From contig CAZOKZ010000001.1 in assembly GCA_964580585.1 (NCBI GenBank), positions 23,261-87,260 of the forward strand: a DNA stretch of 64,000 nt. Direction: 5' to 3'. Shown one piece after another: positions 1 through 64,000 of this stretch (the stretch's first letter is position 1; each line of letters opens with the position of its first letter). The notes under the pieces were generated by a model. The model was not told the DNA's origin, did not search any database, and saw only the letters and a list, made by a program, of their open reading frames with translations. The position numbers and the translations under genes are program-made. The DNA comes from an uncultured Candidatus Sumerlaeota bacterium (GTDB taxonomy: Bacteria > Sumerlaeota > Sumerlaeia > SLMS01 > JAHLLQ01).

Positions 1-99
1 CAACGATCCGATTCGCCGGACGATTCGCCGCGTACCCGCAAGGTACGCGGCGGTCGGGCGAGTCGGCTGAGCAAATGGCAACGCTCGCATTCGGGCGAT

Positions 100-438
100 T
101 TGTTTCTGATATTTATCGTTTTCCTCTTCGTTATTCTGATATTCGGCTTCGATGCGGAAAAAGTTGCCGATCTCCTGTATAACAAAACCGCTGGGTTTAT
201 TTTGGTCATCATGGTTATCGAGTACCTGGTACTCAAAAGCATGGATCGTACGCGGATTTATGGGCTGGAAAACAGCCGTTTACGCGAAGCTCGCCGCACG
301 GATCGCGCGTTGATGAAGCGTGCCCGCGAATTGCTCGATGAAGCTGCCGGTACTTCCTCCGACGATGATGAAGAATCACCGAGCGATTGGAATAAACGCG
401 CTCGCGACGTGGCTGAAGAGCTCTCTCAGCGTTTGTAA
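100..438 (+). CDS. Hypothetical small protein with a hydrophobic N-terminus and a charged C-terminus. The reading frame stays open upstream to position 1, so the gene may be 5'-partial.
   Basis: ORF track; hydrophobic N-terminal segment; no stop in frame back to the window start. Confidence 0.3.
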   Translation: MFLIFIVFLFVILIFGFDAEKVADLLYNKTAGFILVIMVIEYLVLKSMDRTRIYGLENSRLREARRTDRALMKRARELLDEAAGTSSDDDEESPSDWNKRARDVAEELSQRL

Positions 439-445
439 CTTTCCG

Positions 446-1402
446 ATGACATCTAATAGTGCCAAACCCGTGGGACGTTACGCGCCTAGCCCGACTGGTG
501 CGTTGCATCTGGGGAATTTACGCACGGCATTGGCGGCGTGTGGATTCACTCGTTCGCGTGGTGGGAAGTTCCTTTTGCGGGTTGAAGACATCGATGAGCC
601 ACGTGTGAGAAACGGAGCAGAGGCGCGCCAATTACAGGATTTGTGCGCACTGGGCATCGAGTGGGACGAAGAGCCGTGGCGACAGTCGGAACGCTCGGCC
701 ATTTATCGTGAGTACCTGGATCGGCTTCGTGCGGATGGAAAGATTTACCCGTGTTTTTGCAGTCGAAAGGATATTCAGGCGGCGCTTTCCGCGCCTCATC
801 GAGAAGACGAAGCGCAGGGGTATCCCGGATTGTGCGCGGATCTGGATGCCGCAACCGTGGAGGAGCGCCAAAATCGCGGCGATCAGCATGCCTGGCGATT
901 GCGTGTCGCACACGCAGAGAAACTATTCCATGATGAATTCGCAGGTGAAGTTCCCGTCGATTTGCCTCGCGAAGGGGGCGATTTTGTCGTGCATCGAGCC
1001 GATGGGCTCTTCGCCTATCAGTTCGTTTGCGCATTAGACGATGCGTTGTCCGGTGTGACGGAAGTTTTGCGCGGCGAAGACTTGCTCGATTCAGGAGCAC
1101 GGCAACAATTTATTCTGCAAACACTCGGAATCGCCCCACCTGCCTATTGGCATATTCCGCTGATGCACGGACCCGATGGCAAACGGCTGTCCAAAAGGGA
1201 CGGAGCCGACGATTTGTCCTATTTCCTTCTACATGGCGCGGACGAAACCGCTGTACGCAGCTACCTGGCGTGGACACTGGGTCAGTGTGAAAAGCGGGAA
1301 CGACTCGAGATGAAAGAATTCGTCAATCGGTTCGATATCACCAAGGTTCCACACAATGCAGTGACGTATGAAAGCAGTGACCTGCGCGAATTCTGTCTGT
1401 AA
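446..1402 (+). CDS. gluQ: Glutamyl-Q tRNA(Asp) synthetase, a paralog of the GluRS catalytic domain.
   Basis: Class I aaRS HIGH-type motif (PSPTGALHLGN); KMSKS-like LSKRDG; about 300 aa with no anticodon-binding domain; ATG at 446 falls just after the upstream ORF stop. Confidence 0.8.
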   Translation: MTSNSAKPVGRYAPSPTGALHLGNLRTALAACGFTRSRGGKFLLRVEDIDEPRVRNGAEARQLQDLCALGIEWDEEPWRQSERSAIYREYLDRLRADGKIYPCFCSRKDIQAALSAPHREDEAQGYPGLCADLDAATVEERQNRGDQHAWRLRVAHAEKLFHDEFAGEVPVDLPREGGDFVVHRADGLFAYQFVCALDDALSGVTEVLRGEDLLDSGARQQFILQTLGIAPPAYWHIPLMHGPDGKRLSKRDGADDLSYFLLHGADETAVRSYLAWTLGQCEKRERLEMKEFVNRFDITKVPHNAVTYESSDLREFCL

Positions 1403-1409
1403 AAATAAT

Positions 1410-1440
1410 GAGGGACGGAGTAACTTGTCTTCGTCCCTCG
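1410..1440. terminator. Inverted repeat (GAGGGACGGAG ... CTTCGTCCCTC) between convergent gluQ and trpG; putative bidirectional terminator built from the recurrent GGGACGGAG motif.
   Basis: Hairpin read directly from the sequence between convergent gene ends. Confidence 0.4.
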
Positions 1441-1467
1441 AATCCTCTTCGCCATCGACGAGCAATA

Positions 1468-2043
1468 TCACACGGCATATAAATCGAGGAAGTTTTTCAG
1501 CAGTTGTTTCCCCTCGGTTGTCAGAATCGACTCGGGATGGAATTGAACCCCGTGGATGGGATAGGTTTTGTGACGCAGGCCCATGATGGTGCCGTCGTCT
1601 TCGGCATAGGCGCAAATTTCCACGTCGTCGCCAAGTGAATCGCGTTCAACGACGAGCGAGTGATAACGGGTTGCTGTAAAGGGGTTCGATAGGTTCTCAA
1701 AGACACCTGTATTATTATGACGAATTTGACTGGTTTTGCCATGCATCAAACGCGGCGCGCGGATCACGTTTCCGCCAAAAACCTGGCCGATACACTGGTG
1801 TCCCAAACAAACGCCCAACGTGGGGATTGTTTGCGAGTACTTCGTCAGGATTTCCAGCGATTGCCCCGCGTCGTCCGGCGTACCCGGACCGGGCGAGATC
1901 ACAATGTGCGTCGGATTGAGAAGCTCGATCGTATTCACGTCGAGTTTATCGTTCCGAATGACATGCAACGTTTCACCCAGTTCGCCAAGATACTGAACCA
2001 GGTTGTATGTAAATGAATCGTAGTTGTCGATTACCAGAATCAT
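1468..2043 (-). CDS. trpG: Glutamine amidotransferase class I; anthranilate / aminodeoxychorismate synthase component II.
   Basis: LGVCLGHQ catalytic Cys motif; HGVQFHPE; 191 aa. Confidence 0.8.
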   Translation of the reverse strand: MILVIDNYDSFTYNLVQYLGELGETLHVIRNDKLDVNTIELLNPTHIVISPGPGTPDDAGQSLEILTKYSQTIPTLGVCLGHQCIGQVFGGNVIRAPRLMHGKTSQIRHNNTGVFENLSNPFTATRYHSLVVERDSLGDDVEICAYAEDDGTIMGLRHKTYPIHGVQFHPESILTTEGKQLLKNFLDLYAV

Positions 2044-2056
2044 CGTGTTTTTTCCG

Positions 2057-2899
2057 TCAAGAAAGCGAGTTTTTTTCCGAGTCCAGAAGTTGCTGACGCA
2101 ATTGCCAACGTTTCAACAATGTCTCGACAAATTTATCGTCGGGATTCCCTGATTGCAATTCGCCAAGGCATTCCTGCAACAGATCTATCTGGTGTTGCGA
2201 GGGGTTTTTTATCTCGACCAGACAATCGGCTAGCAAATAATCCAATCCCCGGTTGGATTGCACACGGCGAGCTTTGCCTAACGACGAAACGGCGTCGGCG
2301 AACGCTTGTTGATCGGCAAGACGATGGGCCACGGCACGTTTGACCATACCACGATAAAAGAGGAAGAAGTACGCCTCGCGGTCGGATTCCGGTTCCGCGA
2401 TGGAATCGAATTGTTCGTTTGCACGATCCCAATCTTTCGGGTCCTGGGATATCCGGGCAATCGCCGTCAGAACAATGGCGGCTTCGCGTTTGTATGTTTC
2501 GGCCAACGTTGGGTCGTCATTCTGGGCGAGTTCCAACGCAAGCGCCAATGCTTCTTCTAAACGTGGCTGATCGTTGTTCTGCGTCCCCAGTACAAAAAGA
2601 CACGTGAAAAGCCGTTCCCCATGAAGAGGACGTTGATCGGGGTCTAATTCCAATGCGCGACGATAATGACGTTCGGCCGATTCGTATAAATCCAGACCCG
2701 GCGCTTTGTCTTCCGCGTTGCGCTCCAGATACGTGCGTTCCCACACGAGGCCCGCCAGGTGTTGGACGATGGGATCGTCAGGGAACTCGCTATCCACATT
2801 TTGTATGGCAGAGATGGCCTTGTCGAATTCCCTCATGCCCAACATGGTTTGGACATAGTGTGCAAGTTCTTCGGCGGAGGAAAACGGGGTGTCAGCCAT
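2057..2899 (-). CDS. TPR-like repeat protein, hypothetical.
   Basis: ORF of 280 aa with a helical-repeat character; no specific family recognised. Confidence 0.45.
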   Translation of the reverse strand: MADTPFSSAEELAHYVQTMLGMREFDKAISAIQNVDSEFPDDPIVQHLAGLVWERTYLERNAEDKAPGLDLYESAERHYRRALELDPDQRPLHGERLFTCLFVLGTQNNDQPRLEEALALALELAQNDDPTLAETYKREAAIVLTAIARISQDPKDWDRANEQFDSIAEPESDREAYFFLFYRGMVKRAVAHRLADQQAFADAVSSLGKARRVQSNRGLDYLLADCLVEIKNPSQHQIDLLQECLGELQSGNPDDKFVETLLKRWQLRQQLLDSEKNSLS

Positions 2900-2924
2900 G
2901 GAATCGTATCCAGCGGAAAAAGGA

Positions 2925-2957
2925 AAAGGGACGGAGATAACTTATCTCCGTCCCTTT
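2925..2957 (-). terminator. Near-perfect 16-bp hairpin (AAAGGGACGGAGATAA / CTTATCTCCGTCCCTTT) downstream of nusA, flanked on the minus strand by a T-rich tract.
   Basis: Palindrome read in sequence; the T-run follows on the nusA strand. Confidence 0.5.
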
Positions 2958-2963
2958 GATGTG

Positions 2964-4454
2964 TTATGCCTTGTCTTGGGGGACTTCTTCCTCAGAAGGT
3001 TCGGCTTCTGTGGACGCTGCCGATTCAGACGCCTCTGTTTCTTCGGCATCCTCGGGAGTTTCCACCGTTACCTTGCCTGCCAGGCGATCGGCAAGTGCCG
3101 AAGCCGCCTTCAAGCGCTGACGTACGTCTTCGGTGATGCCAGCTTCGGAATCCTTGGTCATCTGTTGCAGGTTTTCCAAGTATTCCTTGGCGCCATCGAC
3201 GATGTCTTCTGCCAATTCCTGATCGTCGCCCGTAAAGCTGAGCAATTGCTGCGCGTCTGCTTCTGCCAGTTTTTCCACGCTGTTGAAGTCTTCCGTGCGG
3301 GTGAGAGCTTCGGCGGCGAATGCCGTCAAACCATCGATCTGGTTCAGGAAGTCGTTGAGGTACTGGAGAGAGATTGTCTCGAGACGTGCCATTTCGGCTT
3401 CGTCTTCCTGCTCGGTCACGTCAATTTTCCAACCGGTCAACTTCGCGGCCAGTTTTGCGTTTTGTCCGCGCTTGCCAATGGCTTTGGCGAGCGAGTCGTG
3501 TTCAACAACCACATGAGCGCGTTTTTCGATTTCGTTCAACTTGATCGAAACGATCTTCGCGGGGTTCAGGGCCGATGAAATAAACGATTCGGGAATCACC
3601 GAGTACGGCACGATATCGACTTTTTCGTTGTCGAGTTCACGCACGATCATCTGAACGCGCGAGCCTTTCATACCGACGCACGCACCGACGGGATCGACGT
3701 CCGGGTTCATGCTGTTGACGGCGATCTTGGTCCGAACGCCTGGCTCACGGGCAATTTCAACGATGCGAACGGTGGCGTCGCTGATTTCCGGTACTTCGGT
3801 GGCGAACAGTTGTTTCACCAGTTCAGAGCGCGTACGTGACAAAATGACCTGCGGGCCTTTTGGCGTGCGGCGAACATCGATGATCAAGCAGCGGATACGG
3901 TCGCCATAGCGATAACGCACACCGAAGGGAATTTCCTGGTTGGGGAGCAGGCATTCGACCTTGCCGAGTGCGACGATTGCGTCGCGACGTTCGTAACGTT
4001 GGACGATGCCCGTAACGACCGAGCCAACTTTGTCTTTATAATCGGTGTAAATACGATCGCGTTCGGCATCGCGCAGGCGTTGGAGAATGCCCTGGCGTAC
4101 GGATTGGGCGGCAATGCGGCCAAATTCTTCGGGATCGATTTCGACTTCGATTTCATCGTCGAGCATGTGCTGGGGGTTACGGGCTTTTGCGGCCAGAATG
4201 TCGATCTCCGTGCGGGGATCGTTCACCGAAACGACAACGCGTTTCTTGACATAAATGCGCATGTCGCCGGTTTCTAAATCCAGGTCGGGGCGTGGGAAAT
4301 GAAAGACCTGGGCGCGTTTGCTGGCCGCCGAGAGGATCGCCATTTCCACAGCATGTTTGATTACATCAGGTTCAAGGTCCTTTTCCTTCGAGATCATCTT
4401 GATCAGCGGTTTGACGTTCAGGGCCTTGATTTCGTTTTTTTTCTTCTTCGCCAC
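2964..4454 (-). CDS. nusA: Transcription termination/antitermination factor NusA with a long acidic C-terminal tail.
   Basis: N-terminal, S1 and KH region similarity to NusA; likely GTG start at 4454 preceded by GGAG; the ORF track extends to 4628. Confidence 0.85.
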   Translation of the reverse strand: MAKKKKNEIKALNVKPLIKMISKEKDLEPDVIKHAVEMAILSAASKRAQVFHFPRPDLDLETGDMRIYVKKRVVVSVNDPRTEIDILAAKARNPQHMLDDEIEVEIDPEEFGRIAAQSVRQGILQRLRDAERDRIYTDYKDKVGSVVTGIVQRYERRDAIVALGKVECLLPNQEIPFGVRYRYGDRIRCLIIDVRRTPKGPQVILSRTRSELVKQLFATEVPEISDATVRIVEIAREPGVRTKIAVNSMNPDVDPVGACVGMKGSRVQMIVRELDNEKVDIVPYSVIPESFISSALNPAKIVSIKLNEIEKRAHVVVEHDSLAKAIGKRGQNAKLAAKLTGWKIDVTEQEDEAEMARLETISLQYLNDFLNQIDGLTAFAAEALTRTEDFNSVEKLAEADAQQLLSFTGDDQELAEDIVDGAKEYLENLQQMTKDSEAGITEDVRQRLKAASALADRLAGKVTVETPEDAEETEASESAASTEAEPSEEEVPQDKA

Positions 4455-4624
4455 GGTTTTTTCTCCGCACGTTGGTATGAAGGGTGAAAACAGAAACGGG
4501 CCGCCTTTCGAGGCCGCCCGTCCGTTAGCACTCTTATTTGTAGGCAAAAGTTGTTCCACCGTGGCTGGAGAAGACAAGAGAAATGTTTTAAGGAGAGCGA
4601 AGAAAGGAAGAACGCCGTAACGCG

Positions 4625-5833
4625 TCACTCATTCGGCAGCTTATCCCGTAAGACTTTCCAGGCCAGATTAAGTCGTTTCGCTTTGGCTTCAGCCATTTTG
4701 CGGAAGTCTTCATCGTCGTGGAACTTGTCGGGATGGTAGCGCATTTGCATTTTACGGAAAATTTTCTGCGCGTATTCAAGTGTTGTATTTTCCGTCAGCG
4801 CGAACAACTCCAGCGCTTCCTCGAAGGAAATTTTATCTTCGACTCTCAGTTTTTCTTCAGAGGCTCCATTGTCTTCACGGGGCTCTTCTTCCTCGGGCTC
4901 ATCCGCTTTGGGGGGCGCTTTCGGGCGAGTTTCCCAACCGCCCATGGGATGAGCCTGGATTTTAGGGGCCAGGTCGTTGCGCAGCATTTCTTCGACATCG
5001 ATGACAGAAAGCGGGCGACCCATGCCTTCGAGCGCTTCACAAATATGACGTGTTGTTGGGGGCTCGAACGCACGTTCGATGAATTCCAAAATATAGCGAC
5101 CCAGGAAATTTCGCAAATGCGGATCGTCCAGGTACTGATCCGGCTTTGTGTTGGCGTCCACGGCGCCGTAATCCGCGGGCTCTGTGTCCCCATCGCCCAG
5201 CATGCGAGCAAATCGTCCGGCGGTCGCGCGCATCTGGCTGTAAATGGCCTGATAGGAGTGAAGCGACCCCGCTTGGATTGGAGGAATATCCATGTCGGAT
5301 TTCTTGCGGCCAAATCCCACGGCATCATTGAAAACAACAACTTTGCCTTTGTGTGGCGGTCCCACCATTTTTTTGGCGGAATCGGCAATTTCATGCGTCA
5401 TGCAGAGGATCAAATTTGCCCAGCGAATTTGAGGAGCCAGTAAGGGCTTGCTGCGATGCCCTTTCAGGCTAACCCGGTGTTCGTAGAGGAATTTGGCGAA
5501 TTCGCGCTCGGGTGGCGTGGGCACTTGCACGTCGATTCCGGCACTATCGAAGGACGTATCGAAGACGTTGAACTCCTTGGCAAAGTTCTGCGTCATCGCC
5601 CGAGCCATAGGCCCGCGGAACAGATCGTGATTGCTGAGAAAAAGGACATGCATTTTTATTGTGCGGTCGTTGCGATGCGTTTGAAAGTCTCGAATACGAT
5701 GAGACCAGTCTTGCCACGAGCCAATCAAATTATTGAGAATTCTTGGGCGAATTTTCACGAGACTCCTCAACCCGGGATTCTTCACAGGCTGTTCCATGAA
5801 AGACGGAATTGTACGGATCGTTCTTAAGCGCAT
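4625..5833 (-). CDS. Fusion protein with a low-molecular-weight PTP/ArsC-like domain (Ser replaces the CX5R cysteine: SNHDLFRGP) and a C-terminal J domain (HPD motif).
   Basis: VLFLSNHDLFRGPMA resembles the LMW-PTP P-loop with C to S; C-terminus YAQKIFRKMQMRYHPDKF ... KAKRLNLAWKVL is a J domain. The start is uncertain: it could be the internal Met at 5653. Confidence 0.55.
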   Translation of the reverse strand: MRLRTIRTIPSFMEQPVKNPGLRSLVKIRPRILNNLIGSWQDWSHRIRDFQTHRNDRTIKMHVLFLSNHDLFRGPMARAMTQNFAKEFNVFDTSFDSAGIDVQVPTPPEREFAKFLYEHRVSLKGHRSKPLLAPQIRWANLILCMTHEIADSAKKMVGPPHKGKVVVFNDAVGFGRKKSDMDIPPIQAGSLHSYQAIYSQMRATAGRFARMLGDGDTEPADYGAVDANTKPDQYLDDPHLRNFLGRYILEFIERAFEPPTTRHICEALEGMGRPLSVIDVEEMLRNDLAPKIQAHPMGGWETRPKAPPKADEPEEEEPREDNGASEEKLRVEDKISFEEALELFALTENTTLEYAQKIFRKMQMRYHPDKFHDDEDFRKMAEAKAKRLNLAWKVLRDKLPNE

Positions 5834-6320
5834 TGCCTTGATTTGTTTTACGCTGGATTTGCGTGCCAGCCGTCGGATTCGGCGCGCGATGGGGGAGACA
5901 TCTTACCGGTTGGGAGGTCGCTGTCAGGGGTGTGCCAAATGTTGCGAAGCTCCCACGATCCAGGTGGGGATTCTGACCTATCGACTGGTGACATTTCGGA
6001 TGATTTTTCTCGCCTGGCATCGGTGGGTGAACGGATTTCACCTGACGGGCGAGGACCCGCAAATTCGGGCGTTCGAATTTCGCTGCACCCATTTCGATCC
6101 GAAAACCCGTCGGTGCGATTCGTACACCAGCCGCCCCGGCATGTGCCGCGATTACCCGAGAGCGCTGCTCTGGGAAGCCAACCCGCCATTGTTTCCTGAA
6201 TGTGGCTACCGTGCCGTGGCGCCCAACGCCGAACAGGTGACCGCGCTGCTCGAACACGAAGACTTGCCGCCGGAGAAGTTGGAGGAGTTGAAGGAGAAGT
6301 TGATGCTGAAGGATGAATAA
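5796..6320 (+). CDS. YkgJ/UPF0153 family protein with a putative Zn/Fe-chelating CxxCxxCC domain.
   Basis: CQGCAKCCE motif plus downstream conserved Cys and RPxxCRxYP; start ambiguous (5733 or 5796). Confidence 0.55.
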   Translation: MKDGIVRIVLKRIALICFTLDLRASRRIRRAMGETSYRLGGRCQGCAKCCEAPTIQVGILTYRLVTFRMIFLAWHRWVNGFHLTGEDPQIRAFEFRCTHFDPKTRRCDSYTSRPGMCRDYPRALLWEANPPLFPECGYRAVAPNAEQVTALLEHEDLPPEKLEELKEKLMLKDE

Positions 6321-6476
6321 CCGGTAAATTCCACCCCACCCCCTCCATCTAGGGTTTGACCTTTACCGCCCGACCGGGCTTGACTAATCAAGAACGTGCG
6401 TTGACGAAATTCCCGGGCCCCTGCCCGCCAGACGGAGCCACACCCCCTGACGGACCTGTTTTCACTCGCGGCGAAT

Positions 6477-7244
6477 ATGCAGATTCGCGACGTTATCGAT
6501 ATCCTGATGATATCGATCGTCTTCTTTTTGCTCTTCAACATGATCCGAAAATCGCGCAGCCAGGTGGCTTTGCGCGGATTGCTGATCGTGCTTTCGTTCA
6601 CGTTACTGCTTTATTTGATCACGGTCATGGCGGAACTGAGCGCCACCAAGGCACTGCTGACCCGGCTATGGGTCGTGTTCGTGCTGATTTTCCTGATCGT
6701 GTTCCAGAACGAGTTCAAGAAAAGCCTGACCGACTATGGCCGGTTGCCAATTTTTAGAGCCTTGTTCAAGCAGGAAGCCGCTCCTTTGGACGAGGTAATC
6801 AAGGCAGTCGCGCGTTTGGCGGAAAAAAAAGTCGGGGCATTGATTTGCATCGAGCGTCGCACACCGCTCAGGCCTTATATTGAAACGGGCACCATGATCG
6901 ACGGGCTCGTCACCGTCGAATTGCTCCGAACTATTTTTGCACTCTATACGCCATTGCACGACGGGGCGGTAATCATGCGCAATAACCGCATCGTGGCGGC
7001 GGGATGCCTGTTGCCGTTGACCAATCAGGAACTCTCCAAAGATTTAGGCACGCGTCACCGGGCGGCGATTGGATTGGGCGAAGAAACGGACGCCGTCGTC
7101 GTAGTCGTTTCGGAAGAAACCGGGACGATCTCGATTGCCTACGACGGTATTATCCAACGACCGGAAACCGCGGATTCCTTGCGCCAAAAGCTGCGCGATC
7201 TGTTTGAAATCGAAGAGGAGGAAGCGGATGTCGAAGCCGTCTAG
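6477..7244 (+). CDS. cdaA: Diadenylate cyclase CdaA (c-di-AMP synthase) with three N-terminal TM helices and a DAC domain.
   Basis: DGA(V/I)I ... RHRAA(I/L)G ... SEETG motifs; strong similarity to Bacillus CdaA. Confidence 0.9.
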   Translation: MQIRDVIDILMISIVFFLLFNMIRKSRSQVALRGLLIVLSFTLLLYLITVMAELSATKALLTRLWVVFVLIFLIVFQNEFKKSLTDYGRLPIFRALFKQEAAPLDEVIKAVARLAEKKVGALICIERRTPLRPYIETGTMIDGLVTVELLRTIFALYTPLHDGAVIMRNNRIVAAGCLLPLTNQELSKDLGTRHRAAIGLGEETDAVVVVVSEETGTISIAYDGIIQRPETADSLRQKLRDLFEIEEEEADVEAV

Positions 7245-8442
7245 CGGTCCATTCAGTGATTTCGCTCTCATCCTCTTTTCGCTCGCGTTGGGGTTCATTG
7301 TCTGGGTCATCGTTCGCCAGCAGGAAACGGTGACGCGCACGGTCCTGGTGCCGGTGTATTACGAAAACCTGCCGGATTATATTGAGTTGCAGGACTATAA
7401 TCCAAAGAATATCGCTGTCAGCTTCAGCCTGGCCAAGGGCGACGACCCCCTGACAAGCGCGTCGGAAAAATTTCGCGCCACGGTGGATTTGACTCGATTG
7501 GTAGAGCGCAATATCCAAACGGAGAGCTTTAAGGAAATCTCTCTTCCGGTGGAACGGACTAAACTCGATTATCCCAAGAAGCTTACATTTATAGCCTTCG
7601 AGGATACTCCGGCCGTGACGTTCAGCGCCCGATTGCGTGTCGCCATGGCACGGATCGAGGTTAACCTTGTAGGCGATCATCCGGCGATGGGTTATCGTAT
7701 CGATCGCCAGAACATTGTCATGAACCCCAACGAAATCTATGTGGCCGTTGATCAAAAACGATATGAGCAATCGCTGACAAACCAGTTGGTCATCAAAACG
7801 GAACCGATCGATGTGACCGGCAAGCAGGTGGGAATAACAGGTTTATACCGAGTGCTTTATGGTGAAACGGACGGAATTTTCCCCGTTCCGGGACGAGCGG
7901 AAACCGTTGAAATTATGGTGCCGATTCAAGAAGTTGAAAGCACTAGAGTTTACCATAACATCCCCGTTCGATACGAAACATTGAAACGCGGGGTGCGGGC
8001 AGAGTTGACGCCTTCCAATGTCACGGTTTCGGTCGAAGGACCACCCAGTTTGCTCACGCAATTGCAACCAGCGATGATTCGGCTGACGCCGCGAACGACG
8101 AAATTCCTCGACGAGGAACGCATCGGAGACAGTGTGGAAACGGCGATTGAGATTTCCTATCTGACGGCGGACGAAAAGTTCCAAAAACGCCTGAAAGCAA
8201 CACTCGATCCATCTTTGGTTTTGGTACGATTCTTCCCGCATACGGATGCAGTTCCGATCGACATCCCATTGGAGACCCCAATACCGGTTATTGAATCGAC
8301 ACCGACACCTGTGCCAACAGGGACACCGACCCCCACGCCGGAACCCGTTGAGATTCACGTGGACGATGACGTTACCAGTCCGTTGATTCTCCGTGTCGAG
8401 GATACCGCCACAACACCGACCGCGACGAGTACCGCGGAATGA
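7228..8442 (+). CDS. cdaR: CdaR/YbbR-like regulator of CdaA with a Pro/Thr-rich C-terminus.
   Basis: Immediately downstream of cdaA and overlapping its stop; N-terminal TM segment; YbbR-like repeat architecture. Confidence 0.65.
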   Translation: MSKPSSGPFSDFALILFSLALGFIVWVIVRQQETVTRTVLVPVYYENLPDYIELQDYNPKNIAVSFSLAKGDDPLTSASEKFRATVDLTRLVERNIQTESFKEISLPVERTKLDYPKKLTFIAFEDTPAVTFSARLRVAMARIEVNLVGDHPAMGYRIDRQNIVMNPNEIYVAVDQKRYEQSLTNQLVIKTEPIDVTGKQVGITGLYRVLYGETDGIFPVPGRAETVEIMVPIQEVESTRVYHNIPVRYETLKRGVRAELTPSNVTVSVEGPPSLLTQLQPAMIRLTPRTTKFLDEERIGDSVETAIEISYLTADEKFQKRLKATLDPSLVLVRFFPHTDAVPIDIPLETPIPVIESTPTPVPTGTPTPTPEPVEIHVDDDVTSPLILRVEDTATTPTATSTAE

Positions 8443-9722
8443 GTGAAAAACCAACCGGTCTGAACATCGTTTTCGTACAGGGTAGTTCTCTGTCGATTAA
8501 ACGCGCACACTGGGTTCAGATTTTAAACACAGCCTATGCGCTCTCTCGACGCGAAAACATTGATGTTTGGATTCTGGCGCGCACCATTCAACCCGGTGCA
8601 ATGGATGAAGTGTACGGTGGGATGGGATTCGCTCCTAACGAGCGTTTTCATGTTCACCCCGTTGTGCCCGCACGCGTCTATAACGCGTTTGGCTTGCACG
8701 GCGATTTGCTTTCTCAATCGCAAGGAAAGGTTGGAAGATGGCTGGCGTTGCGGCACGTCAAACGATTGCTCCGGGAGATTTCCACAAACGGCAAGCCCAT
8801 CGTTTTTTATACCCGCGACCAAGATGTGCCCACCACGTCTCGAGAGTTGATCGCCCGTTATCAGGCGTTGGCTATCAATGAACACCACAAGTTCGAATAC
8901 GTCAAAACGCTTGAAGGCAAACTGAAGAAAAAACGTCCCGGGCGCAGTACGCTCGCGCAGTTCAAGAACTATGCGCGTGGCGAGCGCGATCGTGAACTCC
9001 AACGTCTTGCTACTTTCGATGGTGTCGTGTGTACGACACAAAATATTCGCGAACGATTGATCGATCACGGCTATGGAAAACCGACGATCTGCATTCCGAA
9101 CGGGGCAAACCTCGACACGGCGGATAGTCTGGAAAGCATTCTTTCCAAACGTGAAAAAAACATCGATATTTTATACGTCGGTCAATTATTGCGCTGGAAA
9201 AACGTCGATTTATTGATCGAAGCGATGCCGCGCCTCCCAGGTCGAAGACTGACCGTGGTGGGAGGCGAACCGGGCGAGGACATGGACCGCCTCAAAGGTC
9301 TCGCCGCGCGTCTCGATGTTGCCGACCGGGTGGACTTCTGGGGCCATCGTCCCCACGGCGAAATCAAGGGGATCATGCAACGTTCCTGCGTTGGGGTCGT
9401 GCCTTTGCCCCGCGCAGGATTTCCCGAAGCCCGGCTGTTTTGCTGTCCGCTCAAGGCGTTAGAAATGATGGCTGCCGGTACGCCCATCGTGGCAACACGG
9501 TTGCGTTCGGTAGAAGGTTTATTAGAACATCGGCGAAACGCGTTGCTTGTGGAGCCCGACGATGCCCAAGCCATGGCAGATGGAATACGTGACGTTCTCG
9601 AAAATGACGACCTTCGTCGCCAGTTGGCCGAAGGCGGCTGGCGCACGGCACGCGATTTGTCCTACGACGAGCGCGGACGCAAAATCCTTGCTTTCATCGA
9701 AGAATGCCGTACGGGGAAATAA
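8439..9722 (+). CDS. Glycosyltransferase family 4 (GT-B, group 1).
   Basis: C-terminal GT1 signature E..AAGTPIVAT; ATGA overlap with cdaR. Confidence 0.75.
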   Translation: MSEKPTGLNIVFVQGSSLSIKRAHWVQILNTAYALSRRENIDVWILARTIQPGAMDEVYGGMGFAPNERFHVHPVVPARVYNAFGLHGDLLSQSQGKVGRWLALRHVKRLLREISTNGKPIVFYTRDQDVPTTSRELIARYQALAINEHHKFEYVKTLEGKLKKKRPGRSTLAQFKNYARGERDRELQRLATFDGVVCTTQNIRERLIDHGYGKPTICIPNGANLDTADSLESILSKREKNIDILYVGQLLRWKNVDLLIEAMPRLPGRRLTVVGGEPGEDMDRLKGLAARLDVADRVDFWGHRPHGEIKGIMQRSCVGVVPLPRAGFPEARLFCCPLKALEMMAAGTPIVATRLRSVEGLLEHRRNALLVEPDDAQAMADGIRDVLENDDLRRQLAEGGWRTARDLSYDERGRKILAFIEECRTGK

Positions 9723-9762
9723 CGTGGGCATCTTCGGAGGCTTCGGTTGTTCTCTTTTCTGT

Positions 9763-10773
9763 ATGATACCCAATAATAAATTTTTCATTCTATTTGTTGC
9801 TCTCTTCCATTTTGTTTTGGGTGTGCACGTTGCGAATGCCGAAACCAACTCGTCGGATGCATCATCCACGGCAACGCTTTCCTCCGTCCCCATAAAACCA
9901 AATCCACTGCGCATCGGATTTTTACGTCCGGAAGGCGAAACGGATTTAACCGAAGAAAGCATGGAGGGGTTGCGCAAAGCGTTGCTTGCCGACAATGCCC
10001 TCCAACAAGCGGCTACGCGCGCATATGATGCTCGTGGGATTGGCCTGTATGAAATTGATGGAGGGACGGAGATGCTCAGTCGGCTGAACGCGCGTGAATT
10101 GGATGTCGCGTTTGTACCGAGTCGCATCTGGGCCGAGCAATCCGCCGGATACACGGTGATTTTACAAACGCGAAGAAAACGCGACTTTACCGCCACGCGC
10201 GGGCGAATGGTCTGGCAACGTGGTGTGGTTTTTGTCAGTTCGCGCAGTCCGTTTTTCGATTCGGAAACGATCGATTCTTCTGACTTCGCAACCTATCTTG
10301 GCGAACAACGTATCGCCGTTGTTTCGTCGAAGAGCATGGCTGGTTATGTAGCGCCATTGCTGGCGCTTTCCGATGAATACAACCGTTCATATCCGGCGGC
10401 GGATTTGCTTTGGTGTGAATCCAGTGCCGAAGTCACTAAAGCCGTTATTTCCGGGCTTGCCGATGTGGGGACATGCGAAGAAGGCGCGATGATCGAAACG
10501 TTGAATGCGTCCGGAATCAGCGACCGTCAGCAGGAATTCACTCGCGTGATCCTCCGTTCCAGCCCTGTGCCCACCGATCCCGTTGTGGTGCACCCGGACT
10601 TGGCGCCGTCTCGATCGGAACTGGGGCGCGAACTGAAACGTGTATTGCGTTCGTATTCACTCGAAACGGGATTTGGAACAATGTCGCTTCAAGATGCACA
10701 GGACAGCGACTACGAGGAAACCCGGGCGCTTCTGCGCCGATTCGACGATCGACTGGGGAAATCCTTGCGATGA
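9763..10773 (+). CDS. Periplasmic substrate-binding-fold protein (PhnD/SsuA-like type 2 PBP), probable sensor partner of the downstream kinase.
   Basis: Signal peptide MIPNNKFFILFVALFHFVLGVHVANA; PBP-like fold by pattern; its stop overlaps the HK start. Confidence 0.45.
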   Translation: MIPNNKFFILFVALFHFVLGVHVANAETNSSDASSTATLSSVPIKPNPLRIGFLRPEGETDLTEESMEGLRKALLADNALQQAATRAYDARGIGLYEIDGGTEMLSRLNARELDVAFVPSRIWAEQSAGYTVILQTRRKRDFTATRGRMVWQRGVVFVSSRSPFFDSETIDSSDFATYLGEQRIAVVSSKSMAGYVAPLLALSDEYNRSYPAADLLWCESSAEVTKAVISGLADVGTCEEGAMIETLNASGISDRQQEFTRVILRSSPVPTDPVVVHPDLAPSRSELGRELKRVLRSYSLETGFGTMSLQDAQDSDYEETRALLRRFDDRLGKSLR

Positions 10774-12023
10774 CGTCTCCGTCCCCTTCGCGCACGCCGG
10801 CATTGTGGCCGCTGATACTTGCGCTGGTGTTTACCGTCGCCGCGCTCGTTATATTGTTTTGGCTACGTGGACGCGTCGTGAAAGAGGAGAAAGCCTTCCT
10901 TGCCTATTCTGTGCGACTCTTTGAATTGTCGGATGCCCTGCGCCGACCGGAAAACGACTCGGTGCGGTTCTCTCAGATCGAGTCCATCGCACGTAGTATC
11001 GAAGAACGCGATTTGATCGCCCATTTGCTCGTGAGTAAAAATACACAACAACGCCAAGAAGTGTTGCTTTACCCGTATTATTACGATCTCGCACATCCAA
11101 ACTGGAGCAATGAGATTTCCCAATATCAACGATTGACCATTGGTGAGGAAAACACTCCTCGCGGGTGGATTTACGTGCGCCTGAATCCCGCCAATCGCCA
11201 AGCCATCGACCGCGTTATTCTGGCATTCAGCGCCTTGATGGTTTTTTGTCTCGGCGCATTGATTTTCCGCCAACGCGGCAAAGAAACTGAGCTACATCGC
11301 ACAGTTTCAGAACTTGAGCAACGTCGGGCGGAAGTCATCCGACTCGAACGGCTGGCGTTGGCCGGACAACTCTCCGCCAATATTTTTCACGATATCAAAA
11401 AACCGGTTCTGAACATCAAGCACGAGGTCACCGACGCGCTCGATATGGGCCATTCCAGCGAGGAAACCCTTCGGGCGGTACATGAACAAACCGAGTTGTT
11501 TTTGAAAATGTTGCGCGAATTGGGTTTTGAACAATTCGTGCGCGCAGAAACCGAAGAAGGCGAATATTGCGATGTACCAGAAATGGTCGAACGTGCATTG
11601 TCCCTGGTGAAGTATGAACGCGGCGATGTGGAGATTGAAATTGATGTGCCAAACGATGGTTCGTTGCCGTTGATATTTGCTTCGCCGCATCGCCTGATTC
11701 AGTTATTTTCCAACCTGATTTTAAATGCTTACCAGGCAATGGATGGCAAAGGAGTCCTGCGGATTCGCGCAACATTGGAAGACAAAAACATCGCTCTTCA
11801 ATTCGATGACAATGGCCCGGGCATCGATCCTGAACTGCGCGAAACGTTGTTCGATCCATTTGTCACGACAAAAAGCCACTCCGAAGGTTCTGGCCTTGGT
11901 TTATACATTTGCGCGAAAATCGCTGCCGATTTGCACGGCGAACTGGTTCTGACGAATTCATCCTTCGAGCAAGGAACTGGATTCAAGATTGTGCTTCCCG
12001 GGTTGCAACCAGAGTCCATATGA
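10770..12023 (+). CDS. Sensor histidine kinase (TM helix, HisKA and HATPase_c domains).
   Basis: H-box LALAGQLSANIFHDIKKP; N, G1, G2 boxes (DDNGPGID, GSGLGL); ATGA overlap with the upstream gene. Confidence 0.8.
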   Translation: MTSPSPSRTPALWPLILALVFTVAALVILFWLRGRVVKEEKAFLAYSVRLFELSDALRRPENDSVRFSQIESIARSIEERDLIAHLLVSKNTQQRQEVLLYPYYYDLAHPNWSNEISQYQRLTIGEENTPRGWIYVRLNPANRQAIDRVILAFSALMVFCLGALIFRQRGKETELHRTVSELEQRRAEVIRLERLALAGQLSANIFHDIKKPVLNIKHEVTDALDMGHSSEETLRAVHEQTELFLKMLRELGFEQFVRAETEEGEYCDVPEMVERALSLVKYERGDVEIEIDVPNDGSLPLIFASPHRLIQLFSNLILNAYQAMDGKGVLRIRATLEDKNIALQFDDNGPGIDPELRETLFDPFVTTKSHSEGSGLGLYICAKIAADLHGELVLTNSSFEQGTGFKIVLPGLQPESI

Positions 12024-12074
12024 AGTTACCTTGAAAGAGTGGGATTTTGGATCCAATTCTGGTGGTTGGTTAAC

Positions 12075-13547
12075 ATGACAAACAGCAGCACAAACCCTTA
12101 TCAACGACTCGACGTGTGGGAAACGCTCAAAGCCCACGTGCTCGATCACGTGCCGCGATTACTGGAGCACGTGCCAGACAAATCGCGCGCCGATTGGAAA
12201 CGTCTGCCGCTATTCGAGGCTCAACTGTTCGCGGCAATGGTGTTGCTTGATTTAGACGTGGAAAGCTCTTCGCTTCGGCGCCAGGCGCGTTCGTTTTTGA
12301 AAGAGTTGAAGGACGAAGAAACTGCTCAAACACCCGCATTCGGTGTTGTGCGCGAATCTTCTCCCACGTTTGTGGAAAAATTGACTCCCACTAAACGAAA
12401 AAAAGTACAGCAATTGATCGCCGCTGTTGAGGCGAATCCTCCAGGAGCCTTTTTGGCTGACGTGTCGGGCCCACAAGCCGCCGTTAGATGGGTGGGTCAG
12501 GAAATCAAACATCTCAATGGACTCAAAGCGCATCGTTGGCTGGTTGCCTTGGGCTATCCGATGGCGGTGCCCGATGCCGCCCGGCAACGGTTTCTGATGC
12601 GCATGGGCTGGATGGGAACAGAATCAGGTTCAGGCGATGAAAAACGTGCGCAAACGTTGGAGTCGCTTGAGGTGTTGGCGCATGAAGTTGGCGCAACGTT
12701 GAGTGAAATCAACCTTGTGTTAGGAGCATTTTGCGGGTCGGGTGGTGAAATTGCGCGCCAGGCAGCGCGCTGCCTGGGAGTCCCCAAATGTCCGCAATGT
12801 CCACTTGCCAAACATTGCACCTACTACCGGTTGCGCGGGAAAGAAGTCCGCTCACAGAACCGCAGTCTGGTGGCTACCACCCGCAAAGAGCAGCGCCCAC
12901 GTGAACGGTTGGCAGCTCAAGGCCCCGGAGTATTGAGCGATGAAGAATTGCTCGCCATTATTCTGCGCACTGGTGGGGGAGGACTGAACGCCATCGATCT
13001 GGCGCAGCAAATTTTACGCGAGGCCGGAACGTTCGAGCGCCTGGCTGCCATGTCGGTGGCCGAATTGGCCCGCTTTCCCGGTATGGGAGAGGTCAAGGCA
13101 ATCACAATCAAAGCGGCGCTTGAAATGGCGCGGCGATTGAAACAAAGCGGCGATGGTTCGGTGGGGGTGAAAATCAACAGTGCCCGGCGCGTCTTCGAGC
13201 GTTTACGTCCCCGATTTATCGGAGCGACAAAGGAAGAGTTTCTGGTATTGTTGTTGAACACCAAATTGGAAATTACGCGCGAAGTTCACGTTTCAACGGG
13301 AACGTTGAACCAAAGCCTCGTTCATCCCCGTGAGGTATTCAGCGAAGCAATTCGCGACGCCGCTCACGCGGTGATCTTCATCCACAATCACCCAAGCGGC
13401 GACCCCGAGCCCAGCCGGGAGGATTTTGCGGTGACGAATAAATTGGTCAAGGCGGGCGAAATCATGGGAATTCAAGTGCTCGATCATATTATCATTGGGC
13501 GCGACCGATACTATTCCTTTGCGGACGAGGGGAAATTGACCTCGTAA
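12075..13547 (+). CDS. radC: RadC/JAB-domain protein with an extra N-terminal domain of about 280 aa resembling an HhH-GPD (EndoIII-like) module, including an FCL-like Cys loop.
   Basis: C-terminal HNHPSGDPEPSREDFAVT JAMM-like motif and RadC HhH N-region (LSDEELLAIIL...); N-terminal C-x5-C-x2-C-x5-C and HhH-like LNGLKAHRWLVALGY. Confidence 0.7.
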   Translation: MTNSSTNPYQRLDVWETLKAHVLDHVPRLLEHVPDKSRADWKRLPLFEAQLFAAMVLLDLDVESSSLRRQARSFLKELKDEETAQTPAFGVVRESSPTFVEKLTPTKRKKVQQLIAAVEANPPGAFLADVSGPQAAVRWVGQEIKHLNGLKAHRWLVALGYPMAVPDAARQRFLMRMGWMGTESGSGDEKRAQTLESLEVLAHEVGATLSEINLVLGAFCGSGGEIARQAARCLGVPKCPQCPLAKHCTYYRLRGKEVRSQNRSLVATTRKEQRPRERLAAQGPGVLSDEELLAIILRTGGGGLNAIDLAQQILREAGTFERLAAMSVAELARFPGMGEVKAITIKAALEMARRLKQSGDGSVGVKINSARRVFERLRPRFIGATKEEFLVLLLNTKLEITREVHVSTGTLNQSLVHPREVFSEAIRDAAHAVIFIHNHPSGDPEPSREDFAVTNKLVKAGEIMGIQVLDHIIIGRDRYYSFADEGKLTS

Positions 13548-13667
13548 GCCGGAAGTTCGGCATCTAGGAATGATCCTCCTTGCGAACCAGCCCTGGTTTT
13601 ATGCAACTATTTTCAAGCGACAGAAAATATGAGCTGTCGAGTTAATAATAATTGGGAAAGAAATATA

Positions 13668-15005
13668 ATGAGTTTTGAACATTTTGGCCTGCGTTCCGAA
13701 TTATTGGACGCAATCCAGCAGCTCGAATTCGACAAACCTACCCAGGTCCAGGAAAAAGCCATCCCGGAAATTCTTAAGGGGCGCGATGTTTTAGGGCGTG
13801 CGCAAACAGGTACGGGGAAAACTGCGGCGTATGGGTTGCCTATTCTTCATCGTTTATTGGAGCAAACGAACCGGCGTCCCCGCGTGTTGGTGATTCTGCC
13901 GACACGGGAATTAGCGCGCCAAGTCAACGAGCAAATGACGGAACTGGCGCGATTTACCAAACTGAAGGGATTCAGCGTTACCGGCGGCGAGGCCTACGTG
14001 ATTCAGGAACATGCGTTTCGCGCTGGCGGAATGGACTGGATCGCCACCACACCCGGGCGATTGCTTTATCACCTCTCGCACGATTATGTGGACTTCAGCG
14101 CTATCGAGTATTTGGTCCTCGATGAAGCCGATCAACTGCTCGACATGGGATTTATTCAGGACATCCGCAAGATCGTCAGTTACCTGCCCGAAAAACGGAT
14201 GACGCTATTATTCTCGGCGACCTTGCCCGCGCAAATGCGCGAACTGGCGCGTCATATTCTGACAAATCCCATTCGTATCGACGTGGGGTTGGCAACGACC
14301 GCCGAACCGGTTGTCGAGGAACTCTGGCCTGTGCCTCAGGATCAAAAACTCGACCTGCTGGTGCGTTTGCTCGATCAACGTCAGATGACCAGTGCCCTGA
14401 TTTTCACACGCACGAAACGTCGGGCGGATTCGTTGGCGAACAGTTTGGAACGAGCGGGAAAAACCGCCGAAGTCCTTCACGCCGACCGAGTCATGGCCGA
14501 TCGCAAGACCTCGCTGGCTTCTTTTCGCGCAGGCGATGTTCCCATTCTCGTCGCAACAGATCTGGCCGCGCGGGGGTTGGACATTTCCGGTATTTCCCAT
14601 GTGATTAATTACGATGTTCCAACCGCGCCAGAAGATTATATTCATCGCGTCGGTCGCACAGGCCGGGCCGGTCGAACGGGAGAAGCCCTGACTTTTATGT
14701 CGGCGAACGAAGAAATTTGCATCGCTAAAATCGAACATCTTATCGGCAAGCGCATTCCAAGCAAACGGATGGAAAATTTCCCTTATCATGAGGAACGGCG
14801 AGAGGATGCCGAAGAAATCAAGTCCCGATCCAATCGCCTTGCCAATTTTAACACTCGACTCGGATCCAAGGAAAAACGCGAATCGCCATTTACAAAAAAT
14901 GGTACTGCGCGGCGCGGATTTGAAGTCCCCGACCCGAACACCGAAGAGAAAAAAAGACGACGTAAACGCGTGAAGATCAGAAAGAAGCTGCCGCATCAGC
15001 GATAA
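13668..15005 (+). CDS. DEAD-box ATP-dependent RNA helicase.
   Basis: Q motif, GTGKT, DEAD (VLDEAD), SAT and HRVGRTGR motifs; basic C-terminal tail. Confidence 0.85.
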   Translation: MSFEHFGLRSELLDAIQQLEFDKPTQVQEKAIPEILKGRDVLGRAQTGTGKTAAYGLPILHRLLEQTNRRPRVLVILPTRELARQVNEQMTELARFTKLKGFSVTGGEAYVIQEHAFRAGGMDWIATTPGRLLYHLSHDYVDFSAIEYLVLDEADQLLDMGFIQDIRKIVSYLPEKRMTLLFSATLPAQMRELARHILTNPIRIDVGLATTAEPVVEELWPVPQDQKLDLLVRLLDQRQMTSALIFTRTKRRADSLANSLERAGKTAEVLHADRVMADRKTSLASFRAGDVPILVATDLAARGLDISGISHVINYDVPTAPEDYIHRVGRTGRAGRTGEALTFMSANEEICIAKIEHLIGKRIPSKRMENFPYHEERREDAEEIKSRSNRLANFNTRLGSKEKRESPFTKNGTARRGFEVPDPNTEEKKRRRKRVKIRKKLPHQR

Positions 15006-15034
15006 CCTCTACACAGTACCCGATAAAAACGAAT

Positions 15035-15070
15035 CCGCCTCGCAATTATCTTGCGAGGCGGAAGTTTTTT
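15035..15070. terminator. Bidirectional rho-independent terminator (CCGCCTCGCAA-TTATC-TTGCGAGGCGG followed by TTTTTT, with an A-run upstream) between the convergent helicase gene and zapA.
   Basis: Perfect 11-bp stem plus U-tract, read from sequence. Confidence 0.6.
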
Positions 15071-15088
15071 CGGATGAAACGAGGTGGG

Positions 15089-15424
15089 TTAGACCGCCAA
15101 GGCATTATCGACTTTGGCGAGCAAGCCTTCGAGGCGTTTGACGGCTTCGCGTTGGCGTTGCAACTCGTGGTGCAACTGTTCGGCTTCGTCCAGACAGTCG
15201 TTTGCGATATTCAAATCGCATGCGAACTGAAAAGCCACCATGGTGGCGATTTTTTGGGGCGAAGCGGTAGCCATGCGTTCGGTCAATTTCCGCATGCGCT
15301 CCGCAACCTGAGCCGCAGCTTTCTCGACATGAACCTTTTCCTCCGGTTCGATTTCGAGGCGCACTTCATGACCGGCAACATTGACGGCGATCTTTTCCCG
15401 ACTCGAATTATCCAGCGTTTTCAT
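15089..15424 (-). CDS. zapA: Cell division protein ZapA.
   Basis: Pattern similarity to the ZapA N-terminal domain plus a coiled coil; 111 aa; co-operonic with a ZapB-like gene. Confidence 0.65.
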   Translation of the reverse strand: MKTLDNSSREKIAVNVAGHEVRLEIEPEEKVHVEKAAAQVAERMRKLTERMATASPQKIATMVAFQFACDLNIANDCLDEAEQLHHELQRQREAVKRLEGLLAKVDNALAV

Positions 15425-16241
15425 GGACTAACTCCATTTGAGAAAGGCATTCTTCGGCGTGTTGAATTCGATCGATCAGGACGCTGAGGCGTTGACGCAT
15501 TTTTTCATCGCGTGCGTCGGCATTCTGAATACGCTGCACCAGTTCCTCTTTCTCCTGGCGCAGAACGGTCAATTCACTTTCCAATTCGTTGAACTGGCCC
15601 ATGCGCGATTCCAATTCGAGGAATTTTTCGACTTCCTCGTCAAGGTCGCGCTGTAATTCATCACGTTTCTGATTCAGACCGGTGATCGTTCCCTCAAGAC
15701 CCGCCACACGGTTTTGCGCTTCTTCGAGTTGGCTACGCATTCCATCTACCTCGCGTGACAATTCACCCACTCGATTGTTGGCTAGGTCCAATTGGCCCTG
15801 AATTTCATTGCGGTGGTTGACAACACCGTCGTGCCAACCTTCCAGCTCGGTGATGCGTGCGCGAGCCCCATCCAGTTCGCCCTGGATTTCATCGCGATGC
15901 TTCACGGCGCTATCGTGCCAGCCCTGGATTTCATTGGCGCGGGCCTGGGCTGCGTCCAATTCACTGCGAACGGTATTCAATTCATTATGAAGATTTTCTT
16001 TTTCGCCACGTAACTGGTCGCGTTCGGTGCGCAGCGCTTCGAGCTCCTTGCGCTCTTCCTCGAAACGCGCCAATTCTTCGAGCGCTTCCGAAAGATCCGA
16101 CTGAATTTTGTCGTGGTCGGCGACCGTGACTTTCAAGGCGTCGTTTTCGGTTTCCAACTGATTCTTCGTCGTGCGCAGGGATTCGAGCTCGTCAATGAGG
16201 CGATTTACGCGCGCTTCCAACTGATCAACAATTTCCACCAT
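15408..16241 (-). CDS. ZapB-like coiled-coil protein, extended to 277 aa, with internal repeats (GWHD ... EIQG.LD).
   Basis: N-terminus resembles the ZapB leucine-zipper region; a coiled-coil heptad pattern runs throughout; overlaps the zapA start by 17 nt. Confidence 0.5.
   Translation of the reverse strand: MVEIVDQLEARVNRLIDELESLRTTKNQLETENDALKVTVADHDKIQSDLSEALEELARFEEERKELEALRTERDQLRGEKENLHNELNTVRSELDAAQARANEIQGWHDSAVKHRDEIQGELDGARARITELEGWHDGVVNHRNEIQGQLDLANNRVGELSREVDGMRSQLEEAQNRVAGLEGTITGLNQKRDELQRDLDEEVEKFLELESRMGQFNELESELTVLRQEKEELVQRIQNADARDEKMRQRLSVLIDRIQHAEECLSQMELVHENAG
15787..15954. repeat. Two tandem copies of an 84-nt unit inside the ZapB-like gene, encoding the 28-aa repeat GWHD.VV.HR.EIQG.LD ...
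   Basis: Direct comparison of 15787-15870 with 15871-15954, about 70% identical. Confidence 0.5.
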
Positions 16242-16618
16242 GAGCGTATCATCCTTCCGAATAGGTATCTGCAGGAACAGGAACGGGGTTTGAATCTAAA
16301 GATTCCCTGGAAACACCCGAACCCTGTCGAATGAGTCCTCACAGTGTCAATAGTAATGCGGAATACCATGAAGTCTTCTTTTGGACTGCGAGTTATCCAC
16401 AGCTTTGCCGAATCGGCGCAACAACCTGGGGGAGGAATGGCGGGTTTTTGACACCTAATGGCTATTGAAACGCTTCTATTGAATCTTACGCAACTGTTGA
16501 ATTTACAATCTCCTGCGCAAAACCCTCGCGCCGCCGAAATTCCCCGTGGCATACTTTGAGATTGCGATATGATCTCCCCAGGATGCTGGGCGCTTGCCCG
16601 CTCGCAAAGGCTGCAACG

Positions 16619-17113
16619 ATGGCGTCTTACGCCTTTGGCTTGATATCCGACACGCATGGAGTCCTGCACCCAGATGTCTTCGACATCTTCGATGGGGTGC
16701 ATGCGATTTTTCATGCGGGCGATGTCGAAGGCGAAGATATACTGGACGAATTGGAAACCATCGCTCCCGTTTTTGCCGTTCAGGGAAATTGCGATCATCC
16801 CAGCCCACGATTGCCCCCTATCCAGGTTATCGATGCGCCGTTTGGCAGCATTGTTGTCTCTCACAGTCATCTGGTAGCGGGGGGGGTTGCTCATCCGAAA
16901 ATGTTGGCCAAGCACTTTGGGCGCTATAATCCCCGGGTCATTATTTTTGGGCACACACACCGGCCCTATGAGTACGAACACGACGGAATTTGGCTGATCA
17001 ATCCCGGACCGGCAGGAAAATCGCGTAACTATGACAATGCGTCGGTCGTTTACATGCAATGGCACGATGAAAACGACGAATTGACGTTCGACTTTGTGCC
17101 CTTGATTTGGTGA
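16619..17113 (+). CDS. Metallophosphoesterase, YfcE/MJ0936 family.
   Basis: GLISDTHG, HAGD, GNCD and GHTH motifs. Confidence 0.8.
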   Translation: MASYAFGLISDTHGVLHPDVFDIFDGVHAIFHAGDVEGEDILDELETIAPVFAVQGNCDHPSPRLPPIQVIDAPFGSIVVSHSHLVAGGVAHPKMLAKHFGRYNPRVIIFGHTHRPYEYEHDGIWLINPGPAGKSRNYDNASVVYMQWHDENDELTFDFVPLIW

Positions 17114-17163
17114 TCGACTTTGCCCGATTCGGGGCGCTCAATAACTGAAAGCCGGGGAACGGC

Positions 17164-17715
17164 ATGAATAGACCAAAAATTCCAATAACGCTAGTCTTGT
17201 TTGTTCTATTTACTTTCTTTACGCTGCTCGAGATAAAGTTGATTTTCATGCTCGCCGCGTGGACCAGTTGGCCGACCACGATCCTGATTGCCATCGGTAC
17301 GGGCTTGGCCGGTTCGGTGATGGTCAAACGCGAGGGCCTGAACGTCATCACTCGGGCCAAACGGGAGCTTGCCTCGGGTCAATTTCCGGCAGAACCCATC
17401 GCCGATGGGTTAATAATTCTCATCGGTGGGGCATTTTTGATCACCCCGGGTTTGATAACCGACCTGATCGGACTTTCTACCCTCGTTGCTCCGATTCGCA
17501 AGTTATACACAACTATCCTGATTCGGTGGGCAAAGCGCAGCTTCCAATTTCGTGTTGGAACAAATGGCGGTTTCCAGGCGTTTACCAGTGGCAGAGCACG
17601 ACCGCAACATCCGCATCAAGCACCATTCGAGGGTGAACCGGAGGATACACCTCATCGTCCGACACCCTTTAAGACGGACGACGCGGTGGATGTGGAATTT
17701 CGTCGGGTCGATTAG
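17164..17715 (+). CDS. fxsA: FxsA family inner-membrane protein.
   Basis: Two N-terminal TM helices and a conserved ITPGLITDLIGL-type motif, similar to E. coli FxsA. Confidence 0.75.
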   Translation: MNRPKIPITLVLFVLFTFFTLLEIKLIFMLAAWTSWPTTILIAIGTGLAGSVMVKREGLNVITRAKRELASGQFPAEPIADGLIILIGGAFLITPGLITDLIGLSTLVAPIRKLYTTILIRWAKRSFQFRVGTNGGFQAFTSGRARPQHPHQAPFEGEPEDTPHRPTPFKTDDAVDVEFRRVD

Positions 17716-18548
17716 CCTTTTCTGCGATTAGCCTTTGCTTCTCGATAGACTGATAGCGATCGGTGAGCTCGATCAAACAACGTTTGGCTATTTTCGATCT
17801 TCACCCCGGCGGAATCTTCATAAACCGAGATGAAACGTCCCGCTAATTCAGGCGTAAATTCGTATCGCATGACAGAAAGAAACAGCTCGAACAGAGCTTC
17901 ATCGCGTTTGGCGTTGGTGATGGGCTTACCGATGCGCGTACCATCGAGATCGATCAGGCAAAAACGTTCACCGATGGCAGCGTTTTTTTCGATCGGAACA
18001 ACAGGATAAATATGATCGCTGCGGTAATCGTGGTGATATACCAACAATCCGTGTATCCATGCTGTATATTGCGCTACCTGGTCGAGCATTTCACCATCGG
18101 GCCCATTTCGATTCAACCAATGATCGAGTGGCTCCCAAGCAGGTGGCAAACCTCGCGTGACGATAAAAGTGGTTCCGTCCGGTGATTTCGCATACAAAAC
18201 CGGCTCGGGAGTCAAAACGCCCTTTTCCAACAACTCACGTCCGGCTTTCCATTCCCGCCAGGACTTTGATCCGCGAAAGAGGTTGGAAATCCGCTGGCGC
18301 AACAATCGTGGTTTCATCCGCTTGAAATACAGTTTTTCATCCTTGAAATTGGAAGCCAGCACTAACCGCGAGCGCCCGCGTTTAGCGAGCTCAATCCCGT
18401 CGGGGAGCGGTTTTTTGTCGCCTGCGTTCTGCCAGGGCAGGGATTCTGGGGCGAGGTCCTCGTAACCGTGAAGAACGTACCCTCGGAATTTTCCTCGATG
18501 CCATTCGCGAGGTTCGGGTTGAGGGCCAGTGATGGGTGGAAGATTCAT
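17712..18548 (-). CDS. Lipopolysaccharide/Kdo kinase-like (PF06293-like) protein.
   Basis: HHDYRSDHIYP ... CLIDLDG resembles a kinase catalytic loop plus DFG-like motif; weak. Confidence 0.4.
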   Translation of the reverse strand: MNLPPITGPQPEPREWHRGKFRGYVLHGYEDLAPESLPWQNAGDKKPLPDGIELAKRGRSRLVLASNFKDEKLYFKRMKPRLLRQRISNLFRGSKSWREWKAGRELLEKGVLTPEPVLYAKSPDGTTFIVTRGLPPAWEPLDHWLNRNGPDGEMLDQVAQYTAWIHGLLVYHHDYRSDHIYPVVPIEKNAAIGERFCLIDLDGTRIGKPITNAKRDEALFELFLSVMRYEFTPELAGRFISVYEDSAGVKIENSQTLFDRAHRSLSVYREAKANRRKG

Positions 18549-18662
18549 ATCGGTGGCAAGAGAGAGTAAATTTTCTTCACTTTGGCGGAGAAGAGATTGC
18601 GACGCAAGCGCTGCTCGTCAATGTTTTCCGCCTTATCTGAATTTTAGCGAAATACTCGTCCG

Positions 18663-19388
18663 ATGAAAAACGATCCACGACAAGACCCAACCGATCCTGC
18701 CTGGCGTCCGCCGGTCGATGCGACTTTGCCCTTTCCTCCCGAGGGAGAAGTGGATCACCCGAATCTGAAGGAAGTGCTCTATACTCATCTGGAGCCGGGT
18801 AAAGTCGTTGTTGACGTGGGGTGTGGCACAGGGCCGTTCGAGTATCATCGCTATGCCGCGTCGTTCATTGCGTTCGACATGTTCGAGCCTGACAATCGTG
18901 AAGGCTTGGTAGAAGATCGCGATGAATTTCGTTTGGGCAAGTTGGAGACGTTTCCTATCGAAGATGCTTCGTGCGATGCCGTTATCCTGGGATTCATTCT
19001 GGAACACGTGCCGGACCCCGCGCGTTTCATGCGAGAAGCCGAACGTGTTTTGCGTCCCGGAGGATGGTGTTACGTGGCAGTACCGCATTACCGGTCGCTG
19101 GAAGACCGATTATTTCGTCTGGCAACAACCGTAGCGGGCAGTACACGCGGTCCGCACATTCAAAAGTTTACGTTTAAAAATTTCACCGAAATGGTGCACA
19201 ATGAAACCTCGTTGCGGTTAAGCAGTTGGCACTTGTTGCGTGCGTCGTTTTTGTTCATGATGCACCCGAAGTTGCGTCCCTTTCGACGCCCATTCATTCG
19301 CACGTTGCAAGTGTTGAAAAAAATCGGTCTGGATGGATTCCACGAAGCGAATTACCAATTTTTATTTCGCAAGGCATTAGACCCCTAG
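18663..19388 (+). CDS. Class I SAM-dependent methyltransferase.
   Basis: VVDVGCGTGPF (motif I) and LRPGGWCYVAVP (post-II). Confidence 0.7.
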   Translation: MKNDPRQDPTDPAWRPPVDATLPFPPEGEVDHPNLKEVLYTHLEPGKVVVDVGCGTGPFEYHRYAASFIAFDMFEPDNREGLVEDRDEFRLGKLETFPIEDASCDAVILGFILEHVPDPARFMREAERVLRPGGWCYVAVPHYRSLEDRLFRLATTVAGSTRGPHIQKFTFKNFTEMVHNETSLRLSSWHLLRASFLFMMHPKLRPFRRPFIRTLQVLKKIGLDGFHEANYQFLFRKALDP

Positions 19389-19405
19389 AATAATACAGGC
19401 AATTC

Positions 19406-20707
19406 ATGAACGACCCACATGCCAGCCTTCGTTTTCTGACCCCGCGCAATTTGCTCGGTGTGTGGGCGGGGCTTTGTTTGTATCTGGGGATCTATTGGCG
19501 AAATCCTCAGTTGTTGTTTATTGGCACAGCGTCGTTCCTCGCACTGCTCTCCAGTATCTGGCAAGCATCACGGATGCTCCGTGACGTACGCATTGCGCGC
19601 CACCACACAGCACGCGCCTTCGAGGGCCAGTTCGTACACGTATCGCTTGAATTGGAATCGAAATCGAAGGCTCGCGAGCACTTGGTGATGTTGGAAGATT
19701 ACTTTCCACCGGGCGAAGCACTGCGCGTGAAGCACCTGATTCGTGACTCGTTTACGCGTGGAGAGCGCATAAACGTCGAGTATCTGGGCGAGATCGTCCA
19801 CCGACGCGGATTGTACACGCTCGGACCGGTGCGTCTCGAAGCCTACGATCCGATGGGGATAATCAAACGGAAACTGAAGATCGAAACGTTTACCTCGTTG
19901 TTGGTCTATCCATCTGCCGTTGATTTGCATATGACCGAATTGTTGGGCGATGGAACATTGGCGCATGTGGGTATTGAAACAACGCGACGTCCTGGAAGAA
20001 GTACCGAATATACCGGCTTACGTCAGTATCGCATTGGCGACAGCCCGAACACCATCCATTGGCGTTCGACAGCACGTGTCGGGCATTTGATGGTAAAAGA
20101 ATTTCAGGAAGACATGATGACGCATGTGTCGATCTTTATCGATATTGGGCGATTGGGACTAACCGGACTCGGCGATCAGACATCGATCGAGTACGCCATC
20201 AAGGCCGCTGCCAGTTTAGCCAAACGCGCCATCGAAAACGCCCATTATGTGCAAGTATTCGCGGTAGGGACGGAGATCGAGCATATTCCCCTCGGGTCCG
20301 GAAGCCGCCATTTGCTGATGATTCTCGACCGGCTGGCATTTTTGAAGGCTCAAGGCGATTCCGTCTTTCCGGAAACGGTGCTGCACTACACGCCGTTGCT
20401 TAAACCCGGAGGAACAGTGATTCTCGTTCTCAGTTTAACGACGCTTTCCATCGATACCATCGAACCTTTGATCGCGGCGTTGCTTTATCGGCGTTTATTA
20501 CCCGTTGTGGTGTTGATCGACGACCGCGCGTTCATCAAACTTTACCGCGAACAGGAAACGAGTCATAGTGAAGGATTGAGTATCGAAGACGCCGTGAAAT
20601 ATCTGACAGCTCAGGGAGTTCGCGTTCACCTGGTGACAAAAGCCAAGTCTCCGAAACAGGCTCTATTACAGGGTCTGGAAAGGAGTTGCCTCGCTGATGA
20701 ATATTGA
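19406..20707 (+). CDS. DUF58 (vWA-like) protein of the MoxR-DUF58-TGase class, with two N-terminal TM helices.
   Basis: Diagnostic LRQYRIGDSPNTIHWRSTAR motif. Confidence 0.7.
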   Translation: MNDPHASLRFLTPRNLLGVWAGLCLYLGIYWRNPQLLFIGTASFLALLSSIWQASRMLRDVRIARHHTARAFEGQFVHVSLELESKSKAREHLVMLEDYFPPGEALRVKHLIRDSFTRGERINVEYLGEIVHRRGLYTLGPVRLEAYDPMGIIKRKLKIETFTSLLVYPSAVDLHMTELLGDGTLAHVGIETTRRPGRSTEYTGLRQYRIGDSPNTIHWRSTARVGHLMVKEFQEDMMTHVSIFIDIGRLGLTGLGDQTSIEYAIKAAASLAKRAIENAHYVQVFAVGTEIEHIPLGSGSRHLLMILDRLAFLKAQGDSVFPETVLHYTPLLKPGGTVILVLSLTTLSIDTIEPLIAALLYRRLLPVVVLIDDRAFIKLYREQETSHSEGLSIEDAVKYLTAQGVRVHLVTKAKSPKQALLQGLERSCLADEY

Positions 20708-21920
20708 ACTGGACGAGGAACAACCATCGCGTAAGACGGTACGGTTTACCGCGTCGCAATGTGACCTTGTGCACCGCCTGGTCGTGGCGTTGATGTGTTA
20801 TTGTGCGCTATCGATTGCATTCTGGGAATCTGGCGGATGGATGCATCCTGCGGTATATTTTTTCCTCACGTTATGTATCGGTGGATTGTACGTTGGACGT
20901 AAATTGGGTATGCTGATGGTGGAGTTTTTCGCCCCCTTTCAGTACCGTGAAAAGTTTGCCCTGTTCCTGGGTCATCTGGTGCTGATGGGAATACCCTGGT
21001 ATCTGGGATTCAAAGGTTGGAACTATATCTGGAGCGTGTTACTGGCACTGCAATGCGGGCAAACGATCAACCGTGTTGTTTTTGGACGATTGTATGCCGT
21101 TTCCTTCCTTCTTCTATTCGGCCCTCTTTGTTCTGGAATCCAGCCGCCGTTTGTTTTCGTGACGAGTTGGATGTTGTTTTTGTTGCTGGCAATGCGTTTG
21201 AAGTTTTTAAATTTCCGTCTGTTGGAAAGCCGACATCCAGGTCGTTCTCTGGCATTTTGGGAGAGTATCCGTTTCACAATCCCCTCTGTCTTTTTGCCAT
21301 GGACCGCCGCGGTAGCTTTGTACTTCTGGTTCGCAGTGCTATTGCAGGGAAAACTGCGCGTTCCTCAATTCGATGAAGGTGTTTGGGGCAAAAATGCGCG
21401 CATGGGTCCCGTGGAATACAGCGATCTTATCTGGGATGCGGTTTTCATCATGGCAATCATCATCGGTCTGCTCGTGTTGATGTACTGGATCGAGCACCAG
21501 TTGCAAAAACTCCGGTCGGCGGAAGGCACCGAAATCGAAGATATGTACGCAACACATGAAGGCCGCGATGAGGTATCCGGTTCGGAGCCCAAACCGTTGG
21601 AAGAACCTTTTGGCGACGATGCGCGTGGACGAATTTTAGCCCGATTCCGTGCTTATTATCGGCAACTGGGACAAACCGGTTGGGGGCGTCGCTCAGATGA
21701 AACCGTTTGGGAATATTTGAACCGCTTGGCAACAGAGTTATTGCACAACGAACCGATACCTTCGACAATGGGACCGCTGTTCGACCGCGCGTGTTATTCT
21801 TCCGAAGCGATCAGCAACGAAGAAGCGGAGAAATTTTTGCGCGCGGCGGATGAATCGGAACGGCAAATGATGTCTGCCGTGGAAAGTAAACGCGCCGAAA
21901 AGGCAAACGAGCCGAAGTAA
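20697..21920 (+). CDS. Polytopic membrane protein with a C-terminal DUF4129-like cytoplasmic domain.
   Basis: About seven predicted TM helices; C-terminal RFRAYYRQLGQTGWGRRSDETVWEYL resembles DUF4129; overlaps the DUF58 gene. Confidence 0.5.
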   Translation: MNIELDEEQPSRKTVRFTASQCDLVHRLVVALMCYCALSIAFWESGGWMHPAVYFFLTLCIGGLYVGRKLGMLMVEFFAPFQYREKFALFLGHLVLMGIPWYLGFKGWNYIWSVLLALQCGQTINRVVFGRLYAVSFLLLFGPLCSGIQPPFVFVTSWMLFLLLAMRLKFLNFRLLESRHPGRSLAFWESIRFTIPSVFLPWTAAVALYFWFAVLLQGKLRVPQFDEGVWGKNARMGPVEYSDLIWDAVFIMAIIIGLLVLMYWIEHQLQKLRSAEGTEIEDMYATHEGRDEVSGSEPKPLEEPFGDDARGRILARFRAYYRQLGQTGWGRRSDETVWEYLNRLATELLHNEPIPSTMGPLFDRACYSSEAISNEEAEKFLRAADESERQMMSAVESKRAEKANEPK

Positions 21921-22735
21921 TGACCCCAGAATCTCCGAATACCGTTTCCACTCCTCCAGAGCAAAATTCCAACTCCTGGGAATTAATGCATGGCGATTGT
22001 TTCGATATCGCACCGAGACTTCAGCCGGAAAGCTTTTCGCTGATCTATCTGGACCCTCCATTTTTTACGGGGAAAGTCCACTCTTCACCGGAAAAAACGA
22101 ACAATGGCTTTCGAGATGTCTGGCAAAACGATATCGTCGATTTCACCGATTACCTGGGAGCGCGGATCGAACGTCTGATCCCCCTTCTAACGCCGACGGG
22201 GTCCATGTTACTTCATCTGGATTGGCATGCGGTACATTATTTGAAGGTCCGGTGCGACAAACTCTTCGGAATGCAGAATTTCCAAAATGAAATCATCTGG
22301 GCATACCGGTCGGGTGGCGGAACAAAGAAACGATACGGCCGTAAACACGACACGATTTTGTGGTACAGTAAGGGGAAAAAGTTTTGCTTCAACACAGACG
22401 AAGCCCGCGTGCCGTACGATGCAACCATTGCCGCCAAACGCGCGCACCTGTTCCATGAAAATGGCAAGGTCGCGGGGGACGTGCTCGATATTTCGCGTCC
22501 TCCGAATCATGCGCGGGAGTGGACGGGCTGGCCGACACAAAAACCCATGGCGTTGCTCGATTGGCTGACTCGCGTCCACAGCAAGCCGGGCGATTTGGTG
22601 GGAGATTTTTTCTGTGGCAGCGGCACGACTCTGGTAGCCGCCACAAATCTTGGCCGCCGCGCATTGGGTTGCGATATGAGCCTGGATGCGTTGGAAATCG
22701 CCAACAGCCGATTACGGCAATCAAAATTGGACTAA
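21920..22735 (+). CDS. DNA methyltransferase, beta class (N6-adenine or N4-cytosine; PF01555-like), apparently an orphan.
   Basis: Motif IV LIYLDPPF at the N-terminus and motif I FFCGSGTT at the C-terminus; ATGA overlap with the upstream membrane-protein gene. Confidence 0.8.
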   Translation: MTPESPNTVSTPPEQNSNSWELMHGDCFDIAPRLQPESFSLIYLDPPFFTGKVHSSPEKTNNGFRDVWQNDIVDFTDYLGARIERLIPLLTPTGSMLLHLDWHAVHYLKVRCDKLFGMQNFQNEIIWAYRSGGGTKKRYGRKHDTILWYSKGKKFCFNTDEARVPYDATIAAKRAHLFHENGKVAGDVLDISRPPNHAREWTGWPTQKPMALLDWLTRVHSKPGDLVGDFFCGSGTTLVAATNLGRRALGCDMSLDALEIANSRLRQSKLD

Positions 22736-22890
22736 GGAAATCTCTCACAAGTTCATTCCACGGGTTGACCCGCAACCCTGACACCCGTCAGAAGAAGCCG
22801 CGCGCGACGATCAGCTTGGAAGGCTGTACCTCGACGAGTTGACTTTCCGCGTCTCTAAAATTCGATCAAGTTTCCTGGAACCGTTCTGCC

Positions 22891-24105
22891 ATGGATGAAA
22901 ATAAACCTAAAAAAACCGGATTTTTCAGCCGTCTTTTTACCGTGACGCACGCCGAGACTCCTCCGGAAACCGATGAGTCGGCAGTACTGACACCTGAGGA
23001 CGAGGCCTCCGAATCGCTTGAGGTTGCCGAAACCGTACCTGTCGCTCTCGACACCGAGAAAAAGCCGGGAGTGCTCAAGCGGTGGTTTGGCAAAAAAGAA
23101 ACCCCCGCCGAGGGCGAAATCGAAGTCGCTCCTGAGCCTGAAGCCGCTCATGAACCACCTGCCGAGCCGAAGAAGTCCTGGTTTCGGCGCCTAACCGAAC
23201 GACTAGGAAAAACGCGCCAGAACCTGATCGACAGCGTGCGTGCCGTGCTTGGCATGTCGGGCAAGCTGGACGAAGAAACGATCGAGGAAATCGAGGCGAT
23301 TTTGCTCCAGAGCGACGTTGCCATGCCCACAACGGTGAAAATTATCGATCGGATGAAGGCTGAACTACGCAAGCGCGGCAAAGAAGAAGGCGCGGAGTTG
23401 TTACTGGAGTTGTTCAAGGATTCAATCCGCGATATTCTTGCCAACGCAGCGCCGGGTTTTGAGCCCAAACCTCCTGCCGATGGCGGTCCATACGTCGTCA
23501 TGGTGGTTGGCGTAAACGGTGTGGGGAAAACAACGACAATCGCCAAGATGGCCAAGCGCTGCACCGACGCGGGGTTGAAAACAATGCTCGTTGCGGGAGA
23601 CACGTTCCGTGCCGCAGCGGTGGAGCAACTCGAAATCTGGTCGCAACGCACGGGTTGCGATTTTGCCAAGTCACCGCCGAATTCCGACGCCGCTGCATTG
23701 TGCTACGACGCGCTCCAAAAAGCCAAAGCACGTGGGTCGCAGGTGGTCTTTATCGATACAGCTGGGCGTTTGCACACCAAATCGAGCCTGATGGACGAAC
23801 TCGGCAAGATGGAACGCGTGATCCAGAAACAAATTCCCGACGCGCCGCACGAAACGCTGCTGGTGCTCGACGCCACGACGGGCCAGAACGCCATTCAGCA
23901 GGTGAAAATTTTTTCCGAGTCGGTGAAAATCAACGGCTTGATCATGACGAAGCTCGATGGCACAGCCAAAGGCGGCGTGCTTCTCAGCATCCTCGACATG
24001 CACCGCATTCCGATTACGTTGATTGGTGTGGGAGAAGGCGCCGACGACTTGCGCGACTTCGATTCTGAACAATTCGCACATGCGTTGTTTGGTGAGAGCG
24101 AGTAA
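22891..24105 (+). CDS. ftsY: Signal recognition particle receptor FtsY.
   Basis: Acidic A domain, NG domain motifs [10 protein letters not shown] and [10 protein letters not shown]. Confidence 0.9.
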
Positions 24106-24166
24106 AAAGAAAACCACGAAGCCACAAAGGCACGAAGGAACACAAAGAAAAGCATGAAAAATAAAA

Positions 24167-24192
24167 GGGACGGAAGAATGTACCACCGTCCC
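24167..24192. terminator. Hairpin GGGACGG-(12 nt)-CCGTCCC between convergent ftsY and ruvA.
   Basis: 7-bp stem built from the recurrent motif; no clean U-tract. Confidence 0.3.
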
Positions 24193-24247
24193 ATCCTGTT
24201 TATCCTGTCAATCCTGTCTAATTTTCCAATAACTTTGCGTTAAGCAA

Positions 24248-24868
24248 TTACCGCCAGCGCAATCCTTCGCGCACCAAATCCGCTGTCGGGGCGTCTTCGC
24301 CGATGGATTCCACCGCCGAGCGAATGGCCTTTTCTGCCGTGGCGGGCTTGCAACCGAGCGCCATCAGGCCCTGAACCGCGTCGGCGATGTTTTCTTTCTG
24401 GGGCAATCCGGCGGGCGCGGCAGGGGAGGACGGCTTGCCGACGCTGCCCGCGCTGACAAACGGCACCATCTTTTCGCGCAATTCGACGATCAAGCGCTCG
24501 GCGGTCTTTTTGCCGACGCCCTTGATTTTCGACACATAGTTCAAGTCTTGCTGCACGATGGCATTGGCAAAGGCGCCAATTTCGATCTGCGAGAGAATCC
24601 CCAGCGCCTTGCGTGGGCCGATGCCGCTCATCGACAGCAGCACGTCGAAGCAATCGCGCTCCATCGTTGTCGCGAAGCCAAAGAGCGAGAATGTGCCGTC
24701 GTTGGCGTTGAACGAAAGGCGCGTCATCAGCGTGGCGGCTTCGCCTCTCGCGGGCAGAATCGACGCCGTACTGCCGGGAATTTCCACCTGAAAGCGCAAG
24801 CCGTTGACGTCGATTACGGCAAAATCGTCTTCGAAGTCGAGAAGCGTACCATGGAGCGAATGAAACAT
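24248..24868 (-). CDS. ruvA: Holliday junction DNA helicase subunit RuvA; no ruvB adjacent.
   Basis: OB fold, HhH (GIGPRKA ... IKGVGKKTAERL) and C-terminal domain. Confidence 0.85.
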   Translation of the reverse strand: MFHSLHGTLLDFEDDFAVIDVNGLRFQVEIPGSTASILPARGEAATLMTRLSFNANDGTFSLFGFATTMERDCFDVLLSMSGIGPRKALGILSQIEIGAFANAIVQQDLNYVSKIKGVGKKTAERLIVELREKMVPFVSAGSVGKPSSPAAPAGLPQKENIADAVQGLMALGCKPATAEKAIRSAVESIGEDAPTADLVREGLRWR

Positions 24869-25105
24869 GAGCGAGGTATCCTGTTGGGGCGAAAGTCAGA
24901 CGAAAGCACCGTCCAAAACCATGCCGAATGGCGTCAAGACACTTTGACGCCGTCGGGTGGATGAATTATTTAAAGATGAAAGGAACATCTGCGACCAACG
25001 TGGCTTCGATGTTTTTCAGAAAAAAAATCCATCTCCTGCAATTTTATTCCGCCGGTGCACTTGTGTCTGGTGAAGGAGCAATTTTCACGGAAGGACAGAC
25101 GAAGG

Positions 25106-26914
25106 ATGCTCTCTCGCAACAGTGAACGCTCGGACATCGATTTGGTGCGCGCCGCGCAGGGTGGCGACGACAAGGCCTACACGCAACTGGTCGATCGGCA
25201 TTTCGGTCTCGTGTACTCGATTGCATATGCCCGCATGAGCAATCGCGAGGCTGCCGAGGACTTGGCGCAGGAGGTTTTTCTCCAGGTGTTTCTGCACGTC
25301 AAGCAACTCGACACGCGGCGGAAGGTGAATTTCCCCGCCTGGGTGGCGCGTATTACGCGGAATCTGGCGTTTCACTGGCAGCGAAAAAACCAACGCCGTT
25401 CGGAGCTGGTTCCCATGGTGCCACTGGACAAGGATTCGATGCAGGTTTCCGACCACGAGACGGACCATTCACGCGACCGGATGATCGCGGCGGAACAACG
25501 CCGCGCCGTCGAGCGCGCGGTGCTGGATTTACCCGCCGATCAACGCGAAATGGTGGTGCTGCATTACACCGAGAAGTTGAGTAAAAAGCAGATTGCTCAA
25601 CGCCTCGGTATGCATCCTTCGACGGTGGGCCGCCAGATCGACCGCGCGGTTTCGAGCATGAAGGGACTGGTTCAAACGTCGCTCGAAAGCACGGCGCCGA
25701 CGTTGGCGGCTTCGGCCAAGGCACCGGTGTATGCGGCGGGGTTGATTTCTGCCGTGGCGGCCATGAACGAAGCGGCGCGCGCCAATTTGCTCGCCTCGCC
25801 AACGTTCACGTCGGCGGCTGCCCAAGCGTTCGAGACCACGAGAAATGTATCCCGTCTGTCCACCTTTGTGAAATGGCTCCTCCCAATTATCCTTTATGGA
25901 GGAACGACCATGAGTACGGCAAAAATTGTTGGTGGAATCAGTGCAGCAGTAGGTGTTTTGGTATTATCGGGAGTGGGGTACCAGTATTACGAATCGACGA
26001 AAAAAACCACCAAGTTAACCGAGATGAGTTCAGCCGTGGTGACGTCGTCGGGCGAAGTGAATGAAACCAACCCGGAAATTCGACTTTGGGTGGACTTAAC
26101 TCCCGGCAAAACATGGAAAAGCGAAACGCAAGTTGAAACAACCAGTGACGTAGAGGTGAGTTTGAAACCAGGTATTATCAAGTCGCAAACCGTCGTCAGA
26201 ACGCAAATGGCTCACCGCACGTTGCCGCCGAATCAACAAGGACAAGCGCAGGTTGAAAACCTTGTCAGTGGTATGCAAATGACGGCCGTAGTGGATGGCA
26301 AACAAGTCGATCCCAAGGAAACGGGAATGGATATCGGCAGGGCGATGGCGGGTACAAAGACCATCGATGTGATGGACAATTTTGGACGTATTGTTACATC
26401 CGTTGAAGATGACGAAACGAAAAAAGATAATATCATGACGAACCCGGCGGTTCTAGCGTTGGGAAACATCGACAGAATCGCCATGGGGGAACTGCCTGAA
26501 AAATCCGTTCGGGTGGGCGATACATGGACTCGCGTCATCAGCGCTCCTGATTTCGTCCAATTCCAGTCACGCTACGAATGCAAGTTCGACAGAATCGAAG
26601 AAACTCCCCAAGGAAGAGTTGCTGTGATTACGCGTCGCTCGGTCGTGGATTTGGATAAACCAACGCCGCTTGGGAAAATTCCGATTCCAGAAGCAGGAAC
26701 CGAAGCTGATATGACGTTTCTATCGATGACAGGTGAAACGCGCCATATTTCACGATTGCTGATCGATGAAGGCGAATGGCTGAATCACTTTGCGACAACG
26801 AGTTTCGACCTCACAACGCGAATGGACTTAACTGTTCAGGGCAAACCCATATCGATTGATATGAAAACCAGTGGCTCCGAAACACGTACAACCGAAATGA
26901 AGTACGGAGTGTAA
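25106..26914 (+). CDS. ECF (sigma-70 family) sigma factor with no stop codon before an Ala-rich linker, a single TM helix and an extracytoplasmic domain of about 310 aa of unknown fold. An internal ATG at 25910 with a GGAGGA RBS may also express the C-terminal module on its own.
   Basis: Sigma2 region (DLAQEVFLQVF) and sigma4 region (LDLPADQREMVVLHYTEKLSKKQIAQRLGMHPSTV); the ORF continues without a stop into a paralog of 27122-28132; GTG alternative start at 25055. Confidence 0.6.
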   Translation: MLSRNSERSDIDLVRAAQGGDDKAYTQLVDRHFGLVYSIAYARMSNREAAEDLAQEVFLQVFLHVKQLDTRRKVNFPAWVARITRNLAFHWQRKNQRRSELVPMVPLDKDSMQVSDHETDHSRDRMIAAEQRRAVERAVLDLPADQREMVVLHYTEKLSKKQIAQRLGMHPSTVGRQIDRAVSSMKGLVQTSLESTAPTLAASAKAPVYAAGLISAVAAMNEAARANLLASPTFTSAAAQAFETTRNVSRLSTFVKWLLPIILYGGTTMSTAKIVGGISAAVGVLVLSGVGYQYYESTKKTTKLTEMSSAVVTSSGEVNETNPEIRLWVDLTPGKTWKSETQVETTSDVEVSLKPGIIKSQTVVRTQMAHRTLPPNQQGQAQVENLVSGMQMTAVVDGKQVDPKETGMDIGRAMAGTKTIDVMDNFGRIVTSVEDDETKKDNIMTNPAVLALGNIDRIAMGELPEKSVRVGDTWTRVISAPDFVQFQSRYECKFDRIEETPQGRVAVITRRSVVDLDKPTPLGKIPIPEAGTEADMTFLSMTGETRHISRLLIDEGEWLNHFATTSFDLTTRMDLTVQGKPISIDMKTSGSETRTTEMKYGV

Positions 26915-27121
26915 CAAGAACAGTAAACCGACTATCCGAAAATATAAAACCGCGCTTGAATTCACCAAATACACACAGATTCATGAATAACAGGTTGCAC
27001 ACTTTGTATCGCAAGAAGCTACGATTGTGCGGGTGAGCAATGGAGCGAAACACAGAGCATGAACATTCGCGAATCGACGTAAAATGGCCTTCCGCCAATT
27101 ATTTTTCATGGGAGAACGACC

Positions 27122-28132
27122 ATGAGTAAGGCGAAAATCATCGGCGGAATCAGTACGGCAACCGGTGTTTTGGTATTATCGGGAATTGGTTATTATTATT
27201 TCGAGACAACGAAAAAGACCTCTCAATTGACCGAGATGGCTCCAGCCGTGGTCACCACCAATTCGGCGGTGTCGAACGAAAACAATCCCGCTATTCGATT
27301 GTGGGTGGATTTAGTTCCGGGAAAAACCTGGAAAAGCCAAACGAATATTGAATCTTCAAGCACAGTTCAAGGAGCGATAATCCCCGAACCCATTGAGCAA
27401 CAAACGACCATACGCATTCATTCGACACACCGAATTTTACCACCGAATGAAGAGGGACAGACACAAATCGACAACCTGATCGACGACGCTCAAATGACCG
27501 TTGTGGTTAATGGTGAAGAAGTTGATTTGAAAAGTAAAGGAGTCGATGTCATCGGTTCCATGATCGGAACCAATACTATAGACGTTGTGGATTCATTCGG
27601 AAGAATCATGTCCGAAGTAAAAGACGAGCAGCAAAACGATACCTTTATGTCTAACCCCGCCTTATTGGCATTGGGAAACATCGATCGGATCGCTCTGTGC
27701 GAACTTCCAGAAAAACCCGTTCGCATAGGAGACACTTGGACTCGAACGATCACGGTCCCGGAAATCCCAAGTCTCAATATTTTGTACGAATGCAAATTCG
27801 AGCGTATCGAAGACACTCCACAAGGCCGTGTAGCCGTCATCACGAGGTATGCCAATAGCGACCTGCAAAATCTTAATGCACCCATGGGCAAATTACCGAT
27901 GGAAGAAATCGATGGCGATGCGGACTTTACGTTTCTGGCGATGAAAGGCGAGACCCATCATATTTCGCGCTTGGCGCTCGATCAGGGGCAATGGATCGAT
28001 CACGTATCCACGACAACATCGGATGTTAAAACACGGATGGACTTTGCCTTTCAAGAGAAGCCGATTTCGATTGAAATGACAACTCTTGGTAACGAGAAAC
28101 GTGTCACAACGATGAACTATGGAGCCGAGTAG
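27122..28132 (+). CDS. Single-pass membrane protein of unknown function, paralog (about 55% aa identity) of the C-terminal module of the ECF sigma ORF.
   Basis: MSKAKIIGGISTATGVLVLSGIGYYYFETTKKT against MSTAKIVGGISAAVGVLVLSGVGYQYYESTKKT; the upstream 40 nt including the RBS is also duplicated. Confidence 0.6.
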   Translation: MSKAKIIGGISTATGVLVLSGIGYYYFETTKKTSQLTEMAPAVVTTNSAVSNENNPAIRLWVDLVPGKTWKSQTNIESSSTVQGAIIPEPIEQQTTIRIHSTHRILPPNEEGQTQIDNLIDDAQMTVVVNGEEVDLKSKGVDVIGSMIGTNTIDVVDSFGRIMSEVKDEQQNDTFMSNPALLALGNIDRIALCELPEKPVRIGDTWTRTITVPEIPSLNILYECKFERIEDTPQGRVAVITRYANSDLQNLNAPMGKLPMEEIDGDADFTFLAMKGETHHISRLALDQGQWIDHVSTTTSDVKTRMDFAFQEKPISIEMTTLGNEKRVTTMNYGAE

Positions 28133-28137
28133 AAGGC

Positions 28138-29079
28138 GTGGAACGACAATTAGAAGACGAACGCTCATTGCTAATCATTGCAGGGCCAACGGGAGTGGGG
28201 AAAAGCGCATTGGCGTTGCGGTTGGCTCGACAAACGGGGGCAGGGATCCTTTCCGCCGACAGCATGCAGGTTTATCGCGGGATGGAAATCGGCACGGCAC
28301 AACCCACGCGCGAGGAACGCGACTCCGTCCCTCATTTCCTCGTCGGTCATGTTGAACCCGGAGAAGAATACCACGTTGCGCGATTCGTTGCCGAAGCGGA
28401 AGAGGCGATTTCGCGTGAACATGCCGAAGGGCGTAAGGTGATCGTGTGTGGAGGAACGGGACTTTTTTTGCGGCACTTGCTCCAGGGCATCATGGAAGGC
28501 GCGCCGCGTAGCCCCGAAGTGCGCGCACGGTTGGAAGCGGAGTTGCAGGAACATGGTTACAATCACTTGCGTGCACGATTGCGGGCTGTCGATCCGAAAC
28601 GCGAGTCAGAAATTAACCCCAACGACGCGGTACGAGTCATACGAGCGCTCGAAGTTTACGAAGTCACCGGGGTACCGATGTCGGAACTCCACGCGCAAGA
28701 CACTGCCACCCGCCGACTCCGTCCCCATCGATACGTGGTGTTGCACCGACCGCGCGACATCATGATGGATCGTATCAATCAACGCGTGGATGCGATGATG
28801 GATGCGGGGTGGCTCGAAGAAGCGCGTGAATTATTGGCGCGCCGTCTGCCCGACGACAGCCAGGCGTGCAAAGCGCTGGGTTACCGTGAACTTTTCGCCC
28901 ACTTGCGTGAACAAAGCACGTTGGAAGCAGCCATCGAACAAATCAAACTCCTCACGCGCCGATTTGCGAAACGTCAACTCACGTGGTTTCGCGCCGTCGA
29001 AAACGCTGAATGGATCAATTTAGAATCAGAAATCACCGAAAAACGCCTGGATGATTGGGCCAGGTTTATCGTGTCCTGA
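28138..29079 (+). CDS. miaA: tRNA dimethylallyltransferase.
   Basis: P-loop GPTGVGKS; IPT family conservation. Confidence 0.9.
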   Translation: MERQLEDERSLLIIAGPTGVGKSALALRLARQTGAGILSADSMQVYRGMEIGTAQPTREERDSVPHFLVGHVEPGEEYHVARFVAEAEEAISREHAEGRKVIVCGGTGLFLRHLLQGIMEGAPRSPEVRARLEAELQEHGYNHLRARLRAVDPKRESEINPNDAVRVIRALEVYEVTGVPMSELHAQDTATRRLRPHRYVVLHRPRDIMMDRINQRVDAMMDAGWLEEARELLARRLPDDSQACKALGYRELFAHLREQSTLEAAIEQIKLLTRRFAKRQLTWFRAVENAEWINLESEITEKRLDDWARFIVS

Positions 29080-29081
29080 TA

Positions 29082-29576
29082 TTACTTTGCGTGTTCATTC
29101 AACCACGCCAACACTTCCGGCGCGTGCGATTCGCTGCCCTTTGCTTTGGGCCAATGCATGGCGATTTTTCCCAATGGATCGATAATGAACGTTTCGCGGC
29201 TGACCCCCATATATTTCCTGCCATACATCGATTTTTCAACCCACAGACCGTATTTTTCCAACACGGCATGTTCAACGTCCGCGAGCAAAGGAAAATTCAG
29301 GTCGAACTTCTCGGCAAACTTCTTTTTTGACTTGGAGTCCAGAATCGAAATTCCAAGCACCACTGCATTCAACTTTTCAAACTCAGCGCTCGTATCGCGA
29401 AACCCGCAACTTTCCGCCGAGCAGCCCGGGGTCGAGTCTTTGGGATAGGCATATAGGACAACCCATTTGCCTTTGTAGTCGGAAAGTTTGTGGACTTTCC
29501 CGTCCTGGTCGGGGAGAGTGATAGCGGGGGCTTTCTTGCCGATCATTTCGCTTAGGGGTTCGGTCTTTTTGGCCAT
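29082..29576 (-). CDS. bcp: Peroxiredoxin Bcp (thiol peroxidase).
   Basis: PxDxTPGCS peroxidatic Cys motif with a resolving Cys five residues later. Confidence 0.85.
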   Translation of the reverse strand: MAKKTEPLSEMIGKKAPAITLPDQDGKVHKLSDYKGKWVVLYAYPKDSTPGCSAESCGFRDTSAEFEKLNAVVLGISILDSKSKKKFAEKFDLNFPLLADVEHAVLEKYGLWVEKSMYGRKYMGVSRETFIIDPLGKIAMHWPKAKGSESHAPEVLAWLNEHAK

Positions 29577-29666
29577 GTAGAGTTATCCTTGCTGAGTATG
29601 GAGAAGATATGGTGCTTGAATAGTGCCGAAACCAAGTGTCGGCATCTTGGGACTGCTCAGCAACGG

Positions 29667-30236
29667 CTAACTTGCGGTGATCAGGATAGCCCACCTGCGA
29701 GACTCCGTTTCCTCCAGAAAGGCGCAGTAACCAGTCATTATCGCTGGGAGTTGACAAAGATAGGAATCTGGAGGAGCGAAACTGCTGTGCCACACGCTAG
29801 CGACCTGATGCAATGCGGCGCGCGCTTCCTTGGCAAGCGACGATACGCTGTCGGGGGAAAGGGCTCCCAAGTACTCAGTGTCTATTTCCGCAGGGGCGCC
29901 GAGATCGGCAGCAGGGGCATAGCAATTTTTTGCGAGATCAGGGATGGCAGCCATCCTCACCAGGAAGCGCTGAATTCTTAGTTCCAACTCTTTGGAAGTT
30001 CGATCCCCTAAGCTTCCTAACTCTCTCGCCAGACATTCTCCAGCCCGCCAGTTTTCCCAGAGCGAGTCTTTCGGGAGGAAGACATAGGGACGCCAGGGTT
30101 CGTGTCCCTCCTCCGTGTCTTCGTCATCGAGGAGTTCCCAGAAGAAGCCCATGGAGCCTGTGTGCTCCAGTTCGGTTCGGAACCATTTCCAGTCGATGCC
30201 ATAATAGGTTGTTTCGATTCCCATTGTGAAGAGCAT
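29667..30236 (-). CDS. Hypothetical acidic cytoplasmic protein.
   Basis: ORF of 189 aa; no recognised motifs. Confidence 0.4.
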   Translation of the reverse strand: MLFTMGIETTYYGIDWKWFRTELEHTGSMGFFWELLDDEDTEEGHEPWRPYVFLPKDSLWENWRAGECLARELGSLGDRTSKELELRIQRFLVRMAAIPDLAKNCYAPAADLGAPAEIDTEYLGALSPDSVSSLAKEARAALHQVASVWHSSFAPPDSYLCQLPAIMTGYCAFLEETESRRWAILITAS

Positions 30237-30339
30237 ATCCTCAATTCAGGCGGTTAGACAGCTTTCAAACATAGATGGATGATTCTGAGCAAAGATCAGG
30301 ATTTATTCATCGAATGTTGATGTGATGTCATTTGGAATA

Positions 30340-31299
30340 TCACCGCCCCTCGCCCGCGCGGATTCGTTTACATAATTCCTGTACCGCAGTATTCCAATCG
30401 GGATAGTCGAATTCAAACCCAGCTTCTTGCAATCGACGCGGCACAACGCGGCGGCTCTTTAATATGAGTTCCGTTTCCGTGCGCAGAAAAATCGCTCCGA
30501 TTTCAAGCATCCATTCCATGGCGGGTAATCCTATGGATATTCCCCACGCTCGACGAATGGCGGCCATAAATTCGCGGTTTGGCATTGGATTGGGGGAACA
30601 AACATTAACCACACCTTCGAGATCATTTTGTTCGATTATAAATTTGACGGCTCGAACGAAATCTTTGTCATAAACCCAGGATAAAAATTGTTTACCATTT
30701 CCGTTTGTACCGCCCAAGCCCTTTTGTGTTAAACCAAGCATGACATCGAATACCCCATCTTTATCGGGGCTCATCGTCATGGCGGAACGCAGAGCAACTT
30801 TACGTGTCCTTGGTGTTTCAACATCGAAAAAAGTTTTTTCCCAGGCCTTGGCAACCTCGATGCTGAAGTTCCATTTTTCCGGCGCGCCTGGTTCATTGCC
30901 TCCCAATTCACCATCGATTTCATCCATCGAGCGGTCGAGCGCATGCCGATAAATAGTTGCCGTGCTGGCATTCAGCCAAATTTTCGGCGGATTTTCGGCG
31001 TTGGTAATAGCCTCGCCCAGAATTCGCGTGGATTCAATGCGCGAGTTCATCATTCGCAAACGGTTTTGCGCGTTGTAGCGACAATTTACCGTGTGGCCCG
31101 CCAAATTGATGACAACATCGGCGTCCTCCAGTTCAGCCACCCAGCCACCCAATGTTTTTCCGTCCCAGTTAACCACTTTCGGCGTTGCTGTTTGTGCTAA
31201 CTTTCGAGAAAGCACCACGACATCATGGCCTTCGGCAATAAAGGCACGTGTTAGAATTTGACCAACTTGACCACTTCCGCCCGGTATAACAAATTTCAT
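30340..31299 (-). CDS. NAD-dependent epimerase/dehydratase family protein (YfcH/TIGR01777-like, with DUF1731 C-terminus).
   Basis: GGSGQVG Rossmann motif; overall YfcH-like pattern. Confidence 0.75.
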   Translation of the reverse strand: MKFVIPGGSGQVGQILTRAFIAEGHDVVVLSRKLAQTATPKVVNWDGKTLGGWVAELEDADVVINLAGHTVNCRYNAQNRLRMMNSRIESTRILGEAITNAENPPKIWLNASTATIYRHALDRSMDEIDGELGGNEPGAPEKWNFSIEVAKAWEKTFFDVETPRTRKVALRSAMTMSPDKDGVFDVMLGLTQKGLGGTNGNGKQFLSWVYDKDFVRAVKFIIEQNDLEGVVNVCSPNPMPNREFMAAIRRAWGISIGLPAMEWMLEIGAIFLRTETELILKSRRVVPRRLQEAGFEFDYPDWNTAVQELCKRIRAGEGR

Positions 31300-31352
31300 T
31301 AGAAACAACCTTGCATTTCGTTTGTTTTTGTTGCGTGTACTTTTCTCACTTT

Positions 31353-33110
31353 TCAAACCAATTTAAACCATTCAACGCCTATGGCTAACATACGTTTGTC
31401 TGCACTATCGGTTGGGCAACTCGCATCGGGCAACTCTAAAATGACGATATTATTTTCTGTAAGATAAGATGAAGATACTGGAAATAAAATAGTCGTGGTT
31501 TCCGTTAGCTCTTTTTCTCCTAATAATTGACCGTTCAAGAAAACACGAATTCGTTGCGATTTTATTCTTCCATTATCCAAGAATGGGAATCCACGTAATG
31601 TAAAATAGCGAGGTGTCTTTTCTTCTGAGAAATGAAGTAATATCGTAGCCTGTTGACCATCTGTCCAACGAAAAGTACCTTCAGGGTACGCTGCCCATCC
31701 TGACCAAAGCACCGGGTGTGCCAGAACAGACCCAGGATTAATATTTGTACCAATCGAATATTCAGGGAATTCAGGTGGCAATGATGCGGGAAGCAGCCAT
31801 GCAAGGCTTTGCGGTTGTTTCCAGTCCCAAAGTCGCCATTTCATTTCGTCAATACTAAATGGTTTTTCATTCCATTGCCACGATTTCCACGAAAATGCAG
31901 CGGGAGCGTTTTGTGCAATGCTTAGAATGCTCGCGATAAATATAATTCCCCCAATACAATGGCGTTTCCAGCCTGTTTTCGGCATTTGCGAATATTCTTT
32001 CATCACACCGAGCACCATCGGAATGAACCAGGGAATCATATCGAAAAATAAGCGTGGGCCATAACTGAACCCGCCATACCAATACCATCTCCAGTACACG
32101 GCTATCAGCAAAAAGTGAACTCCAAATACACATAGAGCACATTTGACGAATATATTATTCCATATGAGCGATGGTTTAAATAACAAACCCGCGAGAGGGA
32201 GTAATAATATTGGAGAATAAAAGAACAAACCTCTGGATGGACTGATAAGTGATCCCAGAATGGACTCACCAACATTCCCATCTGCCGTTCGTGCTGCGTA
32301 AAAATATCTTGGCAAAAATTGATTATAATGGCTGTATGAATAAAAGATGAATAGAAGTCCCCAGAAAAACAAGGTTCCAAACATGATCACTGCTGATTTT
32401 TTGTTCATCTTGATAAGAATGACGATGATGGCAATCATTGAAATAGCAAACGTTGGTCGGGAAAAAAACATAAACGCTAATATTGTCCCTAAAAGTGACG
32501 ATAGCCAGTATTTTGTTGGGAATTTTTCATGTTGACACAGCAGGATAATTGCTACGATGAGAAGGAATACGCCCCATGTGCTCGACCAAAGCGCGCGCGT
32601 CCCGGTGCTCCAAACCGAAGTCCCCAAGGCAAATATTATTGTACAAATAATGGAAGGTACTATACTAAGCTCATTTGAAAAGTAAAGAAAGACAAGAGCG
32701 CTTGCGAGAGCCATTAAAAAACCAGAAAGTATTCGCTGCATCAAATCTTCGTTACTGGGATTATATTTGCCTTCCTGATCGAAACAACTTAATCCCCCAA
32801 GCTTGAATAAAGCAACGAATGGGATGCTGAGAATACTGCTTCCAGGCGGATAATAATAATACAAGCGACCTTGATATTCTTCTATTTGATAGGGAAGCCC
32901 CGATTCGTTTAACGAAGGGTGTCGATTAGGGTCTAAGGGGCGTTGAAAATATTGAGTTAGATCGAAGCTCCCCGTTTCCATCAAATGTTCGCTCAACAAC
33001 AGCGAATAACGAGAGTCCGCCATTTGTGTAACGGGTCCACTTAGAAAAAGAATCCAGAACAGGATGAAGAGTATTGAACTAATGAGGATTCTTTTGCTAT
33101 TCAAAACCAT
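31353..33110 (-). CDS. Polytopic membrane protein, GT-C-like glycosyltransferase (ArnT/PMT-like) with a C-terminal extracytoplasmic domain; markedly AT-rich gene.
   Basis: More than ten predicted TM helices; local GC about 40% against about 55% for the rest of the window. Confidence 0.45.
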   Translation of the reverse strand: MVLNSKRILISSILFILFWILFLSGPVTQMADSRYSLLLSEHLMETGSFDLTQYFQRPLDPNRHPSLNESGLPYQIEEYQGRLYYYYPPGSSILSIPFVALFKLGGLSCFDQEGKYNPSNEDLMQRILSGFLMALASALVFLYFSNELSIVPSIICTIIFALGTSVWSTGTRALWSSTWGVFLLIVAIILLCQHEKFPTKYWLSSLLGTILAFMFFSRPTFAISMIAIIVILIKMNKKSAVIMFGTLFFWGLLFIFYSYSHYNQFLPRYFYAARTADGNVGESILGSLISPSRGLFFYSPILLLPLAGLLFKPSLIWNNIFVKCALCVFGVHFLLIAVYWRWYWYGGFSYGPRLFFDMIPWFIPMVLGVMKEYSQMPKTGWKRHCIGGIIFIASILSIAQNAPAAFSWKSWQWNEKPFSIDEMKWRLWDWKQPQSLAWLLPASLPPEFPEYSIGTNINPGSVLAHPVLWSGWAAYPEGTFRWTDGQQATILLHFSEEKTPRYFTLRGFPFLDNGRIKSQRIRVFLNGQLLGEKELTETTTILFPVSSSYLTENNIVILELPDASCPTDSADKRMLAIGVEWFKLV

Positions 33111-33168
33111 GGAGCCGAACCGTTTCCTCAGTTTGCTTATAATTAAGAGAAGGTGTTGAAAATCAGGT

Positions 33169-33789
33169 TCATTCTATCTCAGAACCTTTCCACTGCATTT
33201 GGAAATCATGAGGAATATTAAGCGATTCCAGCGTTTTCATGACGATAAAATCCACCAGGTCGTCGATCGTGTTGGGTTGATGATAAAACCCTGGCATTGC
33301 GGGCAATATTTGACCGCCCGATTCAGAAATGGTGAGCATATTACGAAGATGAATTGAAGAAAGCGGAGTTTCCCGTGGTACCAAAACCAACGGTCGGCGT
33401 TCTTTCAGGAAACAATCCGCGCAACGCGTCAGTAAATTATCACTGTACCCATGCGCAATAGCGGCAATGGTTTTCATCGAACAAGGGGCAACAACCATAC
33501 CACTCGCCTGAAAGGTCCCCGATGCCATTGGAGCTGCAATATCACGGATATTGTATGTGCGAATGAATTGTTTGATTTGCTCGGACGTCAGGTTCAGCCA
33601 TTTATCAAGTTCCAGCCCGGGACCTGCACCCGCAATTCCCATTTCTGCTTGCATTACTTTCCACGCACTGGAACTGACAAGCAAGTGCACATCCCATTCC
33701 AGGGTGACCAACTTCTCCACCAATCGTGACCCGTAGATAGTTCCCGAAGCTCCGGAAATACCAACGACAATGCGTTTGGATGCGTTCAT
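33169..33789 (-). CDS. ubiX: Flavin prenyltransferase UbiX.
   Basis: Flavoprotein fold motifs (GISGASG ... APCSMKT). Confidence 0.85.
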   Translation of the reverse strand: MNASKRIVVGISGASGTIYGSRLVEKLVTLEWDVHLLVSSSAWKVMQAEMGIAGAGPGLELDKWLNLTSEQIKQFIRTYNIRDIAAPMASGTFQASGMVVAPCSMKTIAAIAHGYSDNLLTRCADCFLKERRPLVLVPRETPLSSIHLRNMLTISESGGQILPAMPGFYHQPNTIDDLVDFIVMKTLESLNIPHDFQMQWKGSEIE

Positions 33790-34490
33790 GTGTTGGCATT
33801 CCTTTTCTTTGTGCACTCGGCGATATGCAATGCAGCGATGCCAAACGTCAATTGAGAGCCACGAACCCGGTCAAAGCCAGATTGGCGCATCATCCGGGCC
33901 AGCATTTTTGGCGAAGGCCATTCCATCACCGATTCGCTCAGGTAACGATAGGCAGTCGAACGACTCACCAGATTGCCGATGAAAGGGAGGAATACCTGAA
34001 AGTAAAAAAGGTATGATGCACGAATGACCGGATTCTTTGGCGTGGTGAATTCCAACACCGCCAGCCGTCCGCCTGGTTTCAGAACACGGCGCATTTCACG
34101 CAACCCATCCCGGGTGTCGGCCATGTTGCGCAATCCGAATGCAACCGTTACCAAATCGAATGTTGCGTCGGGAAACGGCAGATTCAGTCCATCGCATTGC
34201 AAAAAACCGCCAGGCGCCTTACCTTGGGCTCTTTGCAACATCGGCAGGCAGAAATCACCGCCAAAAACTTCGCAACCTTCAGGAGCGCGGCGCCTTAATT
34301 CAATCGTTAAGTCGCCCGTTCCACAGGCTATATCCAACACCCGACGGTCGTCAGCCCGCAGGGCCTGTCTCACGGTAAAACGTCGCCACATGCGATCGAT
34401 ATTGAGACTAAAAACATGATTCAGCGCATCATAAACGGGGGCGATTGCGCCGAACATCGATTGGATTTTCCTGGGGTCTTTAACGACCAT
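33786..34490 (-). CDS. ubiE: Ubiquinone/menaquinone biosynthesis C-methyltransferase UbiE/MenG.
   Basis: UbiE-family SAM-binding LDIACGTGD and conserved FGLRN; ATGA overlap with ubiX. Confidence 0.8.
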   Translation of the reverse strand: MVVKDPRKIQSMFGAIAPVYDALNHVFSLNIDRMWRRFTVRQALRADDRRVLDIACGTGDLTIELRRRAPEGCEVFGGDFCLPMLQRAQGKAPGGFLQCDGLNLPFPDATFDLVTVAFGLRNMADTRDGLREMRRVLKPGGRLAVLEFTTPKNPVIRASYLFYFQVFLPFIGNLVSRSTAYRYLSESVMEWPSPKMLARMMRQSGFDRVRGSQLTFGIAALHIAECTKKRNANT

Positions 34491-34757
34491 GGCTCCGATT
34501 CCATTTTGGGGGATAAAGCTGAAAATGAGCTTTCGCGATAAGGGGATGCCGTGATCTCTTCGCGATCTTCTGGGCGTTTTCGTGAGATTCCGCCTTGCGG
34601 CGATCAAACGCGTTCCCTACTTTTCCAATCTGCCTGCCCGGGGCTAGGGAAACATGCGCCTGACGATTTATCGTAATATCGCCAAACTTATGCCGTGTTT
34701 TTCCAGTCTCATCGGCGTCAGCCTCTTATGGGTTGCTAACAAACTGAATGGACAATC

Positions 34758-37499
34758 ATGCGCATGTCTTTGATAATCAAGAACTTGCAACACTTTTCCC
34801 GATCCGCCTCACTTGCTTTTCTGGCTGGAGCATTGTTGCTCCCGAGTTGGAGCAATGCGCAGTTATCCACCATGAGCGAGGGGACGACCACACTCAAGGT
34901 TACCACTGCCGAAGAGCAAAGTCATACTCCGGCCAGCGTGGAGCAGGTAACGGATATGGAAAACCTTCCGCGCAGCTTCTGGGTCAATACGCTGCTGGGA
35001 GATTCCGTCCTTCGTAACGATCTTTCTTTTGTGTCCGTGGGCGATATCTCTTCGGATTTCAGGCTGGCAGTTGGGCAGCAAAAACTGCTTCGTCAAGGCG
35101 GGTTGCTGGACATCACGACCTCCATGGCGGACCCGGAAAACTTCCATCTTTTGCTGCCAAACACGGCTGGCGCCAACGAATACCGTCTTCAAGCTCGTGA
35201 TCTGACGCGCCGGGAAAACGACGACAAAAGCGCCTCGGTCATCGTTGAATATTACGATTCAACGTACCCCTTTCTGACTGCTCGCACAGAATTCAACATG
35301 CCGAGCGACATGCCGGGTGTGCTGGTAACCACCACATTAACCAATACCAGCGAAGAATACATCGCCAAGAATGTGATTCCCTCGGATTTCATCCTGTGGG
35401 GAGCGATGAGTCCTTTTGTTCCCGGCAAAGGTTGGGCGACAAACGCCAAAATCGACGAAGCCGAGTTCATTTTTGCCCGACGATACGATGTCTGGATGTT
35501 GATCGCGCCTGAATCGGGAACCATGGACATCGACCAGCGGGGTGAGCTGTGCGGCCTTTCATACGGTTCGCCCAGTAACATGGAACCAGGCGAAACTAAA
35601 GTTTTCCGCCGCTGGGTGCTAACCTCGAAAAATGATCCGGCTTACCTTTACTCGAAAATCCTTGAAAAACGTCCGAACGCCGATTTCGGCACTTTGTTGG
35701 GCCGCGTTATTGAACGTGAACAAACCCCAGACGGTGCGATGATGGAGCGCGGACCAGTGGGGGACTGCGATATCTTCCTTTCGCCCGTCATTCGTAAGAC
35801 TTGGACCGACGAGCAACGTAGCACGTTCATGGGGCGCCCCTATTTGATCACCACGAGCCAACCCAACGGTGTTTTCAACACCCTTTTACCCTCGGGCGAT
35901 TATCGGGTGATTCCTGCGCCAGAGTCCCGATTGGCTCCGATTCCCAACTATACGTCCAAAATCGAAAAAGACAAAGTAGAAGCCATCGATTTCGGTGTCT
36001 CGGCATCTTCTCGTTTGATTTACAAACTCGTGGATGCCGATACGAAGGAGTTAATTCCCGGTAAACTAACAATCGAGCCCTTGCGAGGCACACGTTCGCT
36101 CGAACTGGGACCGCCAAGCGACGTGCGCGCAGGAAACGTAGTGTTATCTTCCCATGGTGCGGGGATCGTTGAATTGCCCCCTGGGTCCTATCGCGTAATT
36201 GCCTCGCGTGGACCCGAGTACCATACCGTCGAGCAACGCATTAAGGTAAACCAAGTCAAAGATACGACACAGGTTTTTGTTCTCAAACGCGCATTCGAGA
36301 CACCCGGTTGGATTTCCGCCGACGTTGGCGTGCGCACCGATGCCACGGTATCGAGCCGAGTGAGCAAGGAGTCGCGAGTCGTCTCTGCAGTTGCGGAAGG
36401 CGTCGAGTGGTTGGTGAGCGGTGACACGGACACTGCGACCGATTTGCAACCCGCAGTGGAAAGCCTGGGGTTATCGAAGTTTTTGACGACATCCCCCGGA
36501 TTCCGACATTCAGGCGATGTGACACCGTTTCGAGGCGACTTCTTGCTCTTCCCAACGAACATTTGTTCGTCGGGTTTTGAACCGGATTTCACTCCGGTGC
36601 GTGCTGCAAATTCCAGCCGTGAAATTCTGGCTTCCATGCGCGCGCTTTGTCCCGAAGCCGCTATCTTGGTTTCCCGACCCGTTTGGCCGTCGATTGGTTA
36701 TTTGTCGCTTCAAGGTTTCGATCCCACGGTTGGAACAATACCCGAAGGCGATTGGAGCCGCGATTTCGATGCCTTTCAAATTTGGGAAGGCAAGCGCCAG
36801 GGGACGATCAACGAAGATTATCTGACGTATCATAACCTCTTGCGCGAAGGGATGAAGCTGACCGCGTTTGGTGCCAGTAATTCCCATGAGACATGGATGC
36901 AGGAACCCGGTTATCCGCGCGTGTATGTAAAATCCAGCACGGACGATCCGTCAAAAATCGATCCGGAAGAATTAGCGCGAAATATCAAGAACCGCCAGGT
37001 CTGTGTGACGAACGGTCCCTTTGTTTCCGTCAAGGTTAACGGTAAACCCATGGGGTCGCTGGTAACGGACACCGATGGATCGGTGGATCTTGAAATCGAG
37101 GTTCAAGCCGCCAACTGGGTTCAGATCGAATCGATCAGTGTAAACCTCAATGGCCTGTTTGTGCGTAAAATTCTGCTCAATTCAGCCGCGCTGGACCCCA
37201 ACGCGGGTTGCATTTTTCCGCCGAAGGATTCGCCAGAAGACGGCAAGCTCAAGCTGACCATGCGCAAGGACGCTGTCTTGGATGTTGTCGTCGAAGGCTC
37301 CATTGACATTCCGATGGACCCGGTCAATCCGTTCATTGCGTTGACACGGGATAACAAAATCCCACGCGGTCAATTCCCGATGGCTATTTCAGCGCCTACC
37401 TTCCTGGACATCGATGGCGACGGCAAAATCACAATGCCGAAAGTTACACCCGAAGGCACCACCGTCGAAGGCGAAGCGGGCGAAGATCCGCCATTCTAA
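34758..37499 (+). CDS. Large secreted protein (913 aa) of unknown function.
   Basis: Signal peptide ending SWSNAQ; no confidently recognised domain. Confidence 0.5.
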   Translation: MRMSLIIKNLQHFSRSASLAFLAGALLLPSWSNAQLSTMSEGTTTLKVTTAEEQSHTPASVEQVTDMENLPRSFWVNTLLGDSVLRNDLSFVSVGDISSDFRLAVGQQKLLRQGGLLDITTSMADPENFHLLLPNTAGANEYRLQARDLTRRENDDKSASVIVEYYDSTYPFLTARTEFNMPSDMPGVLVTTTLTNTSEEYIAKNVIPSDFILWGAMSPFVPGKGWATNAKIDEAEFIFARRYDVWMLIAPESGTMDIDQRGELCGLSYGSPSNMEPGETKVFRRWVLTSKNDPAYLYSKILEKRPNADFGTLLGRVIEREQTPDGAMMERGPVGDCDIFLSPVIRKTWTDEQRSTFMGRPYLITTSQPNGVFNTLLPSGDYRVIPAPESRLAPIPNYTSKIEKDKVEAIDFGVSASSRLIYKLVDADTKELIPGKLTIEPLRGTRSLELGPPSDVRAGNVVLSSHGAGIVELPPGSYRVIASRGPEYHTVEQRIKVNQVKDTTQVFVLKRAFETPGWISADVGVRTDATVSSRVSKESRVVSAVAEGVEWLVSGDTDTATDLQPAVESLGLSKFLTTSPGFRHSGDVTPFRGDFLLFPTNICSSGFEPDFTPVRAANSSREILASMRALCPEAAILVSRPVWPSIGYLSLQGFDPTVGTIPEGDWSRDFDAFQIWEGKRQGTINEDYLTYHNLLREGMKLTAFGASNSHETWMQEPGYPRVYVKSSTDDPSKIDPEELARNIKNRQVCVTNGPFVSVKVNGKPMGSLVTDTDGSVDLEIEVQAANWVQIESISVNLNGLFVRKILLNSAALDPNAGCIFPPKDSPEDGKLKLTMRKDAVLDVVVEGSIDIPMDPVNPFIALTRDNKIPRGQFPMAISAPTFLDIDGDGKITMPKVTPEGTTVEGEAGEDPPF

Positions 37500-37520
37500 G
37501 AACCATCGAAACCATTTACA

Positions 37521-37558
37521 AAAAACGCGTCTCGGTATATCCGAGGCGCGTTTTTTTT
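37521..37558. terminator. Bidirectional rho-independent terminator (AACGCGTCTCGG-TATAT-CCGAGGCGCGTT with a T8 run, A-run upstream).
   Basis: Read from sequence between convergent genes. Confidence 0.6.
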
Positions 37559-37563
37559 GAAAC

Positions 37564-38652
37564 TTATTGAGCCAGATCAGCCATCTTTTGCGCCAATTCC
37601 GCTTTGCGCAGTGGACGCAGGATGTCGTCCAAATCGCCTTCCATTACACGGTCCAGGCAATACAACGTTAAGTTGATACGATGGTCCGTAATGCGATTCT
37701 GAGGAAAATTGTACGTGCGAATACGCTCGCTGCGATCACCGCTTCCAACCATTTGTTTACGATTGGCGCTTCGGGCTGCAATGTCTTTGCGGAGTTGCTC
37801 CTCGAGCAAGCGCGACCGAAGCACCCCCATGGCCTTGGCCTTGTTTTTCAACTGGCTACGTTCGTCCTGACACGTTACGATCAATCCCGTCGGCAGGTGC
37901 AAGATCCGCACAGCACTGTACGTGGTGTTCACGCCCTGGCCACCCGGTCCCGAAGCGCACATGGTGTCGATACGCAAATCGGACTCTTTGATTTCGATGT
38001 CGGTTTCCTCGGCTTCAGGCAAAACGGCAACCGTTGCTGCCGAGGTATGAATGCGCCCTTGCGTTTCCGTCAGTGGCACACGTTGCACGCGATGTACACC
38101 GCTTTCATGCTTCAAAACACTATAGGCGCCATTGCCTTTGATGGAAACGATGACCTCACGGAACCCACCGAGTTCGCCTTCGGTTTGCGAAACGAGTTCC
38201 ACTTTCCACCCGATGGTTTCCGCGTATCGTGTGTACATGCGGAGCAAATCGCCTGCGAATAATCCCGCTTCGTCACCGCCTGTGCCAGCGCGAATTTCCA
38301 GCAGCAAGTTGCGATCATCCAACGGGTCTTTGGGGAGCAGACGAATTTCCAACTCTTCGGTCAGCGTTTCGACTAAATCGCGTGCTTCTTCCGCGTCGGC
38401 TTCTGCCAATTCGCGCATTTCCTCGTCGCGTTCGTTTTCAATCAAGTCTTCTGCCTGCGCCAAACGCGATTCCGTATCCACCAATCGACGCGCGAGTTGA
38501 ATCGTTTGTCCCAGTTCGTGATGTTCGCGGCCCAATTCAGCCAACCGACGCGGATTGCTCGCCACCTGGGGATCGGAAAGTTGGCCCTCCAGCGCGTCGA
38601 ACCGCTCTTGCAATTGTTTCAGCCGGGTTTGCGAACTGGAAGGAGAACTCAT
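37564..38652 (-). CDS. prfA: Peptide chain release factor 1.
   Basis: GGQ motif and an RF1-type tripeptide region ([18 protein letters not shown]). Confidence 0.9.
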
Positions 38653-38751
38653 TCAGGGAGGTTCCGGAAAAGGGATGAGAAAACAGTTCGGGTGTCGTAA
38701 TCGACAACAGACGGTTGCGTCAAATGCCAAGATGGATGACCGCACTGGTTG

Positions 38752-39921
38752 CTATTTTCGACGAGGGAGCATGGCTTTGATAAGCATCAGCAGGAAAATC
38801 ACCGCTCCGACGTGAGAAAAAACGCTGAAATGCATGTGCTCTGCCGAGTCGAACAAATCGGGACGGCCAAATGGAATTTTCTTCGCCAATTGATTGATCA
38901 GCAGACCAAAGCCCAAGGAACAAACTGAAATACTGGCGAGATATATCACGAGACCTCTCGTTTTCATCAGCCCGCGCACCACCGCCATGGTAGCGATGTT
39001 AGTTGCAGGGCCCGCCATCAGGAAAACCAACGCGGCGCCGGGCGAAAGACCTTTGGCAAGCAATCCCGCCACCAGGGGAGTCGAACCACTGGCGCAAACG
39101 TATATCGGAATGCCGATCACCAGCATCAGTACCATGCTGAGAAACCCGTCTCCCGCATATTTTTCGATAAACCCAGGAGGAATCAATGCCGCGATCAATC
39201 CCGTGGCAAGCAATCCCCACCAATAGTAATTCGCCAGCGAAGGAAACAGATCCCCGAACGCATAACGTTGGCCTGCGAGAAAACGTTGAAACCAGGAACC
39301 ATCTTTTTTCTCGGGAGTGTCGTGGTTGTGGTGTGCGTGTACGTCTGTGCCACCGCAGCAGGAAGCTTTTTCCGGTTCGACCGGTTGAGTAGAGCAACAA
39401 GACGCCTTAGCAGGTTGCGGTTTTTCCGATTCTGCTTTTTTGCCAGCGCAGCAAGAAGCCGGCGCCGGTTCATCGATCATCGGATCGTCGTTATTTTTGC
39501 CCAGGAACAACATCGCTATTCCGGCTGCCATCGCAGTGATAAAAGAAGTGACCACGCGCGCAACGGTTAGCCACGGACCCAGCAGCGCCCAGGAAATGGA
39601 AATCGAATCGACGCCATTTTCTGGCGTGGAAATCAAAAACGCCGAGATGGCGGGGTTACTGGCTCCCTGTTTTTTTAGTCCTGTTGCCACCGGGATCACG
39701 GAACAAGAACACAGAGGCAGGGGAACGCCAAGAGCCGAGGCGTTGAAAACCGCCCGTATCGAGTTGCCGCCCAACCATCGATGCAACACAGCGGGGGAAA
39801 GAAACACATGAATCAGACCTGCAACCGCCAATCCTCCCAGGATGAACCAACCGGACTCGGCTAGCACCAAATACATGTTCCAGAGTGTCAGTTTTAAGAT
39901 TTCAAAAAACTCAGCCATCAA
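38752..39921 (-). CDS. DUF318/ArsP-like permease with a central Cys/His-rich loop.
   Basis: LPLCSCSVIP resembles the ArsP TPFcSCS motif; loop carries three SCC motifs and HAHHNH. Confidence 0.55.
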   Translation of the reverse strand: MMAEFFEILKLTLWNMYLVLAESGWFILGGLAVAGLIHVFLSPAVLHRWLGGNSIRAVFNASALGVPLPLCSCSVIPVATGLKKQGASNPAISAFLISTPENGVDSISISWALLGPWLTVARVVTSFITAMAAGIAMLFLGKNNDDPMIDEPAPASCCAGKKAESEKPQPAKASCCSTQPVEPEKASCCGGTDVHAHHNHDTPEKKDGSWFQRFLAGQRYAFGDLFPSLANYYWWGLLATGLIAALIPPGFIEKYAGDGFLSMVLMLVIGIPIYVCASGSTPLVAGLLAKGLSPGAALVFLMAGPATNIATMAVVRGLMKTRGLVIYLASISVCSLGFGLLINQLAKKIPFGRPDLFDSAEHMHFSVFSHVGAVIFLLMLIKAMLPRRK

Positions 39922-40053
39922 GGAACTCCAAATCCCCCAAACTTAAAGGTATAATTTTTAGTCGATTGAATGTGAAATAAGGATTGAGCTTGTTCGCGCA
40001 TCCTTCGACATCCTTCTCGTGCTCCAAATTCGTAAACAGCAGGAAACGTTCCC

Positions 40054-41418
40054 ATGGCTCTGTACCCCAACAAAACACGCACCGCATTTCTTTTTGGCCT
40101 GATCGGCGCTCTATGCGCCTTCTCTTCGTTTCTCCCCGTGGCTCATGCCGCCAACGAGAACTCCGATTCACTCGGTACCGTTCGCCCGATGGCAACTGTG
40201 GAACCGACAATGATCGCTATTCCTCCGTTTGGACGCGATGAAAGCTCTCCCGTTGAATATGAAACCATGCCGCGCATCATCCGGCGCGATTTGGTTTTGT
40301 CGGGGTTCTTTCAACTGCCCGCTGACCAGCAGGAGGTCAATAGCCAGAACATCATCGATGTGCGTAACAACCAGGTGAATTTTGATTTTTGGAGAAAAAT
40401 GGGCGTCCAGCATTACCTGATGGGTAACGTCAGTAGTCCCAAGCCAGGAACCCTGCGAGTACTGGTTCTTCTTTACGATGTTCCCTCGGCACGTATCGTG
40501 ATCAATCGCTATTTCGATGGAGATGCCAACGATCCGCGCTACCTGGCTCATTCGATTTCGGACGAGATCGTCAAATTCACCAAATTTACGGATGGGATTG
40601 CGCGAACGAAGTTGATTTACTTGAGCGAGCAAATTCCTGGAATCAAAGAAACCGCAATCATGGACGCCGATGGTTTCAATCAATTGAATCTGACTCGTTA
40701 CAACAAGATTTGCACGACGCCGACGTGGGGAGCTCGTGGGACGGAAATTTACTATACGTCTTATCATGGCAATCGCGCCAACATTTACGGCCAGCAAGTT
40801 TCCACCGGCCAAACGTGGCCCATTGCTGCTTATGGGGGCACTAACCACTCGCCCGATTGGTGCGAATCCAATGGGCGCATTCTGATGACATTGAGCAAGG
40901 ATGGTAATTCCGAGATTTATTCCTGTTTGCGCGACGGAAAAGATGCTCGCCGATTGACCAAAACGAAAGCCACCGAAGGCAGCCCTTGCTGGTCGCCGGA
41001 CGGCACCCGTTATGTTTACGCCAGCAATGAAGCCGGTGGATTGCACTTATTTGTCGCCAATGCCGACGGCTCGGGGAAAAAACGCCTGACGACGCGTGGC
41101 TCCTGGAACGATGCACCGTCTTGGTCGGCTGACGGTCAACGTATCGCTTTTGTTTCGCGTATTGATGGGCAAAACGACATATTCGTGATTCATTCGGACG
41201 GTGATCCAAACACATATCGTCGTTTGACGATCAACCAGGGAGACAACGAAAGTCCTTCCTGGGGGCCGAATAGTCGGCATTTGGCTTTCGCAAGCAATCG
41301 GTCCGGGCGTTGGCAGATTTATATGATGCTCGACGATGGTTCCAACCAGACGGTGCTCACCTCCACCGGGCAGAATACCCAACCCGATTGGGGTCCCTAT
41401 CCCGGGGGAGAAAAATAA
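40054..41418 (+). CDS. tolB: Tol-Pal system beta-propeller protein TolB.
   Basis: Signal peptide; TolB N-terminal domain; repeated SP.WSPDG propeller blades. Confidence 0.8.
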   Translation: MALYPNKTRTAFLFGLIGALCAFSSFLPVAHAANENSDSLGTVRPMATVEPTMIAIPPFGRDESSPVEYETMPRIIRRDLVLSGFFQLPADQQEVNSQNIIDVRNNQVNFDFWRKMGVQHYLMGNVSSPKPGTLRVLVLLYDVPSARIVINRYFDGDANDPRYLAHSISDEIVKFTKFTDGIARTKLIYLSEQIPGIKETAIMDADGFNQLNLTRYNKICTTPTWGARGTEIYYTSYHGNRANIYGQQVSTGQTWPIAAYGGTNHSPDWCESNGRILMTLSKDGNSEIYSCLRDGKDARRLTKTKATEGSPCWSPDGTRYVYASNEAGGLHLFVANADGSGKKRLTTRGSWNDAPSWSADGQRIAFVSRIDGQNDIFVIHSDGDPNTYRRLTINQGDNESPSWGPNSRHLAFASNRSGRWQIYMMLDDGSNQTVLTSTGQNTQPDWGPYPGGEK

Positions 41419-41658
41419 CATTTTTTTTGCGCCAGTGTCCACATTCTGCTCCACGGTCCCGTTTACAGGACATGGGGGTGTACCTGGCGCAGTCGCTGCC
41501 AAAATCTGGCGCCCTGGAGCACTGGAAAAGGCGTTGACAGAAACTGCGCCGCAGCCCCTAACTATAGAGAGCAGAGTATGTTAGGGGTAGTCCCTACGGC
41601 TCGGAGTTCCACAGCGTGTTTTTCACGTGTATTGGAACGGGTTTAAGGAGAAGCGAGC

Positions 41659-42888
41659 ATGGCAGAGTTTTTCTACGAAGCCCTCGATAAAGGCGGCAAA
41701 CAGGTGCGTGGCATCATCGATGCCGCCAACGAAGACGTTATTATCGAAAAGCTGCGCGGAATGGGGTATTATCCTCTCAAGGTCGTGCAGCATAAATCCA
41801 GCGGCAATGATATGGATATCTTTGCCTTGCCTGGTATTCGTAACATTTTCCACCGCATCAAACAAAAGCACGTCATGACGTTCTCACGTCAGTTGGCAAC
41901 GCTCATCGATGCCGGTTTGCCGATTTTACGCTCGTTGTTCATTCTAACCGAGCAGGTGGAATCGGTCGTTTTCAAAGAAAAAATCAACCAGATTGCCAAG
42001 GACATCGAAGGTGGTGCCTCCCTCTCAGAGGCTCTTTCCAAGCACCCCAAAGTCTTCGACAACCTTTATGTCAACATGGTGCGCGCCGGTGAAATTGGCG
42101 GTGTGCTCGAACAAGTGCTCAATAAAATTGCCTACTTCCTGGAAAAACGCCAGGCTTTGAAGGGCAAAGTCAAATCCGCCATGATGTACCCCATCGTGGT
42201 GTCCGGTCTGGCCATTATTATCGTTGTGTTTATTTTGTGGAAAATCATGCCACGCTTCGTTGCAATTTTCGAGCAACTCGGCGCCGAACTACCCGGTCTG
42301 ACGCGAATGTTGGTGAACGCCTCCGATATTTTGCTACACAAAACGCACTACGTGATTATCGCCGTCGTGGCCTTGGTTATTGTGTATAAGAAAATCAACG
42401 GCACACGAGAAGGAAAACACTTCTTCGATCAGATGTGGATGAAACTTCCGGTTTTCGGAACTCTGGTGAAGAAAGTTGCCATTGCTCGTTTCGCCGGTAC
42501 ACTTTCGACACTCATTACATCCGGCGTGCCGATTCTTCAGGCTCTCGATATTGTGCGTGACACATCGGGTAACGAAGTGATCGCCCGCGCCATGGATAAA
42601 GTCTATCAATCCGTGAAAGACGGCGAAACAATCCACGAACCGCTTGGCGAATGTAAGGTTTTCCCGCCTCTGGTCGTCCACATGGTGGCCGTCGGTGAAG
42701 AAACCGGTGCCATCGATCAGATGCTGACAAAAGTGGCCGAGGCATACGAACGCGAAGTGGATGACACCGTCAGCGCCTTGACCTCGATTCTCGAACCGAT
42801 TCTGATCGTGTTCCTCGGTGTGATCGTCGGTACCATCGTCGTGGCGCTCTATCTGCCACTCTTCTCGATTCCGAAAGTCGTGCACTAA
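41659..42888 (+). CDS. Type II secretion / type IV pilus inner-membrane platform protein (GspF/PilC family).
   Basis: Duplicated GspF domain architecture; good AGGAGA RBS. Confidence 0.8.
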   Translation: MAEFFYEALDKGGKQVRGIIDAANEDVIIEKLRGMGYYPLKVVQHKSSGNDMDIFALPGIRNIFHRIKQKHVMTFSRQLATLIDAGLPILRSLFILTEQVESVVFKEKINQIAKDIEGGASLSEALSKHPKVFDNLYVNMVRAGEIGGVLEQVLNKIAYFLEKRQALKGKVKSAMMYPIVVSGLAIIIVVFILWKIMPRFVAIFEQLGAELPGLTRMLVNASDILLHKTHYVIIAVVALVIVYKKINGTREGKHFFDQMWMKLPVFGTLVKKVAIARFAGTLSTLITSGVPILQALDIVRDTSGNEVIARAMDKVYQSVKDGETIHEPLGECKVFPPLVVHMVAVGEETGAIDQMLTKVAEAYEREVDDTVSALTSILEPILIVFLGVIVGTIVVALYLPLFSIPKVVH

Positions 42889-42999
42889 GCGAACCGAAAA
42901 AGCACTGAATCCGGTAGCGGGGTGATTTTCACTCCGCTATCTTTCATTTTAGAGAACCCACTTGTGGCTTCGATTTCTTCAAATGAATAATCGGCAAAC

Positions 43000-45573
43000 A
43001 TGACCGAGTCGCCAACAATGCCGCATCCCAACGAAAGTCCCGCTTCCGTCCCGCATTACACGATGATTCGCCCCTTATCGAACATCCAACGTTTGGGTGT
43101 CCTTATGACGGTGTTCATCTCTGGAATGGCTGCATTGATTTATCAAGTGCTTTGGCTAAAGCAACTTGGCTTGCTGTTTGGAAATACCGCGCAAGCAGCC
43201 GCCAGCACGTTGAGTGTTTTTTTTCTAGGATTATCGGCGGGTAGTTATTTTTGGGGACGCAAAGAATGTTCAAAAACGCATCCTTTGCGCACTTACAGCC
43301 TGTTGGAAATTGGGATAGCCATTTCCGCCTTACTGTATTTTTTCCTCTTCTTTGTTTATCGGGAAATTTATCCCCATCTTGTTGCACCAATTCTTCATCA
43401 CCCCCCCCTTGTTTTGTTGGTGAAATTTATCCTCGCTTTGATCATTCTTTTTCCACCCGCATTTTTCATGGGGGGAACGTTTCCAGTTGTCGTTCAAGCC
43501 ATGACCCATCGGCGCGATCACTTGGCACGGGCGGGAACAATTTTATATGCCACTAATACTTTTGGCGCAACGCTTGGCGCATTCGCTGCGGGGTATATCT
43601 TACCTCTCTCGTTTGGATTTAAAAATTCCTATTGGATTGCAATTGCCTGTAGTCTGATTGCGGCCATAATCGCATTCTTGATTGGAGTCGGGACGAAATC
43701 GCTCACCGTCCCCATGATCGCAACTTCGATTCCGAAACCGACTTCTAAGCCCGATCGTCTCATCGGAAGTATTGCATTTTTTTCCGGAGCAATCACACTT
43801 GGTCTCGAAGTGCTCTGGACCAAAATGTTTTCTCTCGTACTGCAAAATTCCGTATATAGTTTCACGATTGTCCTGATGACATTTTTACTCGCGCTGGCGA
43901 TAGGCGCTTTTCTCGCGCATTTGCTGGCGATTCCGCGTTGGAACGCCCAAAGAGTTCTTGGTGGACTGTTATTGTTTGCCGGATTTGGAGCCGCGCTTTC
44001 ACCTCTGCTTTTTTCAAGACTCACGGGTGGGGTGAACCAGATGAACGTCGAACATTTACCCGTTGGCATGGTAATTTTTTTCGCCATGCTTCTGCCCGCT
44101 ATTGCCATGGGGACCGTTTTTCCGTTTTTACTCAAACTCGTTGAAAAACAACACGACGATGCTCCCCAGGTTGTTGGGCGATTAGCCGCTATAAATACCG
44201 GTGGTGCAATTGTGGGATCGTTGCTTGCCGGGTTTGTATTGATGAGCGTCTTTGGACTTTGGAACAGCATTCGTCTGTTAGCCGCAATGTACTTTATCTT
44301 TGTTTTTTTTCTTCCCGATTGCCGATATTTGTCACGAACTTTATCCGGTTCAGGCTATCTGCTTTTGGCAATATTGGCACTCAATCGTCCGGCGTTGGTT
44401 GAATTAGATGCTGGGGAACGTGTGTTGAAAACATGGCAGGGAAGCGGAGGAGTGGTTAGCGTCGTGGAATCTTCCGCGGGACATCGGGACATGCGTTTGA
44501 ACAATTATTACTCGCTTGGAGGGACGGAAAAATCTCTTCGGCGCCGTCGCCAGGGAATGCTGCCTTTAATTTTGCACCCCGACCCCAAGGACGTATTTTA
44601 TCTCGGCATGGGGACAGGAATCACGGCGGGCGGTGCATTGGATTTTCCGGTTGAACGTGTTGTCGTCTGCGAAATCAATCCGCAAGTAATTGCAGGCGCG
44701 CGGGAATTTTTTGCTGAATATTCCAATGAGTTGTTTGACGATTCAAGAGTCGATGTGCTGATCGAAGATGGTCGAAATTATCTGATGGGGACGGAGGAAA
44801 CATTCGACGTTATTGTTAGCGATCTATTCGTGCCGTGGAACGCGGGAATCGGGAATTTGTATTCCATAGATCAATATCGCCTTGCGTGCAAACGCCTCAA
44901 TCCAGGCGGCCTTTACGCGCAGTGGCTTCCCGCTGGCCAGATTTCCCGTCGCGAGTTTGACATAATTGCCAAAACAATGCTGGAAGTTTTTCCAAGCGTT
45001 ACGCTTTGGCGTGGCGACTTCAGCGACCGCTATCCGATTCTGATGTTGTTGGGCAGTATGGACAACGCACCGCTTGATCCCGACGGCATCGCTACGCGCC
45101 TCGATGCGTTGTCGTTGCAACATAAAGCGCAAAACACCGCGATGATCTCGGCTACACCGTATGTGTATTATTGTGGGAATTTATCTGAACATGCATATCT
45201 ATTCGATAGCACATCGGTGAACACGGATGATCGACCTTTGATCGAATATCTGGCAGCTCAAACGCAGACGCATGAAAATTCCCAGGGAGAAAGAATCTGG
45301 TTAATTCGAGATAATCTGAATCAACTTACACGAACTCTTTTATCCGAAAACGGCAACCTGAGCAATGATCCGTATTTAACCAAAATCAATCAGAGACAAC
45401 GTGAATTAATTTTAGCCGGATTGAATATCAGTGAATGGAATATTTACGAAAAATCGGGGGACGGAGACACCGAAGCGATCGAAAAAAAGATTCAATCCAC
45501 GTTTGAAAAAGCGAATATTAAAATAGAACTACAGCCAGGCGCGTCTGATATTTATAAATCGCCCTTATGGTAA
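43000..45573 (+). CDS. Membrane-anchored spermidine-synthase-family protein (N-terminal polytopic domain, aminopropyltransferase-like domain and a C-terminal extension).
   Basis: GMGTGITAG, CEINPQV and IVSDLF motifs of the spermidine synthase fold; more than ten TM helices. Confidence 0.6.
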   Translation: MTESPTMPHPNESPASVPHYTMIRPLSNIQRLGVLMTVFISGMAALIYQVLWLKQLGLLFGNTAQAAASTLSVFFLGLSAGSYFWGRKECSKTHPLRTYSLLEIGIAISALLYFFLFFVYREIYPHLVAPILHHPPLVLLVKFILALIILFPPAFFMGGTFPVVVQAMTHRRDHLARAGTILYATNTFGATLGAFAAGYILPLSFGFKNSYWIAIACSLIAAIIAFLIGVGTKSLTVPMIATSIPKPTSKPDRLIGSIAFFSGAITLGLEVLWTKMFSLVLQNSVYSFTIVLMTFLLALAIGAFLAHLLAIPRWNAQRVLGGLLLFAGFGAALSPLLFSRLTGGVNQMNVEHLPVGMVIFFAMLLPAIAMGTVFPFLLKLVEKQHDDAPQVVGRLAAINTGGAIVGSLLAGFVLMSVFGLWNSIRLLAAMYFIFVFFLPDCRYLSRTLSGSGYLLLAILALNRPALVELDAGERVLKTWQGSGGVVSVVESSAGHRDMRLNNYYSLGGTEKSLRRRRQGMLPLILHPDPKDVFYLGMGTGITAGGALDFPVERVVVCEINPQVIAGAREFFAEYSNELFDDSRVDVLIEDGRNYLMGTEETFDVIVSDLFVPWNAGIGNLYSIDQYRLACKRLNPGGLYAQWLPAGQISRREFDIIAKTMLEVFPSVTLWRGDFSDRYPILMLLGSMDNAPLDPDGIATRLDALSLQHKAQNTAMISATPYVYYCGNLSEHAYLFDSTSVNTDDRPLIEYLAAQTQTHENSQGERIWLIRDNLNQLTRTLLSENGNLSNDPYLTKINQRQRELILAGLNISEWNIYEKSGDGDTEAIEKKIQSTFEKANIKIELQPGASDIYKSPLW

Positions 45574-45581
45574 GGCGCGAA

Positions 45582-46136
45582 TCATAGATCGTCGCGAATT
45601 TCGATCAATTCATAGGGATTTCCCAGGATATTGTTTCCATCCTCATCCACTAAACCTGCTTCTTTCATCGCTTTATCGCGAAATTCCAATTCCTTGGCGC
45701 TGGAAAAGTATTCGTCTCTATCGCCGATCAGGCCGTTCTTGTGCACACGAATGTATCCGGAATTCAATTCGGTCATCGAGCCATCAGGCTGTAATTTCAT
45801 ATAAACGTCTTCGGCATAGCCAGTTTCCAACGACGACGATGTCTCGATCATTCCATACACAGGAACCACGATTTGACGATAGCCATCAACGACGTTCAAC
45901 GCAGGGGCATCTGGAACTTCGTACGTAATTTTGATTTTGCCAGGGAAATCAACGGGCAGAATAAATTTGTTCGGTGTGCGTTGGCCTGGGTCCACAGCGG
46001 CAAATTGGATTTTAAACACCAACAGGAGTGCGATGACGAACACGATACCCGTAAAAACTAATGGCATCCACGATTGTTTGGCGGCAGGCATCGATTGATT
46101 TGAAACACTATCCATTGTATCATTTTGTGTCATCAT
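45582..46136 (-). CDS. Hypothetical N-terminally anchored protein.
   Basis: One TM helix; 184 aa; overlaps the upstream gene by 4 nt. Confidence 0.4.
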   Translation of the reverse strand: MMTQNDTMDSVSNQSMPAAKQSWMPLVFTGIVFVIALLLVFKIQFAAVDPGQRTPNKFILPVDFPGKIKITYEVPDAPALNVVDGYRQIVVPVYGMIETSSSLETGYAEDVYMKLQPDGSMTELNSGYIRVHKNGLIGDRDEYFSSAKELEFRDKAMKEAGLVDEDGNNILGNPYELIEIRDDL

Positions 46137-47275
46137 TGTGCGCTCAGAACCTTCTCGATTTCCTCTATCAGTTTTTCGGCCTGGAGGCGAATCGATTCGT
46201 TTTCATCCTTTTTCAGTTTCTTCATCACTTTCTTTGCTTCTTTGGGGTCAGCGGCAGCATACCACTCCATGGCGGCGCGGCGAATATCATTATCCTCCAA
46301 GGGATCGAGCGAAATTTGTTCATACTCGGGCGTCGCCGCAGCGCCTAAATTTCTTAAATAATGCCGGGCAAAGTATCGTCCATCGTAATCGGCAAATTCC
46401 TTGGTCGCACGCAATGCTCCGCGCAACGTCGTTTTTGGTAATTCATAATCCGGTTTGCCATCAACTCGACGACGGAGAATCGAAGCACGAGTGGGAGTGT
46501 AATCGTTGCCCTCAAAATAGACCCAATCTTTAAATTCCTCAACAACTTCGCGACGACGAGCGATCGAGGTGTTCTCTGTCACGTCATAATTTCGGCCTGT
46601 TAGAAAATAGACTGCTTCGAATAATTTTGCCAGACTCAGTTCGTCGTTGCTATCGGCAATACGCGCTAATTCATTTAATCCTTTGCCGTTATCCATCAAA
46701 CCGAGCGATACGGCACCTTCGATGACAAAAGACGGATTGTCTGTCTCGGAGATAAATGTCTTGATGGAGTCGCCAGCAGAGGAATCGCCAATTAATCCCA
46801 ACGCTACGAGAGAATTATATCGAATATATGCGGTGAACGTTTGACGCGTTTCATCGTAAACCGACATCGGGAATTTTTCCATGTCGCGATCCAGCACTTG
46901 ACGCGCTCCCGACGGTAATTCGCCTTTCATCATTTGCACCAACAACGGTGTGGCGGTCTTACTTTGGCGAAAGCCCATTTCCTGAATAGCGGCGAGGACA
47001 ACTTCTGTCTTCACTTGGGGCGAATCGGGCAGGCTTACCCATTTACCGTCTGCTGTGCGAGCAAATCCTTTGTTCAGAAATCCCAACAACCCTTCATCGG
47101 TTACTCGAATGCCGTGCGAGAGCAAAACTTCCTGACGTTGCGGTCCGGTTTTCCGCGCCAGTGCGACAATTTCAGGATCGCGTTCCTGGGCAAAAACGGG
47201 GGAAAGCGAAACCGGCGCACTCAACAGCGCAATCAACGTCAATCCCCCAACAAGATGTCGCGTTATTTGCTTCAT
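46133..47275 (-). CDS. Hypothetical secreted helical-repeat (HEAT-like) protein.
   Basis: Signal peptide; repeated helical pairs; overlaps smpB by 4 nt. Confidence 0.4.
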   Translation of the reverse strand: MKQITRHLVGGLTLIALLSAPVSLSPVFAQERDPEIVALARKTGPQRQEVLLSHGIRVTDEGLLGFLNKGFARTADGKWVSLPDSPQVKTEVVLAAIQEMGFRQSKTATPLLVQMMKGELPSGARQVLDRDMEKFPMSVYDETRQTFTAYIRYNSLVALGLIGDSSAGDSIKTFISETDNPSFVIEGAVSLGLMDNGKGLNELARIADSNDELSLAKLFEAVYFLTGRNYDVTENTSIARRREVVEEFKDWVYFEGNDYTPTRASILRRRVDGKPDYELPKTTLRGALRATKEFADYDGRYFARHYLRNLGAAATPEYEQISLDPLEDNDIRRAAMEWYAAADPKEAKKVMKKLKKDENESIRLQAEKLIEEIEKVLSAQ

Positions 47276-47754
47276 CGCACTTTATACTCCCGTGCCAACT
47301 CGCGTTTCAGGTCACGTTCCTTAATATCATGTCGCTTATCGATCGCGTCTTTGCCGCGTGCCAGACCCACTTCTATCTTCACCAAACCTCGTTCGCTGAG
47401 ATAAACCTTGAGAGGCACGATCGTCATGCCTTTTTGGGTAACGGAACCCGCCAGGCGATCGATTTCCTTACGATGCAGCAGCAACTTGCGGTCGCGTGTC
47501 GAAGGTTCGGTAAATGCCGCTGCCTTAGTATAAGGAGGAATCGTCATCCCCACGACGTAAATCTCTTCGCCCTTGGGAACAATGTACGCCTCGGCGATGG
47601 AGCCGCCGCCATCGCGCAGAGATTTCACTTCCGACCCCTTGAGTTCGATGCCCGCTTCAATGCGCTCGATGATGTGGTACAAATGATTCGCTTTGCGATT
47701 CTGCACCAGAATCTTGCCCGCACGCTGTTCCGATTTATCCTGCTTCTTAGCCAT
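47272..47754 (-). CDS. smpB: SsrA-binding protein SmpB.
   Basis: Strong similarity across the whole SmpB length; no tmRNA gene found nearby. Confidence 0.9.
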   Translation of the reverse strand: MAKKQDKSEQRAGKILVQNRKANHLYHIIERIEAGIELKGSEVKSLRDGGGSIAEAYIVPKGEEIYVVGMTIPPYTKAAAFTEPSTRDRKLLLHRKEIDRLAGSVTQKGMTIVPLKVYLSERGLVKIEVGLARGKDAIDKRHDIKERDLKRELAREYKVR

Positions 47755-47776
47755 GATCCACCAGTTTCAATTACCC

Positions 47777-48361
47777 TTATTCCGAATCGTTTTCCGTCCC
47801 GAGAAGTTCCGGGTGCTTGCGCAACAACCGGGTATAATGAACGACATCGGCGCCCACGCGCTCAACGCGTTTGTGCAGCTTTTCATCTTTTAGGGTGCCG
47901 TCCTCGTTGAACGCCGAGTAAGCTGCTCCTACAGCAGCCTGGTGGGGAATCACCCACGCGTGCACCCAACGGCAAACCAAGCGCAAATGATTCAAGGCGT
48001 TTGAATTCGCTCCGCCACCCAATACGCTAATGAGACCGCATACTTTGTCCTGCATCTGGTCGATGCTCACCAGATCCAACGCGTTTTTAAGCACTCCCGA
48101 GTACGAACCGTGATACTCCGGTGTTCCGAGAATCATCGCATCGGCTTCCTGAACCAGCATTTGCCACCGTTCCAGGTTTGCTTTTTGATAATCGGTTGAG
48201 GGACCCTGGCAGAAGGGGAGTGGATTCTGGGCCAGGTCGAAAAGGATGATCTCTGCGCCTTCGACTTTTGCCGCTCCAAGGGCAATTTTCAGCGCCTCCA
48301 ATGTATGCGACCCTTCGCGCAAACTTCCACAAACACCCAACACACGGATAGTCTCGGCCAT
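47777..48361 (-). CDS. NADPH-dependent FMN reductase family protein.
   Basis: Flavodoxin-like GVCGSLR ... PEYHGSYSG.LKNALD motifs. Confidence 0.75.
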   Translation of the reverse strand: MAETIRVLGVCGSLREGSHTLEALKIALGAAKVEGAEIILFDLAQNPLPFCQGPSTDYQKANLERWQMLVQEADAMILGTPEYHGSYSGVLKNALDLVSIDQMQDKVCGLISVLGGGANSNALNHLRLVCRWVHAWVIPHQAAVGAAYSAFNEDGTLKDEKLHKRVERVGADVVHYTRLLRKHPELLGTENDSE

Positions 48362-48435
48362 GAGATATTTCTCTCCAGAAAAGTTATTCACTTGGCATGG
48401 TCGCAGCAAATGCCATACCGCGTTAAAAGGGACGA

Positions 48436-49581
48436 TCAGGTTTTGTCCGTGGGTTTCTGAATCTGCTGCTCGGAAGCCCCGTTACGTTTGCGCTCGAAGA
48501 ACCGCATGTACTCGATCAGCATCAGCAACCCCACGCCGATCAACGCAACATTGATCAGCAACAACGCCGATTGGCCTTGTGCCAACAAGACAGCATTCAC
48601 GCCGAAATAGATAGTTCCGTAGAGAAAAACCAGCACCACACGTCGTTGGTCCAACCCCGCGTCGAGCAATCGGTGATGCAAATGTCGTCGGTCGGCTTTG
48701 AATGGATTCGTTCCGCGCACAATTCGCCGCAGGAATGAAAAAGTCGTTTCAAACAAGGGCAAAGCCAACGCCACCATCGGAACCAGCAATGCCAATAACG
48801 CCGGAGCCTTTGTGCTGCTGATCAAGGAAGCGGTCGCCAGAACATACCCGATGGAAAGCGAACCGCTATCGCCGAGAAAAATCCTGGCCGGATGCCAATT
48901 GTGCGTCAGAAACCCGACTAACGCGCCTGCCGTGATAAAAGGAAGTGCCATTCCCAGCATCATGGCACCGGTGTCTGCAATCACCAGTCCGATCACCCCA
49001 AGAGTTACCGCCGCAATCAGCGAAACGCCTCCCGCCAGACCATCAAGGCCATCGATCAGGTTTATCGCATTCATGAGCGCGGCATACCAGCCCAACGTCA
49101 GCAACAGACTTGGAAGACTAGCCAGCACGTATGCTGCGAAATGGGTTCCTGGATCGCCGACAAGTCCCACAAATTCGCCAAATCCCGTCGTTACGCGTTC
49201 GATCCGCACACCAGCCAACCACAGGCCCAAAGCGATGGAGAGCTGGAGAGAAAGCTTCATCAAAGGACGCATACCGACCACGTCATCCCACAGTCCTACT
49301 AAAAAAATCCCCAGTAGCCCGATCATAAACGCGACGAGAATTTTTTGGTCCAACAACGCGGGCAACGGCGCCAGGGTGGCATAAATCGCCGTGCCAATCA
49401 AGATCGTGAGCGTGAATCCCAGCCCTCCCAAATACGCGATGGGCTCTCGGTGCACCTTGCGCTCGCCGGGGTAATCCATAATTCCGGTCGCATGGCTGAC
49501 CCGACACGCCAACCATGTGGCGATTGTGCCGATTACACAGCACACAGCGAACAGAATGGCACTTATGGTAACCGTTGGCAC
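48436..49581 (-). CDS. Polyprenyl-phosphate N-acetylhexosamine-1-phosphate transferase (WecA/MraY family, GT4 in CAZy terms).
   Basis: DD..G, NLIDGLDGL and GDSGS motifs; about 10 TM helices. Confidence 0.75.
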   Translation of the reverse strand: MPTVTISAILFAVCCVIGTIATWLACRVSHATGIMDYPGERKVHREPIAYLGGLGFTLTILIGTAIYATLAPLPALLDQKILVAFMIGLLGIFLVGLWDDVVGMRPLMKLSLQLSIALGLWLAGVRIERVTTGFGEFVGLVGDPGTHFAAYVLASLPSLLLTLGWYAALMNAINLIDGLDGLAGGVSLIAAVTLGVIGLVIADTGAMMLGMALPFITAGALVGFLTHNWHPARIFLGDSGSLSIGYVLATASLISSTKAPALLALLVPMVALALPLFETTFSFLRRIVRGTNPFKADRRHLHHRLLDAGLDQRRVVLVFLYGTIYFGVNAVLLAQGQSALLLINVALIGVGLLMLIEYMRFFERKRNGASEQQIQKPTDKT

Positions 49582-49817
49582 CGGACAACGTTCTCCTCGA
49601 CGGAATTCGACTTTACGGTTGGGGGAGGCCGTCCTTGGGTCAAGTGGGGTTGTTCAAGAATGAAACACCCGGAACGCATCTTTGAGCTAAATTTTCGGCG
49701 GTACGAACAAAAACAGTGATACCACAGCGATCGAGCATGCCCAATATTCGTATTCTCGGCACGAAAATTGATGCTTTCTTGCTTCATCGAATGAAATTTT
49801 TAATCAAGGAAGAACCA

Positions 49818-50816
49818 ATGATGCTGAAACGTATTCTGGGAAAACAAGGTCCCGAAGTCTCGGTTCTCGGTCTTGGTTGAATGGGGATGTCTGACTTTTA
49901 CGGTTCCGCAAACACAACCGAAAGCAAAGCGACACTCACGGCTGCACTCGAAGCAGGTATGACGCTTCTCGATACCGGTGATTTTTACGGTATGGGGGAC
50001 AACGAAATGCTCTTGCGCGATGGCTTGAAGGGCCATTCCCGGGAACAAGTGATCCTTAGTGTTAAATTTGGGGCTTTACGCGATGCTGGTGGGAATTGGA
50101 TTGGCACCGATGGACGACCTGAGTCGGTAAAGAATTTCCTCGCCTATTCGCTTCGCCGCTTGGGAACCGACTACATCGACATCTATCGCCCTGCGCGCGT
50201 CGATCCCAACGTCCCAATCGAAGAAACTGTTGGCGCCATTGCCGAAATGGTCACCGCTGGATACGTTCGTCACGTAGGACTGTCCGAGGTCGGAGCGGAA
50301 ACGATTCGTCGTGCGCATGCTACCCATCCCATTTCCGATCTTCAGATTGAATATTCGCTTTTTACCCGAACCATCGAGGGGAAAATACTTCCCACATGCC
50401 GCGAGCTTGGTATTGGAATTACCGCTTACGGTGTGCTTTCACGCGGACTTCTCAGCGGTCATTGGTCAAAGGATCGTGATATTTCCAAAAATGATTTCCG
50501 AGGATTTACTCCCCGGTTTGTGGGCGAAAACCTGGAACGTAATCTCGCCCTGGTCGAATCGCTTCGCGCCATCGGCAATCAAAAAGGGGTGACAGTTGCT
50601 CAACTGGCCATTGCGTGGGTGATCTCGCGTGGAGAGGATATCATTCCGCTGGTTGGTGCACGTAAACGCGAACGACTCGCCGAAGCACTTGGTGCTCTTT
50701 ACATTCAACTTTCAGACGAAGAGTTGACGGCTATCGAGGCGGCTATACCAGCCGATGCCGCTGCAGGAGATCGTTATCCGGCACCAGCCATGGCGAACTT
50801 GGATAGCGAACGGTAA
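49818..50816 (+). CDS. Aldo/keto reductase. The N-terminal 20 codons (RBS AGGAAG, ATG 49818) are separated from the main ORF (ATG 49881) by a single in-frame TGA at 49878-49880, the position where Cys/Thr sits in LGLG(C/T)MGMS.
   Basis: MMLKRILGKQGPEVSVLGLG-TGA-MGMSDFYG read directly from sequence; the rest of the AKR fold is intact. Confidence 0.7.
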
Positions 50817-50885
50817 ATCCTCGTTGTAAATCCCTTGCGGGATTCGCCTCTTCGCCATTAGCAATCGCCTATCAAATCAAGGCGT

Positions 50886-52166
50886 GTGAAACGAATGGAC
50901 CCATTCCTGTACGACGACGATTTTTCCCCGACCGAATCCGTGGATACAAACGCTCGCGCGCCCATGACCGTCACGCAGGTGACGGCACAAATTCGTAATC
51001 ACCTGGAAAGCCATTTCGGTCGCCTGTGGATTGAGGGAGAAATACGTAACTGGTCCGTGGCAGGGTCCGGGCACGTCTATTTTTCACTCCGCGACGAAGG
51101 CGCCCTGATTTCCGCTGTGATGTGGCGGTCAACCCATCAAAAGCTATCCTTCAACTTCAAAGATGGCGACCTTGTCGAAGCGCGCGGTAAAATTAGTCTC
51201 TTTGAAAAACGTGGTCAGTATCAGATTCTTGTCGATTCGCTCAAGCCTGTGGGCGAGGGGCTGCTTTGGCGTAAATTCATCGAGTTGAAAGCAAAACTCG
51301 AACGAGAAGGTTTATTCGATCCGGTGCATAAAAAAATTATTCCGACTCTTCCCGCAAAAATTGGCGTCATCACATCACCGACGGGTGCGGCAATTCGCGA
51401 CGTACTTTCGATTCTTCGTCGTCGGGCCCCAGGAGTGGAAATTCTCGTCTGGCCTGCACGCGTTCAGGGTGTCGGTGCTGCCCAGGAACTTGCAGAAGGG
51501 GTACGAAAGCTGGCCGCTTCCGGTCTCGTGGATGTGATCATCATCGGTCGTGGTGGGGGATCGCTCGAGGACCTCTGGGAATTTAACGACGAACGCCTTG
51601 CGCGTGAAATCCATGGCGCTCCGATCCCAATTATCTCCGCCGTCGGACACGAAGTCGATTTCACGATCTGCGATTTCGTGGCCGATTTGCGTGCCGCAAC
51701 GCCTTCCGCTGCTGCCGAACTGGTCAGTGCCGATCGTGCGCAATTGCGCCTTCGACTGCTCGAAGGCATTCAACGCATGGATCGCGCACTAGACAATCGG
51801 CTTGCCAATTTGCGTTCGCGATTAGGTCGCGCCAGCAATAGCTATGCACTACGCGAGCCGGAAATTTTACTTCGGAACGCCCAACAACGTGTCGATCTGG
51901 CGTTTGAAACCATGGATGAATCGATGAATCAACGATTGAGCGACTTGCACCACCGCGTGAATCGTTGCCAAGCTGCCTTGCAAGGTCATAATCCCGAATT
52001 GATTTTGCGCAAAGGCTATGCAATCGTTCGAGGTGTTAAGGACGAACGGGTTATCGCGTCGTCGAATAAACTCCGTCCAGGAACACACGTTCATGCATAT
52101 TTCCAGGATGGCCGTGCACGGCTGGTTGCTACGGACGATGCCCCCGATCTGTTCGAGGAGACGTGA
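50886..52166 (+). CDS. xseA: Exodeoxyribonuclease VII large subunit.
   Basis: N-terminal OB fold and catalytic domain similar to XseA. Confidence 0.8.
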   Translation: MKRMDPFLYDDDFSPTESVDTNARAPMTVTQVTAQIRNHLESHFGRLWIEGEIRNWSVAGSGHVYFSLRDEGALISAVMWRSTHQKLSFNFKDGDLVEARGKISLFEKRGQYQILVDSLKPVGEGLLWRKFIELKAKLEREGLFDPVHKKIIPTLPAKIGVITSPTGAAIRDVLSILRRRAPGVEILVWPARVQGVGAAQELAEGVRKLAASGLVDVIIIGRGGGSLEDLWEFNDERLAREIHGAPIPIISAVGHEVDFTICDFVADLRAATPSAAAELVSADRAQLRLRLLEGIQRMDRALDNRLANLRSRLGRASNSYALREPEILLRNAQQRVDLAFETMDESMNQRLSDLHHRVNRCQAALQGHNPELILRKGYAIVRGVKDERVIASSNKLRPGTHVHAYFQDGRARLVATDDAPDLFEET

Positions 52167-52176
52167 GGAGAACAAG

Positions 52177-53400
52177 GTGAAGATCACGTGCAACGGATTC
52201 GCCATTCTGGCGCTCCTCTTCGTCGCCATTTGCTTTCCGGCCATTGGGAATGCAGCCGAAACATGTTCATTTTGTCGGAAAACAATAACCGGCTCCTATA
52301 CGACGTACTCCGTCCCCGGAGAAAATCCACTGCTGGTTTGTACACAATGCAATCAATCCCTGAATCGTTGTGAATTGTGCGGTGTTCCAACCAAAAACAA
52401 GGCGATCAAAACGGGAAACGTCTTGTGCAGTCGATGCATCTCGCACGCAAAACGTTGTTCAATTTGCAATCAGCTCATTAAAGGTACCTATTCGGTTTAT
52501 CAACGTGCAGGCGAATCCGATATCGCCATTTGTCAAAACTGTATTCAAACGAAACCGCGTTGTTCAGCCTGTAATCGACCTTATCTGCAGCGCGATTTAA
52601 GAGCCTATGGGAATGACCTTTGGTGTACGGAATGTTTGGAAAAGACAAAAATTTGCAATCTTTGCAATATTCCGATAAACGATAAAATTTACACTTTGGA
52701 ATACCATAAGGGACAATGGTGCGGGTTTTGTTTCGAACGATCCGAAAAGTGTAGTTTTTGCAGTCGTCCCATGAAAACTGCCGCGGCCCATGTGCTAGAT
52801 GGACGCCAATTATGCGCCGATTGTTACCATTCTTCTATTTCGGGGACAGAGGCAGTGAACTCCATTGCGCATCAGATTGCTCCTTTATACGAAGAGATTC
52901 TTGGACTTCCGGTAACGTTGCCTCCCATTCGTGTTGTGCTGATGGAAGAACTCACCGCAGTGCGAAATAGTCTCCCAACTGCCGAAGGCAAATCGCCGAC
53001 ACGACGGCTTGGAAAACCTTCTCCGTCCCCCGTACTAAAAGAGCTTGGGTTATTTTCAGCCCAAGGCCGAAAAAAACAAATCCTGATACTCGACACACAA
53101 CCGGAAGATATCATGTGGGAAACCATTGCGCACGAACTGGCTCATGCATGGCAATTCGAGCATTTTCCACATTGCACCGATCCCGTTTTGGTCGAAGGCT
53201 TTGCCCAATGGATGGCGGAAAAAATTTGTTATCGCACCCATCATCGTACAGGACTGCAAAACCTCCACAACCGCGACGACGAATACGGCCATGCTTATCG
53301 CACTGTGTCGAACATTGAAATTTTAAAAGGCGAACGTGCCGTCATCGAAGCGCTTTCGACCAACTCCGTCCCCGATTTAACGAAATCAGCGGCCAAATAA
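52177..53400 (+). CDS. Secreted protein with six tandem LIM-like double-CxxC zinc-finger repeats and a C-terminal DA1-like HExxH metallopeptidase domain.
   Basis: GTG start after a GAGGAG RBS; signal peptide; repeats C-x2-C-x16-21-C-x2-C; IAHELAHAWQFEHFPHC zincin motif. Confidence 0.6.
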   Translation: MKITCNGFAILALLFVAICFPAIGNAAETCSFCRKTITGSYTTYSVPGENPLLVCTQCNQSLNRCELCGVPTKNKAIKTGNVLCSRCISHAKRCSICNQLIKGTYSVYQRAGESDIAICQNCIQTKPRCSACNRPYLQRDLRAYGNDLWCTECLEKTKICNLCNIPINDKIYTLEYHKGQWCGFCFERSEKCSFCSRPMKTAAAHVLDGRQLCADCYHSSISGTEAVNSIAHQIAPLYEEILGLPVTLPPIRVVLMEELTAVRNSLPTAEGKSPTRRLGKPSPSPVLKELGLFSAQGRKKQILILDTQPEDIMWETIAHELAHAWQFEHFPHCTDPVLVEGFAQWMAEKICYRTHHRTGLQNLHNRDDEYGHAYRTVSNIEILKGERAVIEALSTNSVPDLTKSAAK

Positions 53401-54132
53401 ATGACACTTGAAAATAAAGTCGTTTGGATTACAGGTTCCGCGCGACGCGTCGGCAAAACCATCGCAATCGAAGCCGCACGCGAAGGCGCCGATATCGTCG
53501 TGCATTGCAATCGTTCTCGAAATGAAGCCGAAACGACCGCTTCTGAAATTCGAGCTATCGGCTCCAAAGCCCTTGTCGTTCAAGGCGATCATGCACAGCG
53601 GGCCGATGTGGAACGCATAATAAACGAAATCGATTCGCACTTTGGACGACTCGACGCATTGGTCAATTCCGCTTCAACATTTCCAACCAAGCCATTTACC
53701 GAAATTTCCACCGAGGAATTTTCATCGACCATCGATGCGAATTTGCGTGGGCCTTTTTTGTGCGCACAACTTGCGCTCCCTCTTCTTCGCGCAGCAAAAC
53801 CCGGGCGAATTGTCAACATCACCGACTGTATGTTGCCTCGTCCCTATCCGAAATACGCTGTCTATTGGTGTGCGAAAGGCGGACTTGATGCTTTGACTCG
53901 CGCACTGGCGAGGGAACTGGCCCCGGACGTGCTCGTAAACGCAGTCGCACCGGGCCCCGTGCTCGCGCCCGATGATATCACGGAACAAAAACGTGAAAAT
54001 ACCATTGCACGAACGTACCTCAAACGGTGGGGGAAACCCGAAGACGTGGCGTGTGCAGTAATCTATTTATTGAAGGCGGAATATACGACTGGTATCTCCG
54101 TCCCCGTAGATGGGGGACGGAGTCTTGGTTAG
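53401..54132 (+). CDS. Short-chain dehydrogenase/reductase (pteridine reductase/FolM-like).
   Basis: TGSARRVG cofactor motif; YxxxK (YWCAKGG). Confidence 0.8.
   Translation: MTLENKVVWITGSARRVGKTIAIEAAREGADIVVHCNRSRNEAETTASEIRAIGSKALVVQGDHAQRADVERIINEIDSHFGRLDALVNSASTFPTKPFTEISTEEFSSTIDANLRGPFLCAQLALPLLRAAKPGRIVNITDCMLPRPYPKYAVYWCAKGGLDALTRALARELAPDVLVNAVAPGPVLAPDDITEQKRENTIARTYLKRWGKPEDVACAVIYLLKAEYTTGISVPVDGGRSLG
54095..54122. terminator. 10-bp inverted repeat CTCCGTCCCC-GTAGATG-GGGGACGGAG overlapping the 3' ends of two convergent, overlapping genes.
   Basis: Read from sequence; built from two copies of the recurrent motif. Confidence 0.4.
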
Positions 54133-55373
54133 CGTCTTTGCGGGCAATCGCCCATCATGGGCAGCTCGATGATAAACGTTGTCCCCTGAGATTCCTCAGT
54201 TTCAAAAAATATCTCACCATGGTGTTCATCGATAATTTTTTTCGTCACGGCGAGCCCAATACCCGTTCCCCCTTTGCCTTTGGTCGAATAGAAAAGGTTG
54301 AACATTTTTTGCTGAACCTCGGGTGGAATTCCATCGCCATCGTCGCTGATGCGAATCCGGATCAAACGCGCACCGCAATCCAGTTCACTTGACACACGCA
54401 CTTCGCCTTCTCGACCTGCAGGAATCGCATCCAATGCGTTGCCCGCCAAGTTGAGCAAAGCATCGAACATCGCGCTTTCATCCATCATCACAGGCGGAAC
54501 GCGATGATCCAGATTAACGACAAAATGAATATTTCGTCGGAACGCAGTGTCCTCGATTTCATGTGCTAATCGAGCGATCAACGCATTCAAATCGCCTTGT
54601 TCCAATGCGCAACGATTCTCGCGTGAGAACACGAGCATGTTTTCGACCAATGCGCGGATTTTTTCCGTGCTGCGCGCCAGCAATTCCCACCCTTGGCGAA
54701 TTTTCCCCACATCGTTGCGCTTAATTCCCGCCTCGACGAAATACGAACCGCCCATCATATTTTGCAAAACGTTCTTGATGTAATGTGCCACTTCACTCAG
54801 TGAAATTGCGATCGCCGCCAACCGTTCGGCTTCGACTTTCTCGTTATAAAGGCGGGCTTTTTCGAGCACGATGGCAATTTGTTTGGCGAGAATTTCGCCA
54901 AACACAATTTCTTCGTCTCTCCATTCATGTGGGTTGCGGCGTCGCATCGAAAGAACGCCGACAACTTCGTCTTGGATACGTAACGGCGTACACAAATAGG
55001 CCAGATATTCGCGCGCTTCCGAACTTGCAGGTTCCGGAAAATCGCGTTCGTCGTTCGACGTGTCGTTTACCGCCAACGTTTGATTTTGCAGTGCGGCCCA
55101 GCCAGCCAGGCCTTCACCCAACCGAAATCCCTGGCGCCCAAGTTCCTCGGCGCGACTCCGTCCCTGCGAAGCTTTTAATACAAGAAAGTCTCCGTCCCCG
55201 CCTTCCTTTAAATAAACAGAGAAAGTGTCTGTTTCCATCACGCGAGCGCCAATTTCACAAATACGCAACACTATCGCATCGATGGTCATTACCGAGCCAA
55301 CGGCATAACTGATCTCAAGCAGTGCTTCGGCAATCCGGCGATCATGACCAAGCGCGGAAACGGGTGAAGACAT
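54129..55373 (-). CDS. GAF-domain sensor histidine kinase, cytoplasmic.
   Basis: GAF N-terminus; H-box EVAHYIKNVLQ; HATPase N/G boxes. Confidence 0.8.
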   Translation of the reverse strand: MSSPVSALGHDRRIAEALLEISYAVGSVMTIDAIVLRICEIGARVMETDTFSVYLKEGGDGDFLVLKASQGRSRAEELGRQGFRLGEGLAGWAALQNQTLAVNDTSNDERDFPEPASSEAREYLAYLCTPLRIQDEVVGVLSMRRRNPHEWRDEEIVFGEILAKQIAIVLEKARLYNEKVEAERLAAIAISLSEVAHYIKNVLQNMMGGSYFVEAGIKRNDVGKIRQGWELLARSTEKIRALVENMLVFSRENRCALEQGDLNALIARLAHEIEDTAFRRNIHFVVNLDHRVPPVMMDESAMFDALLNLAGNALDAIPAGREGEVRVSSELDCGARLIRIRISDDGDGIPPEVQQKMFNLFYSTKGKGGTGIGLAVTKKIIDEHHGEIFFETEESQGTTFIIELPMMGDCPQRR

Positions 55374-55442
55374 CAGTTGGTACTCCTTGTGTGTCGGTAG
55401 AAAACCGGCCCGGAACGATGCCCGGGCCGGTGAAAGTACTGG

Positions 55443-57692
55443 TCAGAAGTCCGCCTTCAAAACGGCGCCCTTCGCAGCGTTAGTCACCAAGCGACTGTAT
55501 CGTTTCAACCAGCCCTTGGTCACGCGTTGGGGATTGGGAGTCCAATTTTTCCGTCGTTCGGCAAGTTCATCATCGGACACCAGCAACTCGATTTTTTTAT
55601 CATAGATATCGATCGCAATCTTGTCTCCGTTCTGCACCAGACCAATCGTTCCGCCCTCGGCGGCTTCCGGCGAAACGTGACCAATGCATGCACCGCGCGT
55701 CCCACCCGAGAAACGCCCATCGGTAACGAGCGCCACTTGACTGCCGAGGCCACGCCCCATGATGTAACTTGTCGGTGCCAACATCTCCTGCATACCCGGG
55801 CCGCCTTTGGGGCCTTCGTACCGAATGATCACCACATGCCCCGCATCGACTTCCCCCGCCAGAATGCCCTCGCACGCGGCTTCCTGCGATTCATAGACAA
55901 TCGCCGCACCGGTAAATTTCTTCATATTCTCTTCAACGCCCGCCGACTTGACCACGCAACCCTCTGGCGCGAGATTTCCGTACAGAATATTCAAACCACC
56001 CTGTTTTGAATATGCCTTTGGCACCGTCCGAATACAATCGTACGGATCGAACTTGGCGGGTTTGACGGGATAGGTTCCACCGAGTTCGGAAACCGAGCGC
56101 GTCTTCGTCGCCTTTACCATGCCGTCGCCTTCGTGGAACGTCGCTTTTGCAATGGTGGCTCCGTCGTCGGCGAGGCCATCGAACACGAGCACGCCAACGG
56201 GGGACGGAGTCTTTCCACGTTCCCACAAAACCGCAACGGACTCGCCGTCCAGGTCAGCCACACACGCCGCCGTGCCTTGATCGCCGCGATGCAGCCATCC
56301 GTCGATGAATTGGCTGAGCGAAGCGCCCGAAACCGTTGCATCTGTTGTAAATTGGGCACGAACCGCTGCTGAATTTTGCGCATTCCAAGCGGCTGCAAAT
56401 GCCGCCGCCAGCGCCTCGGTTGTTGCCGTCTTAACCAACGTTGTCACGCCACCGGGGATATCTGAACGTGCTCCAGCCCCCTGCATCTTGCCAAGCGCGG
56501 TGTGCAGTTCGCGCACGGACTTGCCTGTCGGCACTGCACCCGACTGGTTCAGCACCAACGCCTCGCGCGCAACCTTCGCGCCGCGAATATCCCAGGCATC
56601 GATATTTTCACCGAGCGTTTTCCCCGTCACCGTCAACACGTTTTCGTTCAACACGCCCGGCATGCCTCGACGAATTTCGCCGAGAATTGTATGAATACCG
56701 CCCGCGTGATGCACGTCTTCGATGTGGTAAGCCGACGAAGGCGAAACCTTGCTGATGTTGGGCGTCGAAGCGGAAATTTCGTTCAGGTCTTTCATCGTGA
56801 AATCGACTTCGGCTTCGCTCGCCACCGCCATCGTATGCAGCACCGTATTTGTCGAGCCACCCATCGCCACATCGAGCACCATCGCATTGTGGAACGCCTC
56901 GCGTGTGGCGATGTCGCGTGGTTTGATGTCCTTATCCACGAGTTCCAGGATCTGGCGCGCAGCACGGCGATACAGCTCAATGCGTGATTCGCTCGTGGCA
57001 AGCACCGTTCCGTTGCCGGGCAGCGCCAGACCCAATGCTTCATTCAAGCAGTTCATCGAGTTTGCCGTGAACATCCCACTGCATGAACCACACGTTGGGC
57101 AGGCAAAATCTTCTAGTGTTTTTAGCTGCGCATCGTCGATTTTACCGATTTTGCGCGCACCGACACCTTCGAATACCGAAATCAAATCCACTGTTTTGCC
57201 GTCCGGCGTTACACCTGCTTCCATCGGGCCACCGCTGACAAAAAGCGTTGGAATATTCAACCGCATCGTGGCCATCATCATGCCCGGCACGATCTTGTCG
57301 CAGTTCGGAATGCAAATCATTCCGTCGAAACAATGAGCCTCGACCACGCTTTCCACGCAGTCTGCGATCAATTCGCGACTCGGCAGGCTGTACTTCATGC
57401 CAAAGTGCCCCATCGCGATGCCGTCATCGACACCAATGGTATTGAACAAGAACGGAACGCCACCCGCTTCGCGAACGGCTTGTTTGACAAACTGGCCGAC
57501 CGCGTCCAGATGTGCGTGACCCGGAATAATGTCAATGTAACTGCACGCAATGGCGATAAACGGCTTGTTTTCGTCGCCATCGACAAAGTTACCCGTGGCC
57601 TTGAGCAGCGAACGATGCGGCGCGCGCTCGAAGCCTTTCTTAACGGTATCCGACCGCATTGCGCGTGGTTTGCCGTTTCCTTGTTCCGTCAT
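55443..57692 (-). CDS. ilvD: Dihydroxy-acid dehydratase with an inserted domain of about 140 aa (NTF2/SnoaL-like) in the C-terminal half.
   Basis: ILVD_EDD signatures (CDKIVPG, SGGTRG, Cys ligands); 749 aa against typical lengths of 560-620; insertion between HTILGEI and AYSKQGGL. Confidence 0.85.
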
Positions 57693-58371
57693 GATTCAAA
57701 CTCCAATCAAAGGGGCATCGGTTATCTGTTATCAATAAGTTGGCTGGCATGGTGCAATAGCACCTTCGCCAAAGGTCAAAAAGCATTTCCCGAGCCATGC
57801 GGATACCGCAAGCCAAAGCAGACGGAGAATTGCAAGCCCACTATGGATTTAGGCAAATGTCAAGAAATCTGGAGGAGCAAAAAAACCGCGACGTCGCAGT
57901 GCCAAAGGACCCTCTGTTTCGCATAGCAACCGAAGCCTCGGCAGGCGCTTGGCTGATTCGGTTACGTGTCTTGCAGTTTCCAATGTCATATCGGCGATAT
58001 CGAGCTCGTTTCGCCCCATCATCTTCCGTGTGAAGGATTGTTCGAGTTTCGGTGAAAATGAATCGCGGGATCGTCCAGAGCGTTCATCCACCCAAACGGG
58101 TTGAGGGAAACATGCGTCACCCCATCTTGAATCCATTCTTGAACGTGACAATCCTCAATCGCAGAACCCCCTTCCACACATATACCACGTTGAAAAGATT
58201 GAGGCAATTCACCATCGCAAAATGAAGCCATTGGCAAATTTAACAATTACAAGAAGAAGAAGTTCCAACACCTTTGATTTTTCTTCATTAATCTCAACCC
58301 GACAAGATTATTACGAATCAGAATGGGGCATTTTTTCTGTCTGCCAGCCACCCTTCTCCGAACGGGAACTT

Positions 58372-58530
58372 CAAAACTTCTCGACATCCGATTTCGGCTT
58401 CTCTTTCGCTTCATTTTCCGCACTCGAACGCCCAATCAGATACCCCACATAGAAGACTAATCCAACCGCCACAATATGCAATACCCACCAAAGACTCCCC
58501 AAAAATCGCCATGATTCCGGTAATTCCATG
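58372..58530 (-). CDS. Small single-TM protein (52 aa), putative.
   Basis: GGAGGA RBS 9 nt upstream of the ATG; hydrophobic core LGSLWWVLHIVAVGLVFYVGYLIG; below the 60-aa cutoff of the ORF track. Confidence 0.35.
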
Positions 58531-58619
58531 TGACTCCGTTCCTCCAACATGAGAATGCCTACCGGGCAGGGGATAGCCTGATGGCAGCGGGGGGCAAAGC
58601 GGAACTTTTGCCAACTCCT

Positions 58620-60032
58620 TTACATGCCTGGAATGCCCGGCATTGTCATCGCCTTCGGATCCAGGATCCGCGCAATTTGCTCGTCTGAAAGCAACCCCTC
58701 TGCCCGAACCAGTTCCACAAGGCTTTTCTCTTCGTGCAACGCCTGTTTGGCCAAACGCGACGCGTTTGCGTACCCGATATGCACGTTCAATGCTGTTGCA
58801 AGACCCATCGATCGTTCGCAATAATCCTGACACCGTTTCCGGTTTGGTGTGATTCCCTCGATACAGCGGTCCGTCAGCGCACGAATCATGTTACCCAGTA
58901 CGTGAATCGAGCCGATGACCTTGTGCTGCATCAATGGCATCATCACGTTCAGCTCCAACTGCCCTGCGCCAACCGCCCATGCAACTGACGTATCGTTTCC
59001 GATTACCTCGAAACAGACCATGTTTGCGCATTCAAGCATCGAGGGGTTTACCTTGCCCGGCATGATTGAACTTCCCGGTGCGACTGCAGGCAAATTGATC
59101 TCCGCCAACCCCGTCATTGGTCCGCTCGACAACAAACGCAGGTCGTTACAAATGCGACTGAGTTCGATGGCCAGATTTCGGAGCGCACTACTCGTTTCCA
59201 CAATCGGACGTTGACTTTGCATCGCTTCGCACATGTTTGGATTCAATGCGAGGTCCTTAATTTCCGTGATTTTCTTCAAATTTTCCAGCATCAATTCCCG
59301 GTATCCTGGCGCTGTGTTGAGACCCGTTCCCGCTGCCGATCCTCCAATACCTAATTCGCGCACACCTGTTCGAGCGGCGGCTATCGAGCGATGGCATCGC
59401 GCCATAGTGTCGCCGTATGCTGCGAACTCCTGACCCAACCGAATCGGCACCGCGTCCTGCAAATGTGTTCGTGCGCTTTTAAGAATATCATCGAACTCCT
59501 CACCTTTCGCTCGGAATGCCTTTTCCAAATCAACCAACGGTTGATGCAGACAATCGCGTAACATCAACAAAATTGCCACGCGCATCGCTGTCGGAAACGT
59601 ATCGTTCGTCGATTGACCGAAATTTACGTGATCGTTCGCCCGTACAGGTGCATTTGCGCCTAATGGTTTGCCTAGAATCTCGTTCGCACGATTAGCGATC
59701 ACCTCATTTACGTTCATGTGAATACTGGTCCCTGCGCCCATCTGGAACACATCGACCACAAACTGATCGCGCAATGAACCCTTCAGGATTTCCCCGCAAG
59801 CCTGGATAATAGCATCGGCATGTGTAACTTCAATGGTTGCAAGCTCCCGGTTCGCTTCAGCGGCGGCTTGCTTCAACATGACATAGGCATCGGTGAACGT
59901 CCCATGATGCCGCAGGCCAGAAATCGGAAAGCTTTCGAGCGCGCGCTGAGTCGTCGTACCCCAGTAGGCATTGGCCGGAATCGAAACTTCGCCCAGTGAG
60001 TCCTTCTCGATGCGAGATGTTTTTTTCATCAA
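58620..60032 (-). CDS. aspA: Class II fumarase/aspartase family lyase, more aspartate-ammonia-lyase-like.
   Basis: GSSIMPGKVNP signature; GAGTS.NMN motif. Confidence 0.75.
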   Translation of the reverse strand: MMKKTSRIEKDSLGEVSIPANAYWGTTTQRALESFPISGLRHHGTFTDAYVMLKQAAAEANRELATIEVTHADAIIQACGEILKGSLRDQFVVDVFQMGAGTSIHMNVNEVIANRANEILGKPLGANAPVRANDHVNFGQSTNDTFPTAMRVAILLMLRDCLHQPLVDLEKAFRAKGEEFDDILKSARTHLQDAVPIRLGQEFAAYGDTMARCHRSIAAARTGVRELGIGGSAAGTGLNTAPGYRELMLENLKKITEIKDLALNPNMCEAMQSQRPIVETSSALRNLAIELSRICNDLRLLSSGPMTGLAEINLPAVAPGSSIMPGKVNPSMLECANMVCFEVIGNDTSVAWAVGAGQLELNVMMPLMQHKVIGSIHVLGNMIRALTDRCIEGITPNRKRCQDYCERSMGLATALNVHIGYANASRLAKQALHEEKSLVELVRAEGLLSDEQIARILDPKAMTMPGIPGM

Positions 60033-60331
60033 TTTGCTCCATTTTCCCCAATTTGAATGAGTGTGGTGGGGGATATCATACAGTTTGGCGGTTTAAAATT
60101 ATACTTGCAAAGAAAAAACCTGATTTTCTGCTTGCTCCATATAGGATATATGATACATGTTTTATCCGAATTATGTCGATTGAGGCGAAAAAAGCTGATT
60201 TATCGGATTGATTTGCAGCACAGGCAGCATTACAAAGCCGCCGCATTTGGCGGGAGTTCTCAAAAAACCGAGGCTCGAAAGTTCTAAGGTTCGAAACTCC
60301 ACCCCCCCCGACGGAAACGTGACGCTAAATC

Positions 60332-61615
60332 ATGAATTCGAACTGTTTAGGCCTAAGTCACCGCACTGCCCCCCTTGAACTCCTCGAACAGGCGGGCATT
60401 AATAGCGAATCGATGGTGCCCGTTTTAGAACGCATTCGTCGCGATTCGCCCATCGAGGAAATCGCGGGTCTTTCGACATGCAACCGTACCGAAATTTACT
60501 ACGTCGCTCCGCCTGACTGGACCGGAGCCCGCGAACACGTTCTGAATCGGATGTACGAGCATATCGCGCATGATACCCGCCATGAAATTAACTCACATGC
60601 CTACCAACATACCAGTCAATCGGCTGCGCGCCACTTGCTGCGTCTTGCCTCGGGTGCCGATTCTCTGATTCTGGGCGAGACGGAAATCCTTGGACAAATC
60701 CAAAACGCCTTCCGGCTGGCCGATGAGAACGGCTTTGTCGGCGAGACTCTGCGTGCATTGCTCACACGTTCGGTGGCATTTGGACGTCGCGTGCGGGTGG
60801 AAACCGACATTTGCAAAGGCCATGTGTCGTTTGCTTCGGTGTCGTACGATATCGCGAACGAAGTTTTTGACGATATTTCCAACCGCTGCGTCGTGATTGT
60901 CGGCGCCGGGGAAATCGCCCGAGTAACAGCCCAACACTACTGGTCGCGTGGTGTGGGATCGATGATGATCCTGAACCGCACATTCGAAAAAGCACGCGAA
61001 TTGGCTGCAACTTTTCATGCCACCGCAATGCCTTTCGATCACTTGAACATCGCCCTGGCAAAAGCGGACATCGTTGTTTACGCCACGGGCGCCCAGGAAT
61101 ACCTGATGACCCGCGACGAAGCGGTGCATCTGATGAAAGCGCGTCGAACGACTGTCCCGAAGGTATTTATCGACCTTTGCCGTCCCCGCAACATCGATCC
61201 AGCCGTTGCCGAAGTCCAAGGCATTCGCCTTGCCGCAATGAATGAAATCAAACAAGCCGTTGAAAGCGCCAGTCGCACGCGCGAAGCCGCCCTTCCGGAC
61301 ATTGAATCGCTCGTTGACGTTGAGATTGCCAAGCTGACCGATTGGCTGCATTCGCGCCAGGCATCGAAACTCGTCACCGCCGTTCGCCGCCGGATGGACG
61401 ACATCTGCCAAAGTCATGTGAACCGCTATGGCAAGCAATTCGACGAGCGCCATCGTGCATGTTTGTCTAAGTTTTCACAAAGTCTGCTCAACACTCTGAT
61501 GCACGACATCACGATGAACATTCGCCAGTTGGATATGGATACGGATATCGGAAAACAAGAATTCGATCTTGCCTGCCAACTTTTCAACATCACTCAAGGC
61601 GAACTGGACACCTGA
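60332..61615 (+). CDS. hemA: Glutamyl-tRNA reductase.
   Basis: LSTCNRTEIY active-site motif; NAD-binding GAGE. Confidence 0.9.
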   Translation: MNSNCLGLSHRTAPLELLEQAGINSESMVPVLERIRRDSPIEEIAGLSTCNRTEIYYVAPPDWTGAREHVLNRMYEHIAHDTRHEINSHAYQHTSQSAARHLLRLASGADSLILGETEILGQIQNAFRLADENGFVGETLRALLTRSVAFGRRVRVETDICKGHVSFASVSYDIANEVFDDISNRCVVIVGAGEIARVTAQHYWSRGVGSMMILNRTFEKARELAATFHATAMPFDHLNIALAKADIVVYATGAQEYLMTRDEAVHLMKARRTTVPKVFIDLCRPRNIDPAVAEVQGIRLAAMNEIKQAVESASRTREAALPDIESLVDVEIAKLTDWLHSRQASKLVTAVRRRMDDICQSHVNRYGKQFDERHRACLSKFSQSLLNTLMHDITMNIRQLDMDTDIGKQEFDLACQLFNITQGELDT

Positions 61616-61780
61616 TGGTGTAAGAATTCCGTTTCGTTCCGAATCTCTGTCTTGCGCTTCCGTCTCAAGCTTCCGTAACGTAGCCCTGTTACGCCTTAGT
61701 CTTGAGTACTTTCGGCGCTTTTTTTGTCGGGTTCGATTCTCCTTCTCCCGACTGTAACTTCCTTTAGGATTTCCCGACGA

Positions 61781-63535
61781 ATGACGCCCCCGCCAGAACT
61801 CATAAAACTGCGGATTGGGACACGTGGCAGCCGTCTCGCGCTCGCGCAAACCACTCACGTCGCCGAAACGTTGCGTGAGCAGTTTCCCGAAATCGACATT
61901 GAAGTCGTTATTATTCAAACTACCGGCGACAAAATCCTCGATTCTTCTCTATCGAAAATCGGGGGCAAAGGGGTGTTCACCAAAGAAATCGAAGACGCCC
62001 TACTCGACGGTCGAATCGATGTCGCTGTCCACAGCCTCAAAGATCTGCCGACAATCCAACCCAAAGGCCTGTGCCTTGGTGCGATCAGCAAACGCGAGTC
62101 GCCGTTCGATGTATTGATTGCACGCGAACCGCTTGAGATTTCCGCCCTGGGTGCGGAGCATCTTGTTGGCACCTCCAGTCTTCGTCGCCGCGCACAGTTA
62201 CTTCGCCTTAATCCGAACATCGTCATCAACGACTTGCGCGGCAACGTGCCAACCCGTGTTCAACGAATGATCGACGGACAATACACCGCCATTATTCTTG
62301 CTGAAGCCGGTATGAATCGTCTTTCGCAATCAGCGCCATACATTCAACGATTTTCAGCAGAGCAAATGCTCCCAGCCCCCGCGCAAGGCGCTCTTGGCCT
62401 GCAATGTCGCGAAGGCGACGACGCAACGCTCGCCGTGCTGGCGACGTTTCACGACGAGCCAACTGCCGCGTGCTGCAACGCCGAACGCGCACTGCTCCAG
62501 GGTCTCGGCGGAGGATGCCAATTGCCGCTTGGGACGTTGGCGGAAATCACCACCGACGGGAAACTGAAATTGCGCGGATGCGTGGTATCTCTTGCCGGGG
62601 TCCGTTGTATCCAAGACATGGTCGAAGGAGATTGCAACGACCCCGTAGCGTTGGGGCGCGCATTGGCCGAGCGATTGCTCGCCAAAGGAGCGGATGAAAT
62701 TTTGCATGAACTCGGCGTCGATAGTTCCAACACCGGATTCGACGACGCCGTGGCACGCAGCAACGCTCTCGACCGACGTCCTCTCGGTGGACGCAAGGTT
62801 ATCGTCACGCGCGATGAAGACGCCGATGGACCACTGAGCACTGCGATTCGCGATGCGGGCGGCCATCCCGTCTGCTTGCCGCTGATCAAGCACGCTCCGC
62901 CCGAAAACCCTGCTCCGTTAGCCGAAGCTGTCGCACGCATCGACGAATACGATTGGGTCGTCTTCACCAGCGCACGGGGTGTCGAATCGCTTGCTCGACC
63001 ACTCAAAGGCCTCCGTCCCCGCATTGCCTGCGTGGGCAAGGCAACCGCGCGCGCCGTTGAAAAAGCCGGAGGCACCGTAGATTTCGTATCACCGCATTCC
63101 ATGGCTGCCGGGTTGATCGGCGCATTTCAGACGATGACGGATATCGCCGGAAAACGAGTGTTTTACCCACGTGTCGATATTGCGTCCGAGCATTTCAAGG
63201 AAGCGCTGGAAGCAATGGGTGTCGAAGTGGACGACGTGATCGCCTATCGTACGGTTCAAACCGGCGCTCTCGACAGCGTCGTAAACGCTCTTCGTTACGA
63301 TAAACCTCTCGCCATCACGTTTTGCAGCGCGTCCTCCGTCGAGCCCATCGCCAAGTTGATTGCCAATAATAATCGCACCATGTTCGATGATGTGATTATC
63401 GCATCGATTGGTCCTTCAACATCCACGGCTTTATGCGAAGTCAATCTTGCCCCTCACGTTGAAGCAAGCGAACGGTCTTTCAATGGACTTGTCGATGCGC
63501 TTGTTGAACACGTTAAAACTTCTCCGTCCCCATGA
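61781..63535 (+). CDS. hemCD: Fusion of porphobilinogen deaminase (N-terminal) and uroporphyrinogen-III synthase (C-terminal).
   Basis: HemC motifs (RIGTRGS.LA..Q, dipyrromethane Cys region) followed by a HemD-like domain of about 250 aa in one ORF. Confidence 0.85.
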
Positions 63536-63542
63536 GGTAACC

Positions 63543-64000
63543 ATGAAAACTCTTTCGACCGAATCGAGCCAATCTCTCTTTGCAAAAGCCCGCAACTTAA
63601 TGCCCGGCGGGGTAAACTCGCCGGTGCGTGCATTCAAGTCAGTTGGCAGCACACCACGATTTATCGAAAGCGCCGATGGCAGTTGTCTGTGGGATGTCGA
63701 TGGGAACGAGTTGATCGATTACATTGGTTCGTGGGGACCGATGATCCTGGGGCACGGACACCCGGATATCGTTAAAGCCGTCACGCGTCAGGCGGCCATC
63801 GGCATGAGCTACGGCGCGCCGACAAAACTCGAAGTTGAAATGGCCGAAATCATTACCAAAATCGTCCCCTCCATCGAAGTCGTCCGCATGGTCAACTCGG
63901 GGACCGAAGCGACCATGAGCGCCATTCGTTTGGCTCGTGCCGCCACAGGTCGCGATCTGATCGTAAAGTTCGAAGGTTGTTACCATGGTCACGGCGACGC
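63543..64000 (+). CDS. hemL: Glutamate-1-semialdehyde 2,1-aminomutase, 3'-truncated by the window end.
   Basis: N-terminal [13 protein letters not shown] ... [12 protein letters not shown] characteristic of HemL. Confidence 0.85.

Follow-up and report, generated by a model that had tools for sequence, protein, structure and literature searches.

Does the ECF sigma factor gene at position 25106 run without a stop into a membrane-anchored module, and is that module also translated by itself? The locus lies within a 64,000-nt stretch of DNA from an uncultured Candidatus Sumerlaeota bacterium (the window), where the initial annotation described a sigma ORF continuing through an Ala-rich linker into a TM helix and an extracytoplasmic domain, followed by a paralog of the membrane module that shares its upstream sequence. 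The best explanation of the whole, and a probable one, is a single-polypeptide membrane-tethered ECF sigma factor with a nested internal start and a duplicated stand-alone copy.

The fused gene and its parts

Counted from the ATG at 25106, the fused ORF encodes 602 aa followed by a stop and is stop-free to 26914, with a GTG at 25055 as an alternative start. It contains the following features.

25106 to 26914, + strand: fused gene of ECF sigma factor, linker, TM helix and DUF6263-like outer domain (ORF listing, sequence)
25187 to 25399, + strand: sigma region 2, residues 28-98 (Pfam PF04542, Sigma70_r2, E 2.1e-16; AF2 pLDDT >90)
25502 to 25654, + strand: sigma region 4, residues 133-183 (Pfam PF08281, Sigma70_r4_2, E 1.6e-11; AF2 pLDDT >90)
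25673 to 25909, + strand: Ala-rich cytoplasmic linker, residues ~190-268 (AF2, family alignment)
25925 to 25990, + strand: single TM helix, residues ~274-295, IVGGISAAVGVLVLSGVGYQYY (22-residue hydrophobic stretch; AF2 helix 271-300)
25991 to 26911, + strand: extracytoplasmic all-beta domain, residues 296-602 (profile searches, subthreshold PF19777 score, AF2 model of the paralogous domain)

The exact 602-aa protein is also present in NCBI, and a separate Logan assembly of SRR13617028, which may share reads with the NCBI record, carries an identical ORF. Moreover, the frame is open in all close relatives, so that the missing stop described by the initial annotation stands and the sequencing or assembly error that it had named as a possible refutation is unlikely. 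The predicted parts were likewise recovered: sigma regions 2 and 4 are both matched by Pfam and by TIGR02937 (sigma70-ECF; 96.3 bits against a cutoff of 42.9), the Ala-rich linker spans 80 aa, the TM helix is single, and the outer domain, estimated at about 310 aa, measures 307. The reported drop in local GC (about 46%) was measured as 47-49% over 26000-28000, compared to 56-58% over the sigma part.

The presence of regions 2 and 4, together with an AF2 fold that is that of ECF sigmas, places the N-terminal part among the ECF (group 4) sigma-70 factors; Pfam finds no match to sigma regions 1 or 3 in the fused protein, and every NCBIfam sigma subfamily model falls short of its cutoff (TIGR02989, for example, reaches 79.6 against 124.55). 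The best structural matches of the AF2 sigma model are the anti-sigma-bound sigmas of SigW/RsiW and CnrH/CnrY (TM 0.72), with poor matches to polymerase-bound forms (TM 0.35-0.47), which lends autoinhibition by the linker weak support, because AF2 often gives ECF sigmas a closed shape.

AF2 models the linker as four helices (206-219, 222-230, 232-246 and 253-268; pLDDT 50-80), and its aromatic juxtamembrane helix terminates in Gly-Gly. The protein sequence of the linker is conserved, including a helix at ~205-245 that is conserved across the family alignment. An anti-sigma domain within residues 190-268 was sought with Pfam, yielding no match at E <1, and a linker HMM had no significant match among 8301 ORFs flanking unfused relatives; the linker was consequently rejected as a classical anti-sigma domain (ASD), there being no detectable homology by either route. 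Further, Pfam found no zinc finger (PF13490, zf-HC2/ZAS) between the sigma factor and the TM helix.

Whether relatives carry C-terminal TM extensions had been raised as a check, and all close relatives do. They are fused proteins of 476-966 aa in the order sigma, linker, TM helix and outer domain, with the TM helix at the equivalent position and varied outer domains, and an unfused sigma-plus-linker protein of ~270 aa is found nowhere among 54 matches. More distant relatives are ordinary sigmas of ~190-210 aa. Several of the close relatives come from Candidatus Sumerlaeota MAGs, the closest with a named source being only 34-42% identical. As judged from these sequences, the fusion is ancestral in the clade. 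Since the fusion is genuine and the rule in its family, the earlier reading of a one-polypeptide membrane-tethered ECF sigma is the right one. Nearly all other sigma loci retrieved encode ordinary sigmas of 180-235 aa.

The stand-alone paralog and the outer domain

Downstream of the fused gene, the membrane module recurs as a gene of its own, together with the sequence that precedes it.

27122 to 28132, + strand: stand-alone paralog of 336 aa, with 5 cytoplasmic residues, a TM helix (27137-27202) and the same outer domain (BLASTP)
25866 to 25909, + strand: upstream block, copy 1, coding here (alignment to copy 2)
27076 to 27121, + strand: upstream block, copy 2, non-coding here, with an in-frame TAA at 27080-27082 and a 1-nt indel (alignment)
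27110 to 27114, + strand: Shine-Dalgarno sequence of the paralog, GGGAG, 7 nt before the ATG at 27122 (sequence)

The paralog aligns end to end with residues 269-602 of the fusion at 58% identity (BLASTP, E 2e-143), slightly above the 55% first estimated. Their coding bodies are 59-62% identical in nucleotides, synonymous sites are saturated (pS 0.73) and dN/dS is 0.11; the duplication is therefore old, with both copies under purifying selection. Despite this saturation, the ~45 nt upstream of the two ATGs (25910 and 27122) are ~74% identical with a single 1-nt indel, bearing out the duplicated upstream sequence (noted as 40 nt) and the in-frame TAA placed 14 codons before the second copy. Gene conversion, instead of selection on the ribosome-binding region, could account for the elevated identity of the 45-nt block and of the first 150 nt. 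The window contains no further copies of the module; a weak match at 56620-56877 falls within a dihydroxy-acid dehydratase gene and was rejected as chance.

The outer domain had been described as belonging to no recognisable family, which does not hold: profile searches identify it as a distant relative of DUF6263 (PF19777). In particular, the paralog and the fusion score 15.7 and 10.2 bits against PF19777, both under its gathering threshold of 26.7; the paralog matches P0055 with an E of 1.4e-4 in a search over 5.8 billion sequences; and a profile of the outer domain matches P0101 (E 3e-38), which itself passes the PF19777 threshold with 30.7 bits. Many of the other profile matches bear a precomputed PF19777 assignment. 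The two groups share an all-beta domain (the AF2 model of the paralogous outer domain is all-beta, pLDDT 71.7) and the conserved motif P-E-K-P-V-R-I-G-D-T-W, whereas their identity is only 20-30%. DUF6263 members from Bacteroidota and Ignavibacteria are ~280 aa long and either secreted or lipoproteins, while the window proteins are TM-anchored and not exported by a signal peptide.

The same outer domain is carried by five other sigma fusions and by zf-HC2/FecR anti-sigma factors (P0172, P0145), and it also exists in stand-alone TM-anchored or secreted forms. These occurrences show that ECF signalling uses it repeatedly as a sensor module. They also go part of the way towards a match to a classical anti-sigma family, which the initial annotation had listed as a result that would count against it: the domain does end anti-sigma factors of the zf-HC2/FecR type, but as their sensor module, not as their sigma-binding domain. 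A literature search for DUF6263 found no paper mentioning the family, which here gains its first functional context, as the periplasmic module of sigma and anti-sigma signalling.

Conservation of a probable internal translation start

The similarity between the two upstream blocks had suggested that the module within the fused gene is translated on its own as well. Two elements of the fused frame are central to this proposal.

25898 to 25902, + strand: internal Shine-Dalgarno sequence GGAGG (codons GGA GGA, Gly-Gly), 7 nt before the internal ATG (sequence, relatives)
25910 to 25912, + strand: internal in-frame ATG (Met269), proposed start of a 334-aa sigma-less isoform (relatives, RNA folding)

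The true gene start of the paralog has this motif too, likewise 7 nt before the ATG. Across the family, 15 of 19 relatives have Met or Val four residues ahead of the Lys at the start of the TM helix; this Met or Val is encoded by ATG in 13 and by GTG in 2, both Val cases being GTG. GGAG lies 5-10 nt before this ATG or GTG in 14 of the 15 relatives; by a broader definition (GGAG or GAGG at 4-12 nt), the fraction is again 14/15, compared to 11% among the 588 in-frame ATG/GTG codons found elsewhere (binomial 5e-13). The sites were picked via a peptide motif that contains Gly, and the strict test is therefore not the presence of G-rich sequence but the synonymous choice of codon: the upstream Gly codon is GGA in 15/15, compared to 19% at 217 other G-[GVAE] dipeptides of the same genes (P ~1e-11). 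Further, GGAG is retained even where the encoded peptide is G-V or G-A. The sigma domains of the family have a median identity of 46% (maximum 65%), so that synonymous sites are effectively independent between members.

The four members without Met or Val have no start codon at that position, and three of them also lack the Shine-Dalgarno sequence, the fourth (L163) keeping a stray GAGG. Local RNA structure at the internal start is weaker than the gene mean in 15/15, a modest effect (mean z 0.79; Wilcoxon 6e-5). For comparison, Shine-Dalgarno sequences are only moderately frequent at ordinary gene starts in the window (15/40, by crude start calls).

Overall, the conservation of the Shine-Dalgarno sequence and of the in-frame ATG or GTG that follows it at 5-10 nt goes beyond what the protein requires. 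This conservation at synonymous sites in 15 diverged relatives gives strong comparative support to separate translation of the module, and it indicates a selected internal translation start that would yield a sigma-less TM-sensor isoform. The literature search on internal starts found none in sigma or anti-sigma genes; the one apparent match concerned mCherry and was discarded. A conserved internal start for a sensor-only isoform would add a regulatory layer and provide a clean case of nested genes in a signalling protein, and this layer would be invisible to annotation pipelines, because they report one ORF.

Proposed mechanism, known systems and alternative readings

In the proposed mechanism, the sigma factor and the Ala-rich helical linker would be cytoplasmic, the DUF6263-like, beta-rich domain would lie on the far side of the membrane, and one TM helix would connect them. 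As in the sigma/anti-sigma hybrid IutY, which becomes constitutively active when truncated after its TM helix, the sigma factor would be held inactive at the membrane, and the conserved linker helix may also pack on it. A signal at the outer domain would lead to site-1 cleavage, then to intramembrane cleavage and the release of the sigma factor; neither a site-2 protease nor a regulon was identified. From the same mRNA, as comparative sequence suggests, the internal RBS and start before the TM helix would yield a product with the TM helix and outer domain that is unable to bind sigma, and the old tandem duplication would have made this internal cistron and its RBS into a separate gene (27122-28132). 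In the weakest step of the scheme, the sigma-less forms most likely pair or compete with the fused outer domain, or bind the same ligand, which would set the threshold for release.

More tentatively, it is possible that the clade as a whole consists of nested two-product genes, in which a sensor-only form without any sigma-binding part, joined in the window by its stand-alone copy, would assemble or compete with the fused form in the membrane and in this way gate proteolytic sigma release. If true, this would be a self-encoded modulator within a one-component transmembrane sigma system, and no such sigma/anti-sigma arrangement was found described. Fused membrane-spanning ECF sigmas, which have no separate anti-sigma factor to set their threshold, are known, but few have been studied.

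Membrane-tethered sigmas are already known (IutY, ECF52 and ECF53; PMC8999054, PMC5411451), and the one found here is not new in kind. IutY of Pseudomonas putida (ECF243) is inactive until it is cut by Prc and RseP, freeing its sigma domain (PMC5411451, PMC8999054). Like the window protein, as seen by Pfam, sequence and AF2, it is a single polypeptide that starts with a cytoplasmic ECF sigma, crosses the membrane once and ends in a periplasmic domain; IutY is the best functional model for the full-length protein, and the fused form most likely works in the same way. The differences lie outside the membrane and in the additional products. IutY has an outer part of the FecR-type cell-surface-signalling kind and a TonB-dependent receptor, whereas the outer domain here is DUF6263-like, the protein has no FecR match, its sigma is not FecI-like (NCBIfam), and the neighbours of the fused gene (ftsY, ruvA, miaA and bcp) include no receptor gene. 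Moreover, these papers describe no internal start or free paralog for IutY (PMC5411451, PMC8999054).

The actinobacterial ECF52, ECF53 and ECF48 sigmas (for example, SCO4117) have TM-containing C-terminal extensions, with activation by proteolysis proposed (PMC5826349, PMC8999054). As in the window protein, the ECF core continues into a membrane-spanning extension whose extracytoplasmic part serves in sensing; however, in the actinobacterial extensions a zinc-finger (ZAS) anti-sigma domain comes first and Pro-rich and carbohydrate-binding parts are present, whereas the window protein has an Ala-rich linker without a zinc finger and its closest relatives are found in Candidatus Sumerlaeota MAGs, not in Actinobacteria. 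The zf-HC2/FecR anti-sigma factors P0172 and P0145 carry their DUF6263-like domain after a single TM helix with similar post-TM residues, but there the sigma and anti-sigma are separate proteins with a recognisable sigma-binding domain, while in the window protein the sigma is fused and no such domain is detectable.

Precedents for the second product come from the SctQ/HrcQ proteins of type III secretion, where an in-frame internal start gives a C-terminal isoform that acts with the full-length protein (PMC8553256), and from the genome-wide mapping of in-frame internal starts in E. coli (bioRxiv 10.1101/520783). In each, a Shine-Dalgarno sequence and an in-frame start lie inside an ORF and the short product is the C-terminal part of the long one. 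Those starts were shown experimentally, whereas the window start is predicted from sequence, and, compared to SctQ/HrcQ, its short form would be a membrane-anchored sensor without an output domain.

Among the alternatives, the one that survives best, and still an unlikely one, is that the paralog or short isoform is a working envelope protein and that the fused copy senses the same ligand or state to control that protein's expression. It is compatible with the internal start and departs from the best explanation only in the role of the free form. A similar logic is seen in the cellulosome RsgI anti-sigma factors, whose modules resemble those of the enzymes under their control. Among the family, the relative L170 (P0009) has an unrelated outer domain and, two genes downstream, a free signal-peptide-bearing paralog of it (38.7% identity); this parallel, the prevalence of free secreted proteins or lipoproteins in DUF6263 and the purifying selection on both window copies are consistent with such a role. 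It lacks, however, a target promoter, none being found upstream of the paralog or common to the family sigma genes, and no DUF6263 literature was found to back it. In particular, a dyad promoter search of 16 family upstream regions gave nothing above shuffled controls, GCAA-N16/17-CGTC occurring in 4 loci with a shuffle maximum of 5, and a scan for sigma-70 promoters and terminators between the two genes found nothing. A GAACAT...CGT likeness seen by eye upstream of both genes was dismissed, its spacer being too short. The window has no rRNA, tRNA or Rfam match.

Less probable is that the RBS and ATG are left over from a once-separate downstream gene whose fusion to the sigma gene came about when a stop was lost; they would now be functionless, with the full-length protein as the sole relevant product. 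In favour of this reading, the module does occur as an independent gene in the paralog, stand-alone TM-anchored or secreted forms of the domain exist, and GC drops from 57% to 47% near the junction. But a neutral relic would not retain synonymous GGA in 15/15 lineages with ~46% sigma identity, nor would GGAG persist while the encoded dipeptide varies. Further, the clade is uniformly fused, with no unfused sigma-plus-linker protein found, and the start lies 80 aa past sigma region 4, not at the expected boundary between sigma and anti-sigma genes.

Somewhat more improbable again, the internal Shine-Dalgarno-like sequence would make no second protein and would instead slow ribosomes before the TM helix, aiding membrane targeting. 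The element does always lie directly upstream of the TM helix, which begins ~270 residues from the N-terminus and is therefore targeted late. A pause, however, does not explain why a rightly spaced start codon is conserved (ATG or GTG and no other codon in all 15), why four members have lost the two elements together, why RNA structure is weaker locally or why the paralog uses the same element as its genuine start; moreover, it is disputed whether ribosomes pause at Shine-Dalgarno-like sequences.

Least credible by far is a sequencing or assembly error that destroyed a stop or caused a frameshift where a normal sigma gene met the gene behind it. Only prior probability and the possibly shared reads of the NCBI and Logan records speak for it; against it stand the protein-level conservation of the linker and the recurrence of this continuous frame and order of parts in 18 or more relatives whose samples and assemblers differ.

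Architecture and ancestry of the fused sigma factor

The fused gene encodes a protein in which Sigma70_r2 (residues 28-98) and Sigma70_r4_2 (residues 133-183; both by Pfam) are followed by an Ala-rich segment roughly 80 residues long, then by the sequence GGTTMSTAK, a hydrophobic helix of 22 residues and a further 307 residues; its TIGR02937 match (sigma70-ECF, NCBIfam) reaches 96 bits, where the cutoff is 42.9. The sequence statements of the initial annotation all hold, including the reading frame, the sigma regions, the paralogy, both ATGs, the TAA, the duplicated upstream block and the GC content. The features are:

25106-26914, + strand, fused reading frame of 602 aa, from ATG at 25106 to the stop at 26912-26914, read from the sequence, with an upstream GTG at 25055
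25898-25902, + strand, internal Shine-Dalgarno GGAGG, 7 nt 5' of the internal ATG at 25910, read from the sequence
27080-27082, + strand, in-frame TAA, 14 codons 5' of the paralog start
27110-27114, + strand, paralog Shine-Dalgarno GGGAG, 7 nt 5' of the ATG at 27122

The fusion is real and of an already known kind. The identical 602-aa protein is present in NCBI on a 218-kb contig and on a separately assembled Logan contig (SRR13617028), where reads are possibly common to both records, and all close relatives are fused, which argues against an assembly artefact. In particular, the relatives P0003-P0010 (476-690 aa) share 37-46% identity with the window protein over sigma and linker, and every one is a fusion. 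The domain order is conserved: a single open frame through sigma, linker and transmembrane (TM) helix is kept in loci L002-L006, from Candidatus Sumerlaeota MAGs and one unclassified MAG, and L082-L084, from metagenomes, with L083 as a possible exception that has no obvious TM helix. No unfused sigma-plus-linker protein of about 270 aa occurs among 54 matches, and beyond the fused clade the next-nearest relatives are ECF sigmas of the ordinary kind, 180-235 aa long; together, these comparisons argue that the fused state is ancestral for the clade.

GC content is 56-58% in the sigma part and 47-49% across both TM-plus-domain modules. The step, near 25900-26000, lies after the linker, which shares the higher value, and GC rises again to 54-59% in miaA; the step may mean that the module has a different origin, or the Ala-rich composition of the linker may simply account for it.

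Another group of fused ECF sigmas, larger than the first (P0012-P0050, about 540 aa), has several TM helices in its C-terminal part; loci whose identity to the sigma core is similar, at 28-32%, are mostly from Acidobacteriota MAGs. This group and the window's family have the first conserved linker helix in common (FT.GVLAALPA....KA), a candidate for a sigma-proximal element general to fused ECFs.

A candidate translation start inside the fused frame

The initial annotation suggested that the TM-plus-domain module is also translated on its own, and comparison across the clade backs this strongly. In protein alignments, most relatives have a Met ahead of the TM helix in the pattern G-G-x-x-M-x-x-x-K, and codons at this site were read in the DNA of 18 relatives, giving 19 members with the window. 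Met or Val lies four residues ahead of the conserved Lys in 15 of the 19, the window included, and the codon is ATG in 13 and GTG, a usable start codon, in both Val cases (2/15). The upstream Gly codon is GGA in all 15, against 19% of 217 other G-[GVAE] dipeptides in the same genes (per-gene product 3e-11). Moreover, GGAG or GAGG lies 4-12 nt upstream of the start codon in 14 of the 15, against 11% of 588 other in-frame ATG or GTG codons in the same genes (binomial 5e-13), the exception being L171, with GAAGGAA. The motif persists at the nucleotide level even where the peptide changes, as in L004 (Gly-Val, GGA GTC), L006 (Gly-Ala, AAA GGA GCC) and L169 (Gly-Val). Sigma-domain identity among the 15 has a median of 46% and a maximum of 65%, so synonymous sites are effectively independent. 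Further, the 50 nt with the site at their centre are predicted to fold more weakly than the average of their gene in all 15 members (mean z 0.79; Wilcoxon 6e-5), and the site is locally GC-poorer. Where Met and Val are both absent (four members: L005, L082, L083 and L163), a start codon is absent too, and L163 has only a stray GAGG. Taken together, the GGA codon, Shine-Dalgarno, start codon and weak folding are what would be expected of a translation initiation region that selection maintains within the reading frame.

The start lies C-terminal of the linker and so is not left over from a former boundary between sigma and anti-sigma genes; its putative product would have no sigma-binding part. 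At L172, near 1300-1320 in the gene of the FecR anti-sigma factor P0145, a purine-rich GGA AGG GAA GGC ACC is followed by an ATG just before the TM helix; from this single case, a sensor-only isoform may not be limited to sigma fusions. At L164, L166, L163 and L084, the annotated sigma starts have a weaker Shine-Dalgarno than the same gene's internal start, or none; should translation begin at both, more of the short isoform than of the full-length protein could be made.

The tandem paralog and the outer domain

Residues 269-602 of the fusion align end to end with the 336-aa paralog (27122-28132) at 58% identity (E 2e-143), slightly above the roughly 55% first estimated. Synonymous sites between the copies are saturated (pS 0.73), so the duplication is old, and a dN/dS of 0.11 indicates purifying selection on both. 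The first 150 nt are 72% identical and the remainder 59-62%, and the roughly 45 nt upstream of the ATGs at 25910 and 27122 align with one 1-nt indel at about 74% identity. This block is non-coding in the paralog copy; its nucleotide sequence may be constrained because it binds ribosomes in both places, or a gene-conversion tract may cover it. Between the two genes, neither a terminator nor a promoter of sigma-70 type was found. With just five residues on the cytoplasmic side, the paralog is unable to contact a sigma factor. A free homologue near a fused sensor recurs in the family: at L170, the fused sigma P0009 has an unrelated outer domain, of which a free paralog with a signal peptide is encoded two genes downstream:

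4325-5041, contig logan:SRR21362769_186, free paralog of 238 aa, 38.7% identity over 194 aa

The outer domain, at first assigned to no recognisable family, proves to be a distant relative of DUF6263 by profile comparison. Searched alone against 5.8 billion sequences, the paralog matched only itself and P0055 (E 1.4e-4), a secreted protein of 281 aa that shares the motif PEKPVRIGDTWT and has a subthreshold DUF6263 match. A three-sequence profile led to the DUF6263 family of Bacteroidota and Ignavibacteria, where the match P0101 (E 3e-38) exceeds the Pfam threshold. The window proteins score 15.7 and 10.2 bits against PF19777, below its threshold of 26.7, and so are not Pfam-level members. No paper mentioning DUF6263 was found in the literature. 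The AF2 model of the paralog domain has long antiparallel strands (pLDDT 71.7, pTM 0.69), with no good match among solved structures.

An exhaustive profile search placed the domain on five more sigma fusions of 564-774 aa (P0133, P0170, P0173, P0195 and P0197) and on two classical anti-sigma factors, P0172 (zf-HC2, FecR, TM helix, domain) and P0145 (FecR, TM helix, domain). The initial annotation had named a match to a classical anti-sigma family as grounds against its reading, and this is partly the case: the same domain ends both proteins, which carry zf-HC2 or FecR parts besides, although it is a sensor module rather than one that binds sigma. Its presence in both contexts makes the domain an extracytoplasmic module that recurs in ECF signalling.

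Genes for small proteins with a prepilin-type N-terminal methylation domain (N_methyl; L168, 2467-3138; L169, 4063-4701; L172, 2410-3728) lie directly 3' of fused sigma genes, in part with a 4-nt overlap, and also 3' of a FecR anti-sigma gene bearing the window protein's outer domain; none adjoins the window's gene pair. A role as conserved targets or partners is possible.

Proposed mechanism and other features of the window

By analogy, the window protein most likely works like IutY and the actinobacterial ECF52/53 fusions. However, it belongs to neither, lacking the FecR domain and TonB-dependent receptor partner of the former and the zinc finger of the latter. As in the IutY family, the full-length protein would hold its own sigma at the membrane, and a signal at the outer domain would lead to site-1 and then site-2 (intramembrane) cleavage, freeing the sigma (PMC5411451, PMC8999054). 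The linker, with four helices predicted by AF2, one of them family-conserved in the alignment, may add autoinhibition. The modelled sigma is closed, as in the SigW/RsiW and CnrH/CnrY complexes (TM 0.72; 0.35-0.47 for extended polymerase-bound forms). This is weak support for autoinhibition, because AF2 tends to model ECF sigmas closed and neither Pfam nor a linker HMM run against ORFs flanking unfused relatives detected homology to anti-sigma domains.

Most economically, the sigma-less forms would act on the fused sensor by pairing, shielding or competition, or would bind the same ligand. Alternatively, the free forms are working envelope proteins whose ligand or state the fused copy senses, a reading that the L170 arrangement fits too. 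Membrane-fused ECF sigmas are already known, and 19 ECF groups with C-terminal extensions are described (PMC7826278). In-frame internal starts are known as well; they give a C-terminal isoform in SctQ/HrcQ (PMC8553256) and have been mapped in E. coli with retapamulin (10.1101/520783). No such start was found in the literature for sigma or anti-sigma genes.

Elsewhere, no tRNA gene or Rfam family (gathering threshold) was found anywhere in the 64-kb window (1-64000), and the ORFs at 31353-33110 (-, 584 aa) and 20697-21920 (+, 407 aa) have no Pfam match at E < 1e-5. The latter lies between a DUF58 gene (19406-20707) and one for an N6/N4 DNA methylase (21920-22735). A dihydroxy-acid/6-phosphogluconate dehydratase ORF (55443-57692, -, 748 aa), which seems longer than would be expected, has about 190 residues between its N-terminal (42-362) and C-terminal (551-742) domains.

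What the first reader, a model, noticed from the sequence alone, without database searches (positions are those of the whole stretch)
52177..53400. Bacterial protein with six LIM-like zinc-finger repeats fused to a DA1-like HExxH peptidase
After a signal peptide come six tandem units of C-x2-C-x16-21-C-x2-C (for example CSFCRKTITGSYTTYSVPGENPLLVCTQC), each with a conserved hydrophobic-Gly-Tyr core. Then comes a C-terminal domain carrying IAHELAHAW and downstream His/Cys residues. LIM domains followed by an HExxHAW peptidase is the layout of plant DA1 ubiquitin-activated peptidases, and LIM-like fingers are rare in bacteria. The protein is secreted, and its start sits on a GAGGAG RBS immediately after xseA.
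Basis: partly seen in the sequence, partly recalled or inferred. Interest (0 to 1): 0.6.

Follow-up and report, generated by a model that had tools for sequence, protein, structure and literature searches.

The report
Bacterial exported LIM-finger DA1-type metallopeptidase
This gene encodes a bacterial relative of the plant growth-control protease DA1: a signal peptide, three double zinc-finger (LIM-like) modules and a zinc peptidase. It belongs to a widespread but unstudied bacterial family whose existence has already been noted in the literature.

Summary
Window 52177-53400 (+) encodes a 407-aa protein with a signal-peptide-like N-terminus, twelve in-register CxxC motifs forming six Cys4 fingers, and a C-terminal HELAH...E domain.

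The fingers are organised as three two-finger LIM-like modules. Odd and even fingers differ, and family members carry 4, 8, 12 or 16 CxxC motifs.

The DA1 interpretation is supported. A profile of 119 bacterial relatives aligns with a profile of 20 plant DA1 proteins at 99.8% probability (E 9e-30). The alignment is collinear over LIM, LIM-like and peptidase regions, and the HExxHAW-x13-EG and YGxG(F/Y)R motifs are in register. The window protein alone misses Pfam DA1-like, and it passes Pfam LIM only marginally.

The family is broad: 1795 50%-identity clusters at E<=1e-10, and 111 species representatives, the listed ones spanning about ten phylum-level lineages. It has no UIMs and no conserved gene neighbours. 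Every non-Chloroflexota member among the 82 loci examined has an export signal, which is twin-arginine-like in Acidobacteriota. Chloroflexota members have none.

Bacterial LIM-peptidase homologues of DA1 were already reported by Dong 2017, citing Burroughs 2011. This is therefore a new member of a known but uncharacterised kind. The wide, deeply divergent bacterial distribution argues against recent transfer from eukaryotes.

The parts
52165..52170 (+). Shine-Dalgarno-like GAGGAG, 6 nt upstream of the GTG start, overlapping the xseA stop codon (52164-52166)
   Evidence: Read directly from the sequence. Homologues also start with a short M-K/R n-region followed by a hydrophobic segment, which favours this start over the database start at ATG 52114 (P0001, 428 aa).
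52177..53400 (+). Complete gene for the 407-aa LIM-like / DA1-type metallopeptidase (GTG start, TAA stop)
   Evidence: ORF and translation. There are 318 cluster representatives at E<=1e-30 and 1795 at E<=1e-10. Opposite-strand ORFs here are all shorter than 90 aa.
52177..52254 (+). Predicted Sec-type signal peptide (aa 1-26: MK / GFAILALLFVAICF / PAIGNA, with predicted cleavage before AETC)
   Evidence: Sequence features. pLDDT <50 for residues 1-9 and 15-23. An equivalent hydrophobic N-terminus ending 2-6 aa before the first Cys occurs in all ~55 non-Chloroflexota homologues and in none of ~26 Chloroflexota homologues. No signal-peptide predictor was available.
52264..52437 (+). LIM-like module 1 (fingers 1 and 2; aa 30-87; CSFC-x21-CTQC-x6-CELC-x15-CSRC)
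   Evidence: pLDDT is ~90 or higher.
52456..52635 (+). LIM-like module 2 (fingers 3 and 4; aa 94-153; CSIC-x21-CQNC-x6-CSAC-x17-CTEC). It aligns with the canonical LIM domain of plant DA1.
   Evidence: hhalign aligns window residues 93-158 with DA1 residues 116-175. The PDB profile alignment to FHL1 LIM gives the same register.
52654..52824 (+). LIM-like module 3 (fingers 5 and 6; aa 160-216; CNLC-x18-CGFC-x6-CSFC-x17-CADC). It is the module present in all relatives and aligns with DA1's 'LIM-like' domain.
   Evidence: Pfam LIM 23.7 bits at aa 160-219. The eight Cys are invariant in 10 relatives and at least 90% conserved in 119. The LxDGRxxCxxCxxxA(V/I) motif is shared with DA1.
52825..53376 (+). 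DA1-type gluzincin peptidase domain (aa 217-400): N-terminal helix, small beta-sheet, HExxH helix, Glu helix and C-terminal helical bundle
   Evidence: Domain model with pLDDT 88, pTM 0.85. hhalign to the DA1 peptidase region. Sub-threshold Pfam hits to the zincin (HExxH) families DUF6782, BSP, M1, SprT-like and M78.
52984..53034 (+). Low-confidence Pro/Ser/Lys-rich loop (aa 270-286) inside the peptidase domain, at a site of variable length in the family
   Evidence: pLDDT <50. Most relatives have an alignment gap here, and plant DA1 has a longer insert at the same position.
53131..53145 (+). HELAH zinc-binding and catalytic motif (H319, E320, H323)
   Evidence: Invariant in 119 relatives. Aligns with HEMMH of plant DA1. 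The H-to-A (AEMMA) mutant of DA1 no longer generated the DA2 cleavage product (Dong 2017, PMC5322733).
53194..53199 (+). E340-G341, the predicted third zinc ligand (HExxH-x16-E). It aligns with the second Glu of DA1's EEG.
   Evidence: Invariant. In register with DA1. Dong 2017 describes the DA1 motif as HEMMHx15EE.
53284..53289 (+). Y370-G371 of the RxDxYGxG(Y/F)R motif, a candidate catalytic or transition-state Tyr
   Evidence: Y370 is invariant and G371 at least 90% conserved. Aligns with YGDGFR of plant DA1. The catalytic role is inferred by analogy with other gluzincins and was not tested.

Best explanation
The gene encodes a bacterial homologue of the LIM / LIM-like / peptidase core of plant DA1. 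The protein is made with a Sec-type signal peptide and is probably exported to the cell envelope.

The mature protein would be an array of three LIM-like double zinc fingers (six Cys4 sites) attached to a gluzincin metallopeptidase. The catalytic zinc would be held by H319, H323 and E340, with E320 as the general base and Y370 assisting.

The proposed mechanism is as follows. The LIM-like array acts as a peptide- or protein-binding platform: tandem LIM domains are known to bind extended peptides along their length. It would present a bound polypeptide to the adjoining active site for endoproteolytic cleavage.

The protein has no UIMs, so it cannot be ubiquitin-activated as DA1 is. How its activity is controlled is unknown.

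Shown here: the sequence anatomy, the homology to DA1, conservation of the catalytic residues, LIM-like structural similarity, and family-wide conservation of the export signal outside Chloroflexota.

Inferred: actual export, zinc occupancy of the fingers, peptidase activity, and the substrate-recruiting role of the fingers.
For: Anatomy.

LIM-like nature: Pfam LIM above its cut-off, a PDB profile search topped by FHL/PINCH/paxillin LIMs, and Foldseek top hits to tandem LIM crystal structures. CxxC counts in relatives peak at 4, 8, 12 and 16, so the unit is two fingers.

DA1 homology: hhalign 99.8%, E 9e-30, 281 collinear columns. BLASTP E 3e-9. PF12315 hits in 8 of 10 relatives. A plant-only DA1 HMM hits family members on a continuum from 90 bits down to 12.7 bits for the window protein.

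Active enzyme: H319, E320, H323, E340, G341 and Y370 are invariant in 119 diverse sequences.

Fold: confident models with pLDDT 86.5 and 88. They show a beta-sheet, an HExxH helix and a Glu helix.

Export: an N-terminal signal is present in all ~55 non-Chloroflexota homologues, and 5 of 5 Acidobacteriota homologues carry an RR motif.

Literature: Dong 2017 reports bacterial (Roseiflexus) homologues with four CxxC/H pairs and calls the LIM-like domain ancient, citing Burroughs et al. 2011.
Against: The window protein alone does not reach Pfam's DA1-like threshold. It scores only 12.7 bits against a plant-only DA1 HMM.

The isolated peptidase-domain model has no significant PDB match. The best E is 0.12, although the list is enriched in zincins such as anthrax lethal factor, SPRTN, M61 and IrrE.

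Twenty-four thiolate zinc ligands in an extracytoplasmic, potentially oxidising compartment is unusual, and no signal-peptide predictor could be run.

No conserved neighbouring gene points to a substrate or pathway. No bacterial member has been studied experimentally.
Confidence: 0.72

Rival explanations
1. The protein has the same fold and is exported, but outside the cytoplasm the 24 finger cysteines form disulfide bonds rather than binding zinc. The 'fingers' would then be disulfide-stapled structural or binding knots attached to the peptidase.
For: The export signal is conserved. Cys4 thiolate sites are prone to oxidation in the periplasm (general knowledge). All ligands here are Cys, with none of the His found in canonical LIM or in relatives such as P0150.
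Against: The same Cys pattern is kept in the signal-less, presumably cytoplasmic Chloroflexota orthologues and in zinc-binding eukaryotic LIM domains. Acidobacteriota members carry twin-arginine-like signals, and that route exports pre-folded, cofactor-loaded proteins (the inference is from general knowledge of Tat). Many host lineages are reported from anoxic habitats (my general knowledge, not tested here).
Confidence: 0.15
2. The N-terminal hydrophobic segment is an uncleaved membrane anchor. The LIM-peptidase would then be a membrane-tethered processing protease. Its catalytic part would most likely face the periplasm, or less likely the cytoplasm.
For: As I recall from its abstract (the paper could not be read here), Burroughs et al. 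2011 describe prokaryotic LIM, B-box and AN1 domains as partners of membrane-associated peptidases. The hydrophobic stretch is ~13-18 residues, at the long end for a signal peptide.
Against: There is a helix-breaking Pro followed by a small-x-small motif (G-N-A; A-N-A, S-N-A or A-K-A in relatives) 2-4 residues before the first finger, which is typical of signal peptidase I sites. The positively charged n-region predicts an N-in, C-out orientation, so a cytoplasmic catalytic domain is unlikely.
Confidence: 0.2
3. The resemblance to DA1 is convergent or limited to generic motifs: any zinc ribbon repeats plus any HExxH zincin. The protein would then belong to another zincin family such as DUF6782, BSP or M1-like.
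For: For the window protein itself, the Pfam hits to DUF6782 (21.3 bits), BSP (21.6) and M1 (18.5) are as good as or better than any DA1-like hit. DUF6782 matches 10 of 10 relatives, against 8 of 10 for DA1-like.
Against: All of those hits cover only ~30-60 residues around HExxH and fall below their cut-offs. The DA1 relationship extends collinearly over 281 columns. It includes the LIM, LIM-like and inter-domain helix regions and the LPR-x-HExxHAW-x13-EG and YGxGFR motifs, at E 9e-30. Intermediates such as P0150 score 90 bits against a plant-only DA1 HMM.
Confidence: 0.04
4. The gene was acquired recently from a eukaryote (plant) by horizontal transfer.
For: LIM domains and DA1 are usually regarded as eukaryotic or plant-specific. 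For example, Zhao et al. 2014 found no DA1-like genes in 249 bacterial genomes (PMC4007552).
Against: Identity to plant DA1 is only ~24%. The bacterial family is far more diverse than the plant one: mean column identity is 16% across 119 sequences, against 64% across 20 angiosperms. It occurs in Sumerlaeota, Omnitrophota, Zixibacteria, CSSED10-310, Ignavibacteria, Acidobacteriota, Gemmatimonadota, Chloroflexota and Bacillota. It lacks UIMs and has bacterial export signals. The pattern fits a bacterial origin for the DA1 core, as already suggested (Dong 2017).
Confidence: 0.02

Closest known systems
Plant DA1 / DAR ubiquitin-activated LIM-peptidases (Pfam PF12315 DA1-like plus PF00412 LIM)
   Same: The order is collinear: LIM, then LIM-like (two treble-clef fingers joined by a 6-7 residue linker), then an inter-domain helix, then the peptidase. 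The shared motifs are LxDGRxxCxxCxxxA(V/I), (L)P-x5-6-AHExxHAW-x13-EG-x-x-Q and YGxG(F/Y)R, with identical HExxH-to-E spacing.
   Different: There are no UIMs and no long N-terminal region. A signal peptide sits in their place. There are three LIM-like modules rather than one LIM plus one LIM-like. All 24 finger ligands are Cys, whereas DA1 uses His at several positions. The loop between the sheet strands is much shorter. Identity is ~24%, and the window protein falls below Pfam's DA1-like threshold. Ubiquitin-dependent activation cannot apply.
Prokaryotic LIM-domain peptidase fusions noted by Burroughs, Iyer & Aravind 2011 and by Dong et al. 2017 (Roseiflexus homologues)
   Same: It is the same kind of protein: bacterial CxxC/H pairs of LIM type followed by the DA1-type metallopeptidase. 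The Chloroflexota members found here, in Ktedonobacterales, Thermogemmatispora and Anaerolineae, belong to the same family.
   Different: The window protein belongs to the signal-peptide-bearing, three-module branch typical of Sumerlaeota, Omnitrophota and Zixibacteria. The Chloroflexota branch is mostly two-module and signal-less. I could not read the 2011 paper, which is not held. I therefore cannot say whether this split was described there.
Eukaryotic tandem LIM proteins (FHL1-3, PINCH1, Lhx3, LMO4)
   Same: These give the best sequence-profile and structural matches for the finger array. The fingers alternate between two types, and tandem modules form an extended rod.
   Different: The inter-finger linker is 6 residues instead of 2, so each finger keeps its own terminal helix. 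The ligand sets are all Cys. The array is fused to a protease and preceded by an export signal.
Gluzincin metallopeptidases of clan MA (M1 aminopeptidases, BSP, DUF6782, SprT/SPRTN-like minimal zincins)
   Same: An HExxH helix is followed by a helix carrying the Glu third ligand, and there is a conserved downstream Tyr. Weak profile and fold matches exist.
   Different: No match reaches a family threshold. There is no GxMEN exopeptidase motif. The domain is small (~185 aa), and no significantly similar solved structure was found.

Membership tests
LIM domain (PF00412) | Profile match at or above Pfam's gathering score | tested here: met
   23.7 bits against a cut-off of 22.9, E 6e-5, at aa 160-219 (fingers 5 and 6). 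The margin is small. Six of 10 relatives match at E<=1 (best, P0008, 30.1 bits, above the cut-off).
LIM domain (PF00412) | Eight zinc ligands in two fingers with intra-finger spacers of ~16-23 residues | tested here: met
   Three modules have 8 Cys each. The spacers are 21/15, 21/17 and 18/17, and one spacer (15) is a residue short of the usual range.
LIM domain (PF00412) | The two fingers are separated by exactly 2 residues (C-x2-C-x2-C-x2-C core) | tested here: not met
   All inter-finger linkers are 6 residues. Alignments to FHL1 need a 4-residue gap. This matches the 7-residue linker of DA1's 'LIM-like' domain. The fingers are therefore 'LIM-like', not canonical LIM.
LIM domain (PF00412) | Structural similarity to solved LIM domains | tested here: met
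   The Foldseek top hits are tandem LIM structures: 7d2t PINCH1 LIM4-5 (E 2e-4, prob 1.00) and 2rgt Lhx3 LIM1-2 (E 6e-3). TM-scores are low (0.33 on the target) because the relative module orientation differs.
LIM domain (PF00412) | Binds two Zn(II) ions per module | not testable with these tools
   This needs metal analysis of the purified protein.
DA1-like peptidase (PF12315) | Profile match at or above Pfam's gathering score (25 bits) | tested here: not met
   The window protein gives no PF12315 hit even at E<=10. Relatives score 20.4-26.6 bits, and only P0010 passes here. P0111 also carries a precomputed PF12315 assignment.
DA1-like peptidase (PF12315) | Homology to bona fide plant DA1 over the peptidase and the preceding LIM-like region | tested here: met
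   hhalign of A2 against A4 gives 99.8% probability, E 9e-30, over 281 columns, aligning window 93-399 with DA1 116-476. BLASTP gives E 3e-9.
DA1-like peptidase (PF12315) | HExxH-x15-EE type active site (Dong 2017) plus the C-terminal YGDGFR motif | tested here: met
   HELAH-x16-E340-G341 aligns with HEMMH-x15-E-E-G, and YGHAYR aligns with YGDGFR. H, E, H, E, G and Y are invariant in 119 relatives.
DA1-like peptidase (PF12315) | N-terminal UIMs and activation by ubiquitylation (the defining regulation of DA1 proper) | tested here: not met
   The first finger begins 3 residues after the predicted signal cleavage site. No UIM or other N-terminal domain appears in Pfam scans.
DA1-like peptidase (PF12315) | Endopeptidase activity dependent on the HExxH histidines | not testable with these tools
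   This is shown only for Arabidopsis DA1 (PMC5322733).
Gluzincin / zincin fold (clan MA) | HExxH on a helix, a third ligand Glu on the following helix, and a mixed beta-sheet N-terminal to them | tested here: met
   DSSP of the models gives strands 291-296 and 299-305, helix 310-329 (HELAH at 319-323) and helix 336-353 (E340).
Gluzincin / zincin fold (clan MA) | Significant structural match to a solved zincin | tested here: inconclusive

The most novel reading that the evidence does not exclude
The branch of the family carrying a signal peptide, including this protein, would be a truly extracytoplasmic multi-zinc-finger protease. A six-finger LIM-like array would be exported across the membrane by Sec in most lineages. 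In Acidobacteriota it would be exported by Tat as a pre-folded, zinc-loaded protein. In the cell envelope the array would capture extended polypeptides and feed them to the DA1-type active site. That would make it the first LIM-type zinc-finger machine operating outside the cytoplasm. It would also be the likely bacterial source of the catalytic core that plants later placed under ubiquitin control.
Probability: 0.35. Interest if true: 0.55.

Novelty: new member of a known kind. Interest (0 to 1): 0.3.

Why it matters
DA1 peptidases are important regulators of plant organ and seed size, and parts of the plant literature still describe them as plant-specific. LIM domains are likewise often called eukaryote-specific.

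This locus belongs to a large, deeply divergent bacterial family that carries the whole LIM / LIM-like / peptidase core. The family includes cultured Thermogemmatispora species. It offers simple, ubiquitin-independent models for the still unsolved structure and catalytic mechanism of DA1-type peptidases.

The conserved export signals raise a biochemical question: how do Cys4 zinc fingers survive, or what do they become, outside the cytoplasm?

None of this changes current concepts, and the existence of bacterial homologues was already published.

Tried and rejected
- **Peptidase domain alone.** Foldseek of this domain against the PDB gave no significant match. No solved DA1-type structure was found by sequence profile either.
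- **NCBIfam.** Only noise was returned.
- **Word-indexed homologue search.** It recovered only 10-20 relatives even with a 119-sequence profile. The exhaustive representative search was needed to see the size of the family.
- **Plant-only DA1 HMM.** It scores the window protein at only 12.7 bits, so single-profile methods nearly miss the relationship.
- **Gene-neighbourhood analysis.** Across 83 loci there was no partner conserved beyond lineage-level synteny. xseA and the SDR gene recur in only one other locus each. The TerB/radical-SAM genes near P0004 and P0006 and the TIM-barrel and AI-2E genes in Zixibacteria and Ktedonobacteria are lineage-specific.
- **Upstream ATG at 52114 (the database start, P0001).** It is disfavoured. 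It overlaps xseA by 53 nt, lacks an RBS as good as GAGGAG, and adds a charged extension that homologues lack. Its 'SRRREEN' is not a convincing Tat motif.
- **Downstream His/Cys residues.** They were rejected because they are not conserved.
- **Literature and source organism.** Burroughs et al. 2011 could not be read. The exact source contig of the window was not on record, and cluster look-up gave no names. The organism is therefore unidentified. The closest homologues are in Sumerlaeota MAGs at ~40% identity.
Full report
**What is there**

Window 52177-53400 (+) is a single ORF (GTG start, TAA stop) of 407 codons. It follows xseA: Pfam Exonuc_VII_L at E 3e-91, with its stop codon at 52164-52166. 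GAGGAG lies at 52165-52170, six bases before the GTG. The ORF abuts a short-chain dehydrogenase gene that starts at 53401. Opposite-strand ORFs inside the gene are all under 90 aa.

The protein contains 28 Cys and 12 CxxC motifs. Twenty thousand shuffles of the same sequence gave a mean of 1.8 motifs and never more than 8. The motifs form six CxxC-xn-CxxC units with spacers of 21, 15, 21, 17, 18 and 17 residues, joined by linkers of exactly 6 residues. IAHELAHAW is at aa 317-325.
- The spacer range is 15-21.
- The I-x-G-x-Y core occurs only in odd fingers.
- The His/Cys residues downstream of HExxH are not conserved.

**The repeat unit is a two-finger, LIM-like module**

- Odd fingers (I-x-G-x-Y) and even fingers (CxxCxxP ... 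G/D-x-x-L/W-C) differ. The three odd-plus-even pairs align with each other at 28-30% identity, with all eight Cys in register.
- Among 157 family proteins, the number of CxxC motifs peaks at 4, 8, 12 and 16. Evolution therefore adds or removes pairs of fingers.
- Pfam LIM matches fingers 5 and 6 just above its gathering score (23.7 vs 22.9 bits).
- A family profile searched against all PDB sequences returns FHL1, FHL2, FHL3, paxillin and PINCH LIM domains first (E 1e-5 to 3e-3).
- The full-length AlphaFold model is confident (mean pLDDT 86.5, pTM 0.73; pLDDT falls below 50 only at residues 1-9, 15-23, 270-286 and 405-407). Its best Foldseek matches are tandem-LIM crystal structures: PINCH1 LIM4-5 at E 2e-4 and probability 1.00, and Lhx3 LIM1-2.
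- The one defining LIM feature that fails is the two-residue inter-finger linker, which is six residues here. Each finger therefore keeps its own short terminal helix. That is the arrangement of the 'LIM-like' domain that Dong et al. defined in DA1.

**The C-terminal domain is a DA1-type gluzincin**

The window protein on its own gives no hit to Pfam DA1-like. It gives only sub-threshold hits of ~30-60 residues to several zincin families: DUF6782, BSP, M1, SprT-like and M78. Eight of its ten nearest relatives do hit PF12315 at 20-26.6 bits, and one exceeds the cut-off.

To test the relationship properly, I retrieved genuine plant DA1 proteins. The bait was a sequence recalled from memory, used only as a bait. 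The hits are database proteins named DA1 that carry PF12315 plus PF00412. I aligned 20 of them.
- BLASTP of the window protein against Theobroma cacao DA1 gives a collinear 229-residue alignment (24% identity, E 3e-9).
- hhalign of the 119-sequence bacterial alignment against the plant alignment gives 99.8% probability, E 9e-30, over 281 columns.
- In that alignment, window residues 93-399 match DA1 residues 116-476. Module 2 aligns with DA1's LIM, and module 3 with DA1's LIM-like domain.
- LxDGRxxCxxCxxxA(V/I), the inter-domain helix, (L)P..AHExxHAW-x13-EG..Q and YGxG(F/Y)R are all in register.
- A plant-only DA1 HMM hits bacterial family members along a continuum, from 90 bits (P0150) down to 12.7 bits for the window protein. 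The window protein sits at the divergent end of a connected family.

Across 119 diverse relatives the only invariant residues are H319, E320, H323, E340, G341 and Y370. That is the set expected for an active HExxH...E gluzincin with a helper Tyr.

The domain model (pLDDT 88, pTM 0.85) has the sheet / HExxH-helix / Glu-helix order of zincins. It has no significant match in the PDB: the best E is 0.12, and the list is enriched in zincins. No solved structure of this peptidase type was detectable in the PDB copy searched.

**Family, distribution and context**

- The exhaustive search found 318 cluster representatives at E<=1e-30, 1795 at E<=1e-10 and 3562 at E<=1e-3.
- A motif-seeded scan of one genome per species found 111 relatives. 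The 80 listed come from Sumerlaeota (closest, ~40% identity), Omnitrophota, CSSED10-310, Zixibacteria, Ignavibacteria, Acidobacteriota, Gemmatimonadota, Hinthialibacteria, Bacillota and many Chloroflexota. The Chloroflexota include cultured Thermogemmatispora species.
- No neighbouring gene is conserved beyond lineage-level synteny. xseA and the SDR recur in only one other locus each. The gene behaves as a stand-alone function, and its tight packing here says little about its role.
- The bacterial family is much more divergent than the angiosperm DA1 set: mean column identity is 16% against 64%. This argues against recent acquisition from plants and fits the published view that the LIM-like/peptidase core is ancient and bacterial.

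**Export**

The N-terminus reads MK / GFAILALLFVAICF / P-AIGNA / AETC. It has a positive n-region, a 13-residue hydrophobic core, a helix breaker and a small-x-small site three residues before the first finger. The model has low confidence there (pLDDT <50 for residues 1-9 and 15-23).

Across 82 loci the pattern is sharp:
- Every non-Chloroflexota homologue (~55) has such a segment ending 2-6 residues before the first Cys.
- All ~26 Chloroflexota homologues start about eight residues before the first Cys, with no hydrophobic segment.
- The five Acidobacteriota members all carry RR immediately before the hydrophobic core (MRRRTFLSF, MDRRAFI, MDRRLFL, SRRSMLL, MRRRLLV), which resembles twin-arginine signals.

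I could not run a dedicated predictor, so export remains a well-supported prediction rather than a result. If it is true, a protein with 24 zinc-ligand cysteines works outside the cytoplasm, which is unusual. The fingers might hold zinc there, or they might be oxidised to disulfides. The tools cannot decide between these.

**Most likely mechanism**

After export and signal cleavage, the three LIM-like modules form an extended binding platform. The adjoining gluzincin site (zinc on H319/H323/E340, with E320 as base and Y370 assisting) cleaves the bound polypeptide.

The binding role is inferred from what tandem LIM domains do in eukaryotes, where they bind extended peptides along the array. It also fits the Burroughs et al. 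2011 conclusion that prokaryotic LIM, B-box and AN1 fingers partner membrane-associated peptidases. I recall that conclusion from the abstract; the paper itself could not be read. The protein has no UIMs, so DA1's ubiquitin-dependent activation cannot apply. The substrate and the regulation are unknown.

**Comparison with the known, and verdict**

The protein works like, and is homologous to, the LIM / LIM-like / peptidase core of plant DA1. It is not a DA1 orthologue in the regulatory sense: it has no UIMs, falls below Pfam's PF12315 threshold, and has an export signal and three all-Cys LIM-like modules.

Bacterial homologues of this architecture were already reported (Roseiflexus; Dong 2017, citing Burroughs 2011). 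Some plant papers nevertheless still call DA1 plant-specific. Searches of the held literature found no experimental study of a bacterial member.

It is a new member of a known, computationally described but experimentally untouched kind. The points of residual interest are:
- the clean split between exported and cytoplasmic branches;
- the Tat-like signals in Acidobacteriota;
- the prospect of a simple bacterial model for DA1-type peptidases.

Interest 0.3.

Noticed in passing
window 55443-57692 (-): The dihydroxy-acid/6-phosphogluconate dehydratase (IlvD/Edd) homologue is 749 aa. The Pfam N-terminal domain ends at aa 363 and the C-terminal domain starts at aa 552. About 190 residues between the two conserved domains match no Pfam family at E<=1e-5, which makes this an unusually long insertion for the family.
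   Followed up: no
L001-L082 (homologue loci), N-termini of the target genes: There is a sharp phyletic split. All ~26 Chloroflexota homologues lack any hydrophobic N-terminus, and all ~55 homologues from other phyla have a signal-peptide-like segment. Acidobacteriota members (L035, L047, L049, L071, L078) all carry a twin-arginine-like RR motif.
   Followed up: partly
window 52114-52176 (+): The public database version of this protein (P0001, 428 aa) starts at ATG 52114. That start overlaps xseA by 53 nt and adds MHGWLLRTMPPICSRRREENK. The GTG at 52177, with GAGGAG six bases upstream, fits the homologues' N-termini better, so the deposited start is probably too far upstream.
   Followed up: partly
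L018 3861-5983 and 13 other Zixibacteria/Ignavibacteria loci: In 14 loci the LIM-peptidase gene is directly preceded on the same strand by two conserved genes. One encodes a 428-aa protein with a hydrophobic, signal-peptide-like N-terminus and no Pfam match. The other encodes a xylose-isomerase-like TIM-barrel protein (PF01261). This may be a lineage-specific operon or mere synteny.
   Followed up: partly
window 54096-54122 (+): A 10-bp, GC-rich stem-loop (CTCCGTCCCC...GGGGACGGAG) lies just inside the 3' end of the SDR gene. That is where the xseA / LIM-peptidase / SDR gene string meets the convergent GAF-histidine-kinase gene. It may be a terminator shared by the two transcription units.
   Followed up: no
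P0150 (metagenomic relative, 390 aa): This signal-peptide-bearing relative has fingers that use H-x2-C in the second ligand pair (YHKHC, FHYDC, FHRKC, YHRNC), as canonical LIM finger 1 does. It scores 90 bits against a plant-only DA1 HMM, far above other bacterial members. It could be a useful bridge sequence for tracing the origin of plant DA1.
   Followed up: no
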